From: a virus | Lineage: Duplodnaviria; Heunggongvirae; Uroviricota; Caudoviricetes | Strand: one strand, 5' to 3' | DNA length: 12,452 nucleotides | Virus record (IMG/VR): IMGVR_UViG_2713896784_000025 | Shown: one piece after another, positions 1-12,452 of the stretch | How the letters are laid out: each line of letters starts with the position of its first letter | Position numbering within the stretch: position 1 is the first letter of the stretch | The notes under the pieces: generated by a model | Told to the model about the DNA's origin: nothing | Databases searched by the model: none | Seen by the model: only the letters and a program-made list of their open reading frames with translations | Program-made: the position numbers and the translations under genes

Positions 1-288
1 GCCACTGGCAGGATTTCACGTGACGTAATAACCAGTCAGACAGTGCACCAGCGCCACCCGCAGCACGGATCACCCGCTCATCGCTGAAAAATGGCAGTAG
101 TGATTTATCTTCCGCCAGCGGCTGGTGAACGGCAGGTACAACCCCGGACGGCAGAGCTCGCATGCTTTTTGGTTCCGGCTCCACCAGTATTCTGCCGTTA
201 TGGAATGCTGACATTGATTCACGGCCTGGCTTAACGATAACCAGACCGAGTTCCGGTACCAGAACAGGTCGAAGTAATACCCGCACAT
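1..288 (-). CDS. Hypothetical protein, reading frame unresolved (3' end may lie outside window)
   Basis: Two overlapping minus-strand frames are open. The track ORF 70..288 (ATG at 288, sharing TAATG with the upstream stop) is W/C/Y-rich. A second frame open from 361 to beyond position 1 translates more protein-like (...LVIVKPGRESMSAFHNGRILVEPEPKSMRALPSGVVPAV...) and has a GTG at 286 preceded by GGAGG. No family recognised. Confidence 0.3.
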
Positions 289-647
289 TACCTCCAGATC
301 CGTTGCTGGAATGTGCGGGACGGACGCGGTGGCCGTTCGGAGTAAGGGAGCCTGACGGAGATTATCCAGTGACGGTAGTCGAGGCTAAGGGCTTTTTTAA
401 CCTCGCATCCGCGCCTGCGGTAACACTGAATGAGCCATTCGGCCTGTTCTTCAGTGCATGGGGGATGCTGGTACCAGTCAGATTTGAATGCGTGAAAACA
501 CCGTCCGCGCCTGCTGGCAAAGACGGCAGAATCATCAGAATTGTATAATTTGGTATCGTGCGCCATCGGTTGTCTCTGCTGGCGCAGCAGGTGCCAGTTG
601 TTCAGGCTGGCGTGCGAATTGTAAACCAGAATGCCAGGAAAAAACAA
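288..647 (-). CDS. Hypothetical protein; true start more likely the ATG at 566 than the TTG at 647
   Basis: Track ORF 288..647. The 647 start is TTG and lies inside a terminator hairpin; first ATG is at 566 (MAHDTKLYNSDD...). C-terminal half is R/P-rich and not convincing; a plus-strand ORF (162..548) overlaps with equally plausible composition. Confidence 0.3.
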   Translation of the reverse strand: MFFPGILVYNSHASLNNWHLLRQQRQPMAHDTKLYNSDDSAVFASRRGRCFHAFKSDWYQHPPCTEEQAEWLIQCYRRRGCEVKKALSLDYRHWIISVRLPYSERPPRPSRTFQQRIWR

Positions 648-665
648 AACCCGCCGAAGCGGGTT
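639..665 (-). terminator. Rho-independent terminator candidate (minus strand)
   Basis: Minus strand reads AACCCGC-ttcg-GCGGGTT followed by TTTTGTTTTTT: a GC stem with a tetraloop and a U-rich tail. Confidence 0.55.
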
Positions 666-834
666 AAGTGCGGGTGCGTTGAGGATGCCTGATTCATCAG
701 AGGTGGCGAGGGATTTCTCCCNNNNNNNNNNNNNNNNNNNNNNNNNNNNNNNNNNNNNNNNNNNNNNNNNNGGCTTTTCTCTATCTGCCGTTGGTGTTCA
801 TGCCCGAGGCAGATAGCCTCAAGCACCCGCAGCT

Positions 835-864
835 ATTCTACTTAACTTCCCATTACCTCGCCAA
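835..864 (-). promoter_or_regulatory. Sigma70-like promoter candidate driving a short leftward transcript
   Basis: Minus strand TTGGCG (864-859), 18-nt spacer, TAGAAT (840-835). A 9-bp perfect hairpin (781-789/808-816) and the terminator at 639-665 lie downstream, giving a predicted RNA of about 190 nt that spans the N block. Confidence 0.35.
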
Positions 865-1263
865 TATGAAATCGGTCAGAAAGACAGACGTCCCATAAGG
901 ACAACAACGGAAAAAGAGATTTTGCTTGATGCTATTTACCTCTGCACCATGAAGTTGCGCCAAAATCCCAGTGGTGATAACAGGAATTTGGTTGTTGGTG
1001 ATTGGGGAAAGAAGTACGTTAGACTGTGGGTTAGTTCATTGACATGATAGTTACCTGCCTTCAATTTCCTAAGCAAGCGATGTAAACGATAATCAATATC
1101 AAATGTATTGACAGGTAAAATAATAACGATGTACCTTTGCTGATAACATATATCAGTCTTAAATCATAATGGAGGTAGATAAAATAACTAAACACACACA
1201 ACAAATTTTTTATCAGTGACATAGCATATCTTAAGCATCCTTTAATGCTCATGGGGAGAACGC

Positions 1264-2037
1264 ATGACTAAACATATGGACATTCATTGTCAAACACGCA
1301 TATTTAACTCAATTAACCATGACACCAAATATAAAATATGTATTTTTACTCCAAAAAACATTAAAAAAAATAATGCAACTCTTTATATACTTGATGGGAA
1401 TAGTGCCAACAATTACATTTCTGATATTCTGCCTGTTATTGATGCACTACCCAATCCACCAGTGTTAGTTACACTTGGTTATGAATCTTGGAATAACCTT
1501 AGCATTCATCGCCGTGCTTACGATTATACTCCTGATGGTGAAAATGCTATTGTTGATAACTCTAAACCAGCATGGATCTACTTTACTGGTGGAGGAAGCC
1601 AGTCTTTCCGAGAATTATTACTAACTCAGATCATGCCATGGGTTAGTACTATTGCTCCGAACAGTTCCAGAATCGGTATATGGGGACACTCGCTAGGTGC
1701 TATTTTTGTGCTTGATTGCTTAAAAAATAATTCATGCTTTAACTATTATTATATATCTGCACCATCACTTCTATGGCAGAATGAAAGAATCATCAAGATA
1801 ATTAAAGATGATATATCAGAATCAAAGCACACTAAAAGTATATGCTTGCTTAACGGAAATCTTAGCCTTGATTACTCCGCATCTTTATATCCTGAAGCCA
1901 TCAAAGCGGAATCTGTTTTGAGAAATATTTTGACAGAAAAATACAGTAATTTTTCTATTGTACAATTTCCAGAGCTCAATCATCAGGAGACTTTCTCTGC
2001 TGCACTCTGGAATAGCATTATTCATTTCAGCATATAA
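1264..2037 (+). CDS. Esterase-family alpha/beta hydrolase (siderophore-esterase-like 'putative esterase' fold), 257 aa, on an AT-rich island
   Basis: ATG at 1264 preceded by GGGGAGA; stop at 2037. Motif string YILDGNSA ... GGGSQSFRELL ... IGIWGHSLGAIFVL ... YISAPSLLW matches the esterase-family pattern with a G-H-S-x-G nucleophile elbow. No N-terminal signal peptide. Gene and flanks are far more AT-rich than the rest of the window. Confidence 0.8.
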   Translation: MTKHMDIHCQTRIFNSINHDTKYKICIFTPKNIKKNNATLYILDGNSANNYISDILPVIDALPNPPVLVTLGYESWNNLSIHRRAYDYTPDGENAIVDNSKPAWIYFTGGGSQSFRELLLTQIMPWVSTIAPNSSRIGIWGHSLGAIFVLDCLKNNSCFNYYYISAPSLLWQNERIIKIIKDDISESKHTKSICLLNGNLSLDYSASLYPEAIKAESVLRNILTEKYSNFSIVQFPELNHQETFSAALWNSIIHFSI

Positions 2038-2388
2038 CAGAAAATATGTAATCACTTTATCAATCTAGCTAACATAACTGATATCAATCCTAATGGGTCT
2101 TTGAACATATTAAAAGATAACTTCTCATTTGTACATTGTTGTGTTCTTAGACCCATTTCAAAAATACTATTTTTTAGATACTAATAATTACATCCATTTA
2201 GCTATCTTCTAAATACTCCTCTCAGTTTCTTCATTGGAGCTGATTCAACTCCGGCAATGCATACTAGGATCATTTTATAAGCATACAAACAACATCCAGA
2301 CTGTGAATTATTGCTATTCATTTTCTATGTATCTGCTCTTTTCCCATCCACTGAAACACCAGAATCCAAAGGTTTCATGTTATTTTCA

Positions 2389-2802
2389 CTATTCCATCAT
2401 TACTCCTGTGTAAAATATCAAAACTCGCTGCATCACTTCACTGTTACGGCACTCACTACAAATTATGTTCAATTGCCTGTCATAGCGGCGTATTTCTCCG
2501 TCTGGTAATGACCAGATAAGGTCAGGATCAACCACAACCGGTTTCTTCAGTTTTGCCCTCGATAGTTTTTTGCGGGCGTTTTGCCAGTCCTTACGAGCCT
2601 GTTCAGATGGGAATAACCCGTAACCAGAGTTGTATACATCGCCACTGGCAACCAGCTCTCTGGCAAGAACGCTCATCAGATATCTTGTCGCACCTGTCTT
2701 GGCTTCCAGTTGCCGTAACGTCTCGCGCCCACTCCGGCGTACTAGCTCAACAACCTGCCCTTTAATTTTTTCCCGCTCTTCCTGTGTAAATACTTTTGCC
2801 AT
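2389..2802 (-). CDS. Hypothetical prophage early-region protein (about 137 aa)
   Basis: ATG at 2802 (MAKVFTQEEREK...) preceded by GGAGG at a 5-nt spacing; the track's start at 2817 is a TTG. The last ~25 codons run into AT-rich island sequence. Confidence 0.6.
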   Translation of the reverse strand: MAKVFTQEEREKIKGQVVELVRRSGRETLRQLEAKTGATRYLMSVLARELVASGDVYNSGYGLFPSEQARKDWQNARKKLSRAKLKKPVVVDPDLIWSLPDGEIRRYDRQLNIICSECRNSEVMQRVLIFYTGVMME

Positions 2803-2817
2803 AAGCGCCTCCGGCAA

Positions 2818-3121
2818 TCACTTTTCCGATACAACACGGCGGGAAGAATCAGTAATCTGTCGAACAATATCCCGGTGCTTGTTCAGCTCCCGCAGCGCGG
2901 CGCAGACTCGCTCCCACTTCTGAACATCACTTTTCGCCCTGCGCAGCGCCAGGTTTGCCCTGCGCAGGGACGGAAAAATCAGCTCATCTGCTTGCGTTTC
3001 GGTAAACGATGGCAACGGCTGCACAATGTCCGCCACAGTTTCTGTTTTAATTTCTTCCTGTGTTGCGGCTTCCCGGACTGGTAACGCAGCACCTGCTGGC
3101 TGAGGAAAGGCCTTACCATCA
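2818..3121 (-). CDS. Hypothetical protein fragment, open up to the N block; may be the C-terminal part of the gene starting at 3539
   Basis: Frame open from the N block to a stop at 2818 (...DGKAFPQPAGAALPVREAATQEEIKTETVADIVQPLPSFTETQADELIFPSLRRANLALRRAKSDVQKWERVCAALRELNKHRDIVRQ...). Only a GTG at 3036 is visible as an internal start. Confidence 0.4.
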
Positions 3122-3171
3122 NNNNNNNNNNNNNNNNNNNNNNNNNNNNNNNNNNNNNNNNNNNNNNNNNN

Positions 3172-3539
3172 GTTGCGGTTACCACCGCCAGCGTGGAAGC
3201 AACCTTGCGAGTACTGACACCGAACTTACCCGCCAGTTCCTCACACGTTTTAGCCCCATCCTGACCGATAAACTCAATCATCATGTCTGCGGTAACTTTT
3301 TGTTCGACCTCCCCGGTCAGCATATCCTGTGCTTCAGATTTTACTGGCCGCTCTTCGGTTACCCGGGATTCACCTTCGCCAGCCAGAAACCAGGTGTGAC
3401 CAGTTTTATCAACGACGCCATTTATTTTGAGTTCCCACAGCTCGTTGACAGCCTCTTCACGACTGATTCCAAGGCGAGCTGCCACCACATGTGAAGAGGC
3501 TTTTTTCAGTGCTTTCAGTGCGTCAGATACGGTTTCCAT
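3172..3539 (-). CDS. Hypothetical protein with two winged-helix-like segments; N-terminal part, interrupted by N block
   Basis: ATG at 3539 preceded by GGAGG at an 8-nt spacing, immediately downstream of the DnaC-like gene. Two helix-turn-helix-like stretches (VVAARLGISREEAVNELWELKINGVVDKTGHTWFL and MIEFIGQDGAKTCEELAGKFGVSTRKVASTL). The frame is lost across 3122-3171. Confidence 0.55.
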
Positions 3540-3560
3540 TAAAATTTCCTCCGGACAAAA

Positions 3561-4307
3561 TTACTTCACAACCCTCATATTGCTGACATTTGGACGCCAG
3601 CTATCCCAGTTAAACGTCACCCATCGACCACCGTTCATGGTCATGCGGTCCATAATCCTCTCACCAAGAAGTGTACTCATTGCGGCATGATTCAGGTTTG
3701 TTAACATCCCGACACTGCACAGTGATGCTGTCCGGCGATCAATTATCTGGTGTAATACCACCTGCTCGTTTTTCGTCTCCCGCTGAACGCCTATTTCATC
3801 CAGGACCAGCAAATCAACACTGCAAAGCTCCTGTAAAAATTTTTCCCCGGATTTGCCGTTGTCGTAGCTGTCATGCAACACGCTCATGACATCAGACACG
3901 GTGACGATAATCACGCTGCGCCCCTTCGCCATCAGCCGGTTACCCATCGCCGCTGCAAGGTGATTTTTCCCGGTGCCGGTTTTACCGCTGAACACAAAAT
4001 TCGTGCACCCGGTCATCAGTTCGTCAGCTATGGATTTGGCCTGGCTCAGCGCGTATTTTTGCCCGTCGTTCTGCACCTGATAATTCGCAAACGAGCATTT
4101 GCTGTGCAGAGGCTGGATGCCCGAACGATTCAGGATTTTTTCCACCCGCAACTGGTGATTCTGGCGGTTAATCTCCTCGCTGCGTTTTCGTCCTTCAGCA
4201 AGTTGCCATTCCCGCCACTCCTCCACCGTCCGGTACGGTGGAACCGACGCCTGTGGTGCAAGTCTGCGAATACGTTCAAGAACCCCGGCTGCCGCAATGT
4301 TTTTCAT
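3561..4307 (-). CDS. DnaC-like replicative helicase loader (IstB-type AAA+ ATPase; YdaV-position), 248 aa
   Basis: ATG at 4307 with GGGGTGA upstream. Walker A FSGKTGTGKNHLAAAMG and Walker B-like DLLVLDEIG; overall resemblance to DnaC as I recall it. Lies 6 nt downstream of the initiator gene stop. Confidence 0.9.
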   Translation of the reverse strand: MKNIAAAGVLERIRRLAPQASVPPYRTVEEWREWQLAEGRKRSEEINRQNHQLRVEKILNRSGIQPLHSKCSFANYQVQNDGQKYALSQAKSIADELMTGCTNFVFSGKTGTGKNHLAAAMGNRLMAKGRSVIIVTVSDVMSVLHDSYDNGKSGEKFLQELCSVDLLVLDEIGVQRETKNEQVVLHQIIDRRTASLCSVGMLTNLNHAAMSTLLGERIMDRMTMNGGRWVTFNWDSWRPNVSNMRVVK

Positions 4308-4313
4308 GCCACA

Positions 4314-5516
4314 TCACCCCCTGAATCCCGGCGGAATTTCGGTATCCGGTTCAGAAATATGATTCACACAACGCTGGTTGTTCGTGCCGCTTACCGGGAG
4401 CAACCAGGGGTTTTCAAAATTCCGGTCCGGCCCAAAAAACGTCGTCGCTCGCTGAACAAATTCCGTTCCCGCTTTCCCGGTCGCCGCCAGGTATCTCGCG
4501 TAACGCCTCACACCATCCAGCATGGTCTCTGGTGGCACCCCCTCGCGCAATCTGGCCTTCCAGGCACTGAAAGCGGATTTCTTCGGGTTTGCCCCAGCAC
4601 GCAACGGGTATTCCCGCCAGACCTGTTCGAACACATCCGGATAATCCACTCGTCCCACAGACTGCCCGGTGCTTTCCGGGACTACCCGATCGGCTTCCCG
4701 CTGAATGGCGGAATCGGCTTCAGGCTGCTGCAGTTGGTGTGATTGCTCCGACCCTGCGGTCATCACCTGCTGCACAGCGCCCGAATCGGCTTCCGGTGTC
4801 GTGCCTGCTGGCTGACCAGGATTGACGGTCTGAACATCCCCTGCCTGGTTCGTGGTGTTTTTTTTGCCATGAACCATAGTGTTTTTGTCCTGTTCCTGTT
4901 CTTTCTCCTGCTCCTGTTCCTGTTCTTGGCTTCGAAGCCCCTTAAAAGCCCCTTCGAAGCCCCTTACCGAATTTCGGCTATTATTCCGCCTCACATCCAG
5001 ATGGAAATCCGTTTTATATCTGTCGTAAAACACTGACAGAAAAGCGTTTTCAGGTAATGATGCATACTCATTCCTGACACCTGCACAACGGTTATCGCCA
5101 GGCTTCAACGTTTCCCCAACCTGCCAGGCTGCCATTTCATGGACCCAGACCATCTCTGCATCATGGTCATAGCTACAAAAACCAGCTTCAACAGCCCTTT
5201 TAAGCCCCTTTGAAGCCCCTTCCAGACCAAGCCCGGTTTCATGAGCAAGGTATAAAACTGGCAGGTAATACAAACCCAGCATATTTGCGTGAGGGGATGT
5301 CATCAGGTAAAAAGCAACAACTTGCGCTTCTGCACCCGCCTTTCTAAGTTCTCTCCCCGTTTCTCCCAGCCAGAATCGCGGAGAAACTTTTGCGTAATCA
5401 CGCATGGCTACCTCATCTGGTGCCGAACCTTCCTCCGGATATAATCTGTGGTTCCCAATCGACAGAACCAGAGGAGGTTCGACATGTATTTTTTGAAAAG
5501 CCTTTATCAGGCTCAT
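4314..5516 (-). CDS. Replication initiator / replisome organiser (lambda O / YdaU position), 400 aa; alternative start at 5408
   Basis: Directly upstream of and nearly abutting the DnaC-like gene. Contains a QEQEQEQEKEQEQ low-complexity linker and a duplicated EGA[F/S]KGL peptide encoded by iteron-like DNA repeats. ATG at 5516 has no clear ribosome-binding site; the ATG at 5408 (MRDYAKV...) follows GAGG. Confidence 0.75.
   Translation of the reverse strand: MSLIKAFQKIHVEPPLVLSIGNHRLYPEEGSAPDEVAMRDYAKVSPRFWLGETGRELRKAGAEAQVVAFYLMTSPHANMLGLYYLPVLYLAHETGLGLEGASKGLKRAVEAGFCSYDHDAEMVWVHEMAAWQVGETLKPGDNRCAGVRNEYASLPENAFLSVFYDRYKTDFHLDVRRNNSRNSVRGFEGAFKGLRSQEQEQEQEKEQEQDKNTMVHGKKNTTNQAGDVQTVNPGQPAGTTPEADSGAVQQVMTAGSEQSHQLQQPEADSAIQREADRVVPESTGQSVGRVDYPDVFEQVWREYPLRAGANPKKSAFSAWKARLREGVPPETMLDGVRRYARYLAATGKAGTEFVQRATTFFGPDRNFENPWLLPVSGTNNQRCVNHISEPDTEIPPGFRG
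4898..4975. repeat. Hexamer tandem repeats (CTGTTC/CTCCTG-type) followed by three direct repeats of GAAGCCCCTT; iteron-like cluster 1
   Basis: 4898-4937 carries about 6-7 hexamer units; (G)AAGCCCCTT copies at 4944-4953, 4956-4964 and 4966-4975. Confidence 0.5.
5193..5222. repeat. Iteron-like cluster 2: two further (G)AAGCCCCTT copies plus a degenerate one
   Basis: AAGCCCCTT at 5203-5211 and GAAGCCCCTT at 5213-5222, about 250 bp from cluster 1 and inside the same gene. Confidence 0.45.
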
Positions 5517-5622
5517 GTATTAAATGTTGCAGCAACAAACCGCTGGTGTAACAGCCCCGAAATGCTCCCGGATTACAGAGCCTGGCTGCGCGCCGAAACA
5601 TACCTTCGTCTCGACATATTGA

Positions 5623-6132
5623 TTAGCGAACTTCAAAAAGAGACTGCATCCATTCATAACCTTCAGGGTATCGACGCTGTTCGCATTCTGGTATCGCGCC
5701 ATAGTGCTCTCTCAATAATTGAAGTGCGTCATCTCTCTTTTTCTGAACTGATTTTCTTGCTTCAACCAGCTCTGGAATCAGCGAATATCCCGCCGGAAGT
5801 GATCCAATACCCACCTCATGTTGACGAGCAGTTACAAGATGTGCCATACAACCAGCGTGCTGGATTGACTCCCTGCTCAGAGGCTGAATGGGATCACTCT
5901 CTGCTGAAGAAATACCAAGATTTGTATAATCCTCAATAAGCCCGGCACACGCTTCTGCATCAGCCAGCTTTATTCTGGTTTCCTTGCGCTGTTCTCTGGC
6001 TGACAAACGCCAGAGCAGCGCATTAGCTTTATGTATCAACCACTCTGCCAGCTCCACATCAGATAAACCGCCACGCCAGATGTGCGGACTGTTTTCGTAA
6101 ACGCTCAGTGTCAATTTTTTGTCATTACTCAT
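5623..6132 (-). CDS. Hypothetical early-right operon protein (about 169 aa)
   Basis: ATG at 6132 (MSNDKKLTLSVYENSPHIWRGG...), 13 nt downstream of the YdaT-like stop. The track's longer version begins at a GTG at 6183. No family recognised. Confidence 0.6.
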   Translation of the reverse strand: MSNDKKLTLSVYENSPHIWRGGLSDVELAEWLIHKANALLWRLSAREQRKETRIKLADAEACAGLIEDYTNLGISSAESDPIQPLSRESIQHAGCMAHLVTARQHEVGIGSLPAGYSLIPELVEARKSVQKKRDDALQLLREHYGAIPECEQRRYPEGYEWMQSLFEVR

Positions 6133-6145
6133 ATTTATTACCCAA

Positions 6146-6571
6146 TTAATGCACAGCCAGAGTGTTTCCTGCCGGGCCACCACGATTCATCTGATCGAAC
6201 AGAACGATCGCTGATGCAACGAAATCATCAATATCTTTCACCAGCCGTTCCTTCGTCTCTACCAACTCCCGAAAATAAGCGGAACTGTGGCTGCGCATTC
6301 GGGCCACCAGCGGAGGCGGCATCGCTTTTTCGATCGCTGGTAACAACGCCTGAATTTTTTTAACCGCATCAGGAGTGTCTTTCTCCACCCAGCGGAAAAT
6401 TTTCTGAGTATTGCGAGCCATGGCTTCCGGATGGCTGTCGTCATACAGTTCCGGGAACGTCATTCCCAGCTCGAAATACGCTTTGGTAATTTTCGCAGCC
6501 GGTACTTTTTCGCCGTCCGGATGCGCCCAGGCATTCATCGCCATGCGGATGTGTTCATGCTTGATTTTCAT
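6146..6571 (-). CDS. YdaT-like protein (Rac prophage ydaT position), 141 aa
   Basis: ATG at 6571 with GGAG 8 nt upstream; its first 17 nt overlap the end of the Cro-like gene. Begins MKIKHEHI..., which matches my recollection of E. coli YdaT in start, length and position, but this is unverified. Confidence 0.65.
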   Translation of the reverse strand: MKIKHEHIRMAMNAWAHPDGEKVPAAKITKAYFELGMTFPELYDDSHPEAMARNTQKIFRWVEKDTPDAVKKIQALLPAIEKAMPPPLVARMRSHSSAYFRELVETKERLVKDIDDFVASAIVLFDQMNRGGPAGNTLAVH

Positions 6572-6827
6572 GAATCAACTCCGGCGCATTTGATGTGTTA
6601 ACCTTACATCCAACAGGTAAACCGTCGGTTGGGTTAGGATAAATATCTGGGCGGATTTCATGCGGGGTAACTTCCCACTTCATTAGTTGGCATAACGGAA
6701 TTACCTGCTTTGGGGGAACGCCAAAGCTAAACCATTGCCAAACAGTCTGTTGAGCGACCCCCATATAACGACCTATTTCAGCCTGAGTGTATTTCTGCCT
6801 AATTTTTTCGCGAGTGCTATCTAGCAT
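6555..6827 (-). CDS. Cro-like / YdaS-type HTH regulator, 90 aa
   Basis: ATG at 6827 with strong AGAGGAGGG upstream. HTH segment QAEIGRYMGVAQQTVWQW; transcribed divergently from the repressor gene. Confidence 0.8.
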   Translation of the reverse strand: MLDSTREKIRQKYTQAEIGRYMGVAQQTVWQWFSFGVPPKQVIPLCQLMKWEVTPHEIRPDIYPNPTDGLPVGCKVNTSNAPELIHENQA

Positions 6828-6860
6828 TTTGCCCTCCTCTAAAAACTATAAGCAAAGCCT

Positions 6861-6899
6861 ACAATAAAAAACTGTATGCAATCAACAGTTTTTTATTGT
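6861..6899. promoter_or_regulatory. Operator: perfect inverted repeat ACAATAAAAAACTGT-(9 nt)-ACAGTTTTTTATTGT in the divergent intergenic region (OR-like)
   Basis: Arms at 6861-6875 and 6885-6899 are exact reverse complements; they sit between the Cro-like start (6827) and the repressor start (6936). Confidence 0.6.
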
Positions 6900-6935
6900 G
6901 ATGCTTTTAACAGTATTTACCTGTAAAATTGAATA

Positions 6936-7337
6936 ATGATGAGCGCCCTAGAAGTATCTATGTACAGAATCAGCAAGCTTCTTCAGGAAACTGGATGGAG
7001 CCAGGCTGAGCTTGCCCGTAGAATTGGTGTGACACAACAAACTGTTCAACAATGGGTCAGCGGTAAGGCTACACCTAAAGCCTCAAGTTTGGATAAACTG
7101 GTTGAGGTTTCAGGGCATCCATTGCATTGGTTTTTATTGCCTCCTGAAGAGTGTGAGCAAATTTTCACCCCTGACACGATGAAAATTGGTCCTCGCCAAC
7201 GCGAACTGCTCCAAGCTTTTAGTGCGTTTCCTGAGGAAGACCAAGAAAAAATGCTTCAAGAAATCAAAGACAAGAAAAAATCAATGGAAGAAACCATTGC
7301 TAGGTGGCTGGCGGCACAAAAAAGCCGCCGGGCGTGA
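6936..7337 (+). CDS. Prophage repressor, short XRE-family HTH protein (DicA/RacR-like; possibly PaaR2-like), 133 aa
   Basis: HTH WSQAELARRIGVTQQTVQQWVSG; C-terminal tail (PRQRELLQAFSAFPEEDQEKMLQEIKDKK...) is laid out like DicA as I recall it; no S24 peptidase domain. No clear ribosome-binding site at 6936, so possibly leaderless; 6960 is an alternative ATG. Confidence 0.85.
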   Translation: MMSALEVSMYRISKLLQETGWSQAELARRIGVTQQTVQQWVSGKATPKASSLDKLVEVSGHPLHWFLLPPEECEQIFTPDTMKIGPRQRELLQAFSAFPEEDQEKMLQEIKDKKKSMEETIARWLAAQKSRRA

Positions 7338-7364
7338 CCACAGTACAAGAAGAGGAGTTATGCC

Positions 7365-7556
7365 ATGGGTACAGCCCTTTCTCCGATAGTTTCAGAATTC
7401 GAAACTACCGAACAAGAAAACAGTTACAACGAATGGTTGCGCACTAAAGTAACGTCAAGCCTTGCAGACACTCGCCCCGCAATTCCACATGACGAGGTAA
7501 TGGCTGAAATGGAAAATCTTATTGCTCAAATTGCTGTAACTAACAAGAGCGAGTAA
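7365..7556 (+). CDS. paaA2: Type II antitoxin partner of ParE (PaaA2-like), 63 aa
   Basis: GGAG ribosome-binding site; stop TAA overlaps the ATG of the downstream toxin (TAATG). Size and sequence (SEFETTEQENSYNEWLRTKVTSSLADTRPAIPHDEV) fit my recollection of PaaA2; symbol is tentative. Confidence 0.7.
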   Translation: MGTALSPIVSEFETTEQENSYNEWLRTKVTSSLADTRPAIPHDEVMAEMENLIAQIAVTNKSE

Positions 7557-7843
7557 TGTTACCCATTTTATGGCTACCGTCTGCTCGCGATGATTTGCGC
7601 CAGATCATAACTTACATCGCCAAGGAGAACCCACCGGCAGCACGTAGACTAAAAATACGCATTGAAACATCGGTATTACCTCTATCTGAGCATCCGTACT
7701 TATATCCACCAAGCGAACGGGTTTCTGGATTGAGAGAGATCGTGACCCACCCTAACTACATAATCCTGTACAGAGTAGCTGCTTCAAGCATTGAGATTGT
7801 AAGCGTGACACATTCTCGGCGACAATTTCCCTTCTCTATCTGA
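7556..7843 (+). CDS. parE: ParE/RelE-superfamily toxin (ParE2-like), 95 aa
   Basis: MLPILWLPSARDDLRQIITYIAKENPPAARRL...LSEHPYLYPPSERVSGLREIVTHPNYIILYRV: the characteristic ParE N-terminal helix and core. Translationally coupled to the antitoxin. Confidence 0.85.
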   Translation: MLPILWLPSARDDLRQIITYIAKENPPAARRLKIRIETSVLPLSEHPYLYPPSERVSGLREIVTHPNYIILYRVAASSIEIVSVTHSRRQFPFSI

Positions 7844-7893
7844 GTTGAACAATTTTCATACTCCCTCTTTCGAGGGATTTTTTTGCCCAAAAC

Positions 7894-7933
7894 AACAATT
7901 AAAAACTGTTGACACAAAAACAGTTTTTTATTG
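7894..7933 (+). promoter_or_regulatory. Second operator copy with embedded TTGACA (OL/pL-like)
   Basis: ACAATTAAAAACTGT (7894-7908, 14/15 identical to the OR left arm) and ACAGTTTTTTATTGT (7919-7933, identical to the OR right arm), 10-nt spacer. TTGACA at 7908-7913; the -10 element is ambiguous (TAGATT at 7933-7938). Confidence 0.5.
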
Positions 7934-8125
7934 TAGATTACATACACCAACCACCCACCCCGCCCCACAGAACGCCGGGCAATACTTCGAGTTACCAAGC
8001 AGTGGTCAGGGGGTAAGTAGCCAGCCCGAGGCGTATGAACATGACGGCAGGGTTCAACTTTAATAACTATGCAGCNNNNNNNNNNNNNNNNNNNNNNNNN
8101 NNNNNNNNNNNNNNNNNNNNNNNNN

Positions 8126-8284
8126 GCTGGCTGGAAAGAAACTCAGGTGAGTGATATGGATTTCGACACAATCATGGAAAAGGCTTACGAAGAATACTTC
8201 GAAGGCCTTGCCGAAGGCGAGGAAGCTCTCAGCTTCAGTGAGTTTAAACAGGCGCTTTCCAGTTCGGCAAAATCTAACGACTAA
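8126..8284 (+). CDS. Small acidic ORF, first early-left gene; 5' end hidden by N block
   Basis: Open frame after the N block (...MDFDTIMEKAYEEYFEGLAEGEEALSFSEFKQALSSSAKSND); internal ATG at 8156 follows AGGTGA. An ATG at 8069 lies before the N block in the same nominal frame. Confidence 0.3.
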   Translation, partial: AGWKETQVSDMDFDTIMEKAYEEYFEGLAEGEEALSFSEFKQALSSSAKSND

Positions 8285-8295
8285 CGGAGTTAAAG

Positions 8296-8685
8296 ATGGA
8301 ATTTAAAGATTTACTAAAAGAAATCCAGGAAATTGCAGCACATGCACTTCACCAACGTCTGAACGAAGTTGAATTAGAATCTGCAACGAAGAAATACATT
8401 GATAATATGGCTCGTAATGTGCGCGATGCGTTTACCGGATTGTACTCTGTTTCGGTAACAAACAACCAGAATACTGAAGAAACTGCAAAGCGGATTGCCT
8501 CGGTGATGGGTTTTCATGTCGAGGAAAAGTATTCAAAAAAAGAATTCTGGAAAACTACAAAAAAATTGCAGAGCGAGAACTGTCATCTCCTGCGGCAATC
8601 GCTTCTTTCTATGAGGAAAGTTATTCAGATGACACAGGATTACCGGAACTGCTCTCATTACTTGAAAAATTCGGAATTATCATGA
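8296..8685 (+). CDS. Hypothetical early protein, 129 aa as written; likely frameshifted
   Basis: ATG at 8296 with GGAG 8 nt upstream. After an A8 run (8533-8540) the frame becomes poor, while a different frame continues protein-like to 8833. Confidence 0.55.
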   Translation: MEFKDLLKEIQEIAAHALHQRLNEVELESATKKYIDNMARNVRDAFTGLYSVSVTNNQNTEETAKRIASVMGFHVEEKYSKKEFWKTTKKLQSENCHLLRQSLLSMRKVIQMTQDYRNCSHYLKNSELS

Positions 8686-8833
8686 AAGGGACTGCGTCGG
8701 CGGATTTCACATACTCAATGATGGCTGCTGATGGAGAGCCTTTTCCTCCCGAACTTAAAATAACCCCCGGCAATCATCCGATGGTAACAATAAGAGCAAT
8801 AGAGAATTACTGGTTTAATCCAGTTCAACAATA
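8478..8833 (+). other. Alternative-frame continuation of the 8296 gene (together about 180 aa if a 1-nt shift occurs near the A8/A7 runs)
   Basis: This frame is open from 8478 to a TAG at 8831-8833 and translates as ...ILENYKKIAERELSSPAAIASFYEESYSDDTGLPELLSLLEKFGIIMKGTASADF...PVQQ. Confidence 0.35.
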
Positions 8834-8871
8834 GTTGGTCTTTGCAATATTTTTAATGGGCCACTACGCCC

Positions 8872-9056
8872 TTAATCTCGGGCGGCGTTTAACTCTTTAT
8901 TCAGTAAATCAGACTGATACTGATTTGGCTTTGTAATGATACTGTCAAGTTTTGATATATGAAATTCAACATGTTCTGGACAGTTAAAAATGTAATAACC
9001 GCCCTTCTCTAAAAAGCCAGAAAGAGCGTTACAGGCAGGGCATGGTTTGTTTGGCA
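8872..9056 (-). CDS. Small zinc-ribbon protein (CPxC...CPxH), about 61 aa, convergent to the early-left genes
   Basis: ATG at 9056 with GGAGGA 4 nt upstream (MPNKPCPACNALSGFLEKGGYYIFNCPEHVEF...). An in-frame ATG at 9068 would add four residues. Confidence 0.55.
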
Positions 9057-9281
9057 TTTTATCCTCCATTAAGGGCTGAATTAAAAATGGAGACCAACAC
9101 GCTGCTACGTGTGGTCGTGCGCCGGACACAGATAAGAATCCGGCACTGACAGTTTACTGAAAGGATATATCCCTGAAAAGTCAGGGCATAACACGAAAGT
9201 GCACGGCGAAGTCCTTCTCCCTTAGAGCCGTCGTTAAATTTAATTCGACCGTGCGCTTCCGGTTGTGGCAATCCGCGAAAT

Positions 9282-9367
9282 GGCGCGGCGGTAAGTATGG
9301 CGGGGTTATTCTTTCCCCGTTGAGGACACCGGGTTGTCAGGTTGACCATACGCTTAAGTGACAACCC
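9282..9367. other. Cluster of three GC-rich hairpins in non-coding DNA
   Basis: CCGCG-aaatgg-CGCGG (9282-9297), CGGGG-(9 nt)-CCCCG (9301-9319), GGGTTGTCA-(19 nt)-TGACAACCC (9331-9367, perfect 9-bp stem). Confidence 0.35.
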
Positions 9368-9404
9368 CGCTGCAACGCCCTCTGTTATCAATATTCTGGT
9401 GACA

Positions 9405-9451
9405 TTTGGCGGTATCAGTTTTACTCCGTAACTGCTCTGCCGCCCTTTTTT
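9405..9451 (+). terminator. Weak intrinsic-terminator-like element (plus strand)
   Basis: GGCGG ... CTGCCGCC with a long loop, followed by TTTTTT at 9446-9451. Confidence 0.25.
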
Positions 9452-9613
9452 AAAAGTGAATTTTGTGATGCGGTGAATGCGGCTCAGCGCACGCGGAACA
9501 GTTAAATCGGTAAAGCGGTCATTTGCTGAGTAACGAGAATGCTCTGTATCCGGCGTTAATTGTTAACTGGTTAACGTCACCTGGAGGCACCAGGCACCGC
9601 ATCACAAAATTCA
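9452..9613. repeat. Long-range inverted repeat (about 20-bp arms, 19/20 matching) flanking about 120 bp upstream of the 9631 gene
   Basis: GTGAATTTTGTGATGCGGTG (9452-9471) is the reverse complement of CACCGCATCACAAAATTCAT (9594-9613) except for one base; the interior holds two GTTAAC sites. Confidence 0.45.
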
Positions 9614-9630
9614 TTGTTGAGGACGCGATA

Positions 9631-9819
9631 ATGGAAAAGTTATCATGTAATGCCAGCACGTCTGAACTTCGTTTCGAAATTGGCGTTATCACTGGAGACA
9701 AAACATTTATTGAAGACGCCATTAAGCAGAGAAAACTCGAGCAGGACCTGTTAAATGAAGTATGCATTCCTTCAATGCTGGCTCGTCTGGACCTGCTGCA
9801 AAAAGGATATAAACAATGA
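9631..9819 (+). CDS. Hypothetical small protein, 62 aa
   Basis: ATG at 9631 with GAGGA upstream (MEKLSCNASTSELRFEIGVITGDK...); stop overlaps the next start (ATGA). Confidence 0.55.
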   Translation: MEKLSCNASTSELRFEIGVITGDKTFIEDAIKQRKLEQDLLNEVCIPSMLARLDLLQKGYKQ

Positions 9820-10007
9820 ATACAACATTTGCACTCGTTCTGACAGTTTATCTTGTTTCCGGCGAATCTCTTGAGCTGGTGACTGGCTTATACGGTTCAA
9901 TGAAAGAATGCATGGCTGCAGCAGCAGAACAAAAAATTCCCGGTAACTGTTATCCGGTAGATAAAACTACTCACACTAATAATAACGAAATACCGGCAGG
10001 ACTTTAA
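9816..10007 (+). CDS. Small protein with hydrophobic N-terminus (signal-peptide- or membrane-anchor-like), 63 aa
   Basis: MNTTFALVLTVYLVSGESLELV...; translationally coupled to the upstream ORF; AAGGA upstream. Confidence 0.6.
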   Translation: MNTTFALVLTVYLVSGESLELVTGLYGSMKECMAAAAEQKIPGNCYPVDKTTHTNNNEIPAGL

Positions 10008-10100
10008 AACAGCACCGTAATTAATATCCGGTTTCATTTTTATATGCCAGCAATGGCAGGGATTTGTTCACCCTTAAATCTGTAATGAGGTTAAAACACA

Positions 10101-12452
10101 ATGAGTAAAATCTTTATTTGCGCTGCTATTCCTGACGAACAGGCCATAAAAGAAGATAGCGCTGTTGCGGTGGCCACTGCCATTGAAGCCGGTGATGAGC
10201 GTCGCGCACGCGCAAAATTTCACTGGCAATTTCTGGAGCAATTCCCGGCAGCTCAGGACTGCGCTTATAAATTTATTGTCTGCGAGGATAAACCCGGCAT
10301 ACCCCGCCCTGCCCTCGATTCCTGGGATACCGAATATATGCAGGAAAACCGCTGGGATGAGGAGTCAGCTTCCTTTGTACCGGTCGAACCAGAATCCGAT
10401 CCGATGAACGTCAATTTTGACAAGCTGTCCCCTGAAGTACAGAACGCAGTCCTGGTTAAATTCGACACATGCGAAAACATCACCGTTGATATGGTGATTA
10501 GCGCACAGGAATTACTACAGGAAGACATGGCAACATTCGGCGGACATATCGTTGAAGCGTTGATGAAAATGCCAGAAGTTAACGCCATGTATCCTGAACT
10601 TAAACTGCATGCCATCGGGTGGGTTAAGCATAAATGTGAGCCTGGCGCTAAATGGCCTGAAATTCAGGCAGAGATGCGCATCTGGAAAAAACGTCGCGAA
10701 GGTGAACGCAAGGAAACCGGAAAATACACGTCTGTTGTTGATCTCGCCCGCGCCAGAGTCAACCAACAGAACCCTGAAAACGCTGCTGAAAAAACCGGGG
10801 CTGTCACTGTTGCCATTCGCCGCGAATACAAACAGACATGGAAAACACTCGACAATGAACTGGCCTGCGCCCTCTGGCCCGGTGATGTGGATGCAGGAAA
10901 CATTGACGGTACCATCCATCGCTGGGCGACAAATGAGGTTATCGACAAGGATCGCGAAGACTGGAAGCGTATCTCAGCATCAATGCGCAAACAGCCCGAA
11001 GCACTTGGCTATGACCGTCAGACTATTTTTGGCCTTGTTCGCGAACGTCCGATCGATATTCACAAAGATCCCGTTGCACTGAACAAATATATCAGTGAAT
11101 ACCTGACGACAAAGGGCGTGTTTGAACATGAAGAAACAGACCAGAGCTCTACTGATGCTCTCCAGCCGTCAGCAGCACAAACTGCTCCAGTGGAGACGGC
11201 AGAATCCGATACTCAAAAAAATGAAATCCTGGTGGAAGCTGAACCATCTGTAGAGCGTGAAGGACCATTTTATTTCGTCTTTACCGATAAGGGCGGGGAA
11301 AAATACGGCAGGGCAAACAAACTTTCTGGTCTGGACAAGGCGCTGGCTGCCGGCGGTACCGAAATCTCAAAAGAAGAATATTTTGCCCGAAAAAATGGCA
11401 CATACACGGGCTTACCGCAAAATGTGGATACCGCTGAAGATTCCGAACAATCAGAGCCGGTAAAAGTTACCGCTGACGAAGTAAACAAAATTATGCAGGC
11501 AGCCAATATCAGCCAGCCTGACGCCGATAAATTGCTTGCTGCATCACGTGGTGAATTTGTTGAAGGGATTAGCGACCCGAATGATCCGAAATGGGTGAAA
11601 GGGATCCAGAGTCGCGACGCTGAGGACCAGAATCAGCCCAACGTGAAACAAAATGAGCCAGAAGCGGAACAAAACAGCCCGGATACGCAACAAAACGGGC
11701 CAGAAGAACAACAACCAGAACCAGCAGTGCAACAGGAACTGGAAAAAGTTTGCACCGCATGCGGTCAGACCGGTGGCGGCAACTGTCCTGACTGTGGTGC
11801 GGTGATGGGGAACGCAACCTACCTGGAAACATTCGATGAAGAGAATCAGGCTGAAGCTCAGAAAAATGATCCGGAGGAAATGGAAGGCACTGAACATCTG
11901 CACAAGGAGAACACTGGCAGCGATCAGTATCACGCCAGCGATAATAAAACTGGCGAAACAGCAAATCCCTTAATTAAAGTGAACGGTCATCATGAAATCT
12001 CATCCACCAGCAGGTTGTGGCACCATCTGATGATTGACCTTGAAACAATGGGAAAAAATCCTGATGCGCCAATAAACTCTATAGCCGGTAAGTTTTTTGA
12101 TCCGGCAACCGGAGAGATGGGGCCAGAATTCAGCAAAACTATCGATCTGGAAACCGCAGGTGGGGTCATCGATCGGGACACCATTAAGTGGTGGCTGAAA
12201 CAGTCACGCGAAGCACAATCCTCCATTCTGACCGATGAAATCACGTTGGATGATGCACTGCTGCAATTCCGGGAATTTATCGACGAAAACTCCGGTGAAT
12301 TTTTTGTTCAGGTCTGGGGTAACGGTGCAACTTTCGACAACGTGATTTTACGCCGTTCATATGAACGGCAGGGGATCCCCTGCCCGTGGCGTTACACCAA
12401 TGATCGCGATGTAAGAACGATGGTTGCTCTGGGACTGGTGATGGATTTCGAC
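10101..12452 (+). CDS. recE: RecE-like large recombination exonuclease (exonuclease VIII family), 3'-truncated by window end, at least 784 aa
   Basis: Uninterrupted frame from ATG 10101 to the window end (I translated it codon by codon); absent from the ORF track only because no stop is reached. Internal CxxC-x8-CxxC zinc ribbon (VCTACGQTGGGNCPDCG), Q/E/P-rich linkers, and a C-terminal DEDD-type exonuclease motif (MIDLETMG). The RecE assignment rests on position in the early-left operon and an unverified recollection of the segment LLAASRGEFVEGISDPNDPKWVKGIQ. Confidence 0.75.
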   Translation, partial: MSKIFICAAIPDEQAIKEDSAVAVATAIEAGDERRARAKFHWQFLEQFPAAQDCAYKFIVCEDKPGIPRPALDSWDTEYMQENRWDEESASFVPVEPESDPMNVNFDKLSPEVQNAVLVKFDTCENITVDMVISAQELLQEDMATFGGHIVEALMKMPEVNAMYPELKLHAIGWVKHKCEPGAKWPEIQAEMRIWKKRREGERKETGKYTSVVDLARARVNQQNPENAAEKTGAVTVAIRREYKQTWKTLDNELACALWPGDVDAGNIDGTIHRWATNEVIDKDREDWKRISASMRKQPEALGYDRQTIFGLVRERPIDIHKDPVALNKYISEYLTTKGVFEHEETDQSSTDALQPSAAQTAPVETAESDTQKNEILVEAEPSVEREGPFYFVFTDKGGEKYGRANKLSGLDKALAAGGTEISKEEYFARKNGTYTGLPQNVDTAEDSEQSEPVKVTADEVNKIMQAANISQPDADKLLAASRGEFVEGISDPNDPKWVKGIQSRDAEDQNQPNVKQNEPEAEQNSPDTQQNGPEEQQPEPAVQQELEKVCTACGQTGGGNCPDCGAVMGNATYLETFDEENQAEAQKNDPEEMEGTEHLHKENTGSDQYHASDNKTGETANPLIKVNGHHEISSTSRLWHHLMIDLETMGKNPDAPINSIAGKFFDPATGEMGPEFSKTIDLETAGGVIDRDTIKWWLKQSREAQSSILTDEITLDDALLQFREFIDENSGEFFVQVWGNGATFDNVILRRSYERQGIPCPWRYTNDRDVRTMVALGLVMDFD

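Follow-up and report, generated by a model that had tools for sequence, protein, structure and literature searches.

The window analysed here, a stretch of 12,452 nt, matches prophage Sp4/CP-933M of E. coli O157:H7 at 100% identity. It contains an AT-rich island with an esterase gene, ECs_1077 (also EDL933_RS06180, WP_000160654 and PHROG 8493), which is convergent with the minus-strand early operon. On one side of the island lie the DUF977, DUF1627, dnaC-like and O-like genes, and on the other side hokD, DUF968, rusA and Q, all on the minus strand. The protein record WP_000160654 is annotated as "alpha/beta hydrolase", and PHROG 8493, which is the gene's own family, is listed with unknown function. 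The features of the locus are as follows.

722..828, minus strand: left flank, hokD/sok locus, with hokD hidden by the masked N run 722-771 and a fragment of sok RNA at 780-828
884..2410, no strand: replaceable cargo block bordered by hokD/sok on one side and by the DUF977 3' end on the other, delimited by a break and resumption of homology; GC about 35%
926..1012, minus strand: antirepressor remnant (Ant/ORF6N/P22AR C-terminal), 76-83% identical to ant genes; a RefSeq pseudogene fragment
1082..1100, plus strand: Fur-box-like site GTAAACGATAATCAATATC, 15/19 to consensus, about 165 nt upstream of the ATG; a weak lead
1139..1170, plus strand: conserved upstream block, in which a perfect palindrome, CTGATAACATATATCAG, occupies 1139-1155 and a candidate promoter, ATAACA-16-CATAAT, occupies 1143-1170
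1253..1259, plus strand: Shine-Dalgarno-like GGGGAGA, 5 nt before the ATG, read from the sequence and kept in the 91% allele
1264..2037, plus strand: esterase gene
2092..2157, plus strand: long hairpin (inverted repeat I2) followed by a T-rich tail, 55 nt past the stop codon; candidate terminator on this strand only
2389..2802, minus strand: right flank, DUF977 / Ren-like exclusion protein gene (phrog_142 match), which closes the replication module

Composition, limits and signals of the island

The first-pass annotation had described a sharply AT-rich block at 830-2510 with a single gene on the strand opposite to its neighbours, and the composition agrees with this. The GC content of 830-2510 is 35.0%, compared with 48.6% in the rest of the window; in 100-nt windows the island reaches 22-38%, the lowest values of the window, and other parts also dip to 38-42%. 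The esterase coding sequence has a GC of 34.4% and a GC3 of 27.9%, whereas the GC3 of the flanking genes is 47-61%. There is one long open reading frame, encoding 257 residues on the plus strand, and its neighbours are all on the minus strand. The exact limits needed correction, since the replaceable block is slightly narrower than the AT-rich one: homology to a QueH-carrying ST131 prophage (L003) runs up to 883 and returns at 2411. A search of the block borders turned up no direct repeats, IS ends or att-like repeats, which suggests that the block moves by recombination in the conserved flanks and not by transposition.

At the left side, the sok fragment was detected at E=4e-6 in an Rfam-type RNA search, with the match cut off, and the 50 N at 722-771 stand for 279 nt in a related locus (L007). 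The antirepressor remnant is missing from loci with the 90% allele, where homology starts at 1011; the remnant is the scar of an earlier cargo. Inside the island, Rfam returned no RNA family even at a permissive threshold, and small open reading frames in 2038-2388 were without support. A hydrophobic 63-residue frame at 1061..1252 on the minus strand was rejected, as it is broken by a 1-nt indel in the 91% allele.

An in-frame TAA at 1243-1245, 18 nt upstream of the esterase start, together with the Shine-Dalgarno-like GGGGAGA makes a longer reading frame impossible and fixes the start codon. A Fur-box score of at least 15/19 is reached by 12 of 300 composition-matched shuffles of the island (about 4%), and by hand count from the alignment the site scores 14/19 in another allele (L006). 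Promoter-like sites are no commoner in the region than in shuffles, and the site at 1143-1170 is a candidate only. The hairpin beyond the stop codon folds at -23.6 kcal/mol with z=-3.9 on the plus strand and z=-1.7 on the minus strand; it is poorly conserved in the 91% allele.

A compact cargo hotspot between DUF977 and hokD

Comparing the same locus across related prophages revealed that the island is not conserved among them. Instead, the same DUF977-hokD interval holds QueH, Kiwa KwaA/KwaB, type II restriction-modification, PD-T7-1 or methyltransferases, as expected from the earlier proposal of a cargo hotspot at the ren/nin boundary. We examined six alternative cargo sets in the slot, and three of them are anti-phage systems, namely KwaA/KwaB (L004; E=1e-101 and 3e-159), a type II REase with its MTase (L029) and PD-T7-1 (L030; E=7e-157). 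The non-defence cargo includes QueH and orphan methyltransferases. The interval in Rac/Qin/Sp4-type lambdoid prophages is a compact, well-delimited hotspot that lends itself to mining for new defence or accessory genes. A parallel drawn in the first-pass annotation, that trkG of Rac sits at the equivalent position, is wrong. In K-12, trkG lies beyond the rzpR/rzoR lysis-gene remnant, in a different slot of the late region. The better K-12 parallel comes from the Qin-like prophage L004, where relBE, ydfV and flxA adjoin hokD in the interval.

The esterase gene displays the features of a moron: GC of 35% against 49%, GC3 of 28%, a plus-strand gene in a minus-strand operon, and presence/absence polymorphism. 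The lambdoid morons (lambda rexAB, bor and lom) and the P2/P4 hotspots are likewise single units of foreign composition and opposite orientation in a variable slot, but here the passenger is homologous to siderophore esterases.

The gene occurs in 471 of 5426 complete E. coli genomes. Carriers include O157:H7, with O145 and O103:H2 as further Shiga-toxigenic lineages, and some E. albertii. In every locus examined it is flanked by phage replication genes, hok/sok and the nin/Q genes, and no iroBCDN or other siderophore receptor, transporter or biosynthesis gene is linked to it in these loci. We distinguish three allele groups at 89-92% amino acid identity to the O157 allele. They share 257 codons, the start and the slot without indels, and the dN/dS among them is 0.17-0.25 (dS up to 0.31), so the gene is maintained and under purifying selection. 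Meanwhile, the flanking non-coding DNA is more diverged between alleles than the coding sequence and contains indels. Broken copies also occur: one has a 1-nt deletion (L025), one is frameshifted with a 209-residue product (P0017), and one is truncated (H96).

Outside Escherichia, the best identity to ECs_1077 is about 30%, and a search of 1.8 billion representative proteins gave no sequence between 33% and 83%. The closest non-Escherichia relative (32%) is encoded on a Duffyella/Pantoea megaplasmid, adjoining an MFS transporter gene and with no evident siderophore cluster. A genome contig scan with one genome per species returned no relatives. Among the isolated phages of INPHARED, the gene was not found at the DNA level, and the protein matches were below 30% identity, in records that look like bacterial contigs or canonical iroE-like genes. 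This fold subtype is absent from the BFVD viral structure set, and no paper on ECs_1077 came up when the literature was searched by locus tag, accession and concept.

Fold family, active site and predicted location

All esterase-family motifs named in the first-pass annotation are present in ECs_1077, as YILDGN (41-46), TGGGS (108-112), GHSLG (141-145) and SAPSLLW (165-171). The assignment to siderophore esterases was borne out by direct comparison of sequence and structure, not by profile libraries. The Pfam esterase model proposed as a check, PF00756, gave 17.0 bits (E=0.005), below its cut-off of 22, and no NCBIfam model matched. The profile thresholds are missed because the lineage is too divergent. 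A phmmer search against the PDB found IroE at E=5e-26, BES at 9e-13 and PfeE at 1.5e-11.

We modeled the protein with AF2, using an alignment with 70 homologues (71 sequences), and obtained a pLDDT of 90.4 and a pTM of 0.91; a single-sequence model had a pLDDT of 47 and was unusable. In the Foldseek search of the PDB with this model, ranks 1-30 are all siderophore hydrolases (E 4e-19 to 6e-14) from bacteria and fungi, namely IroE, BES, PfeE, EstA, EstB and a Shewanella IroE-like protein, with a TM of about 0.8 to IroE and PfeE. A four-log gap follows rank 30, and the next class, other esterases and Fes, starts from about 1e-10. These comparisons place ECs_1077 in the IroE/PfeE/BesA siderophore-esterase fold family.

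The residues D44 and R84 map, with an offset of 40, to Asp90 and Arg130 of IroE, to which Larsen et al. in 2006 reportedly assigned an active-site role. All 71 aligned sequences have D44, R84 and D87. By hand check, ECs_1077 keeps 27 of 28 invariant or near-invariant positions, the exception being G146, which is Ala. Ser143, within G-H-S-x-G, and His240 are both at least 90% conserved across the same sequences. They align to positions 149 and 247 of 2gzr_A, which with the same offset of 40 are Ser189 and His287, the catalytic dyad of IroE (PMC10515146).

As claimed earlier, the protein has no signal peptide: its N-terminus, MTKHMDIHCQTRIFNSINHD, is without a hydrophobic stretch or anchor, and its start is equivalent to about residue 45 of IroE. 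The enzyme should therefore stay cytoplasmic. A tblastn search of the upstream DNA with the leader peptides of homologues found no leader remnant below E=0.1. P0023-P0026, the four homologues at the shortest distance, have a hydrophobic signal at the N-terminus, as do most of the 67 outgroup homologues. In a neighbor-joining tree ECs_1077 lies outside the leaderless clade, and by distance it is closest to signal-bearing proteobacterial enzymes; the phage clade stands alone on a long branch, which makes its placement unreliable. Since ECs_1077 is nearest to signal-bearing enzymes and outside the leaderless clade, its leaderless state looks independently derived.

The best match in both sequence and structure is IroE (2GZR/2GZS; Foldseek E=4e-19), the salmochelin/enterobactin trilactone hydrolase of the iroA locus. 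The two proteins have a lidless single alpha/beta-hydrolase domain in common, and ECs_1077 keeps the Ser/His dyad as well as the residues that match Asp90 and Arg130. However, the identity is only 27-29%, and ECs_1077 lacks the first 44 or so residues, which form the anchor/signal of IroE, and is predicted not to be periplasmic. It is also prophage-borne, AT-rich and outside any iroBCDEN cluster. Thus ECs_1077 has neither of the features of a strict IroE orthologue, a periplasmic signal or anchor and linkage to iro or receptor genes.

BesA/BES, the Bacillus bacillibactin esterase (2QM0), is of the same fold family (Foldseek E=4e-18). BesA and related enzymes are leaderless and cytoplasmic and free iron from an imported catecholate trilactone, and by this analogy BesA is probably the closest match for the working mode of the phage enzyme. 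The identity to BES is nevertheless 19-21% in the Foldseek alignment, and ECs_1077 is not grouped with the leaderless clade. PfeE of Pseudomonas aeruginosa (6GI0-6GI5, TM 0.75-0.80) and Cee of Campylobacter have the fold and the catalytic serine in common with ECs_1077. They are periplasmic, and their genes adjoin those of their own TonB-dependent receptors (PMC8001512), whereas ECs_1077 is neither receptor-adjacent nor, by prediction, periplasmic. Fes, the cytoplasmic enterobactin esterase of E. coli, presumably has compartment and substrate in common with ECs_1077, but the two resemble each other only remotely in structure (E about 1e-9). IroE is periplasmic, in contrast to the cytoplasmic Fes (PMC7403778).

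Proposed role and competing explanations

The first-pass annotation named iron-siderophore processing, virulence and anti-phage defence as candidate roles. We favor the reading that ECs_1077 is a moron expressed in the lysogen and that its product hydrolyses ester siderophores in the cytoplasm, with a probability of roughly 0.5. The block would be an independent transcription unit, acquired horizontally, that sits between the replication module and hokD with the nin/Q genes. Because the gene faces against the early-right operon, we expect that in the repressed prophage its own promoter drives it and that antisense transcription overruns it in lytic growth. The product is predicted to be a catalytically intact serine esterase, in which Ser143 is activated by His240 while Asp44 and Arg84 line the site. 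Such an enzyme would cleave the ester bonds of a macrocyclic ester-linked siderophore in the cytoplasm. The likeliest substrates are enterobactin-type catecholate trilactones, whether imported as the ferric complex or freshly synthesised, and their cleavage would yield linear DHBS oligomers. This would give the lysogen a second means, independent of Fes, of releasing iron or remodelling siderophores.

Several observations speak against this reading. The identity to any characterised esterase is about 30% and the branch is long and lone, so the substrate specificity may have shifted. No siderophore receptor, transporter or biosynthesis gene is linked, the Fur-box-like site is weak, and the curated profiles stay below threshold. 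O157:H7 already has Fes, and a second cytoplasmic enterobactin esterase would be of no obvious added value beside it. That three of the six alternative cargo sets are anti-phage favors a different role by association. We also consider it likely that the AT-rich block is silenced by H-NS under laboratory conditions.

An active enzyme would mean that O157:H7, O145, O103:H2 and some E. albertii have, by way of a phage, a second route for processing catecholate siderophores, one that standard iron-acquisition inventories miss because curated profiles do not recognise ECs_1077. No earlier siderophore esterase would then have been attributed to a phage, and the enzyme could bear on iron acquisition, oxidative-stress tolerance or gut competition. 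If it is inactive or redundant with Fes, it is one more uncharacterised moron. We regard ECs_1077 as a credible yet fairly ordinary phage passenger gene, a predicted esterase.

The distance of the family from its relatives can also be explained by an IroE-fold esterase acting in the cytoplasm on another substrate, such as a host or microbiota ester, a depsipeptide, a microcin-siderophore conjugate or another metabolite. The identity gap between 33% and 83%, the isolated branch, the missing linkage to siderophore genes and the MFS transporter beside the Duffyella/Pantoea relative are in its favor. Nonetheless, all 30 best structural matches, bacterial and fungal, are siderophore hydrolases, and the family-invariant residues are kept; we judge a non-siderophore substrate unlikely. 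A silent or decaying passenger, which lost its leader at capture, is silenced by H-NS and persists by hitch-hiking with the prophage, would account for the leader being absent though P0023-P0026 have one, for the very AT-rich block and for the broken copies, and the neighboring antirepressor scar shows that the slot accumulates debris. The low dN/dS without indels across the three allele groups argues against decay, as do the kept start codon and Shine-Dalgarno sequence, a coding sequence better conserved than either flank and the intact catalytic and family-invariant residues, and we give this explanation little credence.

The content of the slot raises the idea of an anti-phage or superinfection-exclusion factor, a single-gene hydrolase that protects the lysogen. 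It could destroy something required by an incoming phage, be it a small molecule or an ester-linked structure, or act through iron status on the expression of TonB-dependent phage receptors. Kiwa, type II restriction-modification and PD-T7-1 occupy the same slot, the adjoining DUF977 matches the 'Ren-like exclusion protein' PHROG, and the orientation is predicted to make expression of the gene independent of the lytic operon. Against this, none of 5027 PADLOC models gave a family at E<=1, and we know of no defence system with an IroE-type esterase. Moreover, the fold is specifically of the siderophore-hydrolase type, there is no sensor, nuclease, NTPase or membrane-effector partner, and the slot also holds QueH and orphan methyltransferases. 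A defence role is accordingly quite improbable in our judgment. In EHEC, Stx, NanS-p esterases and non-LEE effectors are phage cargo with an extracellular action, and ECs_1077, being prophage-encoded in EHEC lineages, might do so without a leader, through release by lysis or T3SS export, and then degrade or pirate the siderophores of competitors. Most family members, with their N-terminal signals, act in the periplasm (PMC8001512). Since the gene is antisense to the lytic operon, induction with lysis is unlikely; the gene also lies outside the late region and effector loci, and its product has no recognisable secretion signal. Extracytoplasmic action therefore appears very unlikely.

Beyond the preferred cytoplasmic ester-siderophore hydrolase, a bolder and rather improbable version would have the phage capture a periplasmic siderophore esterase and re-target it to the cytoplasm of the lysogen, as a new prophage function in a defence hotspot. 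Within it, one possibility is that apo-enterobactin is linearised before export; another is that the enzyme alters iron and Fur status and thereby lowers TonB-dependent phage and colicin receptors, which would amount to metabolic superinfection exclusion by EHEC-type prophages. Linear DHBS trimers produced by IroE shield Salmonella against peroxide, in a study that reports no IroE homologue in E. coli (PMC7403778).

Gene content of the Sp4 early region

The window is identical (100%) to the early region of the lambdoid prophage Sp4 (CP-933M) of E. coli O157:H7 Sakai/EDL933. The first-pass annotation described 830-2510 as an AT-rich block carrying one opposite-strand gene, and this description holds. 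The block has a GC content of 35.0% versus 48.6% in the remainder of the window, falling to 22-38% in 100-nt windows. Its single convincing gene encodes 257 amino acids with a GC content of 34.4% and a GC3 of 27.9%; GC3 is 47-61% in the flanking DUF977, dnaC-like and O-like genes. All neighbours lie on the - strand, namely DUF977, DUF1627, dnaC-like and O-like genes to the right and hokD, DUF968, rusA and Q to the left, so that the esterase gene is convergent with the early-right operon. This operon reaches Q only by read-through of the block.

Three 50-N runs are masks collapsing longer real DNA, so that distances in window coordinates are shorter than those in the genome.

Features of the window
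722-771: mask, standing for 279 nt including hokD
780-828, - strand: a sok antitoxin RNA, 5' part only, truncated by the mask (RF01794, E=4e-6)
1264..2037, + strand: esterase gene
3122-3171: mask, standing for 99 nt within the DUF1627 gene
4314-5516, - strand: 400-aa ORF at the replication-initiator (O-like) position
7365-7843, + strand: two overlapping small ORFs (63 and 95 aa) adjoining the repressor gene
8076-8125: mask
9394-9445, + strand: full-length DicF antisense sRNA (Rfam RF00039, 76.9 bits, E=6e-16)

The sok match confirms that the island is bordered immediately on its left by a type I toxin-antitoxin locus, hok/sok. DicF sits upstream of dicB/ydfD-like genes, as in Qin-type prophages. 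The 400-aa ORF has no Pfam match at E<=0.1, and the Sakai annotation gives it as a phage replication protein with a start further in. The two small ORFs are a type II toxin-antitoxin pair, annotated in O103:H2 as a RelB-family antitoxin and a RelE/ParE-family toxin and in Sakai as 'plasmid stabilization system protein'.

Fold, active site and N-terminus of the phage esterase

The esterase motifs noticed in the first pass are all found in the translated gene. Profile libraries do not carry the family assignment: the Pfam Esterase model scores 17 bits, below its cut-off of 22, and no NCBIfam model matches. It stands on direct comparison, which is clear-cut, and on structure. A phmmer search against the PDB finds IroE (5e-26), Bacillus BES (9e-13) and PfeE (1.5e-11); siderophore esterases from fungi score lower. 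The AF2 model, with 70 homologues in its alignment, reaches a pLDDT of 90.4. Its best 30 PDB structural matches are exclusively siderophore hydrolases, with a TM of approximately 0.8 to both IroE and PfeE, and a four-log gap separates them from the next matches, feruloyl esterases and Fes.

The published catalytic dyad of IroE is Ser189/His287 (PMC10515146). Ser143/His240 of the phage protein align on this pair with a single offset of 40, and Asp44 and Arg84 align on IroE residues 90 and 130. D44, R84 and D87 are invariant across a 71-sequence alignment, and by a hand check of the alignment list the phage protein keeps 27 of the 28 positions that are invariant or nearly so. The phage protein has the fold and the catalytic residues of the IroE/PfeE/BesA family.

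The lack of a signal peptide, noticed in the first pass, is confirmed. The N-terminus is hydrophilic, and the start is fixed by a Shine-Dalgarno sequence, GGGGAGA, and by a TAA stop in the same frame at 1243-1245. Because the first residue corresponds to IroE residue ~45, the anchor or signal and the PLGxNIADxGS segment of the nearest relatives are missing. Most of the 67 outgroup homologues carry a signal peptide. There is also a BesA-like clade without leaders, to which the phage protein does not belong. No leader remnant is detectable in the DNA upstream of the gene.

The cargo slot and its alleles

Homology to the sister prophage of ST131 strain EC958 stops at 883 and restarts at 2411, which sets the replaceable block at 884-2410. 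No repeats or IS ends were found bounding it. We compared the slot from the stop codon of the Ren-like DUF977 gene to hokD/sok across prophages. Since related prophages hold other cargo there, the interval is a real hotspot, as had been proposed, and three of the alternative cargo sets are recognised anti-phage systems.

Cargo of the DUF977-hokD slot in related prophage loci
L003 (ST131): QueH alone
L004 (Qin-like): QueH, KwaA/KwaB (Kiwa, 4448-6087), relBE-flxA
L005: small methyltransferase, DUF4014 and hypothetical genes
L029: type II restriction enzyme and C5-methyltransferase (type II R-M pair, 882-4083)
L030: PD-T7-1 (4244-5593), integrase and hypothetical genes

L030 encodes two further unannotated proteins (326 and 314 aa) without a PADLOC match, which could be unrecognised defence genes. 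The suggested analogy with trkG of Rac fails, as K-12 trkG lies beyond the rzpR/rzoR remnant and occupies a different slot. A fragment at 926-1012, a pseudogene in RefSeq, matches the 3' end of phage antirepressor genes (Ant/ORF6N/P22AR-C) at 76-83% identity. Present in the O157 allele and absent from the 90% allele loci, it is the scar of an earlier antirepressor-gene cargo.

The esterase gene is present in 471 of 5426 complete E. coli genomes, with 458 copies at >=99% identity, mostly in O157:H7 and also in O145 and O103:H2. It occurs in E. albertii as well and was not found in isolated phage genomes. The alleles fall into three groups, the O157-type and two others whose products are 92% and 89-90% identical in amino acids to that of the O157-type. 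All three occupy the same slot, linked to the same DUF977/DUF1627 genes, and have 257 codons with an identical start and no indels. Together with a dN/dS of 0.17-0.25 (dS up to 0.31), this conservation indicates that the leaderless form is old and under purifying selection. Between alleles, identity is 90.8% in the CDS, 87% in the upstream flank and 76%, with indels, in the downstream flank. Among 1.8 billion representative proteins, nothing from outside Escherichia is more than about 33% identical. The best match there, at 32%, is encoded on a Duffyella/Pantoea megaplasmid, and identity to canonical plasmid IroE is 29%.

Inactivated copies are occasional: one IMG/VR contig (L025, 4001-4770) has a 1-nt deletion, one complete genome encodes a frameshifted 209-aa product (P0017), and the copy of strain 12689 (H96) spans only 75% of the gene. 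An identical copy (H151) lies at 30059-30829 of NZ_CP124741.1. This record, of 286,775 bp, bears the label of an EDL933 plasmid; its length and gene content point to a piece of the chromosome.

Proposed role and candidate regulatory sites

We propose, with a probability of about one half, that the gene is a moron. Expressed while the prophage is repressed, it would give the lysogen a cytoplasmic IroE-fold esterase that cleaves ester-linked macrocyclic siderophores, enterobactin-type trilactones being the most plausible substrates. An IroE-fold enzyme whose substrate has shifted away from siderophores seems unlikely. The hotspot suggests a role in defence or exclusion, which we regard as rather improbable, and we give the same low weight to a silent, decaying passenger, against which the dN/dS values speak. 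Extracellular action, after lysis or secretion, is highly improbable.

With the moron reading, the proposed compartment and task would resemble those of BesA/Fes, while the closest fold is that of IroE. Without a leader and without iro linkage, the protein does not qualify as an IroE orthologue in the narrow sense. We class it as a divergent, leaderless addition to a known enzyme family within a known type of genetic niche, and its mechanism holds no surprise in the present results. A phage-borne member of the IroE/PfeE/BesA family appears to be unreported so far: we found no paper on one in the literature and no such fold subtype in the BFVD viral structure set, and the family of the phage protein, PHROG 8493, is annotated as unknown function. 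The enzymology is easily testable and may matter to EHEC iron biology, and the sharply delimited DUF977-hokD hotspot is a by-product of wider use.

The candidate regulatory sites are leads only, none being statistically or comparatively secure. The 19-mer at 1082-1100 resembles a Fur box (15/19), a score that ~4% of shuffles reach by chance. The upstream block 1085-1157, nearly invariant across alleles, holds a promoter-like site as well as the perfect palindrome CTGATAACATATATCAG. The sequence at 2092-2157 forms a stable hairpin (z=-3.9, on the + strand only), a possible terminator for the esterase gene that would leave antisense read-through unblocked.

Follow-up and report, generated by a model that had tools for sequence, protein, structure and literature searches.

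ECs_1073, the initiator gene of prophage Sp4 of E. coli O157:H7 Sakai, carries five exact copies of a 9-bp word inside its coding sequence, next to a run of tandem hexamers. This raises the question of whether the repeats are kept for the peptide that they encode or as DNA and, if as DNA, whether they form the origin from which the prophage replicates. We addressed this in a 12.4-kb stretch of DNA that contains the gene (the window) and in homologues and related phage genomes. The genes and domains concerned are:

3561 to 4307, minus strand: ECs_1074, a DnaC/IstB-type AAA+ helicase loader (PF01695, E 3.9e-19, cut-off passed; PHROG 50 'DnaC-like helicase loader', E 2.9e-83)
4314 to 5405, minus strand: ECs_1073, the Sp4 initiator, an ORF of 363 aa (RefSeq 'phage replication protein')
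4971 to 5405, minus strand: N-terminal domain of ECs_1073 (aa 1-145), a predicted winged helix-turn-helix
4317 to 4880, minus strand: C-terminal module of ECs_1073, comprising the remainder of the linker, a helical domain and a DnaT-like tail (aa 340-363, 4317-4388)

ECs_1073 lies directly upstream of the loader gene ECs_1074. It is called an initiator by this gene context and by its match to PHROG 1701 ('DnaD-like helicase loader', E 9e-149), the names 'DnaD-like helicase loader' and 'replication initiation protein' in PHROG being cluster labels only. The ATG was set at 5405 because the homologues begin at MRDY. The protein matched no Pfam-A family at E<=0.01, and so neither Phage_rep_O nor a Pfam replisome-organizer N-terminal family. 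Searches of NCBIfam and of solved structures by sequence each returned a weak match to the DnaT tail and nothing else; the tail of ECs_1073 weakly resembles the DnaT C-terminus (E 0.002-0.07). The AlphaFold2 model contains a confident winged helix at aa 20-140, with H1-S1-H2-H3-S2-wing-S3 topology and structural matches to known DNA-binding winged helices, and a segment with pLDDT below 50 at aa 145-175. The C-terminal module is presumed to contact the helicase loader. In the literature we found no report on ECs_1073 or on use of the 9-mer as a site in phages, and nothing relevant on where non-lambda replication modules of Stx or EHEC phages have their origins.

The 9-mer AAGCCCCTT occurs on the plus strand in exact copies at 4935, 4946, 4957, 5202 and 5213. 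On the coding strand the word reads AAGGGGCTT, at offsets of +184, +195, +440, +451 and +462 from the ATG. The units are spaced at 11 bp, and 256 bp separate the clusters:

5202 to 5221, minus strand: repeat cluster 1, two exact 9-mers (5202-5210, 5213-5221) with 11-bp spacing, encoding EGASKGL
4935 to 4965, minus strand: repeat cluster 2, three exact 9-mers (4935, 4946, 4957) with 11-bp spacing, encoding GFEGAFKGL
4926 to 4934, minus strand: junction between cluster 2 and the hexamer run, coding strand CGAAGCCAA, with the half-repeat GAAGCC; invariant

Five exact copies compare with a mean of 0.14 expected by chance, and none of 200 dinucleotide-preserving shuffles reached five. When one mismatch was allowed, the sole additional match in the window was at 3494, which is the chance level. 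An in-register unit beside cluster 1 (5191-5199) matches the 9-mer at 6 of 9 bases, three of the five exact copies have a leading G, and the junction forms a palindrome, GGCTTCGAAGCC (4928-4939), with the last 9-mer of cluster 2. A first-pass annotation of this DNA had described five copies in two clusters about 250 bp apart within the coding sequence, giving rise to a duplicated EGA[F/S]KGL peptide. Both points are confirmed, the translation yielding EGASKGL at aa 62-68 and EGAFKGL at aa 151-157. Cluster 1 encodes the N-terminal half of the predicted recognition helix (helix 61-73), outside the linker. The residues encoded by cluster 2 and the hexamer run, aa 147-175, fall within the predicted disordered interdomain linker (pLDDT <50). 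Cluster 1 thus overlaps a structurally constrained helix, and part of its conservation is at the protein level; its conserved synonymous sites could also owe something to gene conversion from cluster 2.

To compare the repeats across relatives, we used 69 homologues below 85% aa identity, from Gamma- and Betaproteobacteria with a GC content of 39%-68%. Third-position entropy had a median of 0.56 bits in the repeat codons and 1.74 bits in 39 other conserved four- or six-fold codons (Mann-Whitney p = 3e-6). Two-fold codons did not vary within the repeats (GAA 58/58, AAG 60/60 and 56/56), while those elsewhere had a median of 0.91 bits (p = 0.002). The one base that separates adjacent 9-mers was free (1.75 bits). 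Codon use in cluster 1 was GAA in 58/58, GGG in 61/63, GCT in 49/64, AAG in 60/60, GGG in 53/63 and CTT in 60/67 homologues. The Ser codon of the junction was AGC in 62/62, with AAGCCA standing at 2.0 bits in the information-content profile. Within the 45 repeat bases, the 19 distinct E. coli-type copies had one of their 58 substituted columns, where about 5.5 were expected.

With at most one mismatch, at least one copy of the cluster 2 word was found in all 69 homologues and at least two copies in 60. Its orientation varied, being inverted in 47, direct in 9 and mixed in 13; the direct (+/+) arrangement of the Sp4 window is therefore a minority state among relatives, and +/- is the commonest. 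Where cluster 2 is inverted, the peptide EAPSKPL replaces EGASKGL and the double-stranded DNA word is retained. Across homologues, the linker peptides differ (EGAFKGL, EAPSKPL, QAPSKPL) while the DNA word stays. In two related phages with complete genomes, Acinetobacter phage B1251 (45 kb, 5/5) and phage Fraca (44 kb, 3/3), the exact copies are all located in or beside the initiator gene, and no additional exact copy was found away from that gene in the window or in these two genomes. In Acinetobacter relatives, a further two copies immediately precede the start codon; the Sp4 window and most relatives lack them. Collectively, these sequence comparisons indicate that the AAGCCCCTT repeats are selected as DNA and not as peptide.

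Cluster 2 is followed by two further elements:

4881 to 4928, minus strand: tandem hexamer run (CARGAR)n, encoding QEQEQEQEKEQEQDKN; its coding strand is T-free
4846 to 4876, no strand assigned: 12-bp-stem inverted repeat in an A/T-rich patch just past the hexamer run, a terminator-like hairpin on the plus strand

Tandem Repeats Finder reported TCCTGT x 6.3 at 4888-4925, in agreement with the first-pass statement that a hexamer run encoding QEQEQE adjoins the repeats. The same annotation had regarded the run as a plausible slippage site and proposed comparing its copy number among related prophages. Such variation was found: near-identical E. coli prophages differ in hexamer copy number, and in the set of 19 distinct E. 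coli-type copies the indels come in multiples of 6, in the run. About 5-9% of relatives translate the hexamer DNA in another frame (GAGAGA, RSRS, RNRN). The QE run itself was under no synonymous constraint, its CAA/CAG and GAA/GAG ratios resembling those in the rest of the genes.

Neither nearest-neighbour stability in the window nor the AT and purine profiles of 67 homologues revealed a clear AT-rich unwinding element adjoining the repeats. Across these homologues the run has a purine excess of +0.25 to +0.30 and an AT excess of +0.04 to +0.09; it lies 4-9 percentage points above the gene-average AT, with a local stability z of at most about +1. A mild instability signal was confined to the hexamer run and 4980-5060, and the least stable 40-mers were in unrelated AT-rich genes (1.1-2.2 kb). 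The counterparts of the run in SPP1 and in low-GC relatives (KDKDKD) are AT-rich. The patch at 4846-4876 is the least stable locally on that side of the gene (z about +0.7 relative to the window). Its inverted repeat belongs to a module common to phage Tritos, is not conserved in the wider family and is a possible accessory origin element. A scan for internal promoters and terminators gave chance-level matches, this inverted repeat excepted.

We consider it likely that the two AAGGGGCTT arrays, together with the adjoining hexamer run, constitute the replication origin of Sp4, embedded in its own initiator gene. We favour this reading because the repeats are conserved as DNA rather than as protein. 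In the mechanism that we propose, the N-terminal winged-helix domain of ECs_1073 would bind the 9-bp repeats, and the 11-bp spacing, close to one helical turn, would place the bound proteins on the same face of the DNA. Cluster 2, in the linker-coding DNA, would be the core initiator-binding array and cluster 1, 256 bp upstream, an auxiliary array; protein at both clusters could loop the intervening DNA. The resulting nucleoprotein complex would stress the hexamer run, which is purine-rich and T-free, together with the A-rich inverted repeat past it, and the strands would open within 4846-4928. The C-terminal module of the initiator would then recruit the loader ECs_1074 with host DnaB.

An origin embedded in an initiator gene is a known arrangement, found here very probably in a large, undescribed initiator family. 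Gene O of lambda carries four iterons and an AT-rich region where the coding sequence passes from the DNA-binding to the P-binding domain, and the protein tolerates in-frame deletions within the opening zone (PMC6022878). The proposed Sp4 origin resembles that of lambda in its position within the initiator gene, at a flexible linker between an N-terminal DNA-binding and a C-terminal loader-binding domain. In both, a repeat array is followed by a zone that opens (opening in Sp4 being proposed), and the DNA-binding module stays with its repeats, in Sp4 apparently so, while the C-terminal module is exchangeable. In contrast to the single lambda cluster of four 18-bp inverted-repeat iterons, each with an O dimer, followed by a 39-bp high-AT region, Sp4 has two clusters, 256 bp from each other, of asymmetric 9-bp words spaced at 11 bp, and its adjoining run is purine-rich, not AT-rich. 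ECs_1073 also differs in having no Pfam match to the lambda O family and in its partner, a DnaC/IstB-type ATPase rather than P. The first-pass annotation had suggested a lambda-like placement in the linker-coding DNA. This holds for cluster 2 and the hexamer run, which encode the disordered linker, but not for cluster 1, which encodes the recognition helix.

In SPP1, oriL lies inside gene 38, where direct repeats bound by the initiator stand next to an unwinding element (PMC6316719); the system comprises the replisome organizer G38P, the loader G39P and the helicase G40P. In the sequence of gene 38, between the N- and C-domains, a direct repeat of 16 nt precedes an AT-rich 9-nt tandem repeat, which encodes a low-complexity linker (NNNDNNENNDNK). 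The C-terminal domain PF09524 is common to G38P and many ECs_1073-type relatives, and no sequence similarity was detected between the N-domains of G38P and ECs_1073. SPP1 differs from Sp4 in its repeat sequence, in a tandem repeat that is clearly AT-rich and in a second origin copy, oriR, 13 kb away, for which there is no counterpart in the Sp4 window or the two related genomes. The replisome organizers of the lactococcal phages TP901-1 and Tuc2009 bind direct repeats within their own genes (PMC8965321). The repeats of these P335-group systems (TP901-1 ORF13, Tuc2009 Rep2009) act as origin and, cloned in trans, confer phage-encoded resistance, and in r1t the organizer ORF11 is paired with the DnaC-like ORF12 (PMC8965321). 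ECs_1073 is likewise paired with a DnaC-like loader, as in r1t; the P335-group phages differ in their Gram-positive hosts and their repeats. In iteron plasmids (RepE of F, pi of R6K and related Reps), iterons are usually 17-22 bp long and lie outside the rep gene, and the plasmid winged-helix Rep proteins have two winged-helix domains. Unlike these, ECs_1073 has one predicted winged-helix domain and no Rep-family Pfam match.

At 91-92% DNA identity, the C-terminal module recurs in seven E. coli phages, in which the initiator has a different N-domain. Phage Tritos combines the same C-terminal module (92% DNA identity) with a different N-domain and different repeats (GTCACG), and the mosaic junction with Tritos-type phages is at about 4885, the end of the hexamer run. 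The layout of Tritos nevertheless matches that of Sp4, with two clusters 260 bp apart and then a 12-nt tandem repeat. Conversely, the N-domain and repeats of ECs_1073 occur with a DnaC-like loader (Sp4 window), with a primase-helicase (Fraca) and with PF09524 C-termini, the different C-terminal modules being joined to the same N-domain directly after the hexamer run.

The same observations were weighed against readings in which the segment is not an origin. One alternative, which we regard as unlikely, is that the initiator or some other protein binds the repeats as double-stranded sites for regulation, and that the true origin lies elsewhere. Such regulation could be autorepression through a roadblock within the gene, copy control by pairing of the two clusters, or a theta to rolling-circle switch of the kind proposed for the second SPP1 site bound by G38P. 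Conservation at the DNA level indicates a cis-acting site and not its kind, and two separated clusters suit looping or handcuffing. A regulatory role would also agree with the lack of a clear AT-rich element beside the repeats, with the operator-like position of the two extra Acinetobacter copies just upstream of the start codon, and with SPP1, in which the initiator bound at the second site is proposed to stall forks (PMC6316719). Those upstream copies, however, are lacking in the Sp4 window and most relatives. Furthermore, there is no second site elsewhere to act as origin, since no further copy of the word occurs in the window or the two complete related genomes, and the linker-coding position with a tandem repeat following is that of validated origins (PMC6022878, PMC6316719). 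A less probable reading is that the repeat and hexamer segment is mainly a recombination joint for swapping the N- and C-terminal modules of initiators, kept since mosaics arise there. The Tritos-type junction at about 4885, and the several C-terminal modules joined to one N-domain right after the run, fit such a joint. It leaves unexplained the near-fixed synonymous sites of cluster 1, which is 256 bp off in the N-domain, the strict 11-bp spacing and the retention of the word in either orientation. The linker repeat of Tritos differs, so the joint there is not shared sequence, and exchange at this boundary is expected anyway if an origin and its DNA-binding domain must stay together.

Two other readings place the function in the transcript or the protein. 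We consider it very improbable that the element acts in mRNA or single-stranded DNA, through pairing of inverted clusters over about 20 nt or through local hairpins of the TTCGAA palindrome, with an effect on translation or stability. The +/- arrangement, in which the clusters could pair, is the commonest, and RNA of 4880-5240 folds better than shuffles (z = -2.8), with hairpins at both clusters. Yet the direct arrangement of the Sp4 window and other enterobacterial lineages cannot pair and still keeps the word and its synonymous constraint; inversion replaces the RNA word by its complement, a change that a reader of single strands would not tolerate; the central base of the palindrome is free (1.75 bits); and no Rfam family was matched. 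Even more remote is the notion that the repeats do nothing as DNA and are a by-product of the duplicated peptide EGA[F/S]KGL and a QE linker of low complexity. EGASKGL does belong to a conserved helix, and the QE run, whose synonymous codons are used as elsewhere, is itself explicable at the protein level. Against this, the synonymous sites of the 9-mer are nearly fixed across hosts of 39%-68% GC, the linker is predicted to be disordered and varies in peptide while the DNA word is conserved, and the hexamer DNA persists in other reading frames. Recent common ancestry as the source of the synonymous conservation is argued against by the 46-79% range of aa identity. The by-product reading is thus largely refuted by the synonymous-site and orientation data. 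Among other candidates, the fold score of -2.8 was rejected as a functional signal, as it reflects local palindromes and the orientation data do not support it. G-quadruplexes and curvature were also dropped; most relatives have two G-runs per cluster only, and the conservation is base-specific.

If the repeats and hexamer run are indeed the origin, Sp4-type prophages gain a concrete candidate; 469 of 5426 complete E. coli genomes carry such a prophage, and most of these are O157 or other EHEC. The ECs_1073-type initiator family comprises 2387 clusters at 50% identity (E<=1e-10) and is without a Pfam model. Phased AAGGGGCTT pairs followed by a hexamer run could serve as a rule for annotating the origins of thousands of proteobacterial phages and prophages. 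The fragment might act as a decoy against such phages, as in the lactococcal origin-based phage-encoded resistance (PMC8965321), or as a building block for phage-derived replicons. The locus would also be a clean case of a coding sequence with a second, non-protein code, which bears on recoding, codon-based selection tests and 'silent' variants.

The same 9-mer pair and layout were also found in low-GC phage initiators whose N-domains have no detectable similarity to ECs_1073 (hhalign profile-profile comparison, probability <1%) and which gave no Pfam match and weak PHROG matches only. The repeats could therefore be read by something other than the winged helix of ECs_1073, which counts against the proposed mechanism. 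We suggest, tentatively and as a rather doubtful reading, that the 9-bp word and tandem hexamer linker may be a portable, very ancient origin cassette. Such a cassette would serve initiators with unrelated-looking DNA-binding domains, whether in prophages of proteobacteria (39-68% GC) or in low-GC phages that are probably from Bacteroidota. In the ECs_1073 family, a repeat pair that encodes the recognition helix of its presumed reader would then lock protein and site together, which could explain the near-frozen state of both across bacterial classes. No frame of the T-free hexamer run contains a stop codon, and 11-bp units could therefore be gained or lost without truncating the protein.

The window matched the early-right region of the lambdoid prophage Sp4 of E. 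coli O157:H7 Sakai at 100% identity. The putative initiator gene, ECs_1073, has a repressor, a Cro-like gene and a YdaT/CII-like gene upstream of it, and a loader gene comes after it:

3561-4307: ECs_1074, DnaC/IstB-type AAA+ loader (PF01695, E 3.9e-19)
4314-5405, minus strand: ECs_1073, 363 aa, annotated 'phage replication protein'
5406-5516, minus strand: mechanical extension of the initiator ORF, 37 codons beyond the real start (5405)
5448-5939, plus strand: 'ECs1072 family' gene, opposite in strand, between the initiator and the cII/YdaT-like gene
6146-6571: YdaT/CII-like gene
6555-6827: Cro-like gene
6936-7337: divergent repressor
7556-7843: RelE/ParE-type 'plasmid stabilization' gene (Sakai annotation), after the immunity region

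ECs_1073 belongs to no Pfam family; the PHROG clusters into which it falls bear the labels 'DnaD-like helicase loader' and 'replication initiation protein'. The immunity region (6146-7337) is Rac-like. Three runs of exactly 50 masked bases (N) are present in the window, at 722-771, 3122-3171 and 8076-8125, the second of which falls within ECs_1075 and causes its ORF to be listed in pieces.

Five exact plus-strand copies of the 9-mer AAGCCCCTT were found inside ECs_1073, at 5202 and 5213 (cluster 1) and at 4935, 4946 and 4957 (cluster 2), and no further copy occurs anywhere in the window. Shuffled windows contained a mean of 0.14 copies, and five or more were seen in 0/200 shuffles. The copies are phased at 11 bp within each cluster and the clusters are 256 bp apart, in agreement with the first-pass annotation, which had described five repeats in two clusters inside the initiator gene. 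Its further claims that the repeats produce a duplicated EGA[F/S]KGL peptide and lie beside hexamer repeats were also borne out. Read on the coding strand, AAGGGGCTT yields EGASKGL (aa 62-68) and EGAFKGL (aa 151-157), and one 9-mer pair would also code for the recognition helix of the winged helix predicted in the N-terminal domain (aa 1-145). The hexamers directly follow cluster 2:

4888-4925 by TRF (coding stretch 4881-4928), minus strand: hexamer run encoding QEQEQEQEKEQEQDKN

The N-terminal half of ECs_1073 has DNA relatives at 64-77% identity in Klebsiella, Shigella (the Stx phages 75/02 and POCJ13), Acinetobacter, Ralstonia and E. coli phages. Protein-guided scans gave 79 genomic loci (Gamma- and Betaproteobacteria and some metagenome bins) and 80 viral contigs, and an exhaustive HMMER search with aa 1-145 as the query returned 4083 50%-identity clusters at E<=0.001, of which 2387 also passed E<=1e-10. 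The family is large and is without a curated description; a literature search found nothing on ECs_1073, on the 9-mer as a phage word or on the family's origin.

The 9-mer recurs at two constant places in every lineage examined, ~+184/+195 and ~+428 to +462. Synonymous sites were compared in 69 homologues sharing <85% aa identity, the hosts of which span 39-68% GC. Conserved four- and six-fold codons outside the 9-mers had third-position entropies of 1.1-1.95 bits. The codons used were Gly GGG 61/63, Ala GCT 49/64, Gly GGG 53/63 and Leu CTT 60/67 in cluster 1, Ala GCC 46/46, Pro CCT 48/52 and Pro CCC 50/56 in cluster 2, and Ser AGC 62/62 at the junction. The median third-position entropy was 0.56 bits inside the 9-mers compared to 1.74 outside (Mann-Whitney p = 3e-6). 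Two-fold codons inside the 9-mers were invariant (GAA 58/58; AAG 60/60 and 56/56) compared to a median of 0.91 bits elsewhere (p = 0.002), and the Ser codon between two 9-mers, the third base of which is spacer, was free (1.75 bits). Among 19 distinct E. coli-type copies, 1 of 58 substituted columns fell in the 45 repeat bases where ~5.5 were expected (binomial, about 0.02), with variation reaching the 9-mer edges, spacer bases included. In the complete genomes of Acinetobacter phage B1251 and phage Fraca, all exact 9-mers (5/5 and 3/3, respectively) are confined to the initiator gene and the DNA immediately before it. Collectively, these comparisons indicate that the 9-mers are selected as DNA.

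In Acinetobacter relatives, one or two additional 9-mers are found a short distance before the initiator start codon, at -38 and -27 relative to the ATG in B1251 (L004/L172) and also at loci L016, L019, L027, L031, L033 and L050. They may represent a third cluster or act as an operator. The window has no such upstream copies.

Relative to cluster 1, cluster 2 is inverted in 47 of the 69 homologues, direct in 9, including the window, and mixed in 13. Inversion changes EGASKGL to EAPSKPL, a non-conservative replacement of Gly by Pro, and leaves the double-stranded word unchanged. A reader of duplex DNA would explain these flips; a peptide or RNA motif would not. That the repeats are a by-product of protein-level constraint alone is effectively excluded, since synonymous sites are nearly fixed and the word is kept when the inverted peptide changes. 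A role at the RNA level is unlikely because inversion turns an RNA word into its complement and the direct arrangement of the window cannot pair.

From ~4885 downstream, the DNA of ECs_1073 is 91-92% identical to seven E. coli phages. The initiator gene of one phage, Tritos (L171; 1499-2569, minus strand), carries the C-terminal module of the window at 92% DNA identity and a different N-domain. AAGGGGCTT is absent from the Tritos gene, the repeat word of which is GTCACG, spaced at 10-11 bp in clusters 2143-2181 and 2403-2441, 260 bp apart, with a 12-nt tandem repeat (2100-2135) encoding DKDTDKDTD after the second cluster. ECs_1073-type N-domains with their repeats are joined to varied C-terminal modules and partners: the window has a DnaC-like loader, Fraca has a primase-helicase, and many others carry PF09524 C-termini. 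The origin of lambdoid phages remains with the DNA-binding half of the initiator, and the module exchange between ECs_1073 and Tritos follows this known pattern.

The lambda origin lies within gene O, where four iterons and a 39-bp AT-rich zone separate the N-terminal DNA-binding and C-terminal P-binding domains, and in-frame deletions in the AT-rich zone are tolerated by the O protein (PMC6022878). In SPP1, oriL inside gene 38 comprises direct repeats bound by G38P and an AT-rich unwinding element (PMC6316719). In the gene 38 sequence, we find a 16-nt direct repeat and, after it in the linker, an AT-rich 9-nt tandem that encodes NNNDNNENNDNK; the C-domain of G38P is PF09524. In TP901-1 and Tuc2009, the direct repeats to which the replisome organizers bind are located in the organizers' own genes and are the origins (PMC8965321). 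The layout of ECs_1073 matches these three experimentally validated cases (lambda, SPP1 and TP901-1/Tuc2009). The best-supported explanation, which we consider probable on the sequence evidence, is that the repeats and the hexamer run form an origin embedded in the initiator gene. A recombination joint at this segment fits in part, as it agrees with the mosaic boundary, but leaves cluster 1, the phasing and the orientation data unaccounted for. The repeats may instead be a putative regulatory site bound by the initiator, with the origin elsewhere; however, no alternative origin-like site was found in the window or in the two complete relatives, B1251 and Fraca. An origin inside the initiator gene is already a well-known arrangement, and what is new here is an initiator family not described before, in which a 9-bp repeat is conserved to an unusual degree. 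The helix-coding repeat pair, the orientation flips between lineages and a word common to unrelated-looking initiators go beyond the routine.

The position of the hexamer run is conserved family-wide, at a length of 6-32 residues (median 12). No unusual choice of synonymous codons is seen in the run, so the DNA pattern could follow from the QE peptide alone. Hexamer copy number, which the first-pass annotation had proposed to compare among related prophages, differs between near-identical ones: O157:H7 TW14359 has one unit more than Sakai and three other strains have one fewer. All indels in the run among E. coli-type copies are multiples of six. Translation of the hexamer DNA in a different frame, as GAGAGA, RSRS or RNRN instead of QEQEQE and with the ORF open, is seen at 6/69 genomic loci and in ~5% of 238 unbiased family representatives; cases include loci L042, L053, L065, L073, L074 and L082 and proteins P0132, P0145, P0146, P0188, P0191 and P0036, among others, and some may be assembly errors. 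At the loci inspected, this reading accompanies an 11-bp difference in the number of repeat units. Because the run is T-free on its coding strand, none of its frames contains a stop codon. The copy-number differences, the other-frame reading and the T-free strand argue that the hexamer DNA serves more than the needs of the peptide, or at a minimum that the peptide tolerates a great deal of change. Purines are in excess in the run by +0.25 to +0.30 and A+T by only +0.04 to +0.09, the duplex stability of the run in the window is unremarkable, and just after it lies an inverted repeat:

4846-4876: inverted repeat, 12-bp stem TGGTTCGTGG...CCATGAACCA, with T/A runs, within an A-rich patch

This element has a terminator-like hairpin score on the strand antisense to ECs_1073 and is within the module common to Tritos-type phages. 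Given the weak AT excess, the ordinary stability and the inverted repeat after the run, 4846-4928 is put forward, with low confidence, as a candidate opening zone. Of all parts of the origin model, the opening zone is the least secure.

When viral contigs were scanned for exact matches to the phased pair AAGGGGCTTNNAAGGGGCTT, at least 80 loci were detected. Among the matches listed, 48 were ECs_1073-type genes and ~25 of the 32 others were ORFs of 235-275 aa on contigs of 30-42% GC (in L174-L253; for example L187 3314-4057, minus strand, L180, L191, L175 and L251). These initiator-like low-GC ORFs begin MAKRFTDTEKWKKPF... and share the layout of ECs_1073: they carry the pair near +47/+58, an inverted pair near +345/+356 and then a dipeptide repeat (a KD, MD, SN or GN linker). 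The L187 ORF and the beginning of a BT4734-like/PriCT primase-type gene overlap, and an SSB gene comes next, suggesting that the ORF sits in a replication module. No similarity between the N-termini of the low-GC ORFs and ECs_1073 was detected (hhalign probability 0.2-0.5%), and the low-GC ORFs had no Pfam hit. Either they are remote homologues with frozen specificity or the reader of the word is not the N-domain; their sharing of the word tempers the case for the ECs_1073 winged helix as its reader.

The tail of ECs_1073 (aa 340-363, NHISEPDTEIPPGFRG; 4317-4388, minus strand) shows weak similarity to the tail at the C-terminus of the primosomal protein DnaT, with matches to PDB 6aep, 2ru8 and 9zbt and to NCBIfam DnaT at E 0.002-0.07. 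This DnaT-like tail is probably the reason why related phages carry 'primosomal protein I' annotations, and it may be a contact to the DnaB/DnaC machinery.

Follow-up and report, generated by a model that had tools for sequence, protein, structure and literature searches.

Comparative evidence for two conserved antisense-overlapping genes beside the immunity switch of prophage Sp4 of Escherichia coli O157:H7

We find that the interval between the immunity switch and the replication initiator gene of prophage Sp4 of E. coli O157:H7 Sakai holds two genes, here called ORF A and ORF B, that converge on opposite strands and share their 3' parts, and comparative evidence says that both are protein-coding. 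Dual protein coding on opposite strands is rare in bacteria and phages, and long antisense coding overlaps are mostly written off as mistakes of annotation, and the handful of bacterial cases are young and contested; here, two orphan families keep an antisense overlap of about 300 nt across enterobacterial genera. We put at roughly 0.6 the probability of the reading that we favour, in which both ORFs are coding, as comparative analysis suggests, within an early operon that has a fold-back leader and convergent transcripts. The antisense pair is the new part of this work, and the neighbouring ydaS and ydaT genes add nothing beyond the operator logic of a sister prophage.

Locus identity and annotation

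The window analysed here (12,452 nt, IMG/VR record IMGVR_UViG_2713896784_000025) is prophage Sp4; it is 100% identical to O157:H7 chromosomes and carries genes ECs_1069 to ECs_1073, and its EDL933 equivalent is probably CP-933M. The region of interest is where the rightward early operon of this cryptic lambdoid prophage begins. That the window might be CP-933P itself was considered and rejected: YdaT is only ~89% identical and ParE roughly 70% identical to the CP-933P proteins, so the window is a CP-933P paralogue. The module formed by ORFs A and B is single-copy in O157 genomes and is therefore an insertion specific to Sp4.

Current annotation divides the pair, which is a problem in its own right, since PHROGs carries ORF A, NCBIfam carries ORF B and no pipeline retains both. 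RefSeq/PGAP calls only ORF B in 455 E. coli genomes and never calls ORF A, and in the Sakai record the locus tag ECs_1072 has been removed and ECs_5703 put on the other strand.

ORF A and ORF B

ORF A (5623-6132, minus strand, 169 aa) runs in the same direction as the early operon, with its ATG 13 nt past the ydaT stop. It is absent from RefSeq, and no match was obtained in Pfam or NCBIfam (including NF033230), nor any PDB relative in sequence and profile searches; it does match phrog_8304, a family of unknown function, over its entire length (E 4e-120, 1-169 of 169). A preliminary description of this DNA had assigned the 169-aa gene to no recognised family and proposed profile searches on its product, a statement that holds for Pfam and NCBIfam, but the protein equals PHROG 8304, and the conserved antisense gene on the 3' two-thirds was missed. 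That description overlooked the opposite-strand ORF at 5484-5939, the one that RefSeq annotates. The ORF A family comprises 22 clusters at 50% identity with conserved motifs, and a strong Shine-Dalgarno sequence (SD) precedes the gene in Salmonella-type contexts. The AF2 model of ORF A is not confident (pLDDT 55).

ORF B (5484-5939, plus strand, 151 aa), the member of the ECs1072 family tagged ECs_5703 in the current Sakai record, is called by PGAP antisense to the early operon and scores 105.7 bits against NF033230 (cut-off 70), covering positions 3-141 of 142. Its AF2 model is all-alpha, with pLDDT 89.5 and pTM 0.86 from an input of only 8 sequences, and we take the predicted fold to be one without a known relative. 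Pfam and PADLOC gave no lead to the function of ORF B, nor did PDB searches by sequence or profile, and neither ORF matched a PADLOC defence profile at E<=1. ORF B was not found among the isolated phage genomes of INPHARED, and a protein-pattern scan of genome contigs found no relatives of the two-gene module. An array study of 2007 lists ECs1072 among its expression changes, the strand being ambiguous.

Conservation of the overlap

The 3' ends of ORFs A and B, on opposite strands, overlap by 317 nt (5623-5939), in the phase A1-B1, A2-B3, A3-B2. Both are intact, in the same phase and geometry, in 18 distinct lineages that span several enterobacterial genera and diverge to as little as ~30-35% amino-acid identity, and the overlap measures 257-323 nt across all relatives. 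Within it, the three position classes share the substitutions evenly, and divergence is far lower than the saturated pS.

Neither frame would stay open by chance. When the opposite frame was subjected to synonymous recoding, the probability per lineage of an open A frame was 0.005-0.29 and that of an open B frame 0.005-0.08; codon permutation gave 0.001-0.057 for A and 0.0003-0.09 for B. Lineages found through ORF B alone offer a further comparison, as the A frame is open in 6-7 of 10 of them, against a chance expectation of 0.001-0.06 for each. Probabilities combined over the lineages are approximate, since these share ancestry and a part of them came to light via predicted-protein databases. 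The sources searched held no transcript, ribosome-profiling or proteomic support for either ORF: the supplements on transcription start sites in EHEC gave no match for the locus, and the EHEC papers on overlapping genes and start sites do not mention it.

The leader of ORF B

The most conserved DNA of the module is the leader of ORF B, about 70 nt on the plus strand (5418-5486), which comprises a 5' block, TGGTGCCGAACC (5418-5429), a -10-like TATAAT (5440-5445), a local GAACC/GGTTC hairpin and a near-invariant SD, GAGGAGG (5471-5477), ahead of the ATG at 5484. In the RNAalifold consensus, the 5' block pairs with the SD and with the AU of the AUG in a predicted stem of 14 pairs, with one compensatory change, from U-A to C-G, that occurs alongside a GTG start. 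Rfam has no family at the leader or elsewhere in the locus. The possibility that the leader is itself coding sequence was rejected, as its reading frame varies between lineages. A consensus scan for promoters and terminators over 5200-7000 found no promoter, which leaves, as the putative promoter of ORF B, only the -10-like TAnnnT; across 50 leaders, its three fixed positions are conserved to 76%, 54% and 88%, and TATAAT is the form in the window.

Leaders of this type are not confined to ORF B. Across 96 IMG/VR loci they head at least 12 protein families that are not related to one another, they occur also in Xenorhabdus, Salmonella and Klebsiella, and in other E. coli Rac-like prophages they head other genes in the same slot between ydaT and the initiator. 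In Sp4 the initiator gene (4314-5405, minus strand, 363 aa, ECs_1073) encodes an O-like or DnaD-like helicase loader according to phrog_1701 (E 1e-148); PGAP and the homologues agree on a start at 5405 rather than at the ATG at 5516, and the PHROG match begins at residue 38 of the 400-aa ORF. The shared leader marks a variable cargo slot beside the immunity switch in prophages that are common in E. coli and Salmonella, a candidate site for genes of lysogenic conversion or exclusion, and the slot is possibly a hotspot for accessory genes.

The same element may act on the early transcript instead, as a processing, stabilising or attenuating structure on the minus strand just upstream of the initiator RBS, since in the window the minus-strand fold is the more stable of the two (-31.8 kcal/mol, z -4.8, against -26.3 kcal/mol, z -3.1, for the plus strand). 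The element also ends, in every case, at the SD of the sense-strand gene that follows. However, that downstream gene varies with context (the initiator, a 64-aa ORF or a CP76-type cII), while the ATG of the antisense cargo keeps a constant place in the stem. G-U pairs favour the B-sense strand as well: the mid-stem pair at columns 16/79 is U-G in 8 of 15 sequences, which on the opposite strand becomes an A-C mismatch. We therefore regard a role on the early strand as rather unlikely and prefer to assign the structure to ORF B.

The ydaS/ydaT switch and its surroundings

Upstream of ORF A, the operon opens with ydaS (6555-6827, minus strand, 90 aa, ECs_1070), which encodes a Cro-like HTH regulator that scores 38.8 bits against Pfam YdaS_toxin (PF15943; cut-off 30, E 8e-10) and matches phrog_35 at E 9e-29, in agreement with the Sakai annotation; its ATG is preceded by the SD GGAGGG. 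The next gene, ydaT (6146-6571, minus strand, 141 aa, ECs_1071), encodes a CII-like regulator according to PF06254 (38.9 bits, cut-off 21, E 1.2e-9) and phrog_163 'CII-like transcriptional activator' (E 4e-46). It also matches PDB entries 8bt1 and 3c4r (E~1e-83); its identity to 8bt1, the crystal structure of CP-933P YdaT with a POU-like domain and a four-helix bundle, is ~89% over residues 2-141. As the preliminary description had it, the two genes share 17 nt (6555-6571), and all coordinates were confirmed. Its placement of them at the head of the rightward early operon is supported by analogy, since in CP-933P the promoter PR was mapped upstream of ydaS by 5' RACE (PMC8630535).

The overlap had also been taken to imply coupled expression. 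This is plausible, because relatives have such overlaps too, of 4, 17 or 23 nt, but it is an incomplete account, because the overlap also carries an exact YdaT operator and so is more than a coupling device. The OM palindrome, TTGATTTTCATGAATCAA (6561-6578), lies over the overlap, is centred on the ydaT ATG (6569-6571) and is the single exact match in the whole window to TTGATTN6AATCAA, the motif defined by DNase I footprinting and ITC (PMC9986795). A TTGATT half-site at 5619-5636 was considered as a second YdaT operator and rejected, as 10 of 200 shuffles yielded an equal number of matches.

ydaS diverges from the gene of a CI-like repressor with a PaaR-type HTH (6936-7337, plus strand, 133 aa, ECs_1069; HTH_3, E 2e-12), and the 108 bp between them (6828-6935) hold a 15-nt inverted repeat without mismatches (6861-6875 / 6885-6899), together with direct repeats at a spacing of 25-26 bp. 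By analogy with CP-933P, we infer that this region has promoter function and corresponds to OR/PR/PRM. Its repeats are unlike the GTTTAGTAA repeats of CP-933P, a difference that points to a different immunity specificity. The repressor gene is followed by a PaaA-like antitoxin gene (7365-7556; PaaA2, E 6e-19) and then by a ParE-like toxin gene (7556-7843; ParE_toxin, E 3e-17), whose product shares, as we read the alignment, roughly 70% identity with ParE2 of 5cw7 and thus belongs to a system paralogous to the homologous paaR2-paaA2-parE2 of CP-933P (PMC8630535).

For the CP-933P homologue, whose operators differ from those of the window, YdaS was shown to bind operators and to repress PRM and PR, and activation by YdaT of a reverse, PRE-like promoter towards the repressor gene has been shown for CP-933P and Rac. 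Its authors regard YdaS and YdaT as regulators, the analogues of Cro and CII, and not as a toxin-antitoxin (TA) pair. By analogy, we read ydaS and ydaT of Sp4 in the same way, as the counterparts of Cro and CII in an immunity switch of the PaaR type. This much is already known biology, and the only addition made here is that the CP-933P operator logic holds in a sister prophage.

An older framing, adopted by the preliminary description, would make ydaS, ydaT and the 169-aa gene a toxic trio curbed by the repressor, which would thereby be essential, as has been proposed for ydaS and ydaT of Rac. In Rac, silencing of racR is lethal and expression of ydaS and ydaT is toxic (PMC5700377, PMC5700373), YdaT causes filamentation and cell death (PMC11879457), and in CP-933P prolonged overexpression of YdaS slows growth. 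However, the ~89%-identical YdaT of CP-933P is non-toxic, and CP-933P cells can stably hold the ydaST-ON state (PMC8630535); the Rac protein is a CII-like factor that switches on a reverse promoter inside ydaS, and its toxicity is a side effect of its action on host rcsA (PMC11879457). Moreover, what makes this locus addictive is the PaaA/ParE module next to the switch, and nothing ties ORF A, with no relatives in PADLOC, Pfam or PDB, to toxicity. The toxic framing of the pair is therefore outdated, and a trio of this kind in Sp4 seems to us unlikely.

Selection outside the overlap and loss of either ORF

Outside the overlap, each ORF accumulates substitutions in the order position 3 > position 1 > position 2 of its own frame. 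The A-only part (5940-6132, 64 codons) shows this order, with dN/dS of 0.06-0.28; among the six frames there, pN/pS is lowest for the A frame, and the B frame continued past its own stop exceeds 1.6. In the B-only part, dN/dS is 0.08-0.40, again with the annotated frame the lowest of six. Either gene can also be lost. ORF A is intact in 19 of 23 lineages surveyed and is frameshifted, truncated or absent in L044, L088, L095 and L086, while ORF B is retained in L086, L088 and L044, persisting in L086 without ORF A; in L007, ORF B carries a nonsense codon. Since natural knockouts of each partner exist, the pair offers a clean system for the study of how overlaps evolve and are expressed.

These data bear on the possibility that only one strand is coding. 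If only ORF B were real, as RefSeq has it, ORF A would be a shadow ORF, left open by chance opposite B and downstream of ydaT, and the exclusive call of ORF B by PGAP in the 455 genomes, the confident model of ORF B beside the poor one of ORF A, and the loss of ORF A in four lineages with ORF B persisting would all be consistent with this. Nevertheless, the substitution pattern of the 64 A-only codons, the A frame that stays open in most lineages found through ORF B, the strong SDs of ORF A in Salmonella-type contexts and the conserved motifs of its 22 clusters speak against a shadow ORF, and we hold this reading to be quite improbable. That only ORF A is real, in an operon ydaS-ydaT-A-O with ORF B an annotation artefact, is hardly credible: the place of ORF A on the operon strand 13 nt after ydaT, its family in PHROGs and the nonsense codon of ORF B in L007 are met by the model of ORF B obtained from only 8 sequences, the dN/dS of its B-only part, its near-invariant SD and leader, its retention where ORF A is absent or broken, and the low probability in each lineage (0.0003-0.09) that its frame would be open given the A codons.

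Discussion

The model in which both ORFs are coding could work as follows. A mobile two-gene module would lie between ydaT and the initiator gene, its genes converging and sharing about 317 nt. ORF A would be read on the early transcript from PR, as an early lytic gene, and ORF B would be a separately transcribed accessory gene of the 'moron' type, read from its own leader adjoining the initiator gene. The promoter of ORF B would sit inside the stem-loop, whose 5' arm is predicted to pair with the RBS and the AUG; only transcripts from this promoter would then be translated, and read-through transcripts would be silenced, as in the fold-back inhibition of IS10. Since the transcripts of A and B run towards each other, A should be favoured and B suppressed once PR is derepressed and strongly active, and repression of PR in the lysogen would allow B to be expressed.

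A bolder version of the model, possible rather than probable in our estimation, would make the pair a deeply conserved two-strand module that sets an early lytic protein against an accessory protein expressed in the lysogen, with convergent transcription rendering their expression mutually exclusive. ORF B would then occupy an unrecognised cargo hotspot of Rac-like and lambdoid prophages, in which a portable leader blocks read-through translation and heads a dozen unrelated families, perhaps with roles in defence or exclusion.

The closest described relative of the locus is CP-933P (Jurenas et al. 2021, PMC8630535; Prolic-Kalinsek et al. 2023, PMC9986795), which has the same order of PaaR repressor, PaaA/ParE, divergent ydaS overlapping ydaT, and replication genes, a YdaT ~89% identical and an identical OM palindrome at the ydaS/ydaT junction. 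It differs in the operator repeats between the repressor and cro, and in its description only two genes separate paaR2 from o (PMC8630535), the A/B module being specific to Sp4. The racR-ydaS-ydaT region of Rac in E. coli K-12 has the same Pfam families and layout, and Rac-like prophages have the same slot between ydaT and the initiator, with the same leader and other cargo. Rac and CP-933P are themselves distant, at 26% identity for YdaS and 31% for YdaT (PMC8630535), and differ in the toxicity reported for Rac, which is unseen for CP-933P YdaT.

As for the antisense overlap, the two-strand coding that we propose resembles that of nog1/citC, asa, pop/ompA and the olo genes of EHEC and of olg1/olg2 of Pseudomonas, where annotation likewise drops one of the two genes. 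Published cases are mostly young, taxonomically restricted, embedded in an older 'mother' gene and backed by Ribo-seq, whereas ORFs A and B are of similar size, overlap partially and 3' to 3', are jointly conserved across genera and each have a selected non-overlapping half, as known from sequence comparison.

For the leader, the nearest parallel is the fold-back inhibition of IS10 and IS50, which protects these elements from outside activation in that only the element's own transcripts are translatable. The likeness is that a 5' segment of the leader is predicted to pair with the SD and start codon and that a promoter-like element lies 3' of the 5' arm; the difference is that the gene there is a transposase and here occupies a phage cargo slot, with a promoter in the leader that is putative. 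In its position, ORF B recalls oop of phage lambda, which is located between cII and O: both are leftward units between the CII gene or its analogue and the initiator, antisense to the early right operon. However, oop is a 77-nt RNA, ORF B is a 151-aa protein gene, and ORF B overlaps ORF A rather than the 3' end of ydaT.

Results

Comparison across related prophages indicates that the gene following ydaS and ydaT in this prophage, the 169-aa ORF A (5623-6132, minus strand; its ATG lies 13 nt past the ydaT stop codon), belongs to a conserved pair of genes that overlap in antisense. Its partner is the 151-aa ORF B (5484-5939, plus strand), the 'ECs1072 family phage-associated protein' that RefSeq annotates over this region, where it carries no minus-strand gene. 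The two ORFs are convergent and share 5623-5939 (317 nt) in the phase A1-B1, A2-B3, A3-B2. The preliminary description assigned the 169-aa gene to no recognised family; this holds for Pfam and NCBIfam, neither of which yielded a match, but A equals PHROG 8304, a family with no assigned function. B is matched by NF033230 at 105.7 bits and A is not. PHROGs thus lists A, NCBIfam lists B, and no resource lists both; neither ORF matched Pfam, PADLOC or PDB sequences. In locus L246, from the E. coli O157:H7 Sakai genome (NC_002695.2), B occupies 19361-19816, the equivalent of 5484-5939. The current Sakai record has lost the tag ECs_1072 and carries a newer one, ECs_5703, for B on the opposite strand; curators evidently exchanged one ORF for the other. 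A 2007 microarray study of uninduced Sakai reported a change in ECs1072 at a growth transition, with a probe that may represent either ORF or strand. The structure of A is predicted with low confidence (pLDDT 55), as long helices and disordered stretches, but an alignment of 20 family members reveals clear motifs, SPHIWxGGL..ELAxWL..KANAIL, YxxLGxS..DPIxPLSxEAIxF and PxGYSxLPDL.

Sequence and comparison show that A and B each bear protein-coding signatures. Two tests of whether a frame would be open by chance were applied to each lineage, one based on synonymous recoding of the partner protein and the other on permutation of the partner's actual codons. The probability of an open frame was 0.005-0.29 for A and 0.005-0.08 for B under recoding, and 0.001-0.057 and 0.0003-0.09, respectively, under permutation; for A, the product over seven lineages of about 50% identity or less is roughly 1e-9, and for B roughly 1e-11, both values being approximate owing to relatedness among the lineages. 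Outside the overlap, dN/dS (Nei-Gojobori) is 0.06-0.28 for the first 64 codons of A and 0.08-0.40 for the first 46 codons of B. The annotated frame has the lowest pN/pS among the six frames, and the B frame continued past its own stop codon gives values above 1.6. Differences in the A-only and B-only parts are ordered third > first > second codon position (positions 1/2/3, summed over four independent pairs: 28/21/60 for A and 30/23/53 for B). Within the overlap, the classes A1B1, A2B3 and A3B2 hold 45, 72 and 71 differences, a pattern that lacks a wobble class and in which constraint is strongest at the first positions common to both frames. Total divergence of the overlap between the window and L005 is 0.34 per site, far under the synonymous divergence of the flanks (0.7-0.9). 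Low dN/dS, frame ranking, position pattern and reduced divergence of the overlap together form the pattern expected if both frames code.

Protein searches recovered full-length relatives of both ORFs down to approximately 50% identity, and profile searches placed A in a family of 22 clusters and recovered relatives of B from Escherichia, Salmonella, Klebsiella, Yokenella and Enterobacter. When the DNA of each locus was read for both ORFs, A and B were both intact in 18 lineages (the window, L041, L008, L009, L005, L084, L096, L094, L045-L047, L132, L133, L136, L145, L148, L149 and L150), with identical phase and overlaps of 257-323 nt. A is absent, truncated or frameshifted in four lineages (L044, L088, L095 and L086), and B carries a nonsense codon in one (L007). 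Ten lineages were recovered through B only; six of them retain an intact A, and a seventh has an open A frame with a truncated N terminus. Of 5426 complete E. coli genomes, 455 carry the module, in single copy, and a search of isolated-phage records found none. It occurs between ydaT and the initiator gene, between a P22-type cro and a CP76-type cII gene (L095), downstream of a P22-type cro (L096), within Cox/ASH/RecE-type early regions and, in one lineage, downstream of the repressor gene. In all contexts surveyed, A lies on the strand of its neighbouring genes and B is antisense; where the module follows the repressor, the same-strand neighbour of A is the repressor gene, not the early operon.

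The most conserved DNA of the module is a leader of approximately 70 nt upstream of the B start codon (5418-5486, plus strand), in which a 5' block (TGGTGCCGAACC) is followed by a -10-like hexamer (TATAAT in the window), CAGAACC, an SD, TTCGAC and the ATG. In the RNAalifold structure, 14 base pairs join the 5' block to the SD and start codon. One leader with a GTG start carries the matching U-A to C-G change, and several G-U pairs would be A-C mismatches if read on the other strand; for the window copy, each of the two strands gives a significant fold. Leaders of this kind (5418-5486 in the window; L086, L090, L092, L097, L098 and L152-L226) head at least 12 unrelated small protein families at 96 IMG/VR loci on prophage contigs, the largest being B (38 loci) and a 92-99-aa family (35 loci). 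The leader is also found in Xenorhabdus, Izhakiella, Klebsiella and Salmonella genomes, with cargo such as a 99-aa gene in Xenorhabdus and an 80-aa gene in Salmonella, and occurs without A or B in 64 further E. coli genomes. In two of these genomes, in Rac-like prophages (L097, 2501-3119; L098, 2501-3164), it sits in the same ydaT-to-initiator interval before a plus-strand gene, either one of 83 aa or one of 131 aa whose N terminus is hydrophobic, which converges on an unrelated sense-strand gene of 98 or 64 aa and abuts it with zero overlap. In one Salmonella lineage (L086, 4001-4462 and downstream; L087), B without an A partner is followed in tandem by a second leader and an unrelated 151-aa gene. 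The occurrence of the same leader before many unrelated genes suggests a portable expression cassette for variable cargo.

Upstream of A, the 17-nt overlap of the Cro-like and YdaT-like genes was confirmed: ydaS (6555-6827, minus strand; 90 aa; PF15943, 38.8 bits against a cut-off of 30) overlaps ydaT (6146-6571, minus strand; 141 aa; PF06254; phrog_163, 'CII-like transcriptional activator'). The corresponding overlap in relatives is 4, 17 or 23 nt. The published YdaT target, TTGATTN6AATCAA, lies at the end of ydaS (PMC9986795), and its one exact copy in the window (TTGATTTTCATGAATCAA, 6561-6578) is centred on the ydaT ATG and lies over the overlap, which would therefore be a regulatory site as well as a possible junction for translational coupling. 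A second candidate over the A stop codon (TTGATTAGCGAACTTCAA, 5619-5636, two mismatches) is within chance: four matches also arise in 10 of 200 shuffles. The repressor-cro intergenic region (6828-6935) contains a perfect 15-nt inverted repeat (6861-6875 and 6885-6899) and direct repeats spaced by 25-26 bp.

Positions 5500-7900 match many E. coli O157:H7 chromosomes at 100% identity, and the Sakai counterpart is annotated 'prophage Sp4, lambda-like phage', with a repressor gene (ECs_1069), two overlapping genes corresponding to ydaS and ydaT (ECs_1070, ECs_1071) and replication proteins (ECs_1073/1074). The window is not CP-933P itself, as identity is about 89% between its YdaT and that of CP-933P (crystal structure 8bt1), and only roughly 70% between its ParE and the crystallised ParE2 of 5cw7 (an estimate read off the alignment). 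CP-933M carries a paaR2-paaA2-parE2 homologue (PMC8630535), and the window is most likely this homologue. A PaaA-like antitoxin and a ParE-like toxin (7365-7843) lie directly downstream of the repressor gene; the ParE identity marks this as the less-studied paralogous three-component toxin-antitoxin system (paaR1-type). The initiator gene (minus strand; phrog_1701) starts at 5405, as supported by the PGAP start and the onset of homology, which disfavour an ATG at 5516 (400 aa); that extension would cross the leader and reach 33 nt into B.

Elsewhere in the window, a full-length DicF sRNA match (9394-9445; 76.9 bits, E 6e-16) and, after it, a sub-threshold STnc100-like match (9459-9608) precede a dicB homologue. 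A sok-like antisense RNA match (772-826, minus strand; 41.8 bits, below the gathering score) adjoins a hokD homologue and is interrupted by an N run. There are three runs of exactly 50 N (722-771, 3122-3171 and 8076-8125), one of them inside a DUF1627 gene whose intact RefSeq copy is 771 nt. An alpha/beta-hydrolase gene (1264-2037, plus strand) is opposite to its neighbours and has 34% G+C against a window average of 46%, which suggests an accessory gene acquired separately.

Discussion

The ydaS/ydaT part of this region is known biology. The preliminary description was a mostly correct account of a known kind of switch, but its interpretation of the pair as toxic is outdated. In CP-933P, PaaR2, YdaS and YdaT are analogues of CI, Cro and CII that make a bistable switch; YdaT is without toxicity and YdaS/YdaT is not a toxin-antitoxin system (PMC8630535). 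For Rac, the toxicity of YdaT is attributed to its effect, as a transcription factor, on host rcsA (PMC11879457). The operator repeats of the window do not resemble the GTTTAGTAA palindromes described in CP-933P; this difference suggests another immunity specificity, and the two prophages are probably heteroimmune.

A is of more interest than was first seen, as it has an antisense partner and lies beside a portable leader by which a cargo slot can be recognised, and such an antisense pair cannot be represented by current annotation. We propose that the transcript from the early rightward promoter PR would lead to translation of A, while B would be transcribed from its own leader. Convergent transcription could then make expression of A and B mutually exclusive, and the leader stem may silence read-through transcripts. 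The A/B pair is of a known but rare kind, and the leader, with its 5' arm, -10-like element (a putative promoter) and 3' arm containing the SD and AUG, resembles the fold-back inhibition of IS10.

Follow-up and report, generated by a model that had tools for sequence, protein, structure and literature searches.

Gene content of the locus

The window, by which we mean the whole stretch of 12,452 nucleotides analyzed here, contains the immunity region belonging to a cryptic lambdoid prophage of E. coli O157:H7, apparently CP-933M/Sp4. The assignment to CP-933M is based on position (the region adjoins yccA and a gene of the ECs1072 family lies nearby) and on a statement in the literature rather than on a labelled record. 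CP-933M is the prophage reported to carry a paralogue of paaR2-paaA2-parE2. The elements are arranged in the order ydaT, ydaS (Cro-like), OR, paaR-paaA-parE, terminator, OL/PL and a ydfA..DicF-dicB operon. Genes and accessory elements are as follows:

6146-6571, minus strand: ydaT-like gene, 141 aa, CII analogue (Pfam YdaT_toxin, E 1e-9)
6555-6827, minus strand: ydaS-like gene, 90 aa, Cro analogue with the recognition helix AQQTVWQW (Pfam YdaS_toxin, E 8e-10)
6561-6578, unstranded: perfect YdaT box, TTGATTTTCATGAATCAA, where ydaS ends and ydaT begins (PRE-like region), an exact match to the published site
6936-7337, plus strand: gene for a paaR-type repressor, 133 aa (Pfam HTH_3 and Phage_CI_repr)
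7365-7556, plus strand: paaA antitoxin gene, 63 aa (PDB PaaA2, E 1e-20; Pfam PaaA2, PF21217, E 6e-19)
7556-7843, plus strand: parE toxin gene, 95 aa (Pfam ParE_toxin, PF05016, E 3e-17)
7862-7886, plus strand: predicted intrinsic terminator of the repressor-toxin/antitoxin (TA) operon, a hairpin (TCCCTCTTTCGAGGGA) followed by a T run
7940-8075, plus strand: 5' leader of the PL operon, conserved among heteroimmune prophages, its first 36 nt C-rich

The ydaT-like gene is annotated as a member of the YdaT family in O157 TR01, and its DNA is 88% identical to ydaT of the CP-933P type. At the sequence level, the locus offers both parts of a CII-type activation system, a YdaT family gene and a perfect box between the cro-like and cII-like genes, the published YdaT site being TTGATTN6AATCAA (PMC9986795). 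On the other side of the repressor gene, a PaaA-type antitoxin without DNA-binding domain is followed by a ParE toxin, as in the three-component PaaR-PaaA-ParE TA loci, and the paaA stop overlaps the parE start by one base. This 1-nt overlap, a 27-nt gap and a single terminator after parE suggest that paaR-paaA-parE form one operon. An equivalent hairpin with a T run is present directly upstream of OL in two related loci (L017 and L011). Downstream of OL, a DUF1391 gene, ydfB, DicF (76.9 bits) and dicB are found.

In the repressor, a linker connects an XRE/434-like HTH domain to a C-terminal helical hairpin (Pfam and a structure model, pLDDT 80). Among solved structures the HTH domain matches the 434 repressor best (E 3e-5), while a fold search with the model returned only generic XRE-HTH matches. 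Neither an S24 peptidase domain nor a site for RecA-stimulated autocleavage is found in the 133 residues, for which Pfam reports HTH families only and the model HTH plus hairpin. In the absence of the S24 domain, the protein ranks as a functional analogue of CI outside the cleavable CI/LexA family. A homologue search with the 133-aa repressor did not return PaaR2, which was reached via the TA genes; the C-terminal 98 aa of the two are nevertheless 42% identical (E 1e-20), whereas their DNA-binding domains belong to different types. Identity with DicA amounts to 28% over 111 aa (E 6e-12). The recognition helix of the repressor reads TQQTVQQW, and 15 of 28 residues across the HTH are identical in YdaS. 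As judged from the shared recognition-helix motif, the Cro-like YdaS very probably binds the same sites as the repressor.

Proposed operators and promoters

It had originally been predicted that two copies of one palindromic operator bracket the repressor-toxin/antitoxin block, and the genes for the 133-aa HTH protein, the 63-aa antitoxin and the 95-aa ParE indeed lie between them. The first copy is the perfect palindrome foreseen at 6861-6899, with 15-nt arms at 6861-6875 (ACAATAAAAAACTGT) and 6885-6899 (ACAGTTTTTTATTGT) that are exact reverse complements on either side of a 9-nt spacer (ATGCAATCA). The second copy had been placed at 7894-7933 and actually occupies 7895-7934, one base further to the right; the description of its arms was accurate, the one at 7920-7934 being identical and the one at 7895-7909 (ACAATtAAAAACTGT) carrying one change. 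Its spacer has 10 nt, not 9, and a different sequence (TGACACAAAA). The TTGACA that had been noticed to overlap the second copy lies at 7909-7914 and shares the last T of the left arm.

With up to three mismatches, the 15-mer matches four times in the 12.4-kb window, exactly at the four arms; shuffled sequences contain 0.73 matches on average and two of 200 reach four. The longest inverted repeat with a short loop had 12-nt arms in 60 shuffles as compared to 15 in the observed sequence. The degenerate motif ACARTN5AYTGT (at most one mismatch) occurs six times where 1.5 matches are expected, a number reached in none of 200 shuffles, and five of the six fall into the two intergenic regions. One of these is OR3 at 6910-6924, a site absent from the original prediction. 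On sequence grounds, the working unit is a 15-bp pseudo-palindrome, ACA[AG]T-N5-A[CT]TGT, and not the 39-nt palindrome, each unit presumably accommodating one repressor dimer, such that each of the predicted palindromic operators resolves into a pair of adjacent 15-bp operators. The genes ydaS (minus strand) and paaR (plus strand) are 108 bp apart, and three 15-bp sites spaced by 24 and 25 bp lie in this gap. OL comprises two recognizable sites as opposed to the three reported for lambda and CP-933P, and 24-25 bp to either side of the OL1/OL2 pair no third site is recognizable. Operators and predicted promoter elements are arranged as follows:

6856-6861, minus strand: predicted PR -10, TAGGCT
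6861-6875, unstranded: OR1 (ACAATAAAAAACTGT), between the PR -35 and -10, at -75 from the repressor ATG in seven loci
6880-6885, minus strand: predicted PR -35, TTGATT
6885-6899, unstranded: OR2 (ACAGTTTTTTATTGT), at -51 in seven loci
6910-6924, unstranded: OR3 (ACAGTATTTACCTGT), weaker, reaching over the PRM spacer into the first base of the -10, at -26
6924-6929, plus strand: predicted PRM -10, TAAAAT, 6 nt before the ATG, a geometry common to nine relatives
7895-7909, unstranded: OL2 (ACAATTAAAAACTGT), distal to the PL -10, a motif match
7909-7914, plus strand: predicted PL -35, TTGACA (TTGACn at the same place in six of six PL modules)
7920-7934, unstranded: OL1 (ACAGTTTTTTATTGT), a motif match, with the sequence of OR1 if both are read in the direction of their promoters
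7934-7939, plus strand: predicted PL -10, TAGATT, with a predicted start at about 7944-7947

A consensus promoter scan made no call at PL, PR or PRM. All three were placed by conservation across loci, and the proposed -10 elements match only three or four of the six consensus positions. TTGAyn follows the distal operator in six of seven PR modules and in all six PL modules, and in every PR and PL module compared, the final base of the promoter-proximal operator is where TAnnnT begins. At PL, the -10 position is occupied by TAGATT, TAGCAT or TAATCT across the six modules, with a spacer of 19 bp at the window locus versus 18 bp in the relatives. In terms of sequence, the predicted PR and PL are one design, a -35 TTGAyn and a -10 TAGnnT overlapping two sites. 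The predicted PRM -10 lies only 6 nt from the ATG, so that the repressor mRNA would be leaderless; the nine relatives with the same spacing of -10 hexamer and ATG include paaR2 of the CP-933P type. The center of OR2 is located 44 bp upstream of the repressor ATG, that is the predicted PRM start, and OR3 retains the same defective half-site in six lineages. Rfam yielded no match in the OR, OL or leader regions.

A scan of genome contigs provided five useful loci, four others being unrelated HTH proteins from Clostridia, and further relatives were added via a search for contigs encoding homologues. Eight loci from six genera (the window, E. coli A8, Salmonella, Raoultella, Pluralibacter, Morganella, a metagenomic contig and Arsenophonus) share the helix QQT[VI]QQW at repressor identities of 44-98%. 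In seven of them, the offsets of the motif from the repressor ATG are -75 (-74), -51 and -26, with two mismatches each in OR3 of Raoultella and Morganella; Arsenophonus has one OR match and the downstream pair. In each of the eight, the motif recurs downstream of the repressor, past variable cargo. In six, it forms a pair, 23-25 bp apart and 112 to 851 nt past the repressor stop, and the metagenomic contig stops after the first downstream site. All 26 sites measure 15 bp and have ACA and TGT without exception (ACA in 52 of 52 half-sites), while the central 5 bp and the spacers between sites vary. All 25 matches to the strict motif in 54 kb reside inside OR or OL.

Furthermore, the operators co-vary with the repressor. 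Helices ending in QRW are found together with ACACA-N5-yGTGT operators (L002, L022), and those ending in QKW with ACAAC..GTTGT (L003, L004) or ACTTTnAAAGT (L015, L018), that is a change of the third glutamine from Q to R or from Q to K accompanies changes at operator positions 4 and 5. The altered motif is likewise repeated downstream of the repressor operon, except in L022. The operator statistics omit this locus (rearranged, no OL found) as well as L005 (different helix, no Cro-like neighbor).

The proposed immunity switch and alternative readings

We propose, with a probability of roughly 0.85, that the palindromes constitute the OR and OL operator sets of a lambda-type bistable immunity switch in an O157:H7 cryptic prophage. 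Divergent genes for a repressor and a Cro-like protein, separated by a gap with several operators, and the repetition of the operator at a PL facing away are the features of a lambdoid switch. The originally suggested lambda layout, in which one repressor would control both divergent promoters, gains support from gene order and gene families, from the co-varying operators and from the CP-933P paralogue. The site sequences themselves, their degree of conservation, the way they co-vary with the repressor and the homologies are demonstrated, and we infer protein binding, activity of the promoters, the start points of transcription, cooperativity and possible looping between OR and OL.

The 133-aa PaaR-type repressor with its 434-like HTH would bind OR1/OR2 and OL1/OL2 and block PR, leading leftward into ydaS-ydaT and the replication genes, as well as PL, leading rightward into the ydfA-ydfB..DicF-dicB-exonuclease operon. 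At both promoters the distal site runs at its end into the predicted -35 TTGAyn, and the final base of the proximal site is also the first base of the predicted -10 TAGnnT. OR2 would abut a weak PRM -35 and OR3 overlap the PRM -10 region, a placement that may allow activation of PRM at low and autorepression at high repressor levels. PRM would give rise to a probably leaderless paaR-paaA-parE mRNA ending at the terminator at 7862-7886, which would insulate PL from PRM. The Cro-like YdaS, whose recognition helix is nearly identical, would compete for the sites of PaaR, YdaT with its box at 6561-6578 would take the role of CII, and the PaaA/ParE module may be viewed as cargo in the slot held by rexAB in lambda.

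It could be argued that the operators serve only YdaS or another factor and that the 133-aa protein controls nothing but its own TA operon, through another sequence, since YdaS possesses the same QQTV recognition motif and the exact sequences bound by PaaR2 and by YdaS have not been separated for CP-933P (PMC8630535). However, the operator type follows the repressor helix across genera even where the third glutamine position of the Cro protein is Q, L, G or H, the paralogue PaaR2 footprints 78 bp of OR and represses PR and PL, and no other repeated motif is present in OR; we regard this explanation as improbable. Mere recurrence of AT-rich sequence has a practically negligible chance of being correct: the sequences are indeed AT-rich and of low complexity, and two of 200 shuffles yield four loose matches, but the exact 15-mers occur only in the two regulatory gaps, no shuffle attains the count of the degenerate motif and the positions of the sites are conserved in six genera.

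Two further explanations assign a function to the repeats as such. The 39-40-nt palindrome might itself act as a cruciform or hairpin (supercoiling sensor, terminator or RNA stem), and in fact both copies form strong DNA hairpins relative to shuffled sequences (z -6.3 and -3.6) and the second, located behind the TA operon, includes a T run. Yet the same two sites in Raoultella fold no better than shuffles (z -0.1 at OR), conservation resides in the ACA/TGT at the ends of the 15-mers without compensatory changes in the arms, OR3 stands without a partner arm and a separate GC-rich terminator is already available at 7862-7886. Because the long hairpin is not conserved, we reject this reading as highly improbable. 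Alternatively, the copies might be terminal inverted repeats, or scars of recombination, that a mobile repressor-TA cassette left on insertion: they stand in opposite orientation (17 nt, 100% complementary), and the content of the 1-kb block between them varies from prophage to prophage. On the other hand, the cargo-free relatives Morganella and Arsenophonus keep both operator sets, the sites remain tied to promoter elements while the cargo varies, and neither a transposase nor a target-site duplication is present. Homology with heteroimmune prophages runs on through the TA genes, so that the boundaries of the cassette do not coincide with the repeats. An origin as transposon ends is scarcely credible and was rejected on account of the sites in cargo-free relatives and the homology through the TA genes.

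Read as immunity operators, the sites supply the second, previously uncharacterized PaaR-PaaA-ParE prophage switch of O157:H7 with operator sequences, with positions for its predicted promoters and with a start that is likely leaderless. In the searchable literature we found no binding, reporter or transcription-start data on the window locus, and the literature searched contained no account of the operator sequence or of Sp4 operators. The PL operon contains DicF and DicB, regulators related to cell division and virulence, and the switch therefore probably decides when this EHEC copy is expressed. The co-varying set of repressors, Cro proteins and operators might serve in the design of orthogonal switches.

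Three more speculative ideas are, taken jointly, rather doubtful. The helix residue equivalent to Gln33 of 434 (Q, R or K) may set operator positions 4 and 5, with the Cro partner perhaps changing at the same helix position, and the specificity code of the DicA/PaaR-type family may be simple and transferable. By analogy with PaaR2, the repressor may octamerize, and the octamer may bridge OR1/OR2 and OL1/OL2 in a loop of about 1 kb enclosing the gyrase-poison TA module. Finally, EHEC has four DicF/DicB copies, and the heteroimmune switch may govern the on/off heterogeneity of one of them independently.

Comparison with known systems

As in lambda, divergent PR and PRM surround three operators about 24 bp apart and a second operator set is located at PL; the predicted co-transcription of accessory genes with the repressor, the leaderless repressor mRNA and the counterparts of Cro and CII extend this likeness. 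The distance between OR and OL is about 1.03 kb in the window and about 2.4 kb in lambda. Furthermore, sequence homology to CI does not extend past the generic HTH, the window repressor lacks the S24 peptidase/RecA-cleavage domain, the sites measure 15 bp in contrast to 17 bp in lambda, and OL has two rather than three of them. The lambda side of this comparison is established knowledge supplemented by PMC8630535.

The recognition helix of 434 repressor, TQQSIEQ, aligns with TQQTVQQ of the window repressor, so that the three base-reading glutamines are kept. The half-sites of both systems start with ACA(A/G), and the center is AT-rich and not conserved. Identity is confined to the HTH (about 30%) and the C-terminal domain differs. 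The 434 operator, ACAA-N6-TTGT, has 14 bp, whereas all 26 window-type sites have 15 bp, and docking inferred from 434 is therefore only approximate. The short repressors of Gifsy-1, Gifsy-2 and mEp237, about 28-32% identical to that of the window over most of their length, also lack an autocleavage domain but differ in their operators. Gifsy repressors are inactivated by antirepressors.

In Qin, DicA is a homologous short repressor without cleavage domain that represses dicBp through OL-like operators and is inactivated by the antirepressor Rem (PMC10448788). The window protein is of the DicA type, with homology over the HTH and the C-terminal helical part and with its gene upstream of a ydfA..dicF-dicB operon. 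The operators of dicBp flank TTGACC and overlap TAATCT, the same PL design, and dicBp drives the homologous ydfA-ydfB..DicF-dicB operon. Qin differs in that no TA cargo lies between dicA and dicBp, the operator sequence is another one, the C-rich leader segment is lacking and the Cro partner is DicC and not of the YdaS type.

The closest counterpart is CP-933P (Sp12), for which the layout of OR, PRM, PR and PL has been established by EMSA, DNase I footprinting, 5' RACE and gfp reporters (Jurenas et al. 2021, PMC8630535). PaaR2 and YdaS both footprint OR there and both repress PRM933P, PR933P and PL933P; the PaaR2 footprint is a 78-bp stretch of OR spanning both promoters, OL1-3 are located past the TA genes, paaR2 is leaderless according to 5' RACE and N-terminal sequencing, and PaaR2 octamerizes (PMC8630535). 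The window shares with CP-933P the order ydaT, ydaS, OR, repressor, PaaA, ParE, OL/PL, DUF1391 gene and dicB, homologous antitoxin, toxin, YdaT and C-terminal part of the repressor (42%, 98 aa), the leaderless geometry of -10, 6 nt and ATG, the YdaT box and the repetition of the operator motif at a promoter past the TA genes. In contrast, the N-terminal DNA-binding domain of the repressor and the whole YdaS protein are unrelated, the operators are of the ACARTN5AYTGT type instead of GTTTAGTAA-type repeats, and OR and OL contain three and two sites, respectively, as against four inverted repeats plus three operators in OR and three in OL of CP-933P. Relative to CP-933P the locus is a mosaic: homology drops across ydaS, OR and the N-terminal domain of the repressor and returns in the C-terminal part of that protein, in the TA genes and in the PL leader, while the OL operators differ. 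With only the C-terminal part in common between PaaR and PaaR2, the window prophage would be heteroimmune to CP-933P despite a common repressor oligomerization part, common TA genes and a common PL operon. The layout has been demonstrated experimentally for this sister prophage of the same strain; the feature described here is thus real but ordinary and leaves the accepted picture of lambdoid immunity regions unchanged.

Putative operator units at OR and OL

The original prediction saw one palindromic operator in two copies bracketing the repressor gene and the toxin/antitoxin (TA) genes. Both copies are present, but the units are 15-bp sites, three at OR and two at OL. Every arm of the palindrome is a 15-bp pseudo-palindrome, ACA[AG]T-N5-A[CT]TGT, and the comparative data show this site to be the unit under conservation. 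The putative operators are:

6861-6875: OR1, left arm of the first copy, ACAATAAAAAACTGT
6885-6899: OR2, right arm of the first copy, ACAGTTTTTTATTGT
6910-6924: OR3, a fifth site, found among the matches to ACARTN5AYTGT
7895-7909: OL2, left arm of the second copy, ACAATtAAAAACTGT, with one change
7920-7934: OL1, right arm of the second copy, the identical arm

The arms ACAATAAAAAACTGT and ACAGTTTTTTATTGT are perfect reverse complements separated by a 9-nt spacer, and the first palindrome (6861-6899) is thus perfect, as claimed. One identical arm and one with a single change were also correctly described for the second copy, but its position has to be moved by one base, from 7894-7933 to 7895-7934; the last T of its left arm is indeed shared with TTGACA at 7909-7914. 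Its 10-nt spacer is unlike that of the first copy in sequence. This inter-operator spacer (7910-7919 in the O157 OL) measures 8 or 9 nt in the prophage of E. coli A8, a close relation (L017, 3048-3056), and in the other relatives. With up to three mismatches, the 15-mer occurs four times in the window, at the four arms only (shuffled controls: mean 0.73, four reached in 2/200), while ACARTN5AYTGT with up to one mismatch matches six times (1.5 expected, six reached in 0/200 shuffles). The short-loop inverted repeat of 15 nt compares with a maximum of 12 nt among 60 shuffles.

Homologues of the 133-aa repressor PaaR (6936-7337, + strand) were gathered at 44-98% identity, and loci from E. coli A8, Salmonella, Raoultella, Pluralibacter, Morganella, Arsenophonus and metagenomic contigs were compared. 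The repressors of eight loci contain the recognition helix QQT[VI]QQW, and in seven of these the repressor ATG is preceded by the motif at -75 (-74 in one), -51 and -26; OR3 of Raoultella and Morganella has two mismatches, and Arsenophonus has a single OR match. Six of the eight loci have two sites downstream of the repressor, spaced by 23-25 bp and lying 112 to 851 nt past the stop codon; the metagenomic contig of this set stops after the first downstream site. Among 26 non-redundant sites there is no variation in ACA and TGT; positions 4/12 are R/Y, positions 5/11 are almost always T/A, and central bases and inter-site spacers vary freely. All strict motif matches in 54 kb of loci (25/25) fall in OR or OL. 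The defective half-site ACAGG of OR3 (6910-6924, read along PR) is common to six lineages, with equivalents in loci L011, L013, L020, L021 and L023. An intentionally weaker OR3-like site would have this appearance, and the shared half-site suggests that low affinity may have been conserved for autoregulation or Cro preference.

Predicted promoters and the PL leader

Further features that bear on the regulatory layout are:

6561-6578: perfect YdaT box TTGATTTTCATGAATCAA, overlapping the start of ydaT where ydaS ends
7862-7886: GC-rich terminator between the repressor-TA operon and PL, with counterparts in relatives
9394-9445: DicF sRNA gene downstream of OL/PL (Rfam, 76.9 bits)
9631-9819: dicB, downstream of OL/PL

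Read leftward, OR1-OR2 has in all loci the same build as OL2-OL1 read rightward, namely distal site, TGAyn, proximal site and AGnnT. We infer that the -35 element of PR (into ydaS-ydaT) and PL is TTGAyn, whose first T doubles as the terminal T of the distal site, and that the -10 element is TAGATT, TAGGCT, TAGTCT or TAATCT, whose first T is likewise the terminal T of the proximal site. The predicted spacer amounts to 18 bp in all modules but the OL of the window, where it is 19 bp because of one extra A. The dicBp promoter of Qin, experimentally defined and repressed by DicA (PMC10448788), matches this design with TTGACC ... TAATCT inside operator repeats. Transcription from PL is predicted to start around 7944-7947, within the originally proposed interval 7935-7950. 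As DicF and dicB lie in the operon past OL/PL, the switch probably controls one EHEC copy of DicF/DicB.

The candidate -10 element of PRM, TAAAAT at 6924-6929, ends exactly 6 nt upstream of the repressor ATG at 6936, and a Shine-Dalgarno sequence is absent there. The same geometry is found in nine relatives including the CP-933P-type paaR2, which is leaderless according to 5' RACE, N-terminal sequencing and mass spectrometry (PMC8630535). The repressor gene of the window likewise looks leaderless. Counted from its predicted start, the OR sites are centred at -68, -44 and -19, close to the arrangement at lambda PRM. YdaT of CP-933P footprints a site of the form TTGATTN6AATCAA, likewise at the end of ydaS (PMC9986795), and by analogy the box at 6561-6578 suggests a YdaT-activated PRE-like promoter here too.

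The PL leader (7940-8075) starts very rich in C and poor in G (20 C and 3 G in 36 nt). It is kept as a whole among the heteroimmune prophages L011, L015, L019 and L020 and mostly missing from Qin. It may serve in Rho utilisation or antitermination, and it matched no Rfam family. Two mechanical open reading frames crossing terminator, OL and leader (7845-8063, + strand, 72 aa; 7756-7998, - strand, 80 aa) carry no annotation in RefSeq genomes and are unlikely to be genes.

Repressor helix, operator type and alternative explanations

The helix-turn-helix of PaaR aligns to that of the phage 434 repressor (E 3e-5), with TQQSIEQ of 434 opposite TQQTVQQ of PaaR, so that the three glutamines by which the 434 repressor reads ACAA are kept. 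In the predicted structure (mean pLDDT 80) a disordered linker connects an XRE domain of five helices to a C-terminal helical hairpin; fold-search matches are generic XRE/434-type domains. The helix of the Cro-like YdaS, AQQTVWQW, nearly equals that of PaaR. Where the third glutamine is replaced by R (Rahnella L002, metagenomic L022), the operators read ACACA-N5-yGTGT; where it is replaced by K, they read ACAAC..GTTGT (Klebsiella spallanzanii L003, Pectobacterium L004) or ACTTTnAAAGT (E. coli L015, L018). The Cro partners in these loci carry R or K at the matching helix position. Leaving aside L022, which is rearranged, each locus has the altered motif at OR and again beyond the repressor operon. 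Operator type therefore follows the linked DNA-binding proteins, both locations changing together. A comparison of repressor residues 33-40 (window 7034-7057) with those of L002, L003, L004, L015, L018 and L022 shows operator positions 4 and 5 co-varying with the residue that corresponds to 434 Gln33: ACA[AG]T accompanies Q, ACACA accompanies R, and ACAAC or ACTTT accompanies K.

It is unlikely that the sites are bound by YdaS only: the Cro helix can vary while operator type still goes with the repressor helix, and the precedent of PaaR2, the CP-933P repressor, argues otherwise. A structural role of the long palindrome is contradicted by the lack of conservation of the long hairpin, the Raoultella pair folding no better than shuffled sequence. 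Derivation of the sites from a mobile cassette is also contradicted, since cargo-free relatives retain both operator sets and homology runs on through the TA genes. Chance recurrence of the repeats is excluded by the shuffle controls and the confinement of strict motif matches to OR and OL. Motif conservation at OR and OL, co-variation and the precedent of CP-933P and Qin support the proposed lambda OR...cI-rex...OL/pL layout, which is refined in three points: the units are 15 bp long, OR has three sites and OL two, and a Cro partner is predicted to use the same sites.

Cargo, prophage identity and comparison with known systems

Cargo slot, from the repressor gene to OL

PaaA/ParE: this window, L015, L017, L018, L019, L022
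112-120 aa protein, function unassigned: Salmonella
133-aa protein and DUF2767: Raoultella
152-aa protein: Pluralibacter
Empty: Morganella, Arsenophonus
Coordinates: L011 3903-4484; L013 3903-4752; L020 3900-4619; L021 3897-4007; L006 3427-3465

The slot behaves like the lambda rexAB 'moron' position. Since its content differs among relatives, the TA module is cargo at this position, as has been proposed before for CP-933P (PMC8630535).

The 1.57 kb around the operators match E. coli O157:H7 chromosomes at 100% identity, and 509 out of 5426 complete E. coli genomes contain them with coverage of at least 80%. In strain TR01 the segment resides in a lambdoid prophage adjoining yccA, in the order replication genes, ECs1072-family gene, YdaT, YdaS-type transcriptional regulator, HTH protein, RelB-family antitoxin, RelE/ParE toxin, DUF1391 (ydfA-like), ydfB, dicB, DUF1482, exonuclease and integrase. 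Pfam confirms YdaT, YdaS, HTH_3/Phage_CI_repr, PaaA2 and ParE in the window, and its 63-aa protein matches the solved PaaA2 antitoxin (E 1e-20). A paaR2-paaA2-parE2 homologue has been placed on CP-933M, in the strain that also carries CP-933P (PMC8630535), and the prophage fits CP-933M by position and gene content. Apart from three 50-N runs (722-771, 3122-3171 and 8076-8125, standing for 280, 99 and 172 real chromosome bases), the window is collinear with the O157 chromosome; the first run masks the hokD region, and the last covers the PL operon's first gene, the ydfA-like DUF1391 gene, for most of its length including the start, together with its ribosome-binding site.

The CP-933P-type locus L019, reached via its TA genes, encodes PaaR2 with the published N-terminus MQKKE and a PaaA2 that agrees with the solved chain over the portion displayed. 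PaaR aligns with PaaR2 over the C-terminal 98 residues only (42% identity), whereas the N-terminal domains are unrelated and no alignment was obtained between the two YdaS proteins. DNA homology extends through ydaT, is lost from ydaS through OR into the 5' part of the repressor gene, and is regained in the 3' part of that gene, the TA genes and the PL leader; within this otherwise alignable stretch the OL operators differ. Judged by these alignments, the window and CP-933P are classical heteroimmune lambdoid immunity regions with a common oligomerisation module. In CP-933P, OR is bound by PaaR2 and YdaS, each of which represses PRM933P, PR933P and PL933P; PL933P, with its three OL sites, follows the TA genes, PRM is activated by low PaaR2, and PaaR2 forms octamers (PMC8630535). 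PaaR is also homologous to DicA of Qin (28% identity, E 6e-12), which is relieved by the antirepressor Rem (PMC10448788), and more distantly to the Gifsy and mEp237 repressors; all of these lack a cleavage domain. No published description of the window's operators was found in the literature searched, the 2010 primary paper lying outside its reach. The architecture as such is already established for the sister locus CP-933P and for Qin; new are only the operator sequence of this member, its promoter geometry, the predicted heteroimmunity and a tidy co-variation series.

Follow-up and report, generated by a model that had tools for sequence, protein, structure and literature searches.

In the window, that is, the whole 12,452-nucleotide stretch of DNA analysed here, a repressor gene, an antitoxin gene, and a toxin gene lie in this order on the plus strand. 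A pair of ydaS-like and ydaT-like genes is on the opposite strand, and paired operator-like repeats bracket the antitoxin and toxin genes together with the repressor gene. The features of this region are as follows.

6146-6571, minus strand: ydaT-like gene (ECs_1071), 141 aa, CII analogue (Pfam YdaT_toxin, 1.2e-9).
6555-6827, minus strand: ydaS-like gene (ECs_1070), 90 aa, Cro analogue (Pfam YdaS_toxin, 8e-10), divergent from paaR1.
6561-6578, no strand assigned: predicted YdaT operator TTGATTTTCATGAATCAA, an exact TTGATT-N6-AATCAA, spanning the ydaS stop and the ydaT start.
6861-6875 and 6885-6899, no strand assigned: OR, two 15-bp pseudo-palindromic operators forming a 39-bp palindrome.
6885..6880, minus strand: proposed PR -35, TTGATT (own reading), between the OR operators.
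6861..6856, minus strand: proposed PR -10, TAGGCT (own reading), overlapped by OR.
6910-6924, plus strand: weaker third operator-like site ACAGTATTTACCTGT with 11/15 matches, abutting the proposed PRM -10.
6924-6929, plus strand: proposed PRM -10, TAAAAT, read from the sequence.
6936-7337, plus strand: paaR1 (ECs_1069), 133 aa, repressor of the DicA type and analogous to CI, composed of an N-terminal HTH and a helical C-terminal domain.
7365-7556, plus strand: paaA1 (ECs_1068), 63 aa, PaaA-family antitoxin without a DNA-binding domain.
7556-7843, plus strand: parE1 (ECs_1067), 95 aa, ParE-family toxin.
7862-7884, plus strand: candidate terminator, a TCCCTC-TTTC-GAGGGA hairpin with T7 behind it, at which the operon probably ends.
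7895-7909 and 7920-7934, plus strand: OL, two 15-bp operators flanking the proposed PL.
7909-7914 and 7934-7939, plus strand: proposed PL -35 (TTGACA) and -10 (TAGATT), with a 19-nt spacer.

The stop codon of the paaA1 gene (TAA, 7554-7556) overlaps by one base with the start codon of the parE1 gene (ATG, 7556-7558). Thus, the TAATG junction that a preliminary description had assigned to an antitoxin and a ParE-type toxin is confirmed by the ORFs and the sequence. The pair is directly downstream of the HTH repressor gene, as that description also held; the spacer between the paaR1 stop codon and the paaA1 start codon is 27 nt in length and contains a Shine-Dalgarno sequence, AAGAGGAG (7350-7357). 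In a terminator scan of positions 6500-8300, the sole plus-strand candidate was the hairpin at 7862-7884, just after parE1, and none was found within 6936-7843. A hairpin with a T-run is present at the same place in two other loci (L003 and L004). An Rfam scan at the gathering threshold found no RNA element inside 6936-7843, DicF being its sole match. Co-transcription of the paaR, paaA, and parE genes has been published for the family, and the geometry in the window agrees with co-transcription of the three genes from a promoter upstream of paaR1.

PaaA2 (PF21217, 5.6e-19) is the only Pfam family matched by PaaA1, and among solved structures PaaA1 matches that of PaaA2 (3zbe) at 1.4e-20. No HTH, RHH, AbrB, or ParD domain was found in PaaA1 by the Pfam scan. 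ParE1 matches Pfam ParE_toxin at 2.9e-17 and, over residues 1-93, the solved ParE2 structure 5cw7 at 3e-36. The expected homology of the pair to ParE and PaaA2 is thereby established. ParE1 is 65% identical to ParE2. PaaA1 is 62% identical to PaaA2; 37 of 45 positions agree in residues 1-45, whereas the C-terminal tail of 18 residues has 2 identities. The net charge of this tail is -2 in PaaA1 vs. +5 in PaaA2, while that of the N-terminal hairpin of ParE is +3 in ParE1 vs. -4 in ParE2. According to a review, neutralisation is limited to cognate pairs; PaaA1 fails on ParE2 and PaaA2 fails on ParE1. The charge swap between the PaaA tail and the ParE hairpin fits this absence of cross-neutralisation, and it could explain the cognate specificity. 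The same review states that no three-protein PaaR-PaaA-ParE complex has been detected on DNA.

PaaR1 matches HTH_3 (2.3e-12) and Phage_CI_repr (7.4e-5) in the Pfam scan, the 434 repressor at 3e-5, and the NCBIfam DicA family over its full length at 8.4e-14. No Peptidase_S24 match was found in PaaR1 by the Pfam scan. Thus, PaaR1 is without the RecA-cleavable peptidase, the C-terminal autocleavage domain, of lambda CI and LexA-type SOS-cleavable repressors. PaaR2, the repressor of the paralogous system, was also reported to have no peptidase motif. The C-terminal residues (approximately 50 aa) are conserved between PaaR1 and PaaR2 and may form an oligomerisation domain, whereas the N-terminal domains are unrelated.

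Is this a known locus? Positions 3172-8075 of the window are 100% identical to the cryptic lambdoid prophage Sp4 of E. coli O157:H7 Sakai (NC_002695.2). The Sakai record annotates it as 'prophage Sp4, lambda-like phage' with the immunity genes ECs_1067-1071, and Sp4 equals CP-933M (Sakai record and PMC2884950). In the literature, O157:H7 has two paaR-paaA-parE systems that are paralogues; system 2 (paaR2-paaA2-parE2) is carried by CP-933P, and its homologue has been reported on CP-933M. PMC4803016 and PMC8630535 credit Hallez et al. 2010 with the paaR1-paaA1-parE1 genes of O157:H7 CP-933M/Sp4. Judging from the sequence identity and these secondary sources, which supply the label 'system 1', the locus in the window is paaR1-paaA1-parE1, and there is no sequence difference from that of CP-933M/Sp4. 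Thus, the preliminary description was right about an operon that is already published, and the locus is not a new discovery. The resemblance to PaaR2-PaaA2-ParE2 that it noted holds for the gene order and is closer than it supposed, the locus being a paralogue in the same organism. The listed O157:H7 genomes have two paaA-parE places, and the second type (L002) matches PaaR2 (N-terminus MQKKE), PaaA2, and ParE2. No close DNA relative of the version in the window was found in the phage collection searched. At the protein level, the collection has one relative, phage Evi, with a module of the CP-933P type.

Sp4/CP-933M is considered a defective prophage, and its integrase is frameshifted in strain TR01. 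Such observations would suit a locus that is left over from a cryptic prophage, decaying and no longer functional, but this is very improbable for the immunity region, as none of its five genes is disrupted and the operators, YdaT site, and terminator are likewise intact. Both systems are reportedly expressed in O157:H7, which also counts against decay. Furthermore, the 479-bp toxin-antitoxin segment is at least 99% identical across 437 complete E. coli genomes, and the cognate-specific neutralisation described in the review points the same way.

The two flanks of the operon share a repeated sequence. With at most one mismatch allowed, the window has four copies of the 15-mer ACAATAAAAAACTGT, arranged as inverted pairs at OR and OL and absent elsewhere, and none of 200 shuffles reached four matches. 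Thus, the placement of the toxin-antitoxin pair between two operator copies, proposed earlier, is correct, with paired 15-mers at 6861-6899 and 7895-7934. The operator pattern is ACAAT-N5-ACTGT. In a locus of the same immunity type (L004), the OR arms are conserved and the 9-bp spacer is different. The system and its family were already published, and solved structures exist for PaaA2 and ParE2. What is added here concerns system 1, on which there has been less work than on system 2, and includes a map of two OR sites, two OL sites, and a weaker third site over PRM.

A consensus promoter scan of positions 6500-8300 reported none of the expected PR, PRM, and PL promoters. The manually chosen candidates for these promoters have weak hexamers or 18-19-nt spacers. 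A minus-strand site that the scan placed inside parE1 (7825..7796) was given no weight, because the count of one is below the 2.5 expected by chance. The proposed PRM -10 hexamer is separated from the paaR1 ATG (6936) by 6 nt, and there is no Shine-Dalgarno sequence. The same spacing is found in the CP-933P type (GATAAT, then 6 nt, and then ATG), whose paaR2 gene has been shown to lack a leader. By analogy, the translation of paaR1 is probably leaderless too. As for the other flank, the proposed PL would read away from the toxin-antitoxin genes into ydfA, ydfB, dicF, and dicB. The conserved leader after PL is not a structured RNA, since shuffled versions of it fold better (z = +2.3). A 23-codon ORF in this leader was set aside, as its frame is not conserved in L004.

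The three contiguous genes and the antitoxin devoid of a DNA-binding domain might also be taken as one toxin-antitoxin unit, in which PaaR1 and PaaA1 are the two halves of a split antitoxin derived from an ancestral ParD/HigA-like protein. This possibility has been raised in the literature. It is improbable here, since PaaR1 is a prophage repressor of the DicA type over its full length, and with operators at both OR and OL its control would extend beyond its own operon to PR and PL. In addition, the Qin prophage has the same repressor position without a toxin-antitoxin pair, and the modules recombine independently; ydaS, OR, and paaR of L004 are 97% identical to those of the window, while parE is only 78% identical.

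The motif TTGATT-N6-AATCAA was defined by footprinting for the YdaT of CP-933P. It has a single match in the window and is found at the ydaS/ydaT junction in all four immunity types compared. It is likely that the site marks a PRE-type entry point for an alternative transcription of the paaR1 operon.

Taken together, paaR1-paaA1-parE1 in the immunity region of Sp4/CP-933M is, with high probability, an operon in which PaaR1 acts as a CI-like repressor and the toxin-antitoxin pair would stabilise the immunity region by addiction. The 15-bp pseudo-palindromes of OR and of OL would be the binding sites of PaaR1. Binding would shut off PR, and with it ydaS (Cro-like) and ydaT (CII-like), as well as PL, and with it ydfA, ydfB, dicF, and dicB. 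The transcript that encodes PaaR1 itself, a weak and probably leaderless one from PRM, would be under PaaR1 control too and should extend across paaA1 and parE1 as far as the hairpin at 7862-7884. A PRE-type promoter at TTGATT-N6-AATCAA probably allows YdaT to switch on the paaR1 operon as well. The two-gene cassette would take the place of lambda rexA-rexB. PaaA1, having no DNA-binding domain, would wrap around ParE1 and neutralise it. Since the antitoxin is supplied by way of the repressor operon, a cell that loses its immunity region or has it replaced may be killed or arrested by the more stable toxin, which is then set free. What is said about co-transcription, repression, toxicity, neutralisation by the cognate antitoxin only, and plasmid stabilisation or addiction comes from publications that deal with the paralogue or with both systems, and the addiction role would extend to system 1 by analogy.

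The assignment of the pair to a slot equivalent to that of rexAB is upheld by the bracket of OR-like and OL-like sites, and the same analogy is in print for the paralogue. Does the pair then act like rexAB? It lies in the rexA-rexB position inside the repressor operon and would hence be expressed in a lysogen. Other type II toxin-antitoxin systems have been reported to defend against phage. The pair might thus serve mainly in exclusion or abortive infection as a functional analogue of rexAB in the lysogen, where superinfection would shut off or deplete PaaA1 and free ParE1 would abort the infection. This is rather unlikely. PaaA1 and ParE1 match none of the families in PADLOC-DB 2.0, so that filing the pair as a known defence system is unsupported, and PaaR1 has generic HTH matches only. 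The papers on the paralogue report that the system 2 locus is addictive and stabilises plasmids, and the words 'exclusion' and 'abortive' do not occur in them. Moreover, ParE2 was not seen to be active in either of the two transcriptional states of the system 2 switch, which also weighs against the addiction reading. Stabilisation by addiction is preferred, although published support for it comes from system 2 only. If exclusion, or the cross-talk between prophages discussed below, were true, it would matter for understanding why many cryptic lambdoid prophages are retained in O157:H7.

The layout logic of the window matches that of lambda. In cI-rexA-rexB, accessory genes likewise lie downstream of the repressor in the lysogenic transcript, between OR/PRM and OL/PL, and lambda has a leaderless cI and a divergent cro-cII. 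The likeness is positional only, as PaaA1 and ParE1 have no homology to RexA and RexB (Pfam gives only PaaA2 and ParE_toxin). The cargo of lambda is an exclusion system, whereas that of the window is a type II toxin-antitoxin pair, and the S24 domain is missing from PaaR1.

The canonical parDE systems (plasmid RK2 and Vibrio cholerae parDE2) likewise have a toxin of the ParE family. Their antitoxin is ParD with an autoregulating ribbon-helix-helix domain, whereas PaaA1 has no ParD or RHH match. Unlike canonical parDE, the window has a separate upstream repressor for transcriptional control.

The dicA-dicC region of the K-12 Qin prophage has a repressor of the same family as PaaR1, which is 25% identical to K-12 DicA. 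The downstream ydfA, ydfB, dicF, and dicB are common to Qin and O157 at 86-97% DNA identity (97% for ydfA/ydfB and 86% for the dicF-dicB region). In Qin, dicA is followed by a 166-bp spacer with operators and then by ydfA, without a toxin-antitoxin pair. The Cro analogue of Qin is dicC, in contrast to the ydaS-ydaT pair of the window. This comparison is evidence that the toxin-antitoxin pair is an insertion relative to a Qin-type dicA region.

The closest comparison is with the paralogue paaR2-paaA2-parE2 of CP-933P/Sp12 (PMC8630535; structures 3zbe, 5cw7, 5cze, and 5czf). In CP-933P, PaaR2 is the CI analogue, YdaS is the Cro analogue, and YdaT is the CII analogue; the OL/PL set is repressed by PaaR2 and YdaS, and 'parE2 and paaA2 ... 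replace rexB and rexA'. The window and CP-933P agree in gene order, including a divergent ydaS-ydaT, and in having sets of OR and OL sites. They also share the YdaT site and a conserved PaaR C-terminal domain, and the -10 hexamer proposed for paaR1 is as far from the ATG as that of paaR2. The YdaT proteins of the window and of the CP-933P type (L002) are 86% identical. In contrast, the two PaaR proteins share 34% identity and their HTH domains are unrelated. YdaS is only 16% identical, which is expected for different immunity types. The paaA1 and parE1 genes overlap, while paaA2 and parE2 are one base apart. The operators of CP-933P are GTTTAGT repeats vs. ACAAT-N5-ACTGT in the window, a difference that fits the unrelated HTH domains and the divergent YdaS proteins. 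Since the operators differ, Sp4/CP-933M and CP-933P should be heteroimmune at the level of the repressor and Cro, with a shared activator site for YdaT. With the YdaT proteins so similar, the TTGATT-N6-AATCAA site the same, and the PaaR C-terminal domain conserved, the switches of Sp4/CP-933M and Sp12/CP-933P could be coupled, so that one could activate or co-repress the toxin operon of the other.

It was found that the three open reading frames at 6936-7843 encode a repressor, an antitoxin and a toxin in one direction, and that two further ORFs lie upstream in the opposite direction. The following genes come from the ORF listing and the raw sequence:

6146-6571, minus strand: ydaT-like ORF, 141 aa
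6555-6827, minus strand: ydaS-like ORF, 90 aa
6936-7337, plus strand: paaR1, 133 aa
7365-7556, plus strand: paaA1, 63 aa
7556-7843, plus strand: parE1, 95 aa

The toxin-antitoxin pair lies directly downstream of the repressor gene on the same strand, after a 27-nt gap in which a Shine-Dalgarno sequence (AAGAGGAG, 7350-7357) ends 7 nt before the paaA1 ATG (7365). The TAATG junction of the preliminary description is present: the paaA1 stop codon TAA (7554-7556) and the parE1 start codon ATG (7556-7558) have one base in common. Its reading of the pair as a ParE-type toxin and a PaaA-type antitoxin is borne out by Pfam, where the sole match of ParE1 is ParE_toxin (2.9e-17) and that of PaaA1 is PaaA2 (PF21217, 5.6e-19), and by the solved structures of E. 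coli O157 ParE2 (5cw7, 3e-36, residues 1-93) and PaaA2 (3zbe, 1.4e-20). PaaR1 matches HTH_3 (2.3e-12), Phage_CI_repr (7.4e-5) and the HTH of the 434 repressor (about 3e-5), and it aligns over its full length to the NCBIfam DicA model (8.4e-14, under that model's cut-off). The two opposed proteins match YdaS_toxin (8e-10) and YdaT_toxin (1.2e-9). No S24 peptidase, ParD/RHH, RexA or RexB domain was found in the Pfam scan of the locus proteins.

Judged by sequence identity and secondary sources, this is paaR1-paaA1-parE1, a known locus and not a new one. Many E. coli O157:H7 chromosomes match window 6500-8000 at 100% identity, and 3172-8075 is 100% identical (BLAST) to a stretch of the Sakai chromosome (NC_002695.2) within the feature 'prophage Sp4, lambda-like phage', which carries:

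ECs_1067, 288 bp: 'plasmid stabilization system protein'
ECs_1068, 192 bp
ECs_1069, 402 bp: 'phage repressor protein'
ECs_1070, 273 bp
ECs_1071, 426 bp

Sp4 and CP-933M are one prophage, named in each of two sequenced strains (PMC2884950). Among the genomes listed, each O157:H7 genome has two paaA-parE places. At the second, of the CP-933P type, the regulator begins with MQKKE, as does PaaR2, whose start was determined by N-terminal sequencing in published work, and the antitoxin and toxin are the PDB sequences of PaaA2 and ParE2. Since this second type is system 2 (paaR2-paaA2-parE2), the window holds the other paralogue; the suggested likeness to PaaR2-PaaA2-ParE2 thus proved to be that of a paralogous O157:H7 system. 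Three runs of exactly 50 N in the window (722-771, 3122-3171 and 8076-8125) replace 280, 99 and 172 bp of O157:H7 sequence; the first hides hokD and the third the start of a ydfA-like DUF1391 gene. Listed ORFs spanning these runs, such as 8069-8284, were rejected as artefacts.

The pair does lie between two operator copies, as had been claimed. The 15-mer ACAATAAAAAACTGT, a pseudo-palindrome (ACAAT-N5-ACTGT), occurs four times at no more than one mismatch and at no other site in the 12.4 kb window; four matches were seen in 0 of 200 shuffles. A repeat search gives the same arms for both pairs. The sites are:

6861-6875/6885-6899: OR operator pair, inverted, between ydaS and paaR1
6910-6924: weaker third operator-like site, ACAGTATTTACCTGT, 11 of 15 matches, adjoining the hexamer TAAAAT (6924-6929)
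7895-7909/7920-7934: OL operator pair, inverted, 3′ of parE1

In L004, a prophage sharing this immunity type (98% identity in PaaR, 99% in YdaS), the arms are conserved while the inter-arm spacer is different. TAAAAT is followed by 6 nt and the paaR1 ATG (6936), before which the sequence has no Shine-Dalgarno. Since the CP-933P type has the same spacing (GATAAT, 6 nt, ATG) and its mRNA was shown to be leaderless, I infer that the paaR1 mRNA may also be leaderless. By manual assignment, I propose TTGATT (minus strand, 6885..6880), 18 nt and TAGGCT as a candidate PR, and TTGACA (plus strand, 7909-7914), 19 nt and TAGATT as a candidate PL. Each TTGATT or TTGACA hexamer overlaps one operator by one base; a consensus promoter scan of 6500-8300 reported neither promoter. 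A hairpin (7862-7877) with a T-run, 19 nt 3′ of the parE1 stop codon, is the sole plus-strand terminator-like site in 6500-8300.

According to the account of Hallez et al. 2010 given in a review (PMC4803016), PaaA is a new antitoxin family with ParE as its partner, and paaR-paaA-parE are co-transcribed from a promoter 5′ of paaR. In system 2, the published analogues of CI, Cro and CII are PaaR2 (made from a leaderless mRNA), YdaS and YdaT; OR and OL operator sets are present, the switch is bistable, and the locus is addictive, stabilising an unstable plasmid. There, parE2 and paaA2 'replace rexB and rexA' (PMC9986795), which agrees with the rexAB-equivalent position claimed for the present pair. 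The best-supported reading transfers this published addiction to system 1: the prophage repressor operon would bear a type II cassette where lambda has rex, the supply of antitoxin would be coupled to the lysogenic transcript, and a cell in which the immunity region is lost or replaced would be punished by the toxin. An exclusion or abortive-infection role for paaA1-parE1 is less likely and finds no support: PADLOC gave no match for PaaA1 or ParE1. Reading the three genes as a 'split antitoxin' is weakened by the DicA type of PaaR1, by its operators at both OR and OL, and by the Qin prophage of K-12, whose arrangement lacks the pair. The preliminary observation is confirmed and its interpretation supported.

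Of 5426 complete E. coli genomes, 833 have a match to the 479-bp toxin-antitoxin segment (at least 99% identity in 437); the CP-933P type occurs in 633 genomes. That the locus is a decaying remnant is contradicted by its intact genes and sites and by this strong conservation. Within the phage collection, a ParE of the ParE1/ParE2 family occurs in a single record, Escherichia phage Evi (LR597642.1), which has a CP-933P-type paaR2-paaA2-parE2 module at 1916-2782, with parE unannotated. As judged by sequence, the immunity-region modules are mosaic. Against L004, DNA identity is 95-97% for ydaS, OR, paaR and paaA, and 78% for parE. The differences are 11 nt in paaR (7 synonymous, 3 nonsynonymous codons), and, for 7365-7843 against L004 3001-3479, 9 nt in paaA (2 synonymous, 7 nonsynonymous) and 63 nt in parE (37 synonymous, 13 nonsynonymous). 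From these small numbers, it looks like a recombination breakpoint lies at the paaA/parE border, and the paaA changes possibly track a swapped toxin.

On the PL side, the operon is Qin-like (ydfA, ydfB, dicF, dicB):

9394-9445, plus strand: DicF sRNA gene (Rfam RF00039, 76.9 bits, E 5.9e-16)
about 9631-9819, plus strand: dicB, from annotation, 3′ of DicF

Provided that the proposed operators function as predicted, two cell-division inhibitors would also be held in check by PaaR1. Between the proposed PL and ydfA there is a C-rich leader about 150 nt long (7945-8075, extending into the run of N; L001 8446-8600). Conservation of this leader is 92% among four heteroimmune prophages, but it is not in the K-12 Qin dicA-ydfA spacer. 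It folds worse than its own shuffles (z = +2.3); being C-rich and unstructured, the RNA is more suggestive of a Rho-utilisation or nut-like site than of a structured element. Elsewhere, a gene for an 'ECs1072 family phage-associated protein' (5484-5939, plus strand) lies reversed, with ydaT on one side and the O-like replication gene on the other, and is absent from the CP-933P-type, L003 (another prophage) and L004 loci; an unannotated 186-aa ORF without a Pfam match (5623-6183, minus strand) overlaps it. An AT-rich island (1201-2400, GC 0.32-0.35 against 0.45-0.59 in its surroundings) contains the alpha/beta hydrolase gene ECs_1077 (1264-2037, plus strand), which is transcribed against its phage neighbours and resembles a moron.

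Between system 1 and the CP-933P type, protein identity is 34% for PaaR, 62% for PaaA, 65% for ParE, 16% for YdaS and 86% for YdaT. The N-terminal HTH domains of PaaR1 and PaaR2 are unrelated, while the last 50 or so residues are conserved, and the GTTTAGT repeats published for the CP-933P-type OR are lacking in the window OR. Thus, Sp4/CP-933M and CP-933P should be heteroimmune at the level of repressor and Cro, with the YdaT activator site in common. This site, TTGATT-N6-AATCAA, was defined by footprinting (PMC9986795); its exact form occurs once in the window (6561-6578, at the ydaS/ydaT junction) and at the same position in 4 of 4 immunity types compared. Comparison of the window with L002 (the CP-933P-type locus), L003 and L004 shows that prophages with unrelated repressor/Cro pairs have this exact site and a YdaT of 85-90% identity in common; prophages in one host, such as Sp4 and Sp12, may therefore cross-activate each other at the CII level. 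Up to residue 45, PaaA1 and PaaA2 have 37 of 45 positions in common, against 2 of 18 in the tail; for ParE1 and ParE2 the counts are 19 of 39 in the N-terminal hairpin region and 43 of 53 beyond it. Net charge is swapped (PaaA tail −2 in system 1 and +5 in system 2; ParE hairpin +3 and −4), which would fit the cognate-only neutralisation in the same review's account of Hallez et al. 2010, where PaaA1 is unable to neutralise ParE2 and PaaA2 unable to neutralise ParE1. In K-12 Qin, a 166-bp spacer that has operators of its own separates dicA from ydfA, with no toxin-antitoxin pair; identity to the O157 sequence is 97% for ydfA/ydfB and 86% for the dicF-dicB region. Compared with Qin, the pair has been inserted between the repressor gene and OL; an insertion was also suggested by the authors of PMC8630535.

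Follow-up and report, generated by a model that had tools for sequence, protein, structure and literature searches.

In E. coli dnaX, tRNA-Lys re-pairs in the −1 frame on the in-phase lysine-codon heptamer A_AAA_AAG, with a Shine-Dalgarno-like element upstream and a hairpin downstream, and slippage shortens the product. A-run heptamers situated between two overlapping frames of one longer protein are also described for frameshifting on A_AAA_AAA or A_AAA_AAG in IS3- and IS1-family elements, as well as for Thermus dnaX, Shigella mxiE and Buchnera, in which transcriptional slippage rescues poly(A) indels (PMC4066793); in the insertion-sequence and poly(A)-rescue cases the site is conserved within the family and is usually accompanied by a stem-loop or pseudoknot, or by a run of at least nine bases. 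In E. coli, the heptamer A_AAA_AAA is among those on which −1 frameshifting exceeds 0.1% when no stimulator is present, and genes of this species contain fewer AAAAAAA runs than expected, possibly owing to the risk of slippage and indels (PMC4066793). A related heptamer, C_AAA_AAA, yielded 25–60% frameshifting in an overexpression vector (PMC1851650). One-base contractions of poly(A) runs are also found in pseudogenes of the cryptic and defective E. coli prophages, where they introduce a premature stop, are fixed, affect non-essential accessory genes and occur beside nonsense-bearing neighbours.

Here, we describe a split gene in a 12,452-nt stretch of DNA from a tailed-phage record of IMG/VR (IMGVR_UViG_2713896784_000025), the whole of which is referred to as the window. 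The gene is like the prophage pseudogenes in each of these respects, and is set apart from them only by the nature of its retained half, a complete module that defines the family and is also found alone. With dnaX it shares an in-phase lysine-codon heptamer that would allow tRNA-Lys to re-pair in the −1 frame; in contrast to dnaX, the last base of the heptamer is A rather than G, the Shine-Dalgarno-like element and the hairpin are both lacking, the orthologues are in frame, and slippage would lengthen the product rather than shorten it. The locus likewise differs from the insertion-sequence and poly(A)-rescue cases in that the arrangement is derived, confined to one allele with a 7-base run and devoid of a stimulator. 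We favour, with a probability of roughly 0.8, a fixed homopolymer frameshift of the ordinary kind that truncates an accessory prophage gene, and not a recoding device.

One gene divided between two reading frames

The frame-0 ORF occupies positions 8296–8685 on the plus strand, where it extends from an ATG at 8296 to a TGA at 8683–8685 and encodes 129 aa that are labelled in RefSeq as the hypothetical protein WP_000394511.1. The first 90 residues of this product are authentic; the remaining 39 form an out-of-frame tail (8566–8682) whose codons resemble nothing in intact homologues. No stop interrupts the −1 frame between 8478 and a TAG at 8832–8834, such that the two frames overlap at 8478–8685, and the −1 frame harbours a remnant of the C-terminal module at 8565–8834 (plus strand; 89 codons and TAG) that intact orthologues encode directly after the N-terminal part. 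Indeed, the 89 codons at 8565–8831 match residues 91–178 of an intact 186-aa homologue with 61% identity (E=2e-36). The preliminary description, which was made from the letters of the window, held that the frame opened at 8296 degrades whereas another frame stays protein-like to 8833, and both halves of this statement are borne out by the homologue match in the −1 frame and by the tail that matches nothing.

Joining 8296–8565 to 8565–8834 rebuilds a 179-aa protein exactly. A search with this fused reading (8296–8565 plus 8565–8831, 179 aa) retrieved full-length single-ORF proteins, the closest of which (P0001, 179 aa) is 94% identical over 100% of the length with E=1.7e-103, followed by P0002 (179 aa, 84% identity), P0003 (180 aa, 80% identity) and six more distant intact proteins of 177–186 aa with 63–70% identity. 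All of these are single ORFs that reach the equivalent of 8831–8834 or beyond, and none ends near 8685. Thus, the view that a single-base break in frame at an A run divides one gene of about 180 aa is upheld by the agreement of the fused 179-aa reading with a 179-aa single ORF. Between intact alleles the C-terminal half exhibits a dN/dS of 0.17–0.22 at a dS of about 1.2, which argues that this half is genuine coding sequence under purifying selection.

The frame break coincides with an A7 run at 8559–8565 (plus strand), which is read ACA AAA AAA TTG in frame 0. Alignment of the DNA with five intact loci (L004, L007, L009, L002 and L003) reveals that the run length at this position, A8 versus A7, is the sole frame-changing difference: L004, L007 and L009 read AAAAAAAA where the window has AAAAAAA. 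Across the junction P0001 reads ...KEFWKTTKKIAERE..., which is exactly what a −1 shift on this run predicts. An A8 run had previously been reported at 8533–8540, and no such run exists; the runs actually present are the A7 at 8559–8565 and a first A7 at 8535–8541 (plus strand; TCA AAA AAA GAA), the latter being the run that had been called A8. It had also been left open which of the two nearby A runs had slipped. The second run stands as the site of the break, being A8 in the orthologues, whereas the first does not: it is A7 in four of the five aligned intact loci and A6 in L009, is in frame in all five, and was ruled out as the site of the lesion. Between the two runs lies the conserved EFWK motif, which is read in frame 0. 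The distant intact alleles ETEC4068 and TUM9812 read CCAAACGCATC where the second run would stand, and the distant orthologues of 177–186 aa have no run there; it is thus not conserved across the family.

Further downstream, the ancestral Met130 codon overlaps the new frame-0 stop as ATGA (8682–8685), an arrangement at which reinitiation is possible and would produce a 50-aa C-terminal fragment. The corresponding 50-codon ORF in the old frame (8682–8834, plus strand) is predicted as a separate protein by some gene callers (P0122). The old-frame peptide ELSSPAAIASFYEESYSDDTGLPELLSLLEK could arise by slippage only, and the peptide GTASADFTYSMMAADGEPFPPELK either by slippage or by reinitiation at 8682.

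Distribution of the A7 allele and its explanation

A 106-nt probe carrying the A7 version matches 386 of 5426 complete E. coli genomes, in every case with at least 99% identity, and 384 of these 386 carriers are identical to the probe across the site. The A8 version of the same probe has no perfect match among the 5426 genomes; 384 genomes score 99.1% with it, equivalent to one gap, and are therefore A7. One of the two non-identical carriers (E105) was inspected and has A7 together with a SNP. The distant intact type accounts for about 26 further complete genomes (412 full-length matches minus 386). The sampled carriers comprise O157:H7, O121:H19 and O111:H11 strains as well as a pig isolate; all have the same prophage early region, in which nearly all protein accessions are identical, and the same 129-aa product is given by RefSeq in all four carrier genomes whose annotation was read. 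The 775-nt stretch at 8126–8900 is 100% identical to an EDL933 record. The pig isolate NJS001 is the nearest match to the window over 6 kb, with 2 mismatches, as against 7 mismatches and an indel for an O157:H7 genome. A search of a phage genome collection returned only one weak match, of 138 nt.

The A7 allele is thus a real inherited mutation and not a sequencing error, an origin that had been offered as one possibility. Homopolymers are classic sites of sequencing error, the window contains three 50-N stretches, and an apparent A6 form of the run in GCA_008122345.1 is itself a homopolymer artefact, all of which might suggest that the true state is A8 and the gene intact. The chance of this is nevertheless negligible, given the identical A7 in 384 complete genomes sequenced independently by many laboratories from many isolate sources, the lack of A8 in any of them, and the RefSeq product shared by the four annotated carriers. 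The A6 form cannot be taken as a true allele: over 3.3 kb, GCA_008122345.1 (L012) departs from the window only at four A runs, each of which has lost one base (at the equivalents of window positions 8559, 8986, 9083 and 9800), its gene calls for relE and the exonuclease are likewise broken, and the 105-aa ‘A6’ protein cluster to which it gives rise (P0011, 70 member sequences) is spurious. This bears directly on the idea of a phase-variable contingency locus, in which the tract would switch between A6, A7 and A8 within populations and thereby switch the C-terminal module. Database proteins do fit each of the three lengths (P0011 for A6, P0010 for A7 and P0001 for A8), but the A6 case is the error-prone assembly, A7 is fixed in at least 384 of the 386 carriers (of the remaining two, the one inspected is also A7), and the A8 alleles carry many other substitutions and reside in other phage backgrounds, such that switching is extremely improbable.

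What is left to weigh is whether the inherited A7 allele is a plain loss or serves a purpose. Preliminary consideration had included a genuine pseudogene, and this is the reading that the intact single-ORF orthologues, the specific A8-to-A7 indel and the presence of the lesion in 384 of 386 carriers support. On this account, the ancestral gene would have encoded a 179-aa two-module protein, and replication slippage on the homopolymer is the most likely source of the contraction at 8559–8565. Ribosomes would then leave the original frame at codon 91, so that the main product would be the 129-aa protein, composed of the N-terminal module and the 39-residue nonsense tail and lacking the C-terminal module. 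The mutation probably occurred once, in one phage lineage, and was subsequently carried by lysogeny into several E. coli lineages, a spread that would imply that the full-length product is dispensable for the phage. Should slippage on the A7 run occasionally yield full-length protein, this would represent an unselected leak.

Changes unique to the lineage of the window were sought at 8400–9057 by comparison with the five intact loci and number five in total: the A8-to-A7 contraction, R163M, a nonsense change in the convergent neighbouring gene and two missense changes in the same neighbour. R163M results from a G to T change at 8782 and replaces an arginine that is invariant in 9 of 9 intact homologues; it is the sole lineage-specific change in the part of the gene that is no longer read, where 4 differences from L004 are too few for statistics. 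No synonymous change unique to the lineage was found at 8400–9057, all five being damaging or non-synonymous. Although not statistically significant, this pattern of changes is consistent with relaxed constraint on both the split gene and its convergent neighbour.

Several features are less readily accommodated by plain truncation, and these are where the remaining explanations find their footing: the A7 run lies exactly in phase as an A_AAA_AAA heptamer, the old frame downstream is still free of stops, the frameshifted allele is far commoner in the databases than the intact A8 form, and the signal of relaxed constraint, drawn from only five changes, is not statistically significant. The first two would be expected of recoded expression, whereby a −1 ribosomal slip at 8559–8565, or an extra A inserted by RNA polymerase, generates 129-aa and 179-aa products at a selected ratio. 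A_AAA_AAA is found in the zero-frame phase (X_XXY_YYZ) at 8559–8565, and also at 8535–8541, in both cases inside the frame overlap and with the −1 frame open over 8478–8834; the slipped product would reproduce the exact intact junction, ...EFWKTTKK|IAERE..., and the heptamer is measurably shifty in E. coli (PMC4066793; PMC1851650). Since C_AAA_AAA gave 25–60% frameshifting, appreciable amounts of full-length protein could still be made. In addition, the A7 allele is unchanged in hundreds of genomes of several serotypes, and the existence of stand-alone N-terminal-module proteins suggests that a short product could be of use. The split arrangement and the heptamer are, however, derived rather than conserved, because all orthologues outside the A7 allele are single ORFs, with A8 in frame in the closest relatives and no run in the distant ones. 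Folding of the RNA downstream of the run is no better than that of shuffled sequences (z = 0.18 and −0.27), and no GGAGG-like Shine-Dalgarno element was seen in the 25 nt upstream. Transcriptional slippage would call for a long run conserved out of frame, whereas here the run has 7 bases and belongs to one allele; lengths of about nine or more are reportedly typical of efficient transcriptional slippage in bacteria. The invariant arginine replaced in the downstream frame also argues against a maintained C-terminal module, and the sampled carriers share one near-identical prophage region, so that persistence of the allele requires no selection. Beyond the in-phase heptamer, slippage-dependent expression, which had likewise been entertained at the outset, thus gains no support, and we regard selected recoding as improbable. 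Its narrower form, a site kept at low efficiency that yields mostly the 129-aa protein with a set minority of the 179-aa protein and perhaps the 50-aa reinitiation fragment, a mixture that would explain the spread in Shiga-toxin-producing E. coli, is very improbable. If recoding were true, the locus would offer a prophage example of a “saved” indel, and the evidence does not favour it.

The abundance of the frameshifted allele, with 386 complete genomes against 0 for intact A8, may instead be taken to suggest adaptive inactivation, according to which the lysogen pays a cost for the intact pair, loss of the C-terminal module and the nonsense change in the neighbour were selected for that reason, and the truncated N-terminal-module protein is the functional form. 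Two adjacent, overlapping, convergent genes are indeed truncated in one lineage, and the N-terminal module occurs naturally as stand-alone small proteins. These counts are, however, confounded by clonal expansion and by heavy sampling of O157:H7, neither gene has a known function, and the retained N-terminal module has itself been hit by P7L, at a proline that is invariant in intact homologues, which looks more like general decay; selection for inactivation is accordingly decidedly improbable. The excess of A7 over A8 could reflect a benefit, or it could reflect hitch-hiking together with a sampling bias towards Shiga-toxin-producing strains.

The dicBF operon and the convergent neighbour

The locus belongs to a Qin-like lambdoid prophage, of which it forms the dicBF early operon, with the split gene in the ydfC slot. 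The DicF small RNA is located at 9394–9445 on the plus strand (Rfam RF00039, 76.9 bits, E=5.9e-16, full length), about 560 nt downstream of the split gene and separated from it by a convergent ORF on the opposite strand. Upstream, ydfB is placed in the same operon at 8156–8284 (plus strand) by transfer of coordinates from the O157:H7 locus L001 with an offset of 5289. In the RefSeq annotation of an identical region, the order is cro-like and cI-like repressors, relB, relE/parE, ydfA (DUF1391), ydfB, the split ORF, the small convergent ORF, dicB, a DUF1482 gene and an exonuclease. Assignment to dicBF follows from the presence of DicF and dicB downstream and of ydfA and ydfB upstream, all on the same strand, with a DicA/DicC-type repressor pair adjacent. 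The layout is the same as that of the K-12 Qin operon (ydfA-ydfB-ydfC-dicF-dicB-ydfD), including the DUF1482 gene (PMC5069750), and differs from it in that the gene in the ydfC slot is an alternative cassette and in that an extra convergent small gene precedes dicF. Homology of the split gene to K-12 YdfC (b1573) was considered and rejected, the BLASTP match having E=0.055 over 33 residues. A scan of 7800–9700 for promoters and terminators gave nothing above the expectation from shuffled sequence.

The convergent neighbour (8872–9057, minus strand) encodes a 61-aa protein (WP_001133046.1) with a CxxC...CPxH motif that belongs to PHROG 10133. A G to T change at 8873 has turned the TCA codon present in the five intact loci into TAA at 8872–8874, thereby cutting an 80-aa product to 61 aa. 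In the intact loci the gene extends over the equivalent of 8815–9057, and the 20 nt at its 3′ end are shared with the 3′ end of the 179-aa gene. WP_000394511.1 (129 aa) and WP_001133046.1 (61 aa) should thus be corrected to truncated forms of 179-aa and 80-aa genes, respectively; RefSeq lists both as ordinary hypothetical proteins, and the public annotation carries no flag.

A type II toxin–antitoxin pair of the RelB and RelE/ParE type is present at 7365–7843 (plus strand), between the cI-like repressor gene and ydfA. The K-12 Qin, ETEC4068 and TUM9812 forms of this region have nothing at the equivalent position.

A two-module protein family

The N-terminal module is helical and defines the family. 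It spans about 55 aa (MEFKDLP..IQ.IAA....RNVRDAFTGLY) and is the widely shared part of the protein, as indicated by PHROG matches and by a profile search; it is either joined to varied C-termini, for example in the 212-aa ‘Ybl81’ type, or found alone in proteins of 50–130 aa. Among 1.84 billion representatives, the profile search identified only 83 relatives, nearly all of which have the N-terminal module only. The C-terminal module (about residues 82–179) is rare, and a divergent, stand-alone-like version (P0136) starts at the EFW motif. The frameshift at codon 91 therefore spares the N-terminal module and removes essentially the whole of the C-terminal one. Matches to the N-terminal module are found in PHROGs 1363, 2151, 9419, 6937 and 33007, which, like PHROG 10133 of the neighbour, are families of unknown function, and sequence profiles from Pfam, NCBIfam, PADLOC and the PDB gave no significant match. 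An AlphaFold2 model of P0001, computed from a 27-sequence alignment, is of poor quality, with a mean pLDDT of 53.7 and only the helices of residues 1–55 reaching about 75. These comparisons define a small family of two-module proteins whose genes fill the ydfC slot of dicBF operons, a definition that may aid work on prophage accessory genes.

The gene is mosaic over 8296–8560, where codons 8–33 match the relatives of the 212-aa ‘Ybl81’ type and not the full-length alleles that are closest overall. Just 5′ of the second A run, the similarity to the ETEC4068 allele drops abruptly, which puts a recombination junction beside the frameshift site.

The window also contains three stretches of exactly 50 N, at 722–771, 3122–3171 and 8076–8125. 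The third corresponds to 172 nt in the complete genomes L001, L013 and L014 and is therefore a gap or mask whose length differs from that of the sequence it replaces; most of ydfA, including its start, is concealed by it. Following relE, in intergenic DNA at 7916 and 7923–7929, we note a one-base difference in the length of an A run (CACAAAAACAG) accompanied by nearby SNPs, which distinguishes the window from the O157:H7 (L001) and O121:H19 (L013) copies and not from that of the pig isolate (L014).

Follow-up and report, generated by a model that had tools for sequence, protein, structure and literature searches.

We re-annotated a gap of about 574 bp (9058–9630) in a 12,452-nucleotide stretch of DNA, referred to here as the window, and found that a prophage of Escherichia coli O157:H7 carries a copy of dicF there. 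The gap is almost certainly the ydfC–dicB spacer of the dicBF operon of this lambdoid prophage, encoding the small RNA DicF together with the signals for its release. The locus itself is already known and has been experimentally characterised in K-12, and its hairpins are published processing signals. The assignment rests on the observed identities of DicF, dicB and the ydfD-like gene, on stems shown to be present, significant and conserved, and on the homology to K-12; it follows from the Rfam match to DicF, the Pfam match to DicB, and the alignment and gene order shared with the K-12 Qin prophage. The elements of the gap and the genes that follow it are, in window coordinates:

9058–9147, no strand assigned: left edge of the gap, with hairpins at 9092–9116 and ~9118–9147; unconserved with most dicF loci and travelling with the 8872–9057 gene
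9185–9269, plus strand: imperfect 23-bp upstream stem with a variable tip (9185–9210 with 9244–9269, local fold); candidate RNase III substrate
9262–9376, plus strand: four-way-junction module (~115 nt), 5′ part of the 190-nt precursor (fold; conserved at 87–98%)
9377–9393, plus strand: A/U-rich single-stranded linker to the DicF 5′ end, expected RNase E region (..UGUUAUCAAUA|UUCUGG; fold and K-12 homology)
9394–9446, plus strand: DicF small RNA, 53-nt form (Rfam RF00039), with a 5′ single-stranded seed region (9394–9407) followed by the terminator hairpin
9408–9451, plus strand: DicF intrinsic terminator, stems 9408–9414/9438–9444 and 9416–9419/9431–9434 and U-run 9446–9451 (U6) (Rfam consensus and fold)
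9447–9475, plus strand: left arm of the long-range stem (inverted repeat; 28-bp fold; 98.9% paired in 92 homologues among the matches listed)
9476–9594, plus strand: interior of the long stem, with 9481–9545 variable in sequence and length and hairpins 9552–9578 and 9580–9594 almost invariant
9595–9623, plus strand: right arm of the long-range stem (fold pair list), whose last five bases, 9619–9623 (GAGGA), are the dicB Shine-Dalgarno sequence
9631–9819, plus strand: dicB, 62-aa cell-division inhibitor (Pfam DicB PF05358, 131.8 bits, positions 1–62 of 62; RefSeq WP_000413705.1)
9816–10007, plus strand: ydfD-like gene (DUF1482) overlapping the dicB stop codon (Pfam DUF1482, 69.2 bits; RefSeq)

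The gap extends from a minus-strand gene of 61 amino acids (8872–9057), which has the ribosome-binding site GGAGGA, to the plus-strand gene at 9631. No gene is annotated in RefSeq from the minus-strand coding sequence ending at 9057 up to dicB at 9631, in agreement with the description of the gap as non-coding in an earlier note on this DNA, and dicF is unmarked in the two RefSeq records examined. The segment 8850–9850 matches E. coli O157:H7 chromosomes at 100% identity and, used as a query, finds a match in 4,719 of 5,426 complete E. coli genomes. At the identical O157:H7 locus, the RefSeq order is a Cro/YdaS-like regulator on the minus strand, an HTH repressor, RelB/PaaA2, ParE, DUF1391 (ydfA-like), ydfB, a hypothetical gene, a small minus-strand hypothetical gene, dicB, DUF1482, an exonuclease, a DUF4224 protein and an integrase. 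DicF lies directly upstream of dicB within the dicB operon of a lambdoid prophage, as judged by Pfam and the RefSeq context. The gene at 9631, which the earlier note had counted among the recombination genes, is thus the division inhibitor dicB; the recombination genes begin only beyond dicB and the ydfD-like gene at 9816, with a large exonuclease gene from ~10101 (Pfam). That note had observed the region itself correctly, but the dicF/dicB locus went unrecognised and the downstream gene was mislabelled.

The dicBF operon of the K-12 Qin prophage (Ragunathan et al. 2023) has in common with the present locus the order repressor, ydfA/B-like genes, dicF, dicB, ydfD, exonuclease and integrase; in Qin, the order is dicC, dicA, ydfA, ydfB, ydfC, dicF, dicB, ydfD and an exonuclease remnant. 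The ydfC–dicB spacer of Qin aligns with ~9116–9630, the mean column identity over aligned 9040–9640 is 89%, and the upstream stem, the terminator and the long-range stem are all shared. The two copies differ in several respects: the O157:H7 copy has a PaaA2/ParE toxin-antitoxin pair upstream, a different 129-aa ORF in place of ydfC, and the inserted minus-strand 61-aa gene (8872–9057) with its own flanking 90 nt. In addition, the interior of the long stem at 9481–9545 is another sequence, and the long stem is fully Watson-Crick here, whereas it contains two G-U pairs in K-12.

The Rfam search, which had been proposed as a check in the earlier note, returned full-length DicF at 9394–9445 (76.9 bits against a gathering score of 48, E = 5.9e-16, model positions 1–52 of 52), the sole above-threshold match in the whole window. 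The sequence is identical to K-12 DicF at 50 of 52 positions, the two differences being G11A, within the unpaired 5′ region, and G37A, within the inner stem. DicF, historically termed an antisense RNA, is an Hfq-dependent small RNA that blocks cell division and represses the ftsZ, xylR, pykA and manX mRNAs; in EHEC, it activates PchA and, through PchA, type III secretion. With such targets and such a role in EHEC, additional prophage copies of dicF, here with two base differences from K-12, matter for gene dosage. The suggestion of a structured leader or antisense RNA made before the identity of the locus was recognised is essentially right, as DicF is encoded here and the DicF–dicB stretch forms a structured dicB leader.

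The 3′ part of DicF is a Rho-independent terminator hairpin followed by a U-run, whose helices (7 and 8) are 99.8% paired in the 92 homologues among the matches listed. What had been described as a weak terminator-like element is therefore genuine and corresponds to the intrinsic terminator of DicF itself. A promoter and terminator scanner run on 8700–10000 gave counts no higher than in shuffled sequences and missed the DicF terminator because of its long loop. No internal promoter was supported by this scanner on 8700–10000, in agreement with the K-12 study (PMC10448788). According to two further papers, it is Rho-independent termination that makes the 3′ end of the 53-nt form in K-12 (PMC5069750; PMC9438474).

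The fold of the plus strand (583 nt) has an energy of −216.6 kcal/mol, compared with −176.4 ± 7.1 kcal/mol for dinucleotide shuffles (z = −5.7; 0 of 100 shuffles as good), and that of the minus strand is nearly equally favourable (z = −5.5). The hairpin-rich character of the region is thereby borne out, with at least eight hairpins in the folds where three had been counted. The strongest inverted repeat of the gap pairs 9452–9475 with 9595–9618; its arms are 24 nt long, 92% complementary and 119 nt apart, and its ungapped score is 19 versus 8.6 ± 1.0 (maximum 12) in 500 dinucleotide shuffles. With a fold far beyond the shuffles and a repeat score of 19 against a maximum of 12, the underlying observation is real: the repeat reported earlier with 20-bp arms 140 bp apart exists, its measured arm length and spacing being those given here. 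It does not bracket the ribosome-binding region of the 9631 gene, as had been proposed. Indeed, the right arm stops 12 nt before the ATG and, in the RNA fold, the repeat grows to a 28-bp stem (9447–9475/9595–9623) that covers GAGGA at 9619–9623, which pairs with the U-run of DicF at 9447–9451. The corresponding columns (286–289/479–482) are paired in at least 98% of the homologues among the matches listed. This Shine-Dalgarno pairing is not universal, as the U-run pairs with an A-run at 4 loci that have a different downstream gene.

A pattern scan of IMG/VR for DicF gave at least 120 stretches which, together with the genome loci, yielded 92 distinct regions of 465 nt. A scan of one genome per species found only 7 loci; 5 are named Escherichia or Shigella, and 3 metagenome bins bear other labels and may be mis-binned. 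Among the homologues in the matches listed, identity to the window is mostly 19–46% at 9049–9115, 50–88% in most at 9116–9261, 87–98% at 9262–9393, 93–100% in DicF, 90–100% at 9451–9480, about 60% with indels at 9481–9545, 95–100% in most at 9546–9630, and about 65–70% in most over the first 23 nt of the dicB coding sequence. The non-coding signals at 9262–9480 and 9546–9630 (87–100% in most loci listed) are thus more conserved than the beginning of dicB.

The pairing itself is also maintained in the 92 distinct loci among the matches listed. Helices 1 and 2 of the upstream stem are 93–94% paired, with G-U wobbles as the changes that keep pairing; the long stem (helix 9) is 98.9% paired; and in its interior, helices 16 and 17 are 99.8–99.9% paired, helices 12 to 15 being unconserved. 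The common polymorphisms of the long stem are C-to-U transitions (column 310/457, CG in 55 and UG in 34; column 311/456, GC in 54 and GU in 38, among the matches listed), which give G-U pairs on the plus strand only and A-C mismatches on the other strand. This pattern, confined to the plus strand, favours an RNA stem on that strand. A covariation analysis of the 92 DicF-linked loci among the matches listed found 9 double-change pairs against 7.1 in controls, a value that 54 of 500 shuffles attained; because of the high similarity among the sequences, the result does not exceed the shuffle controls. The covariation check proposed earlier for the helices therefore divides, the four-way junction described below standing above its controls and the DicF-linked stems at shuffle level. 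With covariation at that level, the stems in and downstream of DicF rest on conservation, on wobble-compatible changes and on the published RNase III dependence, the last being a stronger argument for them than covariation.

In K-12, DicF comes from a polycistronic transcript starting at dicBp, and a 1,146-nt terminated ydfABC–dicF transcript, a 1,608-nt read-through transcript, a 190-nt DicF species with an RNase III-dependent 5′ end and a 53-nt species with an RNase E-dependent 5′ end have been described (PMC10448788). The cleavage position 813/814 of that paper is in its own numbering and does not refer to window coordinates. A 72-nt DicF with a 3′ end made by RNase III from the full-length mRNA is described in two other reports on K-12 (PMC5069750; PMC9438474). 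RNase III and RNase E dependence and fragment sizes at the present locus are carried over from these experiments by analogy, and the cut sites proposed below for the O157:H7 copy are extrapolated from K-12 fragment lengths with an uncertainty of a few nt.

The cuts expected from K-12 can be placed on this copy as follows. Counting 189 nt back from 9446 leads to 9257, within the 3′ strand of the 23-bp stem, a stem length that suits RNase III; the upstream stem thus fits a putative RNase III cut giving the 190-nt precursor with its 5′ end near 9257. In the folded 190-nt RNA, the linker 9377–9393 does not pair, and an unpaired A/U-rich run is the typical context for RNase E. Counting 71 nt forward from 9394 leads to 9465, 19 bp into the 28-bp long-range stem. 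RNase III requires double-stranded RNA and usually cuts with a 2-nt stagger, and the long inverted repeat fits a predicted RNase III site for the 72-nt DicF, cut after ~9465.

The following course of events would accommodate these positions. Transcription would proceed from left to right as a polycistronic mRNA of the early-left type, from a promoter beside the dicA-like repressor gene. RNase III would cleave the stem 9185–9269 to give a precursor of ~190 nt starting near 9257, and RNase E would then cut the A/U-rich linker at 9393/9394 to generate the mature 5′ end. Transcripts that stop at the DicF terminator would yield the 53-nt form ending at ~9446, and in read-through RNA, RNase III would cut the 28-bp stem near 9465 to yield the 72-nt form. 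This second RNase III cut would also produce a dicB mRNA that begins near 9607, its Shine-Dalgarno sequence released from the U-run. Because GAGGA at 9619–9623 pairs with 9447–9451, the dicB ribosome-binding site is predicted to be buried in read-through RNA until RNase III cuts; we infer that the 28-bp stem hides the Shine-Dalgarno sequence and that cleavage would free it, with a presumed effect on dicB translation. The inserted minus-strand gene (8872–9057) separates the upstream operon genes from dicF, and operon transcription reaching dicF in this copy is putative. Long stems cut by RNase III in polycistronic early transcripts, splitting functional units, are familiar from the lambda N leader and the T7 early mRNAs, and RNase III cleavage of phage early leaders may alter translation of the downstream cistron. 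The dicF locus differs from these in that its upstream product is a trans-acting small RNA; it has no sequence relationship with them, and for dicB the effect is deduced from the fold.

Several other readings were weighed against a dicF locus processed at the RNA level. The option of an N-dependent terminator region, in which a lambda-type nut site (boxA and boxB) would load an N-like antiterminator and thereby carry polymerase past the terminator, draws on the operon occupying the position of the lambda PL operon, on an intrinsic terminator that needs read-through, and on the hairpin CCCUGAAAAGUCAGGG at 9170–9185, which has 9 nt in common with lambda boxB. This hairpin is nonetheless unconserved in K-12 and in most homologues among the matches listed, and the boxA consensus YGCTCTTWA is absent from the entire 12.4-kb window. 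A Pfam search of the upstream ORFs at 6555–8834, outside the N-masked ydfA/ydfB segment (~7999–8284), returned HTH, PaaA2, ParE and unknowns, with no N-type match. The absence of boxA from the 12.4-kb window and of an N protein from the ORFs of 6555–8834 less ~7999–8284 largely refutes this reading, which we regard as very improbable; moreover, in K-12 some transcripts terminate and others read through (PMC10448788). Still less probable is that the minus-strand ORF at 9059–9391 (110 aa, TTG start) is a real gene with the hairpins incidental to it. The ORF is present, and some automatically annotated phage records place hypothetical proteins on the homologous stretch; against this, it is open in 31 of 92 homologous loci among the matches listed, RefSeq does not annotate it, it is antisense to the transcript experimentally mapped in K-12, and variation in the region tracks the RNA helices, with hairpin swaps and G-U changes. 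The composition of this ORF had been called implausible in the earlier note.

The inverted repeat could also work as DNA, either as a protein-binding palindrome or as a junction at which phage modules recombine. The folds of the two strands are equally favourable, the blocks 9262–9384 and 9469–9601 are found separately in other phages, so that module boundaries lie nearby, and recombination hot spots could explain the strong conservation. An arm spacing of 119 nt is nevertheless atypical of an operator, the frequent polymorphisms that keep G-U pairs on the plus strand would, on the opposite strand or in a cruciform, become A-C mismatches, and the end of the RNase III product maps within the left arm; we therefore hold a role at the DNA level to be highly unlikely. 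Of the protein-binding control site proposed earlier, the part that stands is the action of RNases III and E and of Hfq on RNA, whereas a DNA operator is unsupported. A tRNA or tRNA-like element was also considered and rejected, since ARAGORN finds none in the window and there is no match to the Rfam tRNA clan at E ≤ 10 in 8850–9850.

Within the dicF locus, the module of 9262–9376 upstream of DicF folds as a four-way junction composed of an outer stem (9262–9269/9369–9376), a hairpin (9273–9288), an arm with a variable tip (9290–9330) and a further arm (9331–9367). It matches no Rfam family and no tRNA. The outer stem takes its 5′ strand from the 3′ side of the upstream stem proposed for RNase III, and the two pairings are mutually alternative because they have this strand in common. 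In 27 diverse copies of the junction, 8 pairs carry two-sided changes compared with 3.3 in shuffles (2 of 500 as good), seventeen cells contain two-sided changes (0 of 500 shuffles), and the covariation score is 0.131 compared with 0.099 in shuffles (0 of 500) and at most 0.069 in slid controls. Copies of the junction block that lack DicF are present in Stx2c-converting phages, in Ayreon, 2H10 and F1055, and in the leader of the P1/P7 ban operon, where the block is labelled "dicF-like region" in the P1 record. In these phages and in several IMG/VR prophages, the DicF-less copies are followed by different short terminator-hairpin RNAs, which Rfam does not score as DicF.

The junction might in addition act on polymerase, in the manner of a put-like cis-antitermination element that allows transcription past the DicF terminator, or serve as a folding scaffold for RNase E; we consider such an activity unlikely. 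Its covariation exceeds the controls, it is better conserved than the beginning of the dicB coding sequence (23 nt), a hairpin of the terminator type, different in sequence from phage to phage, always lies within ~30–90 nt behind it, and it is present in the P1/P7 ban operon leader, where the genes are kilobases downstream. Conversely, the DicF-like RNA of the Rac prophage lacks the module. An identification with HK022 put RNA was discarded, as there is no sequence similarity to the HK022 immunity region carrying putL and putR, only chance matches of 7–13 nt, and the architecture is unlike: put RNAs have two hairpins and measure ~70 nt (PMC9378689), whereas the junction is four-way and ~115 nt long.

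Apart from DicF, the Rfam search at a permissive threshold over 8850–9850 gave a sub-threshold match to STnc100 (RF02076) and otherwise matches at chance level only (SNORD58, COG3943). The STnc100 match covers 9459–9608 with 33.6 bits against a gathering score of 47 (E = 2e-5, model positions 21–154 of 206). The STnc100 family, which is related to PasD, comprises structured small RNAs carried by enterobacterial prophages. In the DicF–dicB spacer, it is the closing stem and the pair of 3′ hairpins that align to the STnc100 model, while the interior of the spacer is unlike it, and canonical STnc100 sites lie downstream of stx2 or beside Fels-1 genes, not in a dicB leader. The sequence comparison thus indicates that the spacer is likely a distant relative of STnc100 and not a member. 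STnc100-like matches are also seen just upstream of terB in P7 (43 bits), tciA in P1 (33 bits) and kilR in Rac (28 bits), and none of these scores (28–43 bits) reaches the 47 bits set for gathering. The Rac prophage of K-12 has a short terminator-hairpin RNA (39.1 bits with the DicF model), an STnc100-like structure and a small division-inhibitor gene, in that order, in an early-left operon, as at the present locus. Rac differs in that its DicF-like RNA falls below the DicF gathering score, the four-way junction is absent and the inhibitor is KilR, not DicB. Together, these loci suggest a recurring layout in which a small RNA or tRNA precedes an RNase III stem and a small toxic gene comes last.

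We tentatively propose, as a possible if doubtful extension of the dicF assignment, a modular phage small-RNA platform in which the junction would be followed by a swappable terminator-hairpin small RNA and by an STnc100-like RNase III stem that trims the small RNA and gates the next gene (dicB, kilR or terB). The junction would then have an undescribed activity, such as guidance of RNases E and III or read-through of the terminator. Behind the junction lies DicF at the present locus, and at least 6 other sequences take this place in the P1/P7 ban leader, in Stx2c phages and in related prophages. This idea of a scaffold with cassettes might be the only part of the present analysis that is new. 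If confirmed, a reusable scaffold for exchanging small RNA payloads, and an RNase III cassette tying release of a small RNA to translation of a toxic small protein, would each help to find unannotated prophage small RNAs and to explain their expression.

The left edge of the gap has its own relationships. The segment 9058–9143, together with the small minus-strand gene, is 92% identical to phage phiP27, and K-12 has another hairpin at the position of this edge. An operon transcript would run antisense to the inserted minus-strand gene at 8872–9057.

The 53-nt DicF RNA (window 9394-9446, plus strand) is immediately preceded on its 5' side by a conserved RNA that folds into a four-way junction, copies of which are found in other phages:
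window 9262-9376, plus strand, four-way-junction RNA
L010 about 2500-2600, copy in the ban leader of phage P1
L012 2501-2623, copy in the Stx2c phage
L133, L137, L141, L146, L150 and L164, copies in further comparison loci

Covariation over window 9262-9376 exceeds both the shuffle and the slid controls, and Rfam has no family that includes the element. Short terminator-hairpin RNAs of differing kinds stand 3' of the junction in other phages, as though the junction were a reusable scaffold carrying an exchangeable sRNA. Some related prophages also possess isrK and C4 antisense RNA genes, at distances from the junction that range from several hundred nt up to roughly 2 kb (L164 1171-1359, plus strand; L150 4732-4920, minus strand; L012 38-226, minus strand); several phage regulatory RNAs are therefore grouped in this early region.

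When compared with DicF of K-12, the window copy carries two G-to-A changes, one at DicF position 11 (window 9404), within the 5' single-stranded targeting region, and the other at position 37 (window 9430), where a U-G pair of the inner stem becomes U-A. Among the 92 compared loci, from the matches listed, A37 is confined to the window copy.

The spacer between DicF and dicB and three other stretches score 28-43 bits with the STnc100 model (RF02076), all below its gathering score of 47:
window 9459-9608, plus strand, DicF-dicB spacer
L011 2501-2616, phage P7, 5' of terB
L010 3842-3961, phage P1, 5' of tciA
L179 6221-6407, minus strand, Rac prophage, 5' of kilR

All these structures stop a few tens of nt short of a small, often toxic gene, an arrangement that suggests a common leader cassette of the RNase III type.

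An inserted 61-aa gene with a strong ribosome-binding site (window 8872-9057, minus strand) separates dicF from the operon genes that precede it. Its product contains the motif CPAC...CPEH and is possibly a zinc ribbon; a Pfam search of this protein returned no match. Phage phiP27 matches this block together with the adjoining ~85 nt (9058-9143), and the dicBF operon transcript would be antisense to the whole block.

Further upstream, window 6936-7843 (plus strand) carries successively the genes of an HTH repressor, in the dicA position, a PaaA2-type antitoxin and a ParE toxin. This looks like a three-gene module of the PaaR-PaaA-ParE type in the place of the prophage repressor, in which case the promoter region of the dicBF operon would adjoin a toxin-antitoxin system. 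A run of masked bases (N) at about 8075-8125, within 8069-8284, breaks the ydfA/ydfB-like genes; in the identical RefSeq locus, DUF1391 and ydfB occupy its place.

The DicF-bearing contigs L006, L007 and L008, from metagenome bins labeled Veillonella, 'Proteobacteria bacterium' and Collinsella, are probably mis-binned fragments of E. coli prophages.

Follow-up and report, generated by a model that had tools for sequence, protein, structure and literature searches.

The exonuclease RecE of the Rac prophage (b1350, K-12) is built from an N-terminal PF06630 domain, a central part without catalytic residues and a C-terminal PD-(D/E)XK domain that degrades DNA in the 5'-3' direction, and in Rac as in Salmonella phage SPN3UB recT lies immediately downstream of recE. 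Nucleases of the DEDDh type are grouped in the Pfam family PF16473, which is named after Rv2179c of Mycobacterium tuberculosis, a standalone bacterial enzyme that is reportedly a 3'-5' exoribonuclease. The same family includes the phage-borne DexA of T4; like DexA, its relatives EcD (the E. coli homologue) and gp34 of phage epsilon34 are standalone proteins of ~180-227 aa. DnaQ-type genes and 'RecE-2' proteins of lambdoid early-left operons were covered in a recent survey (PMC12315714, Genome Res 2025), which in the sections available leaves their role open and explicitly does not count DnaQ-type nuclease genes near int among the members of the Rec module; these sections of its main text do not describe a fusion of a RecE scaffold with a DEDDh nuclease. 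A literature search on ydfE and on Rv2179c-like proteins in prophages returned no functional study.

The gene at the 3' end of the window, the whole 12,452-nucleotide stretch of DNA analysed, appears to combine these two designs. With a probability of roughly 65%, we read it as encoding a RecE-family scaffold joined to a DEDDh 3'-5' exonuclease for DNA ends, produced from an early-left operon and working with no dedicated annealase. Its start and extent are given by the following features.

10087..10090, + strand: GAGG Shine-Dalgarno-like motif, 10 nt 5' of the ATG, read from the sequence
10101..12452, + strand: exonuclease coding sequence, aa 1-784 of 823 (open frame, annotation of the identical O157:H7 gene, phrog_2082, identity to ydfE, dN/dS)

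Translation from the ATG gives 784 codons that are free of stops up to the window end. With ~3 of 64 codons being stops, the chance of such a frame is estimated arithmetically as ~(61/64)^784, or ~5e-17. The preliminary description had reported a frame of at least 784 codons that was missed by the list of open reading frames, and both statements hold; the gene is missing because the list leaves out frames that are still open at the window end. A lambdoid prophage of E. coli O157:H7 matches the window at 100% identity; there, the gene is annotated as an 823-aa 'exonuclease' (WP_000034457.1) that continues for another 120 nt past the window. These 120 nt carry the final 39 codons and the stop, while the window holds aa 1-784, the first 95% of the protein.

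The gene is already known, as an identical protein is found in RefSeq and separate PHROG and Pfam families exist for it. The family phrog_2082 matches it from residue 1 to 823 of 823 (E 0), PF27430, PF16473 and PF27432 are present in precomputed Pfam lists for the identical protein, and 319 records match at ≥99% identity. NCBI names many of the copies '3'-5' exoribonuclease', and many other records carry the name 'exodeoxyribonuclease VIII'. The gene is the intact form of the K-12 pseudogene ydfE (b1577) in the Qin prophage. Both occupy the same slot after DicF-dicB-ydfD and before int and are 89% identical in their first 255 aa, but ydfE is cut by IS2E after ~255 codons.

Of 5426 complete E. 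coli genomes, 3489 (~64%) contain near-full-length copies, often in defective prophages. The earlier remark that such proteins are widely annotated but poorly characterised holds. A contig scan for the exact gene returned only Escherichia and Shigella, plus one Veillonella MAG contig that is probably mis-binned, and among phage genome records the gene is present in Tritos, HannyBb, PhiR42_1, mEp460_ev081 and Evi. Some lineages carry broken copies, namely K-12 (ydfE, IS2), Shigella flexneri (stop after aa 37) and NZRM4165 (IS1203 insertion), as would be expected if the long frame belonged to a decaying cryptic-prophage remnant, a pseudogene not yet broken and without current function. We regard this as very improbable, as all catalytic residues are intact, the full 823 aa are retained in E. 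coli, E. albertii and E. ruysiae as well as in several phages whose genomes have been sequenced, and the gene is under purifying selection. In comparison with the intact 823-aa orthologues of phage Tritos, E. ruysiae and E. albertii, the gene as a whole has a dN/dS of 0.17-0.19, and its zinc motif, scaffold core and DEDD domain have 0.04-0.14. Taken by segment type, the folded parts range from 0.04 to 0.18 and the linkers from 0.34 to 1.14; the low values in the folded segments therefore identify the frame at 10101-12452 on the + strand as the coding one.

Upstream, the gene is preceded by the elements of a dicBF-type early-left operon, in the order ydfA/B, DicF, dicB, ydfD and exonuclease gene, with the latter being the last before xis-int.

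9394-9445, + strand: DicF sRNA (Rfam RF00039, 76.9 bits)
9631-9819, + strand: dicB (annotation of an identical region)
9816-10007, + strand: ydfD/DUF1482 (annotation of an identical region)

The order DicF-dicB-ydfD-exonuclease recurs in K-12 Qin and in phage Tritos. No convincing promoter or terminator, and none above the shuffled expectation, was detected between ydfD and the exonuclease gene. In the identical O157:H7 loci the gene is followed by a DUF4224 xis-like gene, a tyrosine integrase and then host DNA, and the DUF4224 gene and integrase are also located downstream in K-12 Qin, Tritos, vB_EcoM-606R7 and vB_EcoS-640R1. In the contexts examined (O157 prophages, Qin, Tritos, 606R7 and 640R1), no recT was found downstream of a DEDD-type gene, and no gene for an annealase, an SSB or an anti-RecBCD protein was found beside one.

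The 823-aa protein can be divided into folded modules and low-complexity linkers, which lie on the DNA as follows.

10101..10505, + strand: N1 module, aa 1-135, a small alpha/beta unit and the start of a helical unit (phrog_5943, phrog_31653, AF2)
10506..11135, + strand: N2 scaffold core, aa 136-345, common to RecE (about aa 200-440; BLASTP to Rac and SPN3UB RecE)
11136..11252, + strand: linker 1, aa 346-384, acidic, S/T/Q-rich, predicted to be disordered (composition, pLDDT <50, dN/dS 0.77-1.14)
11253..11615, + strand: middle module, aa 385-505 (AF2, alignment to RecE, dN/dS 0.10-0.18)
11525..11974, + strand: segment homologous to Rac recE at the DNA level, 76% nt identity, aa 475-624 against RecE 455-590 (blastn against K-12 recE)
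11616..11741, + strand: linker 2, aa 506-547, Q/N/E/P-rich (composition, dN/dS 0.34-0.41)
11742..11825, + strand: Cys4 motif, putative zinc ribbon, aa 548-575 (motif positions, conserved in Rac RecE)
11826..11990, + strand: linker 3, aa 576-630, strongly acidic (net charge, dN/dS 0.64-0.68)
11991..12452, + strand: DEDDh 3'-5' exonuclease domain (predicted), aa 631-823, cut at aa 784 by the window end (PF16473, DexA)

The N1 module was modelled by AF2 with a pLDDT of ~72-86 and has a dN/dS of 0.08-0.13. It is an alternative to the PF06630 N-terminus of the RecE type, with relatives carrying either one or the other, and the precomputed domain lists suggest that it probably corresponds to the newer Pfam family PF27430. 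Within the N2 core (dN/dS 0.13-0.14), the helical bundle at aa 245-343 reaches a pLDDT of 83-91; domain mapping on representatives identified it as the best-conserved part of the whole family, and it probably corresponds to PF27432. A fold comparison of the scaffold yielded no informative match and no recognisable fold relative. The middle module comprises a small beta-hairpin/helix unit at aa 386-435 (pLDDT 77-85) and the motif DKLLAASRGEFVEGISDPNDPKWVKG, which is nearly unchanged in RecE according to the alignment.

The cysteines of the Cys4 motif are spaced C551-x2-C554-x7-C562-x2-C565 (nt 11751-11795); the motif segment has the lowest dN/dS of the gene, 0.04-0.05, at an AF2 confidence of ~50. 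In linker 2, 93% of the residues in the stretch aa 511-540 are polar or of low complexity, and linker 3 has a net charge of -6 to -9 per 30 residues. The composite architecture that had been proposed from the DNA, with a cysteine motif, Q/E/P-rich linkers and a C-terminal DEDD-type exonuclease motif, is confirmed in all its parts: the cysteines are present, although the zinc ribbon stays putative, low-complexity acidic or Q/N/P-rich segments lie at aa 346-384, 506-547 and 576-630, and the nuclease motif was recovered by the profile scan described below. The AF2 model of the full-length protein was derived from a shallow, E. coli-dominated alignment, with aa 561-823 at a pLDDT <50 and the DEDD domain not folded.

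The likeness to Rac RecE begins with the overall build, both being large acidic proteins from the early-left operon of a lambdoid prophage with the catalytic domain placed C-terminally after an acidic linker. By BLASTP, aa 262-625 align with residues 278-591 of Rac RecE (E 4e-59), where the alignment ends. Between aa 474 and 625, 100 of 158 alignment columns are identical, including the DKLLAASRGEFV.GISDPNDPKWVKG motif and the CxxC...CxxC pattern. RecE of SPN3UB shares 25% identity over aa 136-541. The protein thus contains the central scaffold of RecE (RecE aa ~200-590), including Cys4. The 3' end of the DNA-level homology block is the junction at which the nucleases were swapped, with homology stopping at ...ANPLI in one protein and ...ADPVI in the other, ~15 residues before either catalytic domain.

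Outside this region the two proteins differ. Rac RecE starts with PF06630 and ends in a PD-(D/E)XK 5'-3' exonuclease, whereas the protein described here starts with N1 and ends in a predicted DEDDh 3'-5' exonuclease, and its gene lacks the recT that directly follows recE in Rac and SPN3UB. The complete 823-aa protein gave no match to PF06630 and, at E ≤ 1, none to PF12684, the PD-(D/E)XK family; both were detected in the controls, with E 6.1e-98 and 4.1e-28 (domain aa ~606-866) for Rac RecE and E 4.5e-115 and 1.6e-11 for SPN3UB RecE. The NCBIfam model for exodeoxyribonuclease VIII (NF007259) matched the 784-aa window part with 260.1 bits, compared to a cut-off of 1269, and over positions 446-602 of 877 only. 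The preliminary description had called the gene RecE-like, which applies to its centre but not to its ends, and it had expected the RecE nuclease domain and recT just beyond the window, where instead the gene ends at 823 aa and the DUF4224 gene and integrase follow.

It is accordingly extremely improbable that the frame continues into a classical PD-(D/E)XK 5'-3' domain followed by recT, with the DEDD segment as an additional internal module. The homologous central region, the partial NCBIfam match and the many database records named after exodeoxyribonuclease VIII would agree with such a gene, yet the end 120 nt past the window, the missing PF12684 and PF06630 domains, the score of 260 against a cut-off of 1269 and the downstream DUF4224 gene and integrase, never recT, in all DEDD-type contexts examined speak against it, and Rac and SPN3UB display what the classical arrangement looks like. 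The identical annotated loci and the domain scans rule out that a classical RecE gene is completed, and followed by recT, outside the window. As there is no PD-(D/E)XK domain, the protein ends at aa 823 and recT does not follow, the DEDD domain takes the place of the RecE nuclease instead of being added to a RecE as a further module. The gene is real but ordinary, and not a classical RecE. The label 'exodeoxyribonuclease VIII' or RecE on many records contrasts with the opposite predicted polarity, the other catalytic fold and the lack of a RecT partner; recombineering of the RecET type should for these reasons not be taken for granted.

The assignment of the C-terminal domain is based on the profile PF16473, which matches the complete protein with E 3.6e-62 (209.6 bits, cut-off 27) at aa 641-813, covering positions 1-177 of 177; on the window part E is 1.8e-48 and the profile is cut at position 142 of 177. 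The domain was aligned with T4-type DexA (phage RB32) and epsilon34 gp34. D646, E648, D746, H796 and D801 align with D7, E9, D119, H186 and D191 of DexA, so that all five catalytic residues are conserved; those of DexA are as in PMC12153337, where the second is printed as E12. Exo I (D646, E648) and the Asp of Exo II (D746) are inside the window, and Exo III (H796, D801) is encoded by the 39 codons beyond. Depending on the alignment, identity is 52-53% to epsilon34 gp34 and 28-32% to T4-type DexA, whose specific insertions are absent here. In contrast to the standalone DexA, gp34 and EcD, the domain forms the C-terminal quarter of an 823-aa fusion. The standalone copy of epsilon34 (52% identical) is located between SSB and Abc2 in a recombination module, and PMC12315714 accepts it as a DnaQ-like nuclease of the Rec module.

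The substrate of the domain would most probably be DNA rather than RNA, by analogy with the nearest characterised relatives, T4 DexA and EcD. In a PDB sequence search, T4 DexA (8KEL, E 1e-6) was the sole solved relative, and Rv2179c was not among the matches at E ≤ 1. RNA has to be considered as a substrate because PF16473 is named after the exoribonuclease Rv2179c, which shares the family and the DEDDh chemistry but, unlike the gene here, does not belong to a context of phage DNA metabolism. The protein might then trim or degrade RNA as a 3'-5' exoribonuclease, for instance the dicBF transcript or host and phage RNAs after induction. Besides the family title 'Rv2179c-like 3'-5' exoribonuclease' and the exoribonuclease name of many NCBI copies, a weak RNase_T match in the Tritos orthologue (E 4e-4) and the position in an operon whose transcript is processed to DicF fit this role. 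However, RNase III and RNase E already account for the maturation of DicF (PMC10448788), the solved relative found is a DNA exonuclease, standalone homologues sit in DNA recombination modules, and the scaffold is common to DNA nucleases and an annealase, which makes a role in RNA turnover quite unlikely.

A defence role (HREX) was recently proposed for the DexA family, which bears on the choice between recombination, defence and RNA turnover. EcD degrades T4 DNA and protects cells (PMC12153337), and the domain described here belongs to the same family. Transferred to this gene, the DEDDh domain would degrade modified DNA (e.g. containing 5hmC) of superinfecting T-even phages to the benefit of the lysogen. 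The abundance of near-full-length copies under purifying selection, often in defective prophages, would suit this role, and DicB of the same operon is reported to protect against phages (PMC6832061). Several details speak against it. It is an 823-aa fusion and not a standalone protein of ~200 aa, and its scaffold is shared with recombination proteins. The alignment places Thr715 at the position of DexA S87 and Asp718 at that of D90, the tetramer-forming Asp; D90, the loss of which defines the EcD type (A78 in EcD), is therefore kept, where the comparison with EcD (HAK9828821.1) follows the residue numbering of PMC12153337. W152, required for 5hmC recognition in DexA, corresponds to Thr766 here, to Tyr in Tritos and to Trp in epsilon34; for D169, the acidic residue of 5hmC recognition, the alignments disagree, with Asp by HMMER and Val by MAFFT. 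PADLOC (PADLOC-DB 2023, a library predating HREX) gave no match. In most lysogenic cells DicA keeps the operon repressed (PMC10448788), which fits poorly to a constitutive defence gene. Taken together, a defence function of this kind is unlikely.

Returning to a scaffold-borne nuclease for DNA ends, family membership predicts that the protein is most likely a Mg2+-dependent exonuclease of 3'-5' polarity. Its gene closes the early-left operon ahead of xis-int, so that the protein would be made when a DicA/CI-like repressor is relieved, as on induction, an expression pattern proposed by analogy with the Qin dicBF operon (PMC10448788). D646, E648, D746 and D801 would support two-metal-ion hydrolysis with H796 as general base, and nucleotides would be removed from free 3' ends, most probably of DNA ends or 3' tails. 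The scaffold may bring the nuclease to the same DNA-end or recombination context as RecE, where it would act without a dedicated annealase. Points against this reading are that 3'-5' DNA exonucleases usually inhibit homologous recombination and do not promote it (PMC12315714), that no gene for an annealase, an SSB or an anti-RecBCD protein lies beside the gene in the contexts examined, and that PMC12315714 leaves DnaQ-type genes near int out of the Rec module.

The scaffold itself is joined to more than one type of domain. Among 69 long scaffold-sharing representatives, all four combinations of N-terminal module (N1 or PF06630) and nuclease (DEDDh or PD-(D/E)XK) were observed, and a further scaffold group carries a Rad52/Rad22-family annealase domain in the same chromosomal slot, before a xis-like gene and int. 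The long-unexplained non-catalytic part of RecE is thus a reusable scaffold, joined to different nucleases or a Rad52-family annealase, which offers a handle on the role of the RecE N-terminus. More tentatively, and with considerable doubt on our side, the RecE-type scaffold (PF27430 or PF06630 plus PF27432, middle domain and Cys4) could serve lambdoid phages generally as a platform that delivers interchangeable DNA-end effectors, of which the DEDDh version, always occurring without an annealase, would have an undescribed job. The effectors may include 5'-3' PD-(D/E)XK and 3'-5' DEDDh nucleases, the Rad52-type annealase and at least two unassigned modules, and the job of the DEDDh version may be to resect 3' ends and thereby direct DNA ends of phage or host into a host pathway, or to provide an exclusion function tied to induction. 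If so, the prophages of most E. coli strains would harbour an unstudied activity for processing DNA ends.

Chi-site enrichment is reported for Rec-less lambdoid phages (PMC12315714). At the scale of the window the count is uninformative: two Chi sites are present, a number reached by 8 of 200 shuffled sequences.

The frame at window 10101-12452 (+) opens with an ATG, preceded at 10 nt by a GAGG motif, and its translation runs for 784 codons without a stop to the window end, as claimed in the preliminary description. Its omission from the ORF list was also correctly noted, and arises only because the list leaves out ORFs running past the window edge. In identical records the gene is annotated 'exonuclease' (WP_000034457.1, 823 aa), with its stop 120 nt past the window. 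The RecE nuclease domain and recT had been expected just beyond the window; neither is present. The protein ends at 823 aa, and next come genes for a DUF4224 (xis-like) protein and a tyrosine integrase, then host genes. This gene end and the downstream genes in identical records refute a classical RecET reading. In Rac and Salmonella phage SPN3UB, which have the classical arrangement, recT lies directly after recE, whereas the window-type gene is without recT. The observation is confirmed, while its interpretation is partly supported.

Many E. coli O157:H7 chromosomes contain the 2352-nt gene stretch at 100% identity, and the entire window is ~100% identical to a lambdoid prophage adjoining yccA. 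The gene order DicF - dicB - ydfD - exonuclease - xis - int also occurs in K-12 Qin, phage Tritos (complete genome), vB_EcoM-606R7 and vB_EcoS-640R1. The Qin copy is the pseudogene ydfE, 89% identical over 255 aa and then interrupted by IS2E. Mapped features of the window are:

1264-2037 (+), alpha/beta hydrolase gene
6936-7337, CI/DicA-like repressor gene
9394-9445 (+), DicF antisense sRNA, complete (Rfam RF00039, 76.9 bits)
9631-9819, dicB, downstream of DicF
9816-10007, ydfD, downstream of DicF

With DicF, dicB and ydfD upstream, the exonuclease gene therefore comes at the distal end of a dicBF-type operon, here of the early-left type, and is the last before xis-int. As judged from Qin (PMC10448788), the protein would be made once DicA/CI-type repression is lifted.

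Three runs of exactly 50 N (window 722-771, 3122-3171 and 8076-8125) take the place of 280, 99 and 172 bp in the prophage of origin, corresponding to 6722-7001, 9352-9450 and 14355-14526 of the record with the identical prophage region (L003). The hokD toxin gene is lost to the first and most of ydfA to the third, and the second falls within the DUF1627 gene; the exonuclease gene is untouched by all three. They resemble intentional masking more than gaps in the assembly. Directly downstream of the repressor gene, a small ORF (7365-7556) and a RelE/ParE-family toxin gene (7556-7843, +) likely form a toxin-antitoxin pair (7365-7843, +) within the immunity region. The hydrolase gene, oriented opposite to its neighbours, lies in a low-G+C island (window 1001-2500, 32-36% vs ~47-55% around) that resembles a moron inserted between the replication genes and the hokD region.

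The predicted composite architecture was borne out for the part within the window. The cysteine motif is present as C551-x2-C554-x7-C562-x2-C565, the Q/E/P linkers correspond to three acidic/Q/N/P-rich low-complexity stretches (aa 346-384, 506-547 and 576-630), and the C-terminal DEDD exonuclease matches PF16473 ('Rv2179c-like', E 1.8e-48), the match to the window part stopping at profile position 142/177. On the full 823-aa protein, PF16473 is the sole Pfam-A match in the local library (aa 641-813, 209.6 bits). All five DEDDh residues, D646, E648, D746, H796 and D801, are kept in an alignment with the T4-type DexA of phage RB32 and the standalone gp34 of epsilon34; H796 and D801 are encoded beyond the window. 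Among solved structures, the sequence search picked up only T4 DexA (8KEL) and its S87A/D90A mutant (8KEN), at E 1e-6. The standalone epsilon34 gene, 52% identical, lies between SSB and Abc2 in the recombination module of that phage, an arrangement that PMC12315714 also takes as a genuine Rec-module DnaQ-like nuclease.

The designation as RecE-like holds only in part. Similarity to Rac RecE spans residues 262-625 (RecE 278-591, E 4e-59), but a Pfam scan of the full protein matched neither PF06630 (RecE N-terminus) nor PF12684 (RecE C-terminal PD-(D/E)XK nuclease). With the NCBIfam RecE equivalog the protein reaches 260 bits, the cut-off being 1269. In nucleotide comparison with Rac recE, a stretch of 76% identity (aa 475-624 vs RecE 455-590) ends abruptly at ...ANPLI / ...ADPVI, ~15 residues before either catalytic domain. 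As four of the five defining features tested are lacking, the protein is not RecE sensu stricto, and records that call this gene 'exodeoxyribonuclease VIII' are misleading. The protein belongs to PF16473 and phrog_2082. The exact sequence, these families and DnaQ-type nuclease genes near int are on record, and the finding is therefore already known at annotation level; this agrees with the earlier remark that such proteins are widely annotated but poorly characterised, the function being uncharacterised.

In the sequence, an acidic linker connects the DEDDh active site with a scaffold of RecE type. Modelling of aa 1-360 with AF2 (pLDDT 71) gives three units: alpha/beta at aa 1-86, helical at 101-204 and a helical bundle at 245-343, the last well predicted. 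Searches of the PDB and of predicted viral structures gave no informative match for any of them. In the full-length model, built with a shallow alignment, aa 386-435 form a further small folded unit, confidence in the linkers is low and the DEDD domain is not folded.

An exhaustive search with aa 1-360 retrieved only 174 representatives among 1.84 billion proteins. Domain mapping of the 69 long ones revealed a combinatorial mosaic: the core is conserved in all, the N-module is N1 (aa 1-135) or PF06630, and the C-terminus carries a DEDDh or a PD-(D/E)XK effector or belongs to one of three groups that have no Pfam assignment. Each N-module is seen with each nuclease type, giving all four combinations. 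Sequence comparisons identified the largest unassigned group as a Rad52/Rad22-family annealase. Sub-threshold PF04098 matches at the same motif occur in 9 of 12 members, and a profile search found standalone Pseudomonas proteins of ~243 aa (E ~1e-65) that their sources name 'Rad52/Rad22 family DNA repair protein', some with a precomputed PF04098 match. These fusions (P0130, P0132, P0139, P0144, P0151, P0156, P0167, P0176, P0178, P0230, P0247 and others; ~700-790 aa) carry the same N-terminal scaffold with the annealase domain in place of the nuclease, and are labelled 'exonuclease' in PHROGs (phrog_2489, phrog_7838). One (L019 5001-6431) occupies the same slot, just before Sipho_Gp157, a DUF4224 (xis-like) gene and an integrase gene. 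They may be the 'RecE-2' proteins without nuclease domain mentioned in PMC12315714. The other unassigned modules form type B (phrog_26058; P0126, P0208, P0216, P0237, P0244, P0248, P0256) and type C (phrog_11568; P0224, P0228, P0253, P0261, P0262). An Enterobacter cloacae relative, P0275, has an extra precomputed PF17762 match and the UniRef name ParB/RepB/Spo0J family partition protein.

From family chemistry, the protein would remove nucleotides from 3' ends by two-metal-ion catalysis, probably in the same working mode as DexA/DnaQ-type exonucleases, here tethered to the RecE scaffold. DNA is the more probable substrate, because the nearest characterised relatives, DexA and EcD, are DNA exonucleases and the other partners of the scaffold are DNA nucleases and an annealase. 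An exoribonuclease role, which follows from the Pfam family name, is unsupported by context, though still within what computation allows. A defence role of the HREX type is conceivable but less likely: EcD, a DexA homologue of E. coli that stands alone, is reported to degrade 5hmC DNA and to protect against T4 (PMC12153337), whereas the protein here is a fusion encoded within a repressed operon, keeps the Asp whose loss defines EcD (D718), has in this allele a Thr aligned with the Trp that recognises 5hmC, and matched no PADLOC model. According to PMC12315714, recombination is usually inhibited by 3'-5' DNA exonucleases, and DnaQ-type nuclease genes near int are left out of Rec-module members; an annealase gene beside the DEDDh-type exonuclease gene was never found. 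We tentatively propose, with a chance of about one in four, that interchangeable DNA-end effectors share the RecE scaffold as a general platform, and that its DEDDh version has an undescribed, annealase-independent function.

Orthologues with all 823 aa intact are found in E. coli, E. albertii and E. ruysiae, as well as in several sequenced phage genomes; of 5426 complete E. coli genomes, 3489 carry a near-full-length copy. Selection was estimated by segment:

dN/dS (Nei-Gojobori) against three orthologues
N1: 0.08-0.13
N2: 0.13-0.14
Linker 1: 0.77-1.14
Middle domain: 0.10-0.18
Linker 2: 0.34-0.41
Cys4 motif: 0.04-0.05
Linker 3: 0.64-0.68
DEDD domain: 0.12

This pattern is that of a multi-domain protein with disordered linkers and contradicts a reading of the gene as a decaying pseudogene. 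Independently broken copies are K-12 ydfE (Qin region, L004 5079-5999), truncated by IS2E, that of strain NZRM4165 (NZ_CP032791.1 3199527-3203191), with an IS1203 insertion, and one from Shigella flexneri (L013), with a premature stop after codon 37. Two Chi sequences (GCTGGTGG) lie at window 12004-12011 (within the exonuclease gene) and 6304-6311, - strand, a count that is not significant at window scale (at least 2 matches in 8 of 200 shuffles). A copy of aa 245-822 with 60% identity is found in JAGZPX010000007.1 ('MAG: Veillonella parvula'), almost certainly a mis-binned enterobacterial prophage contig.
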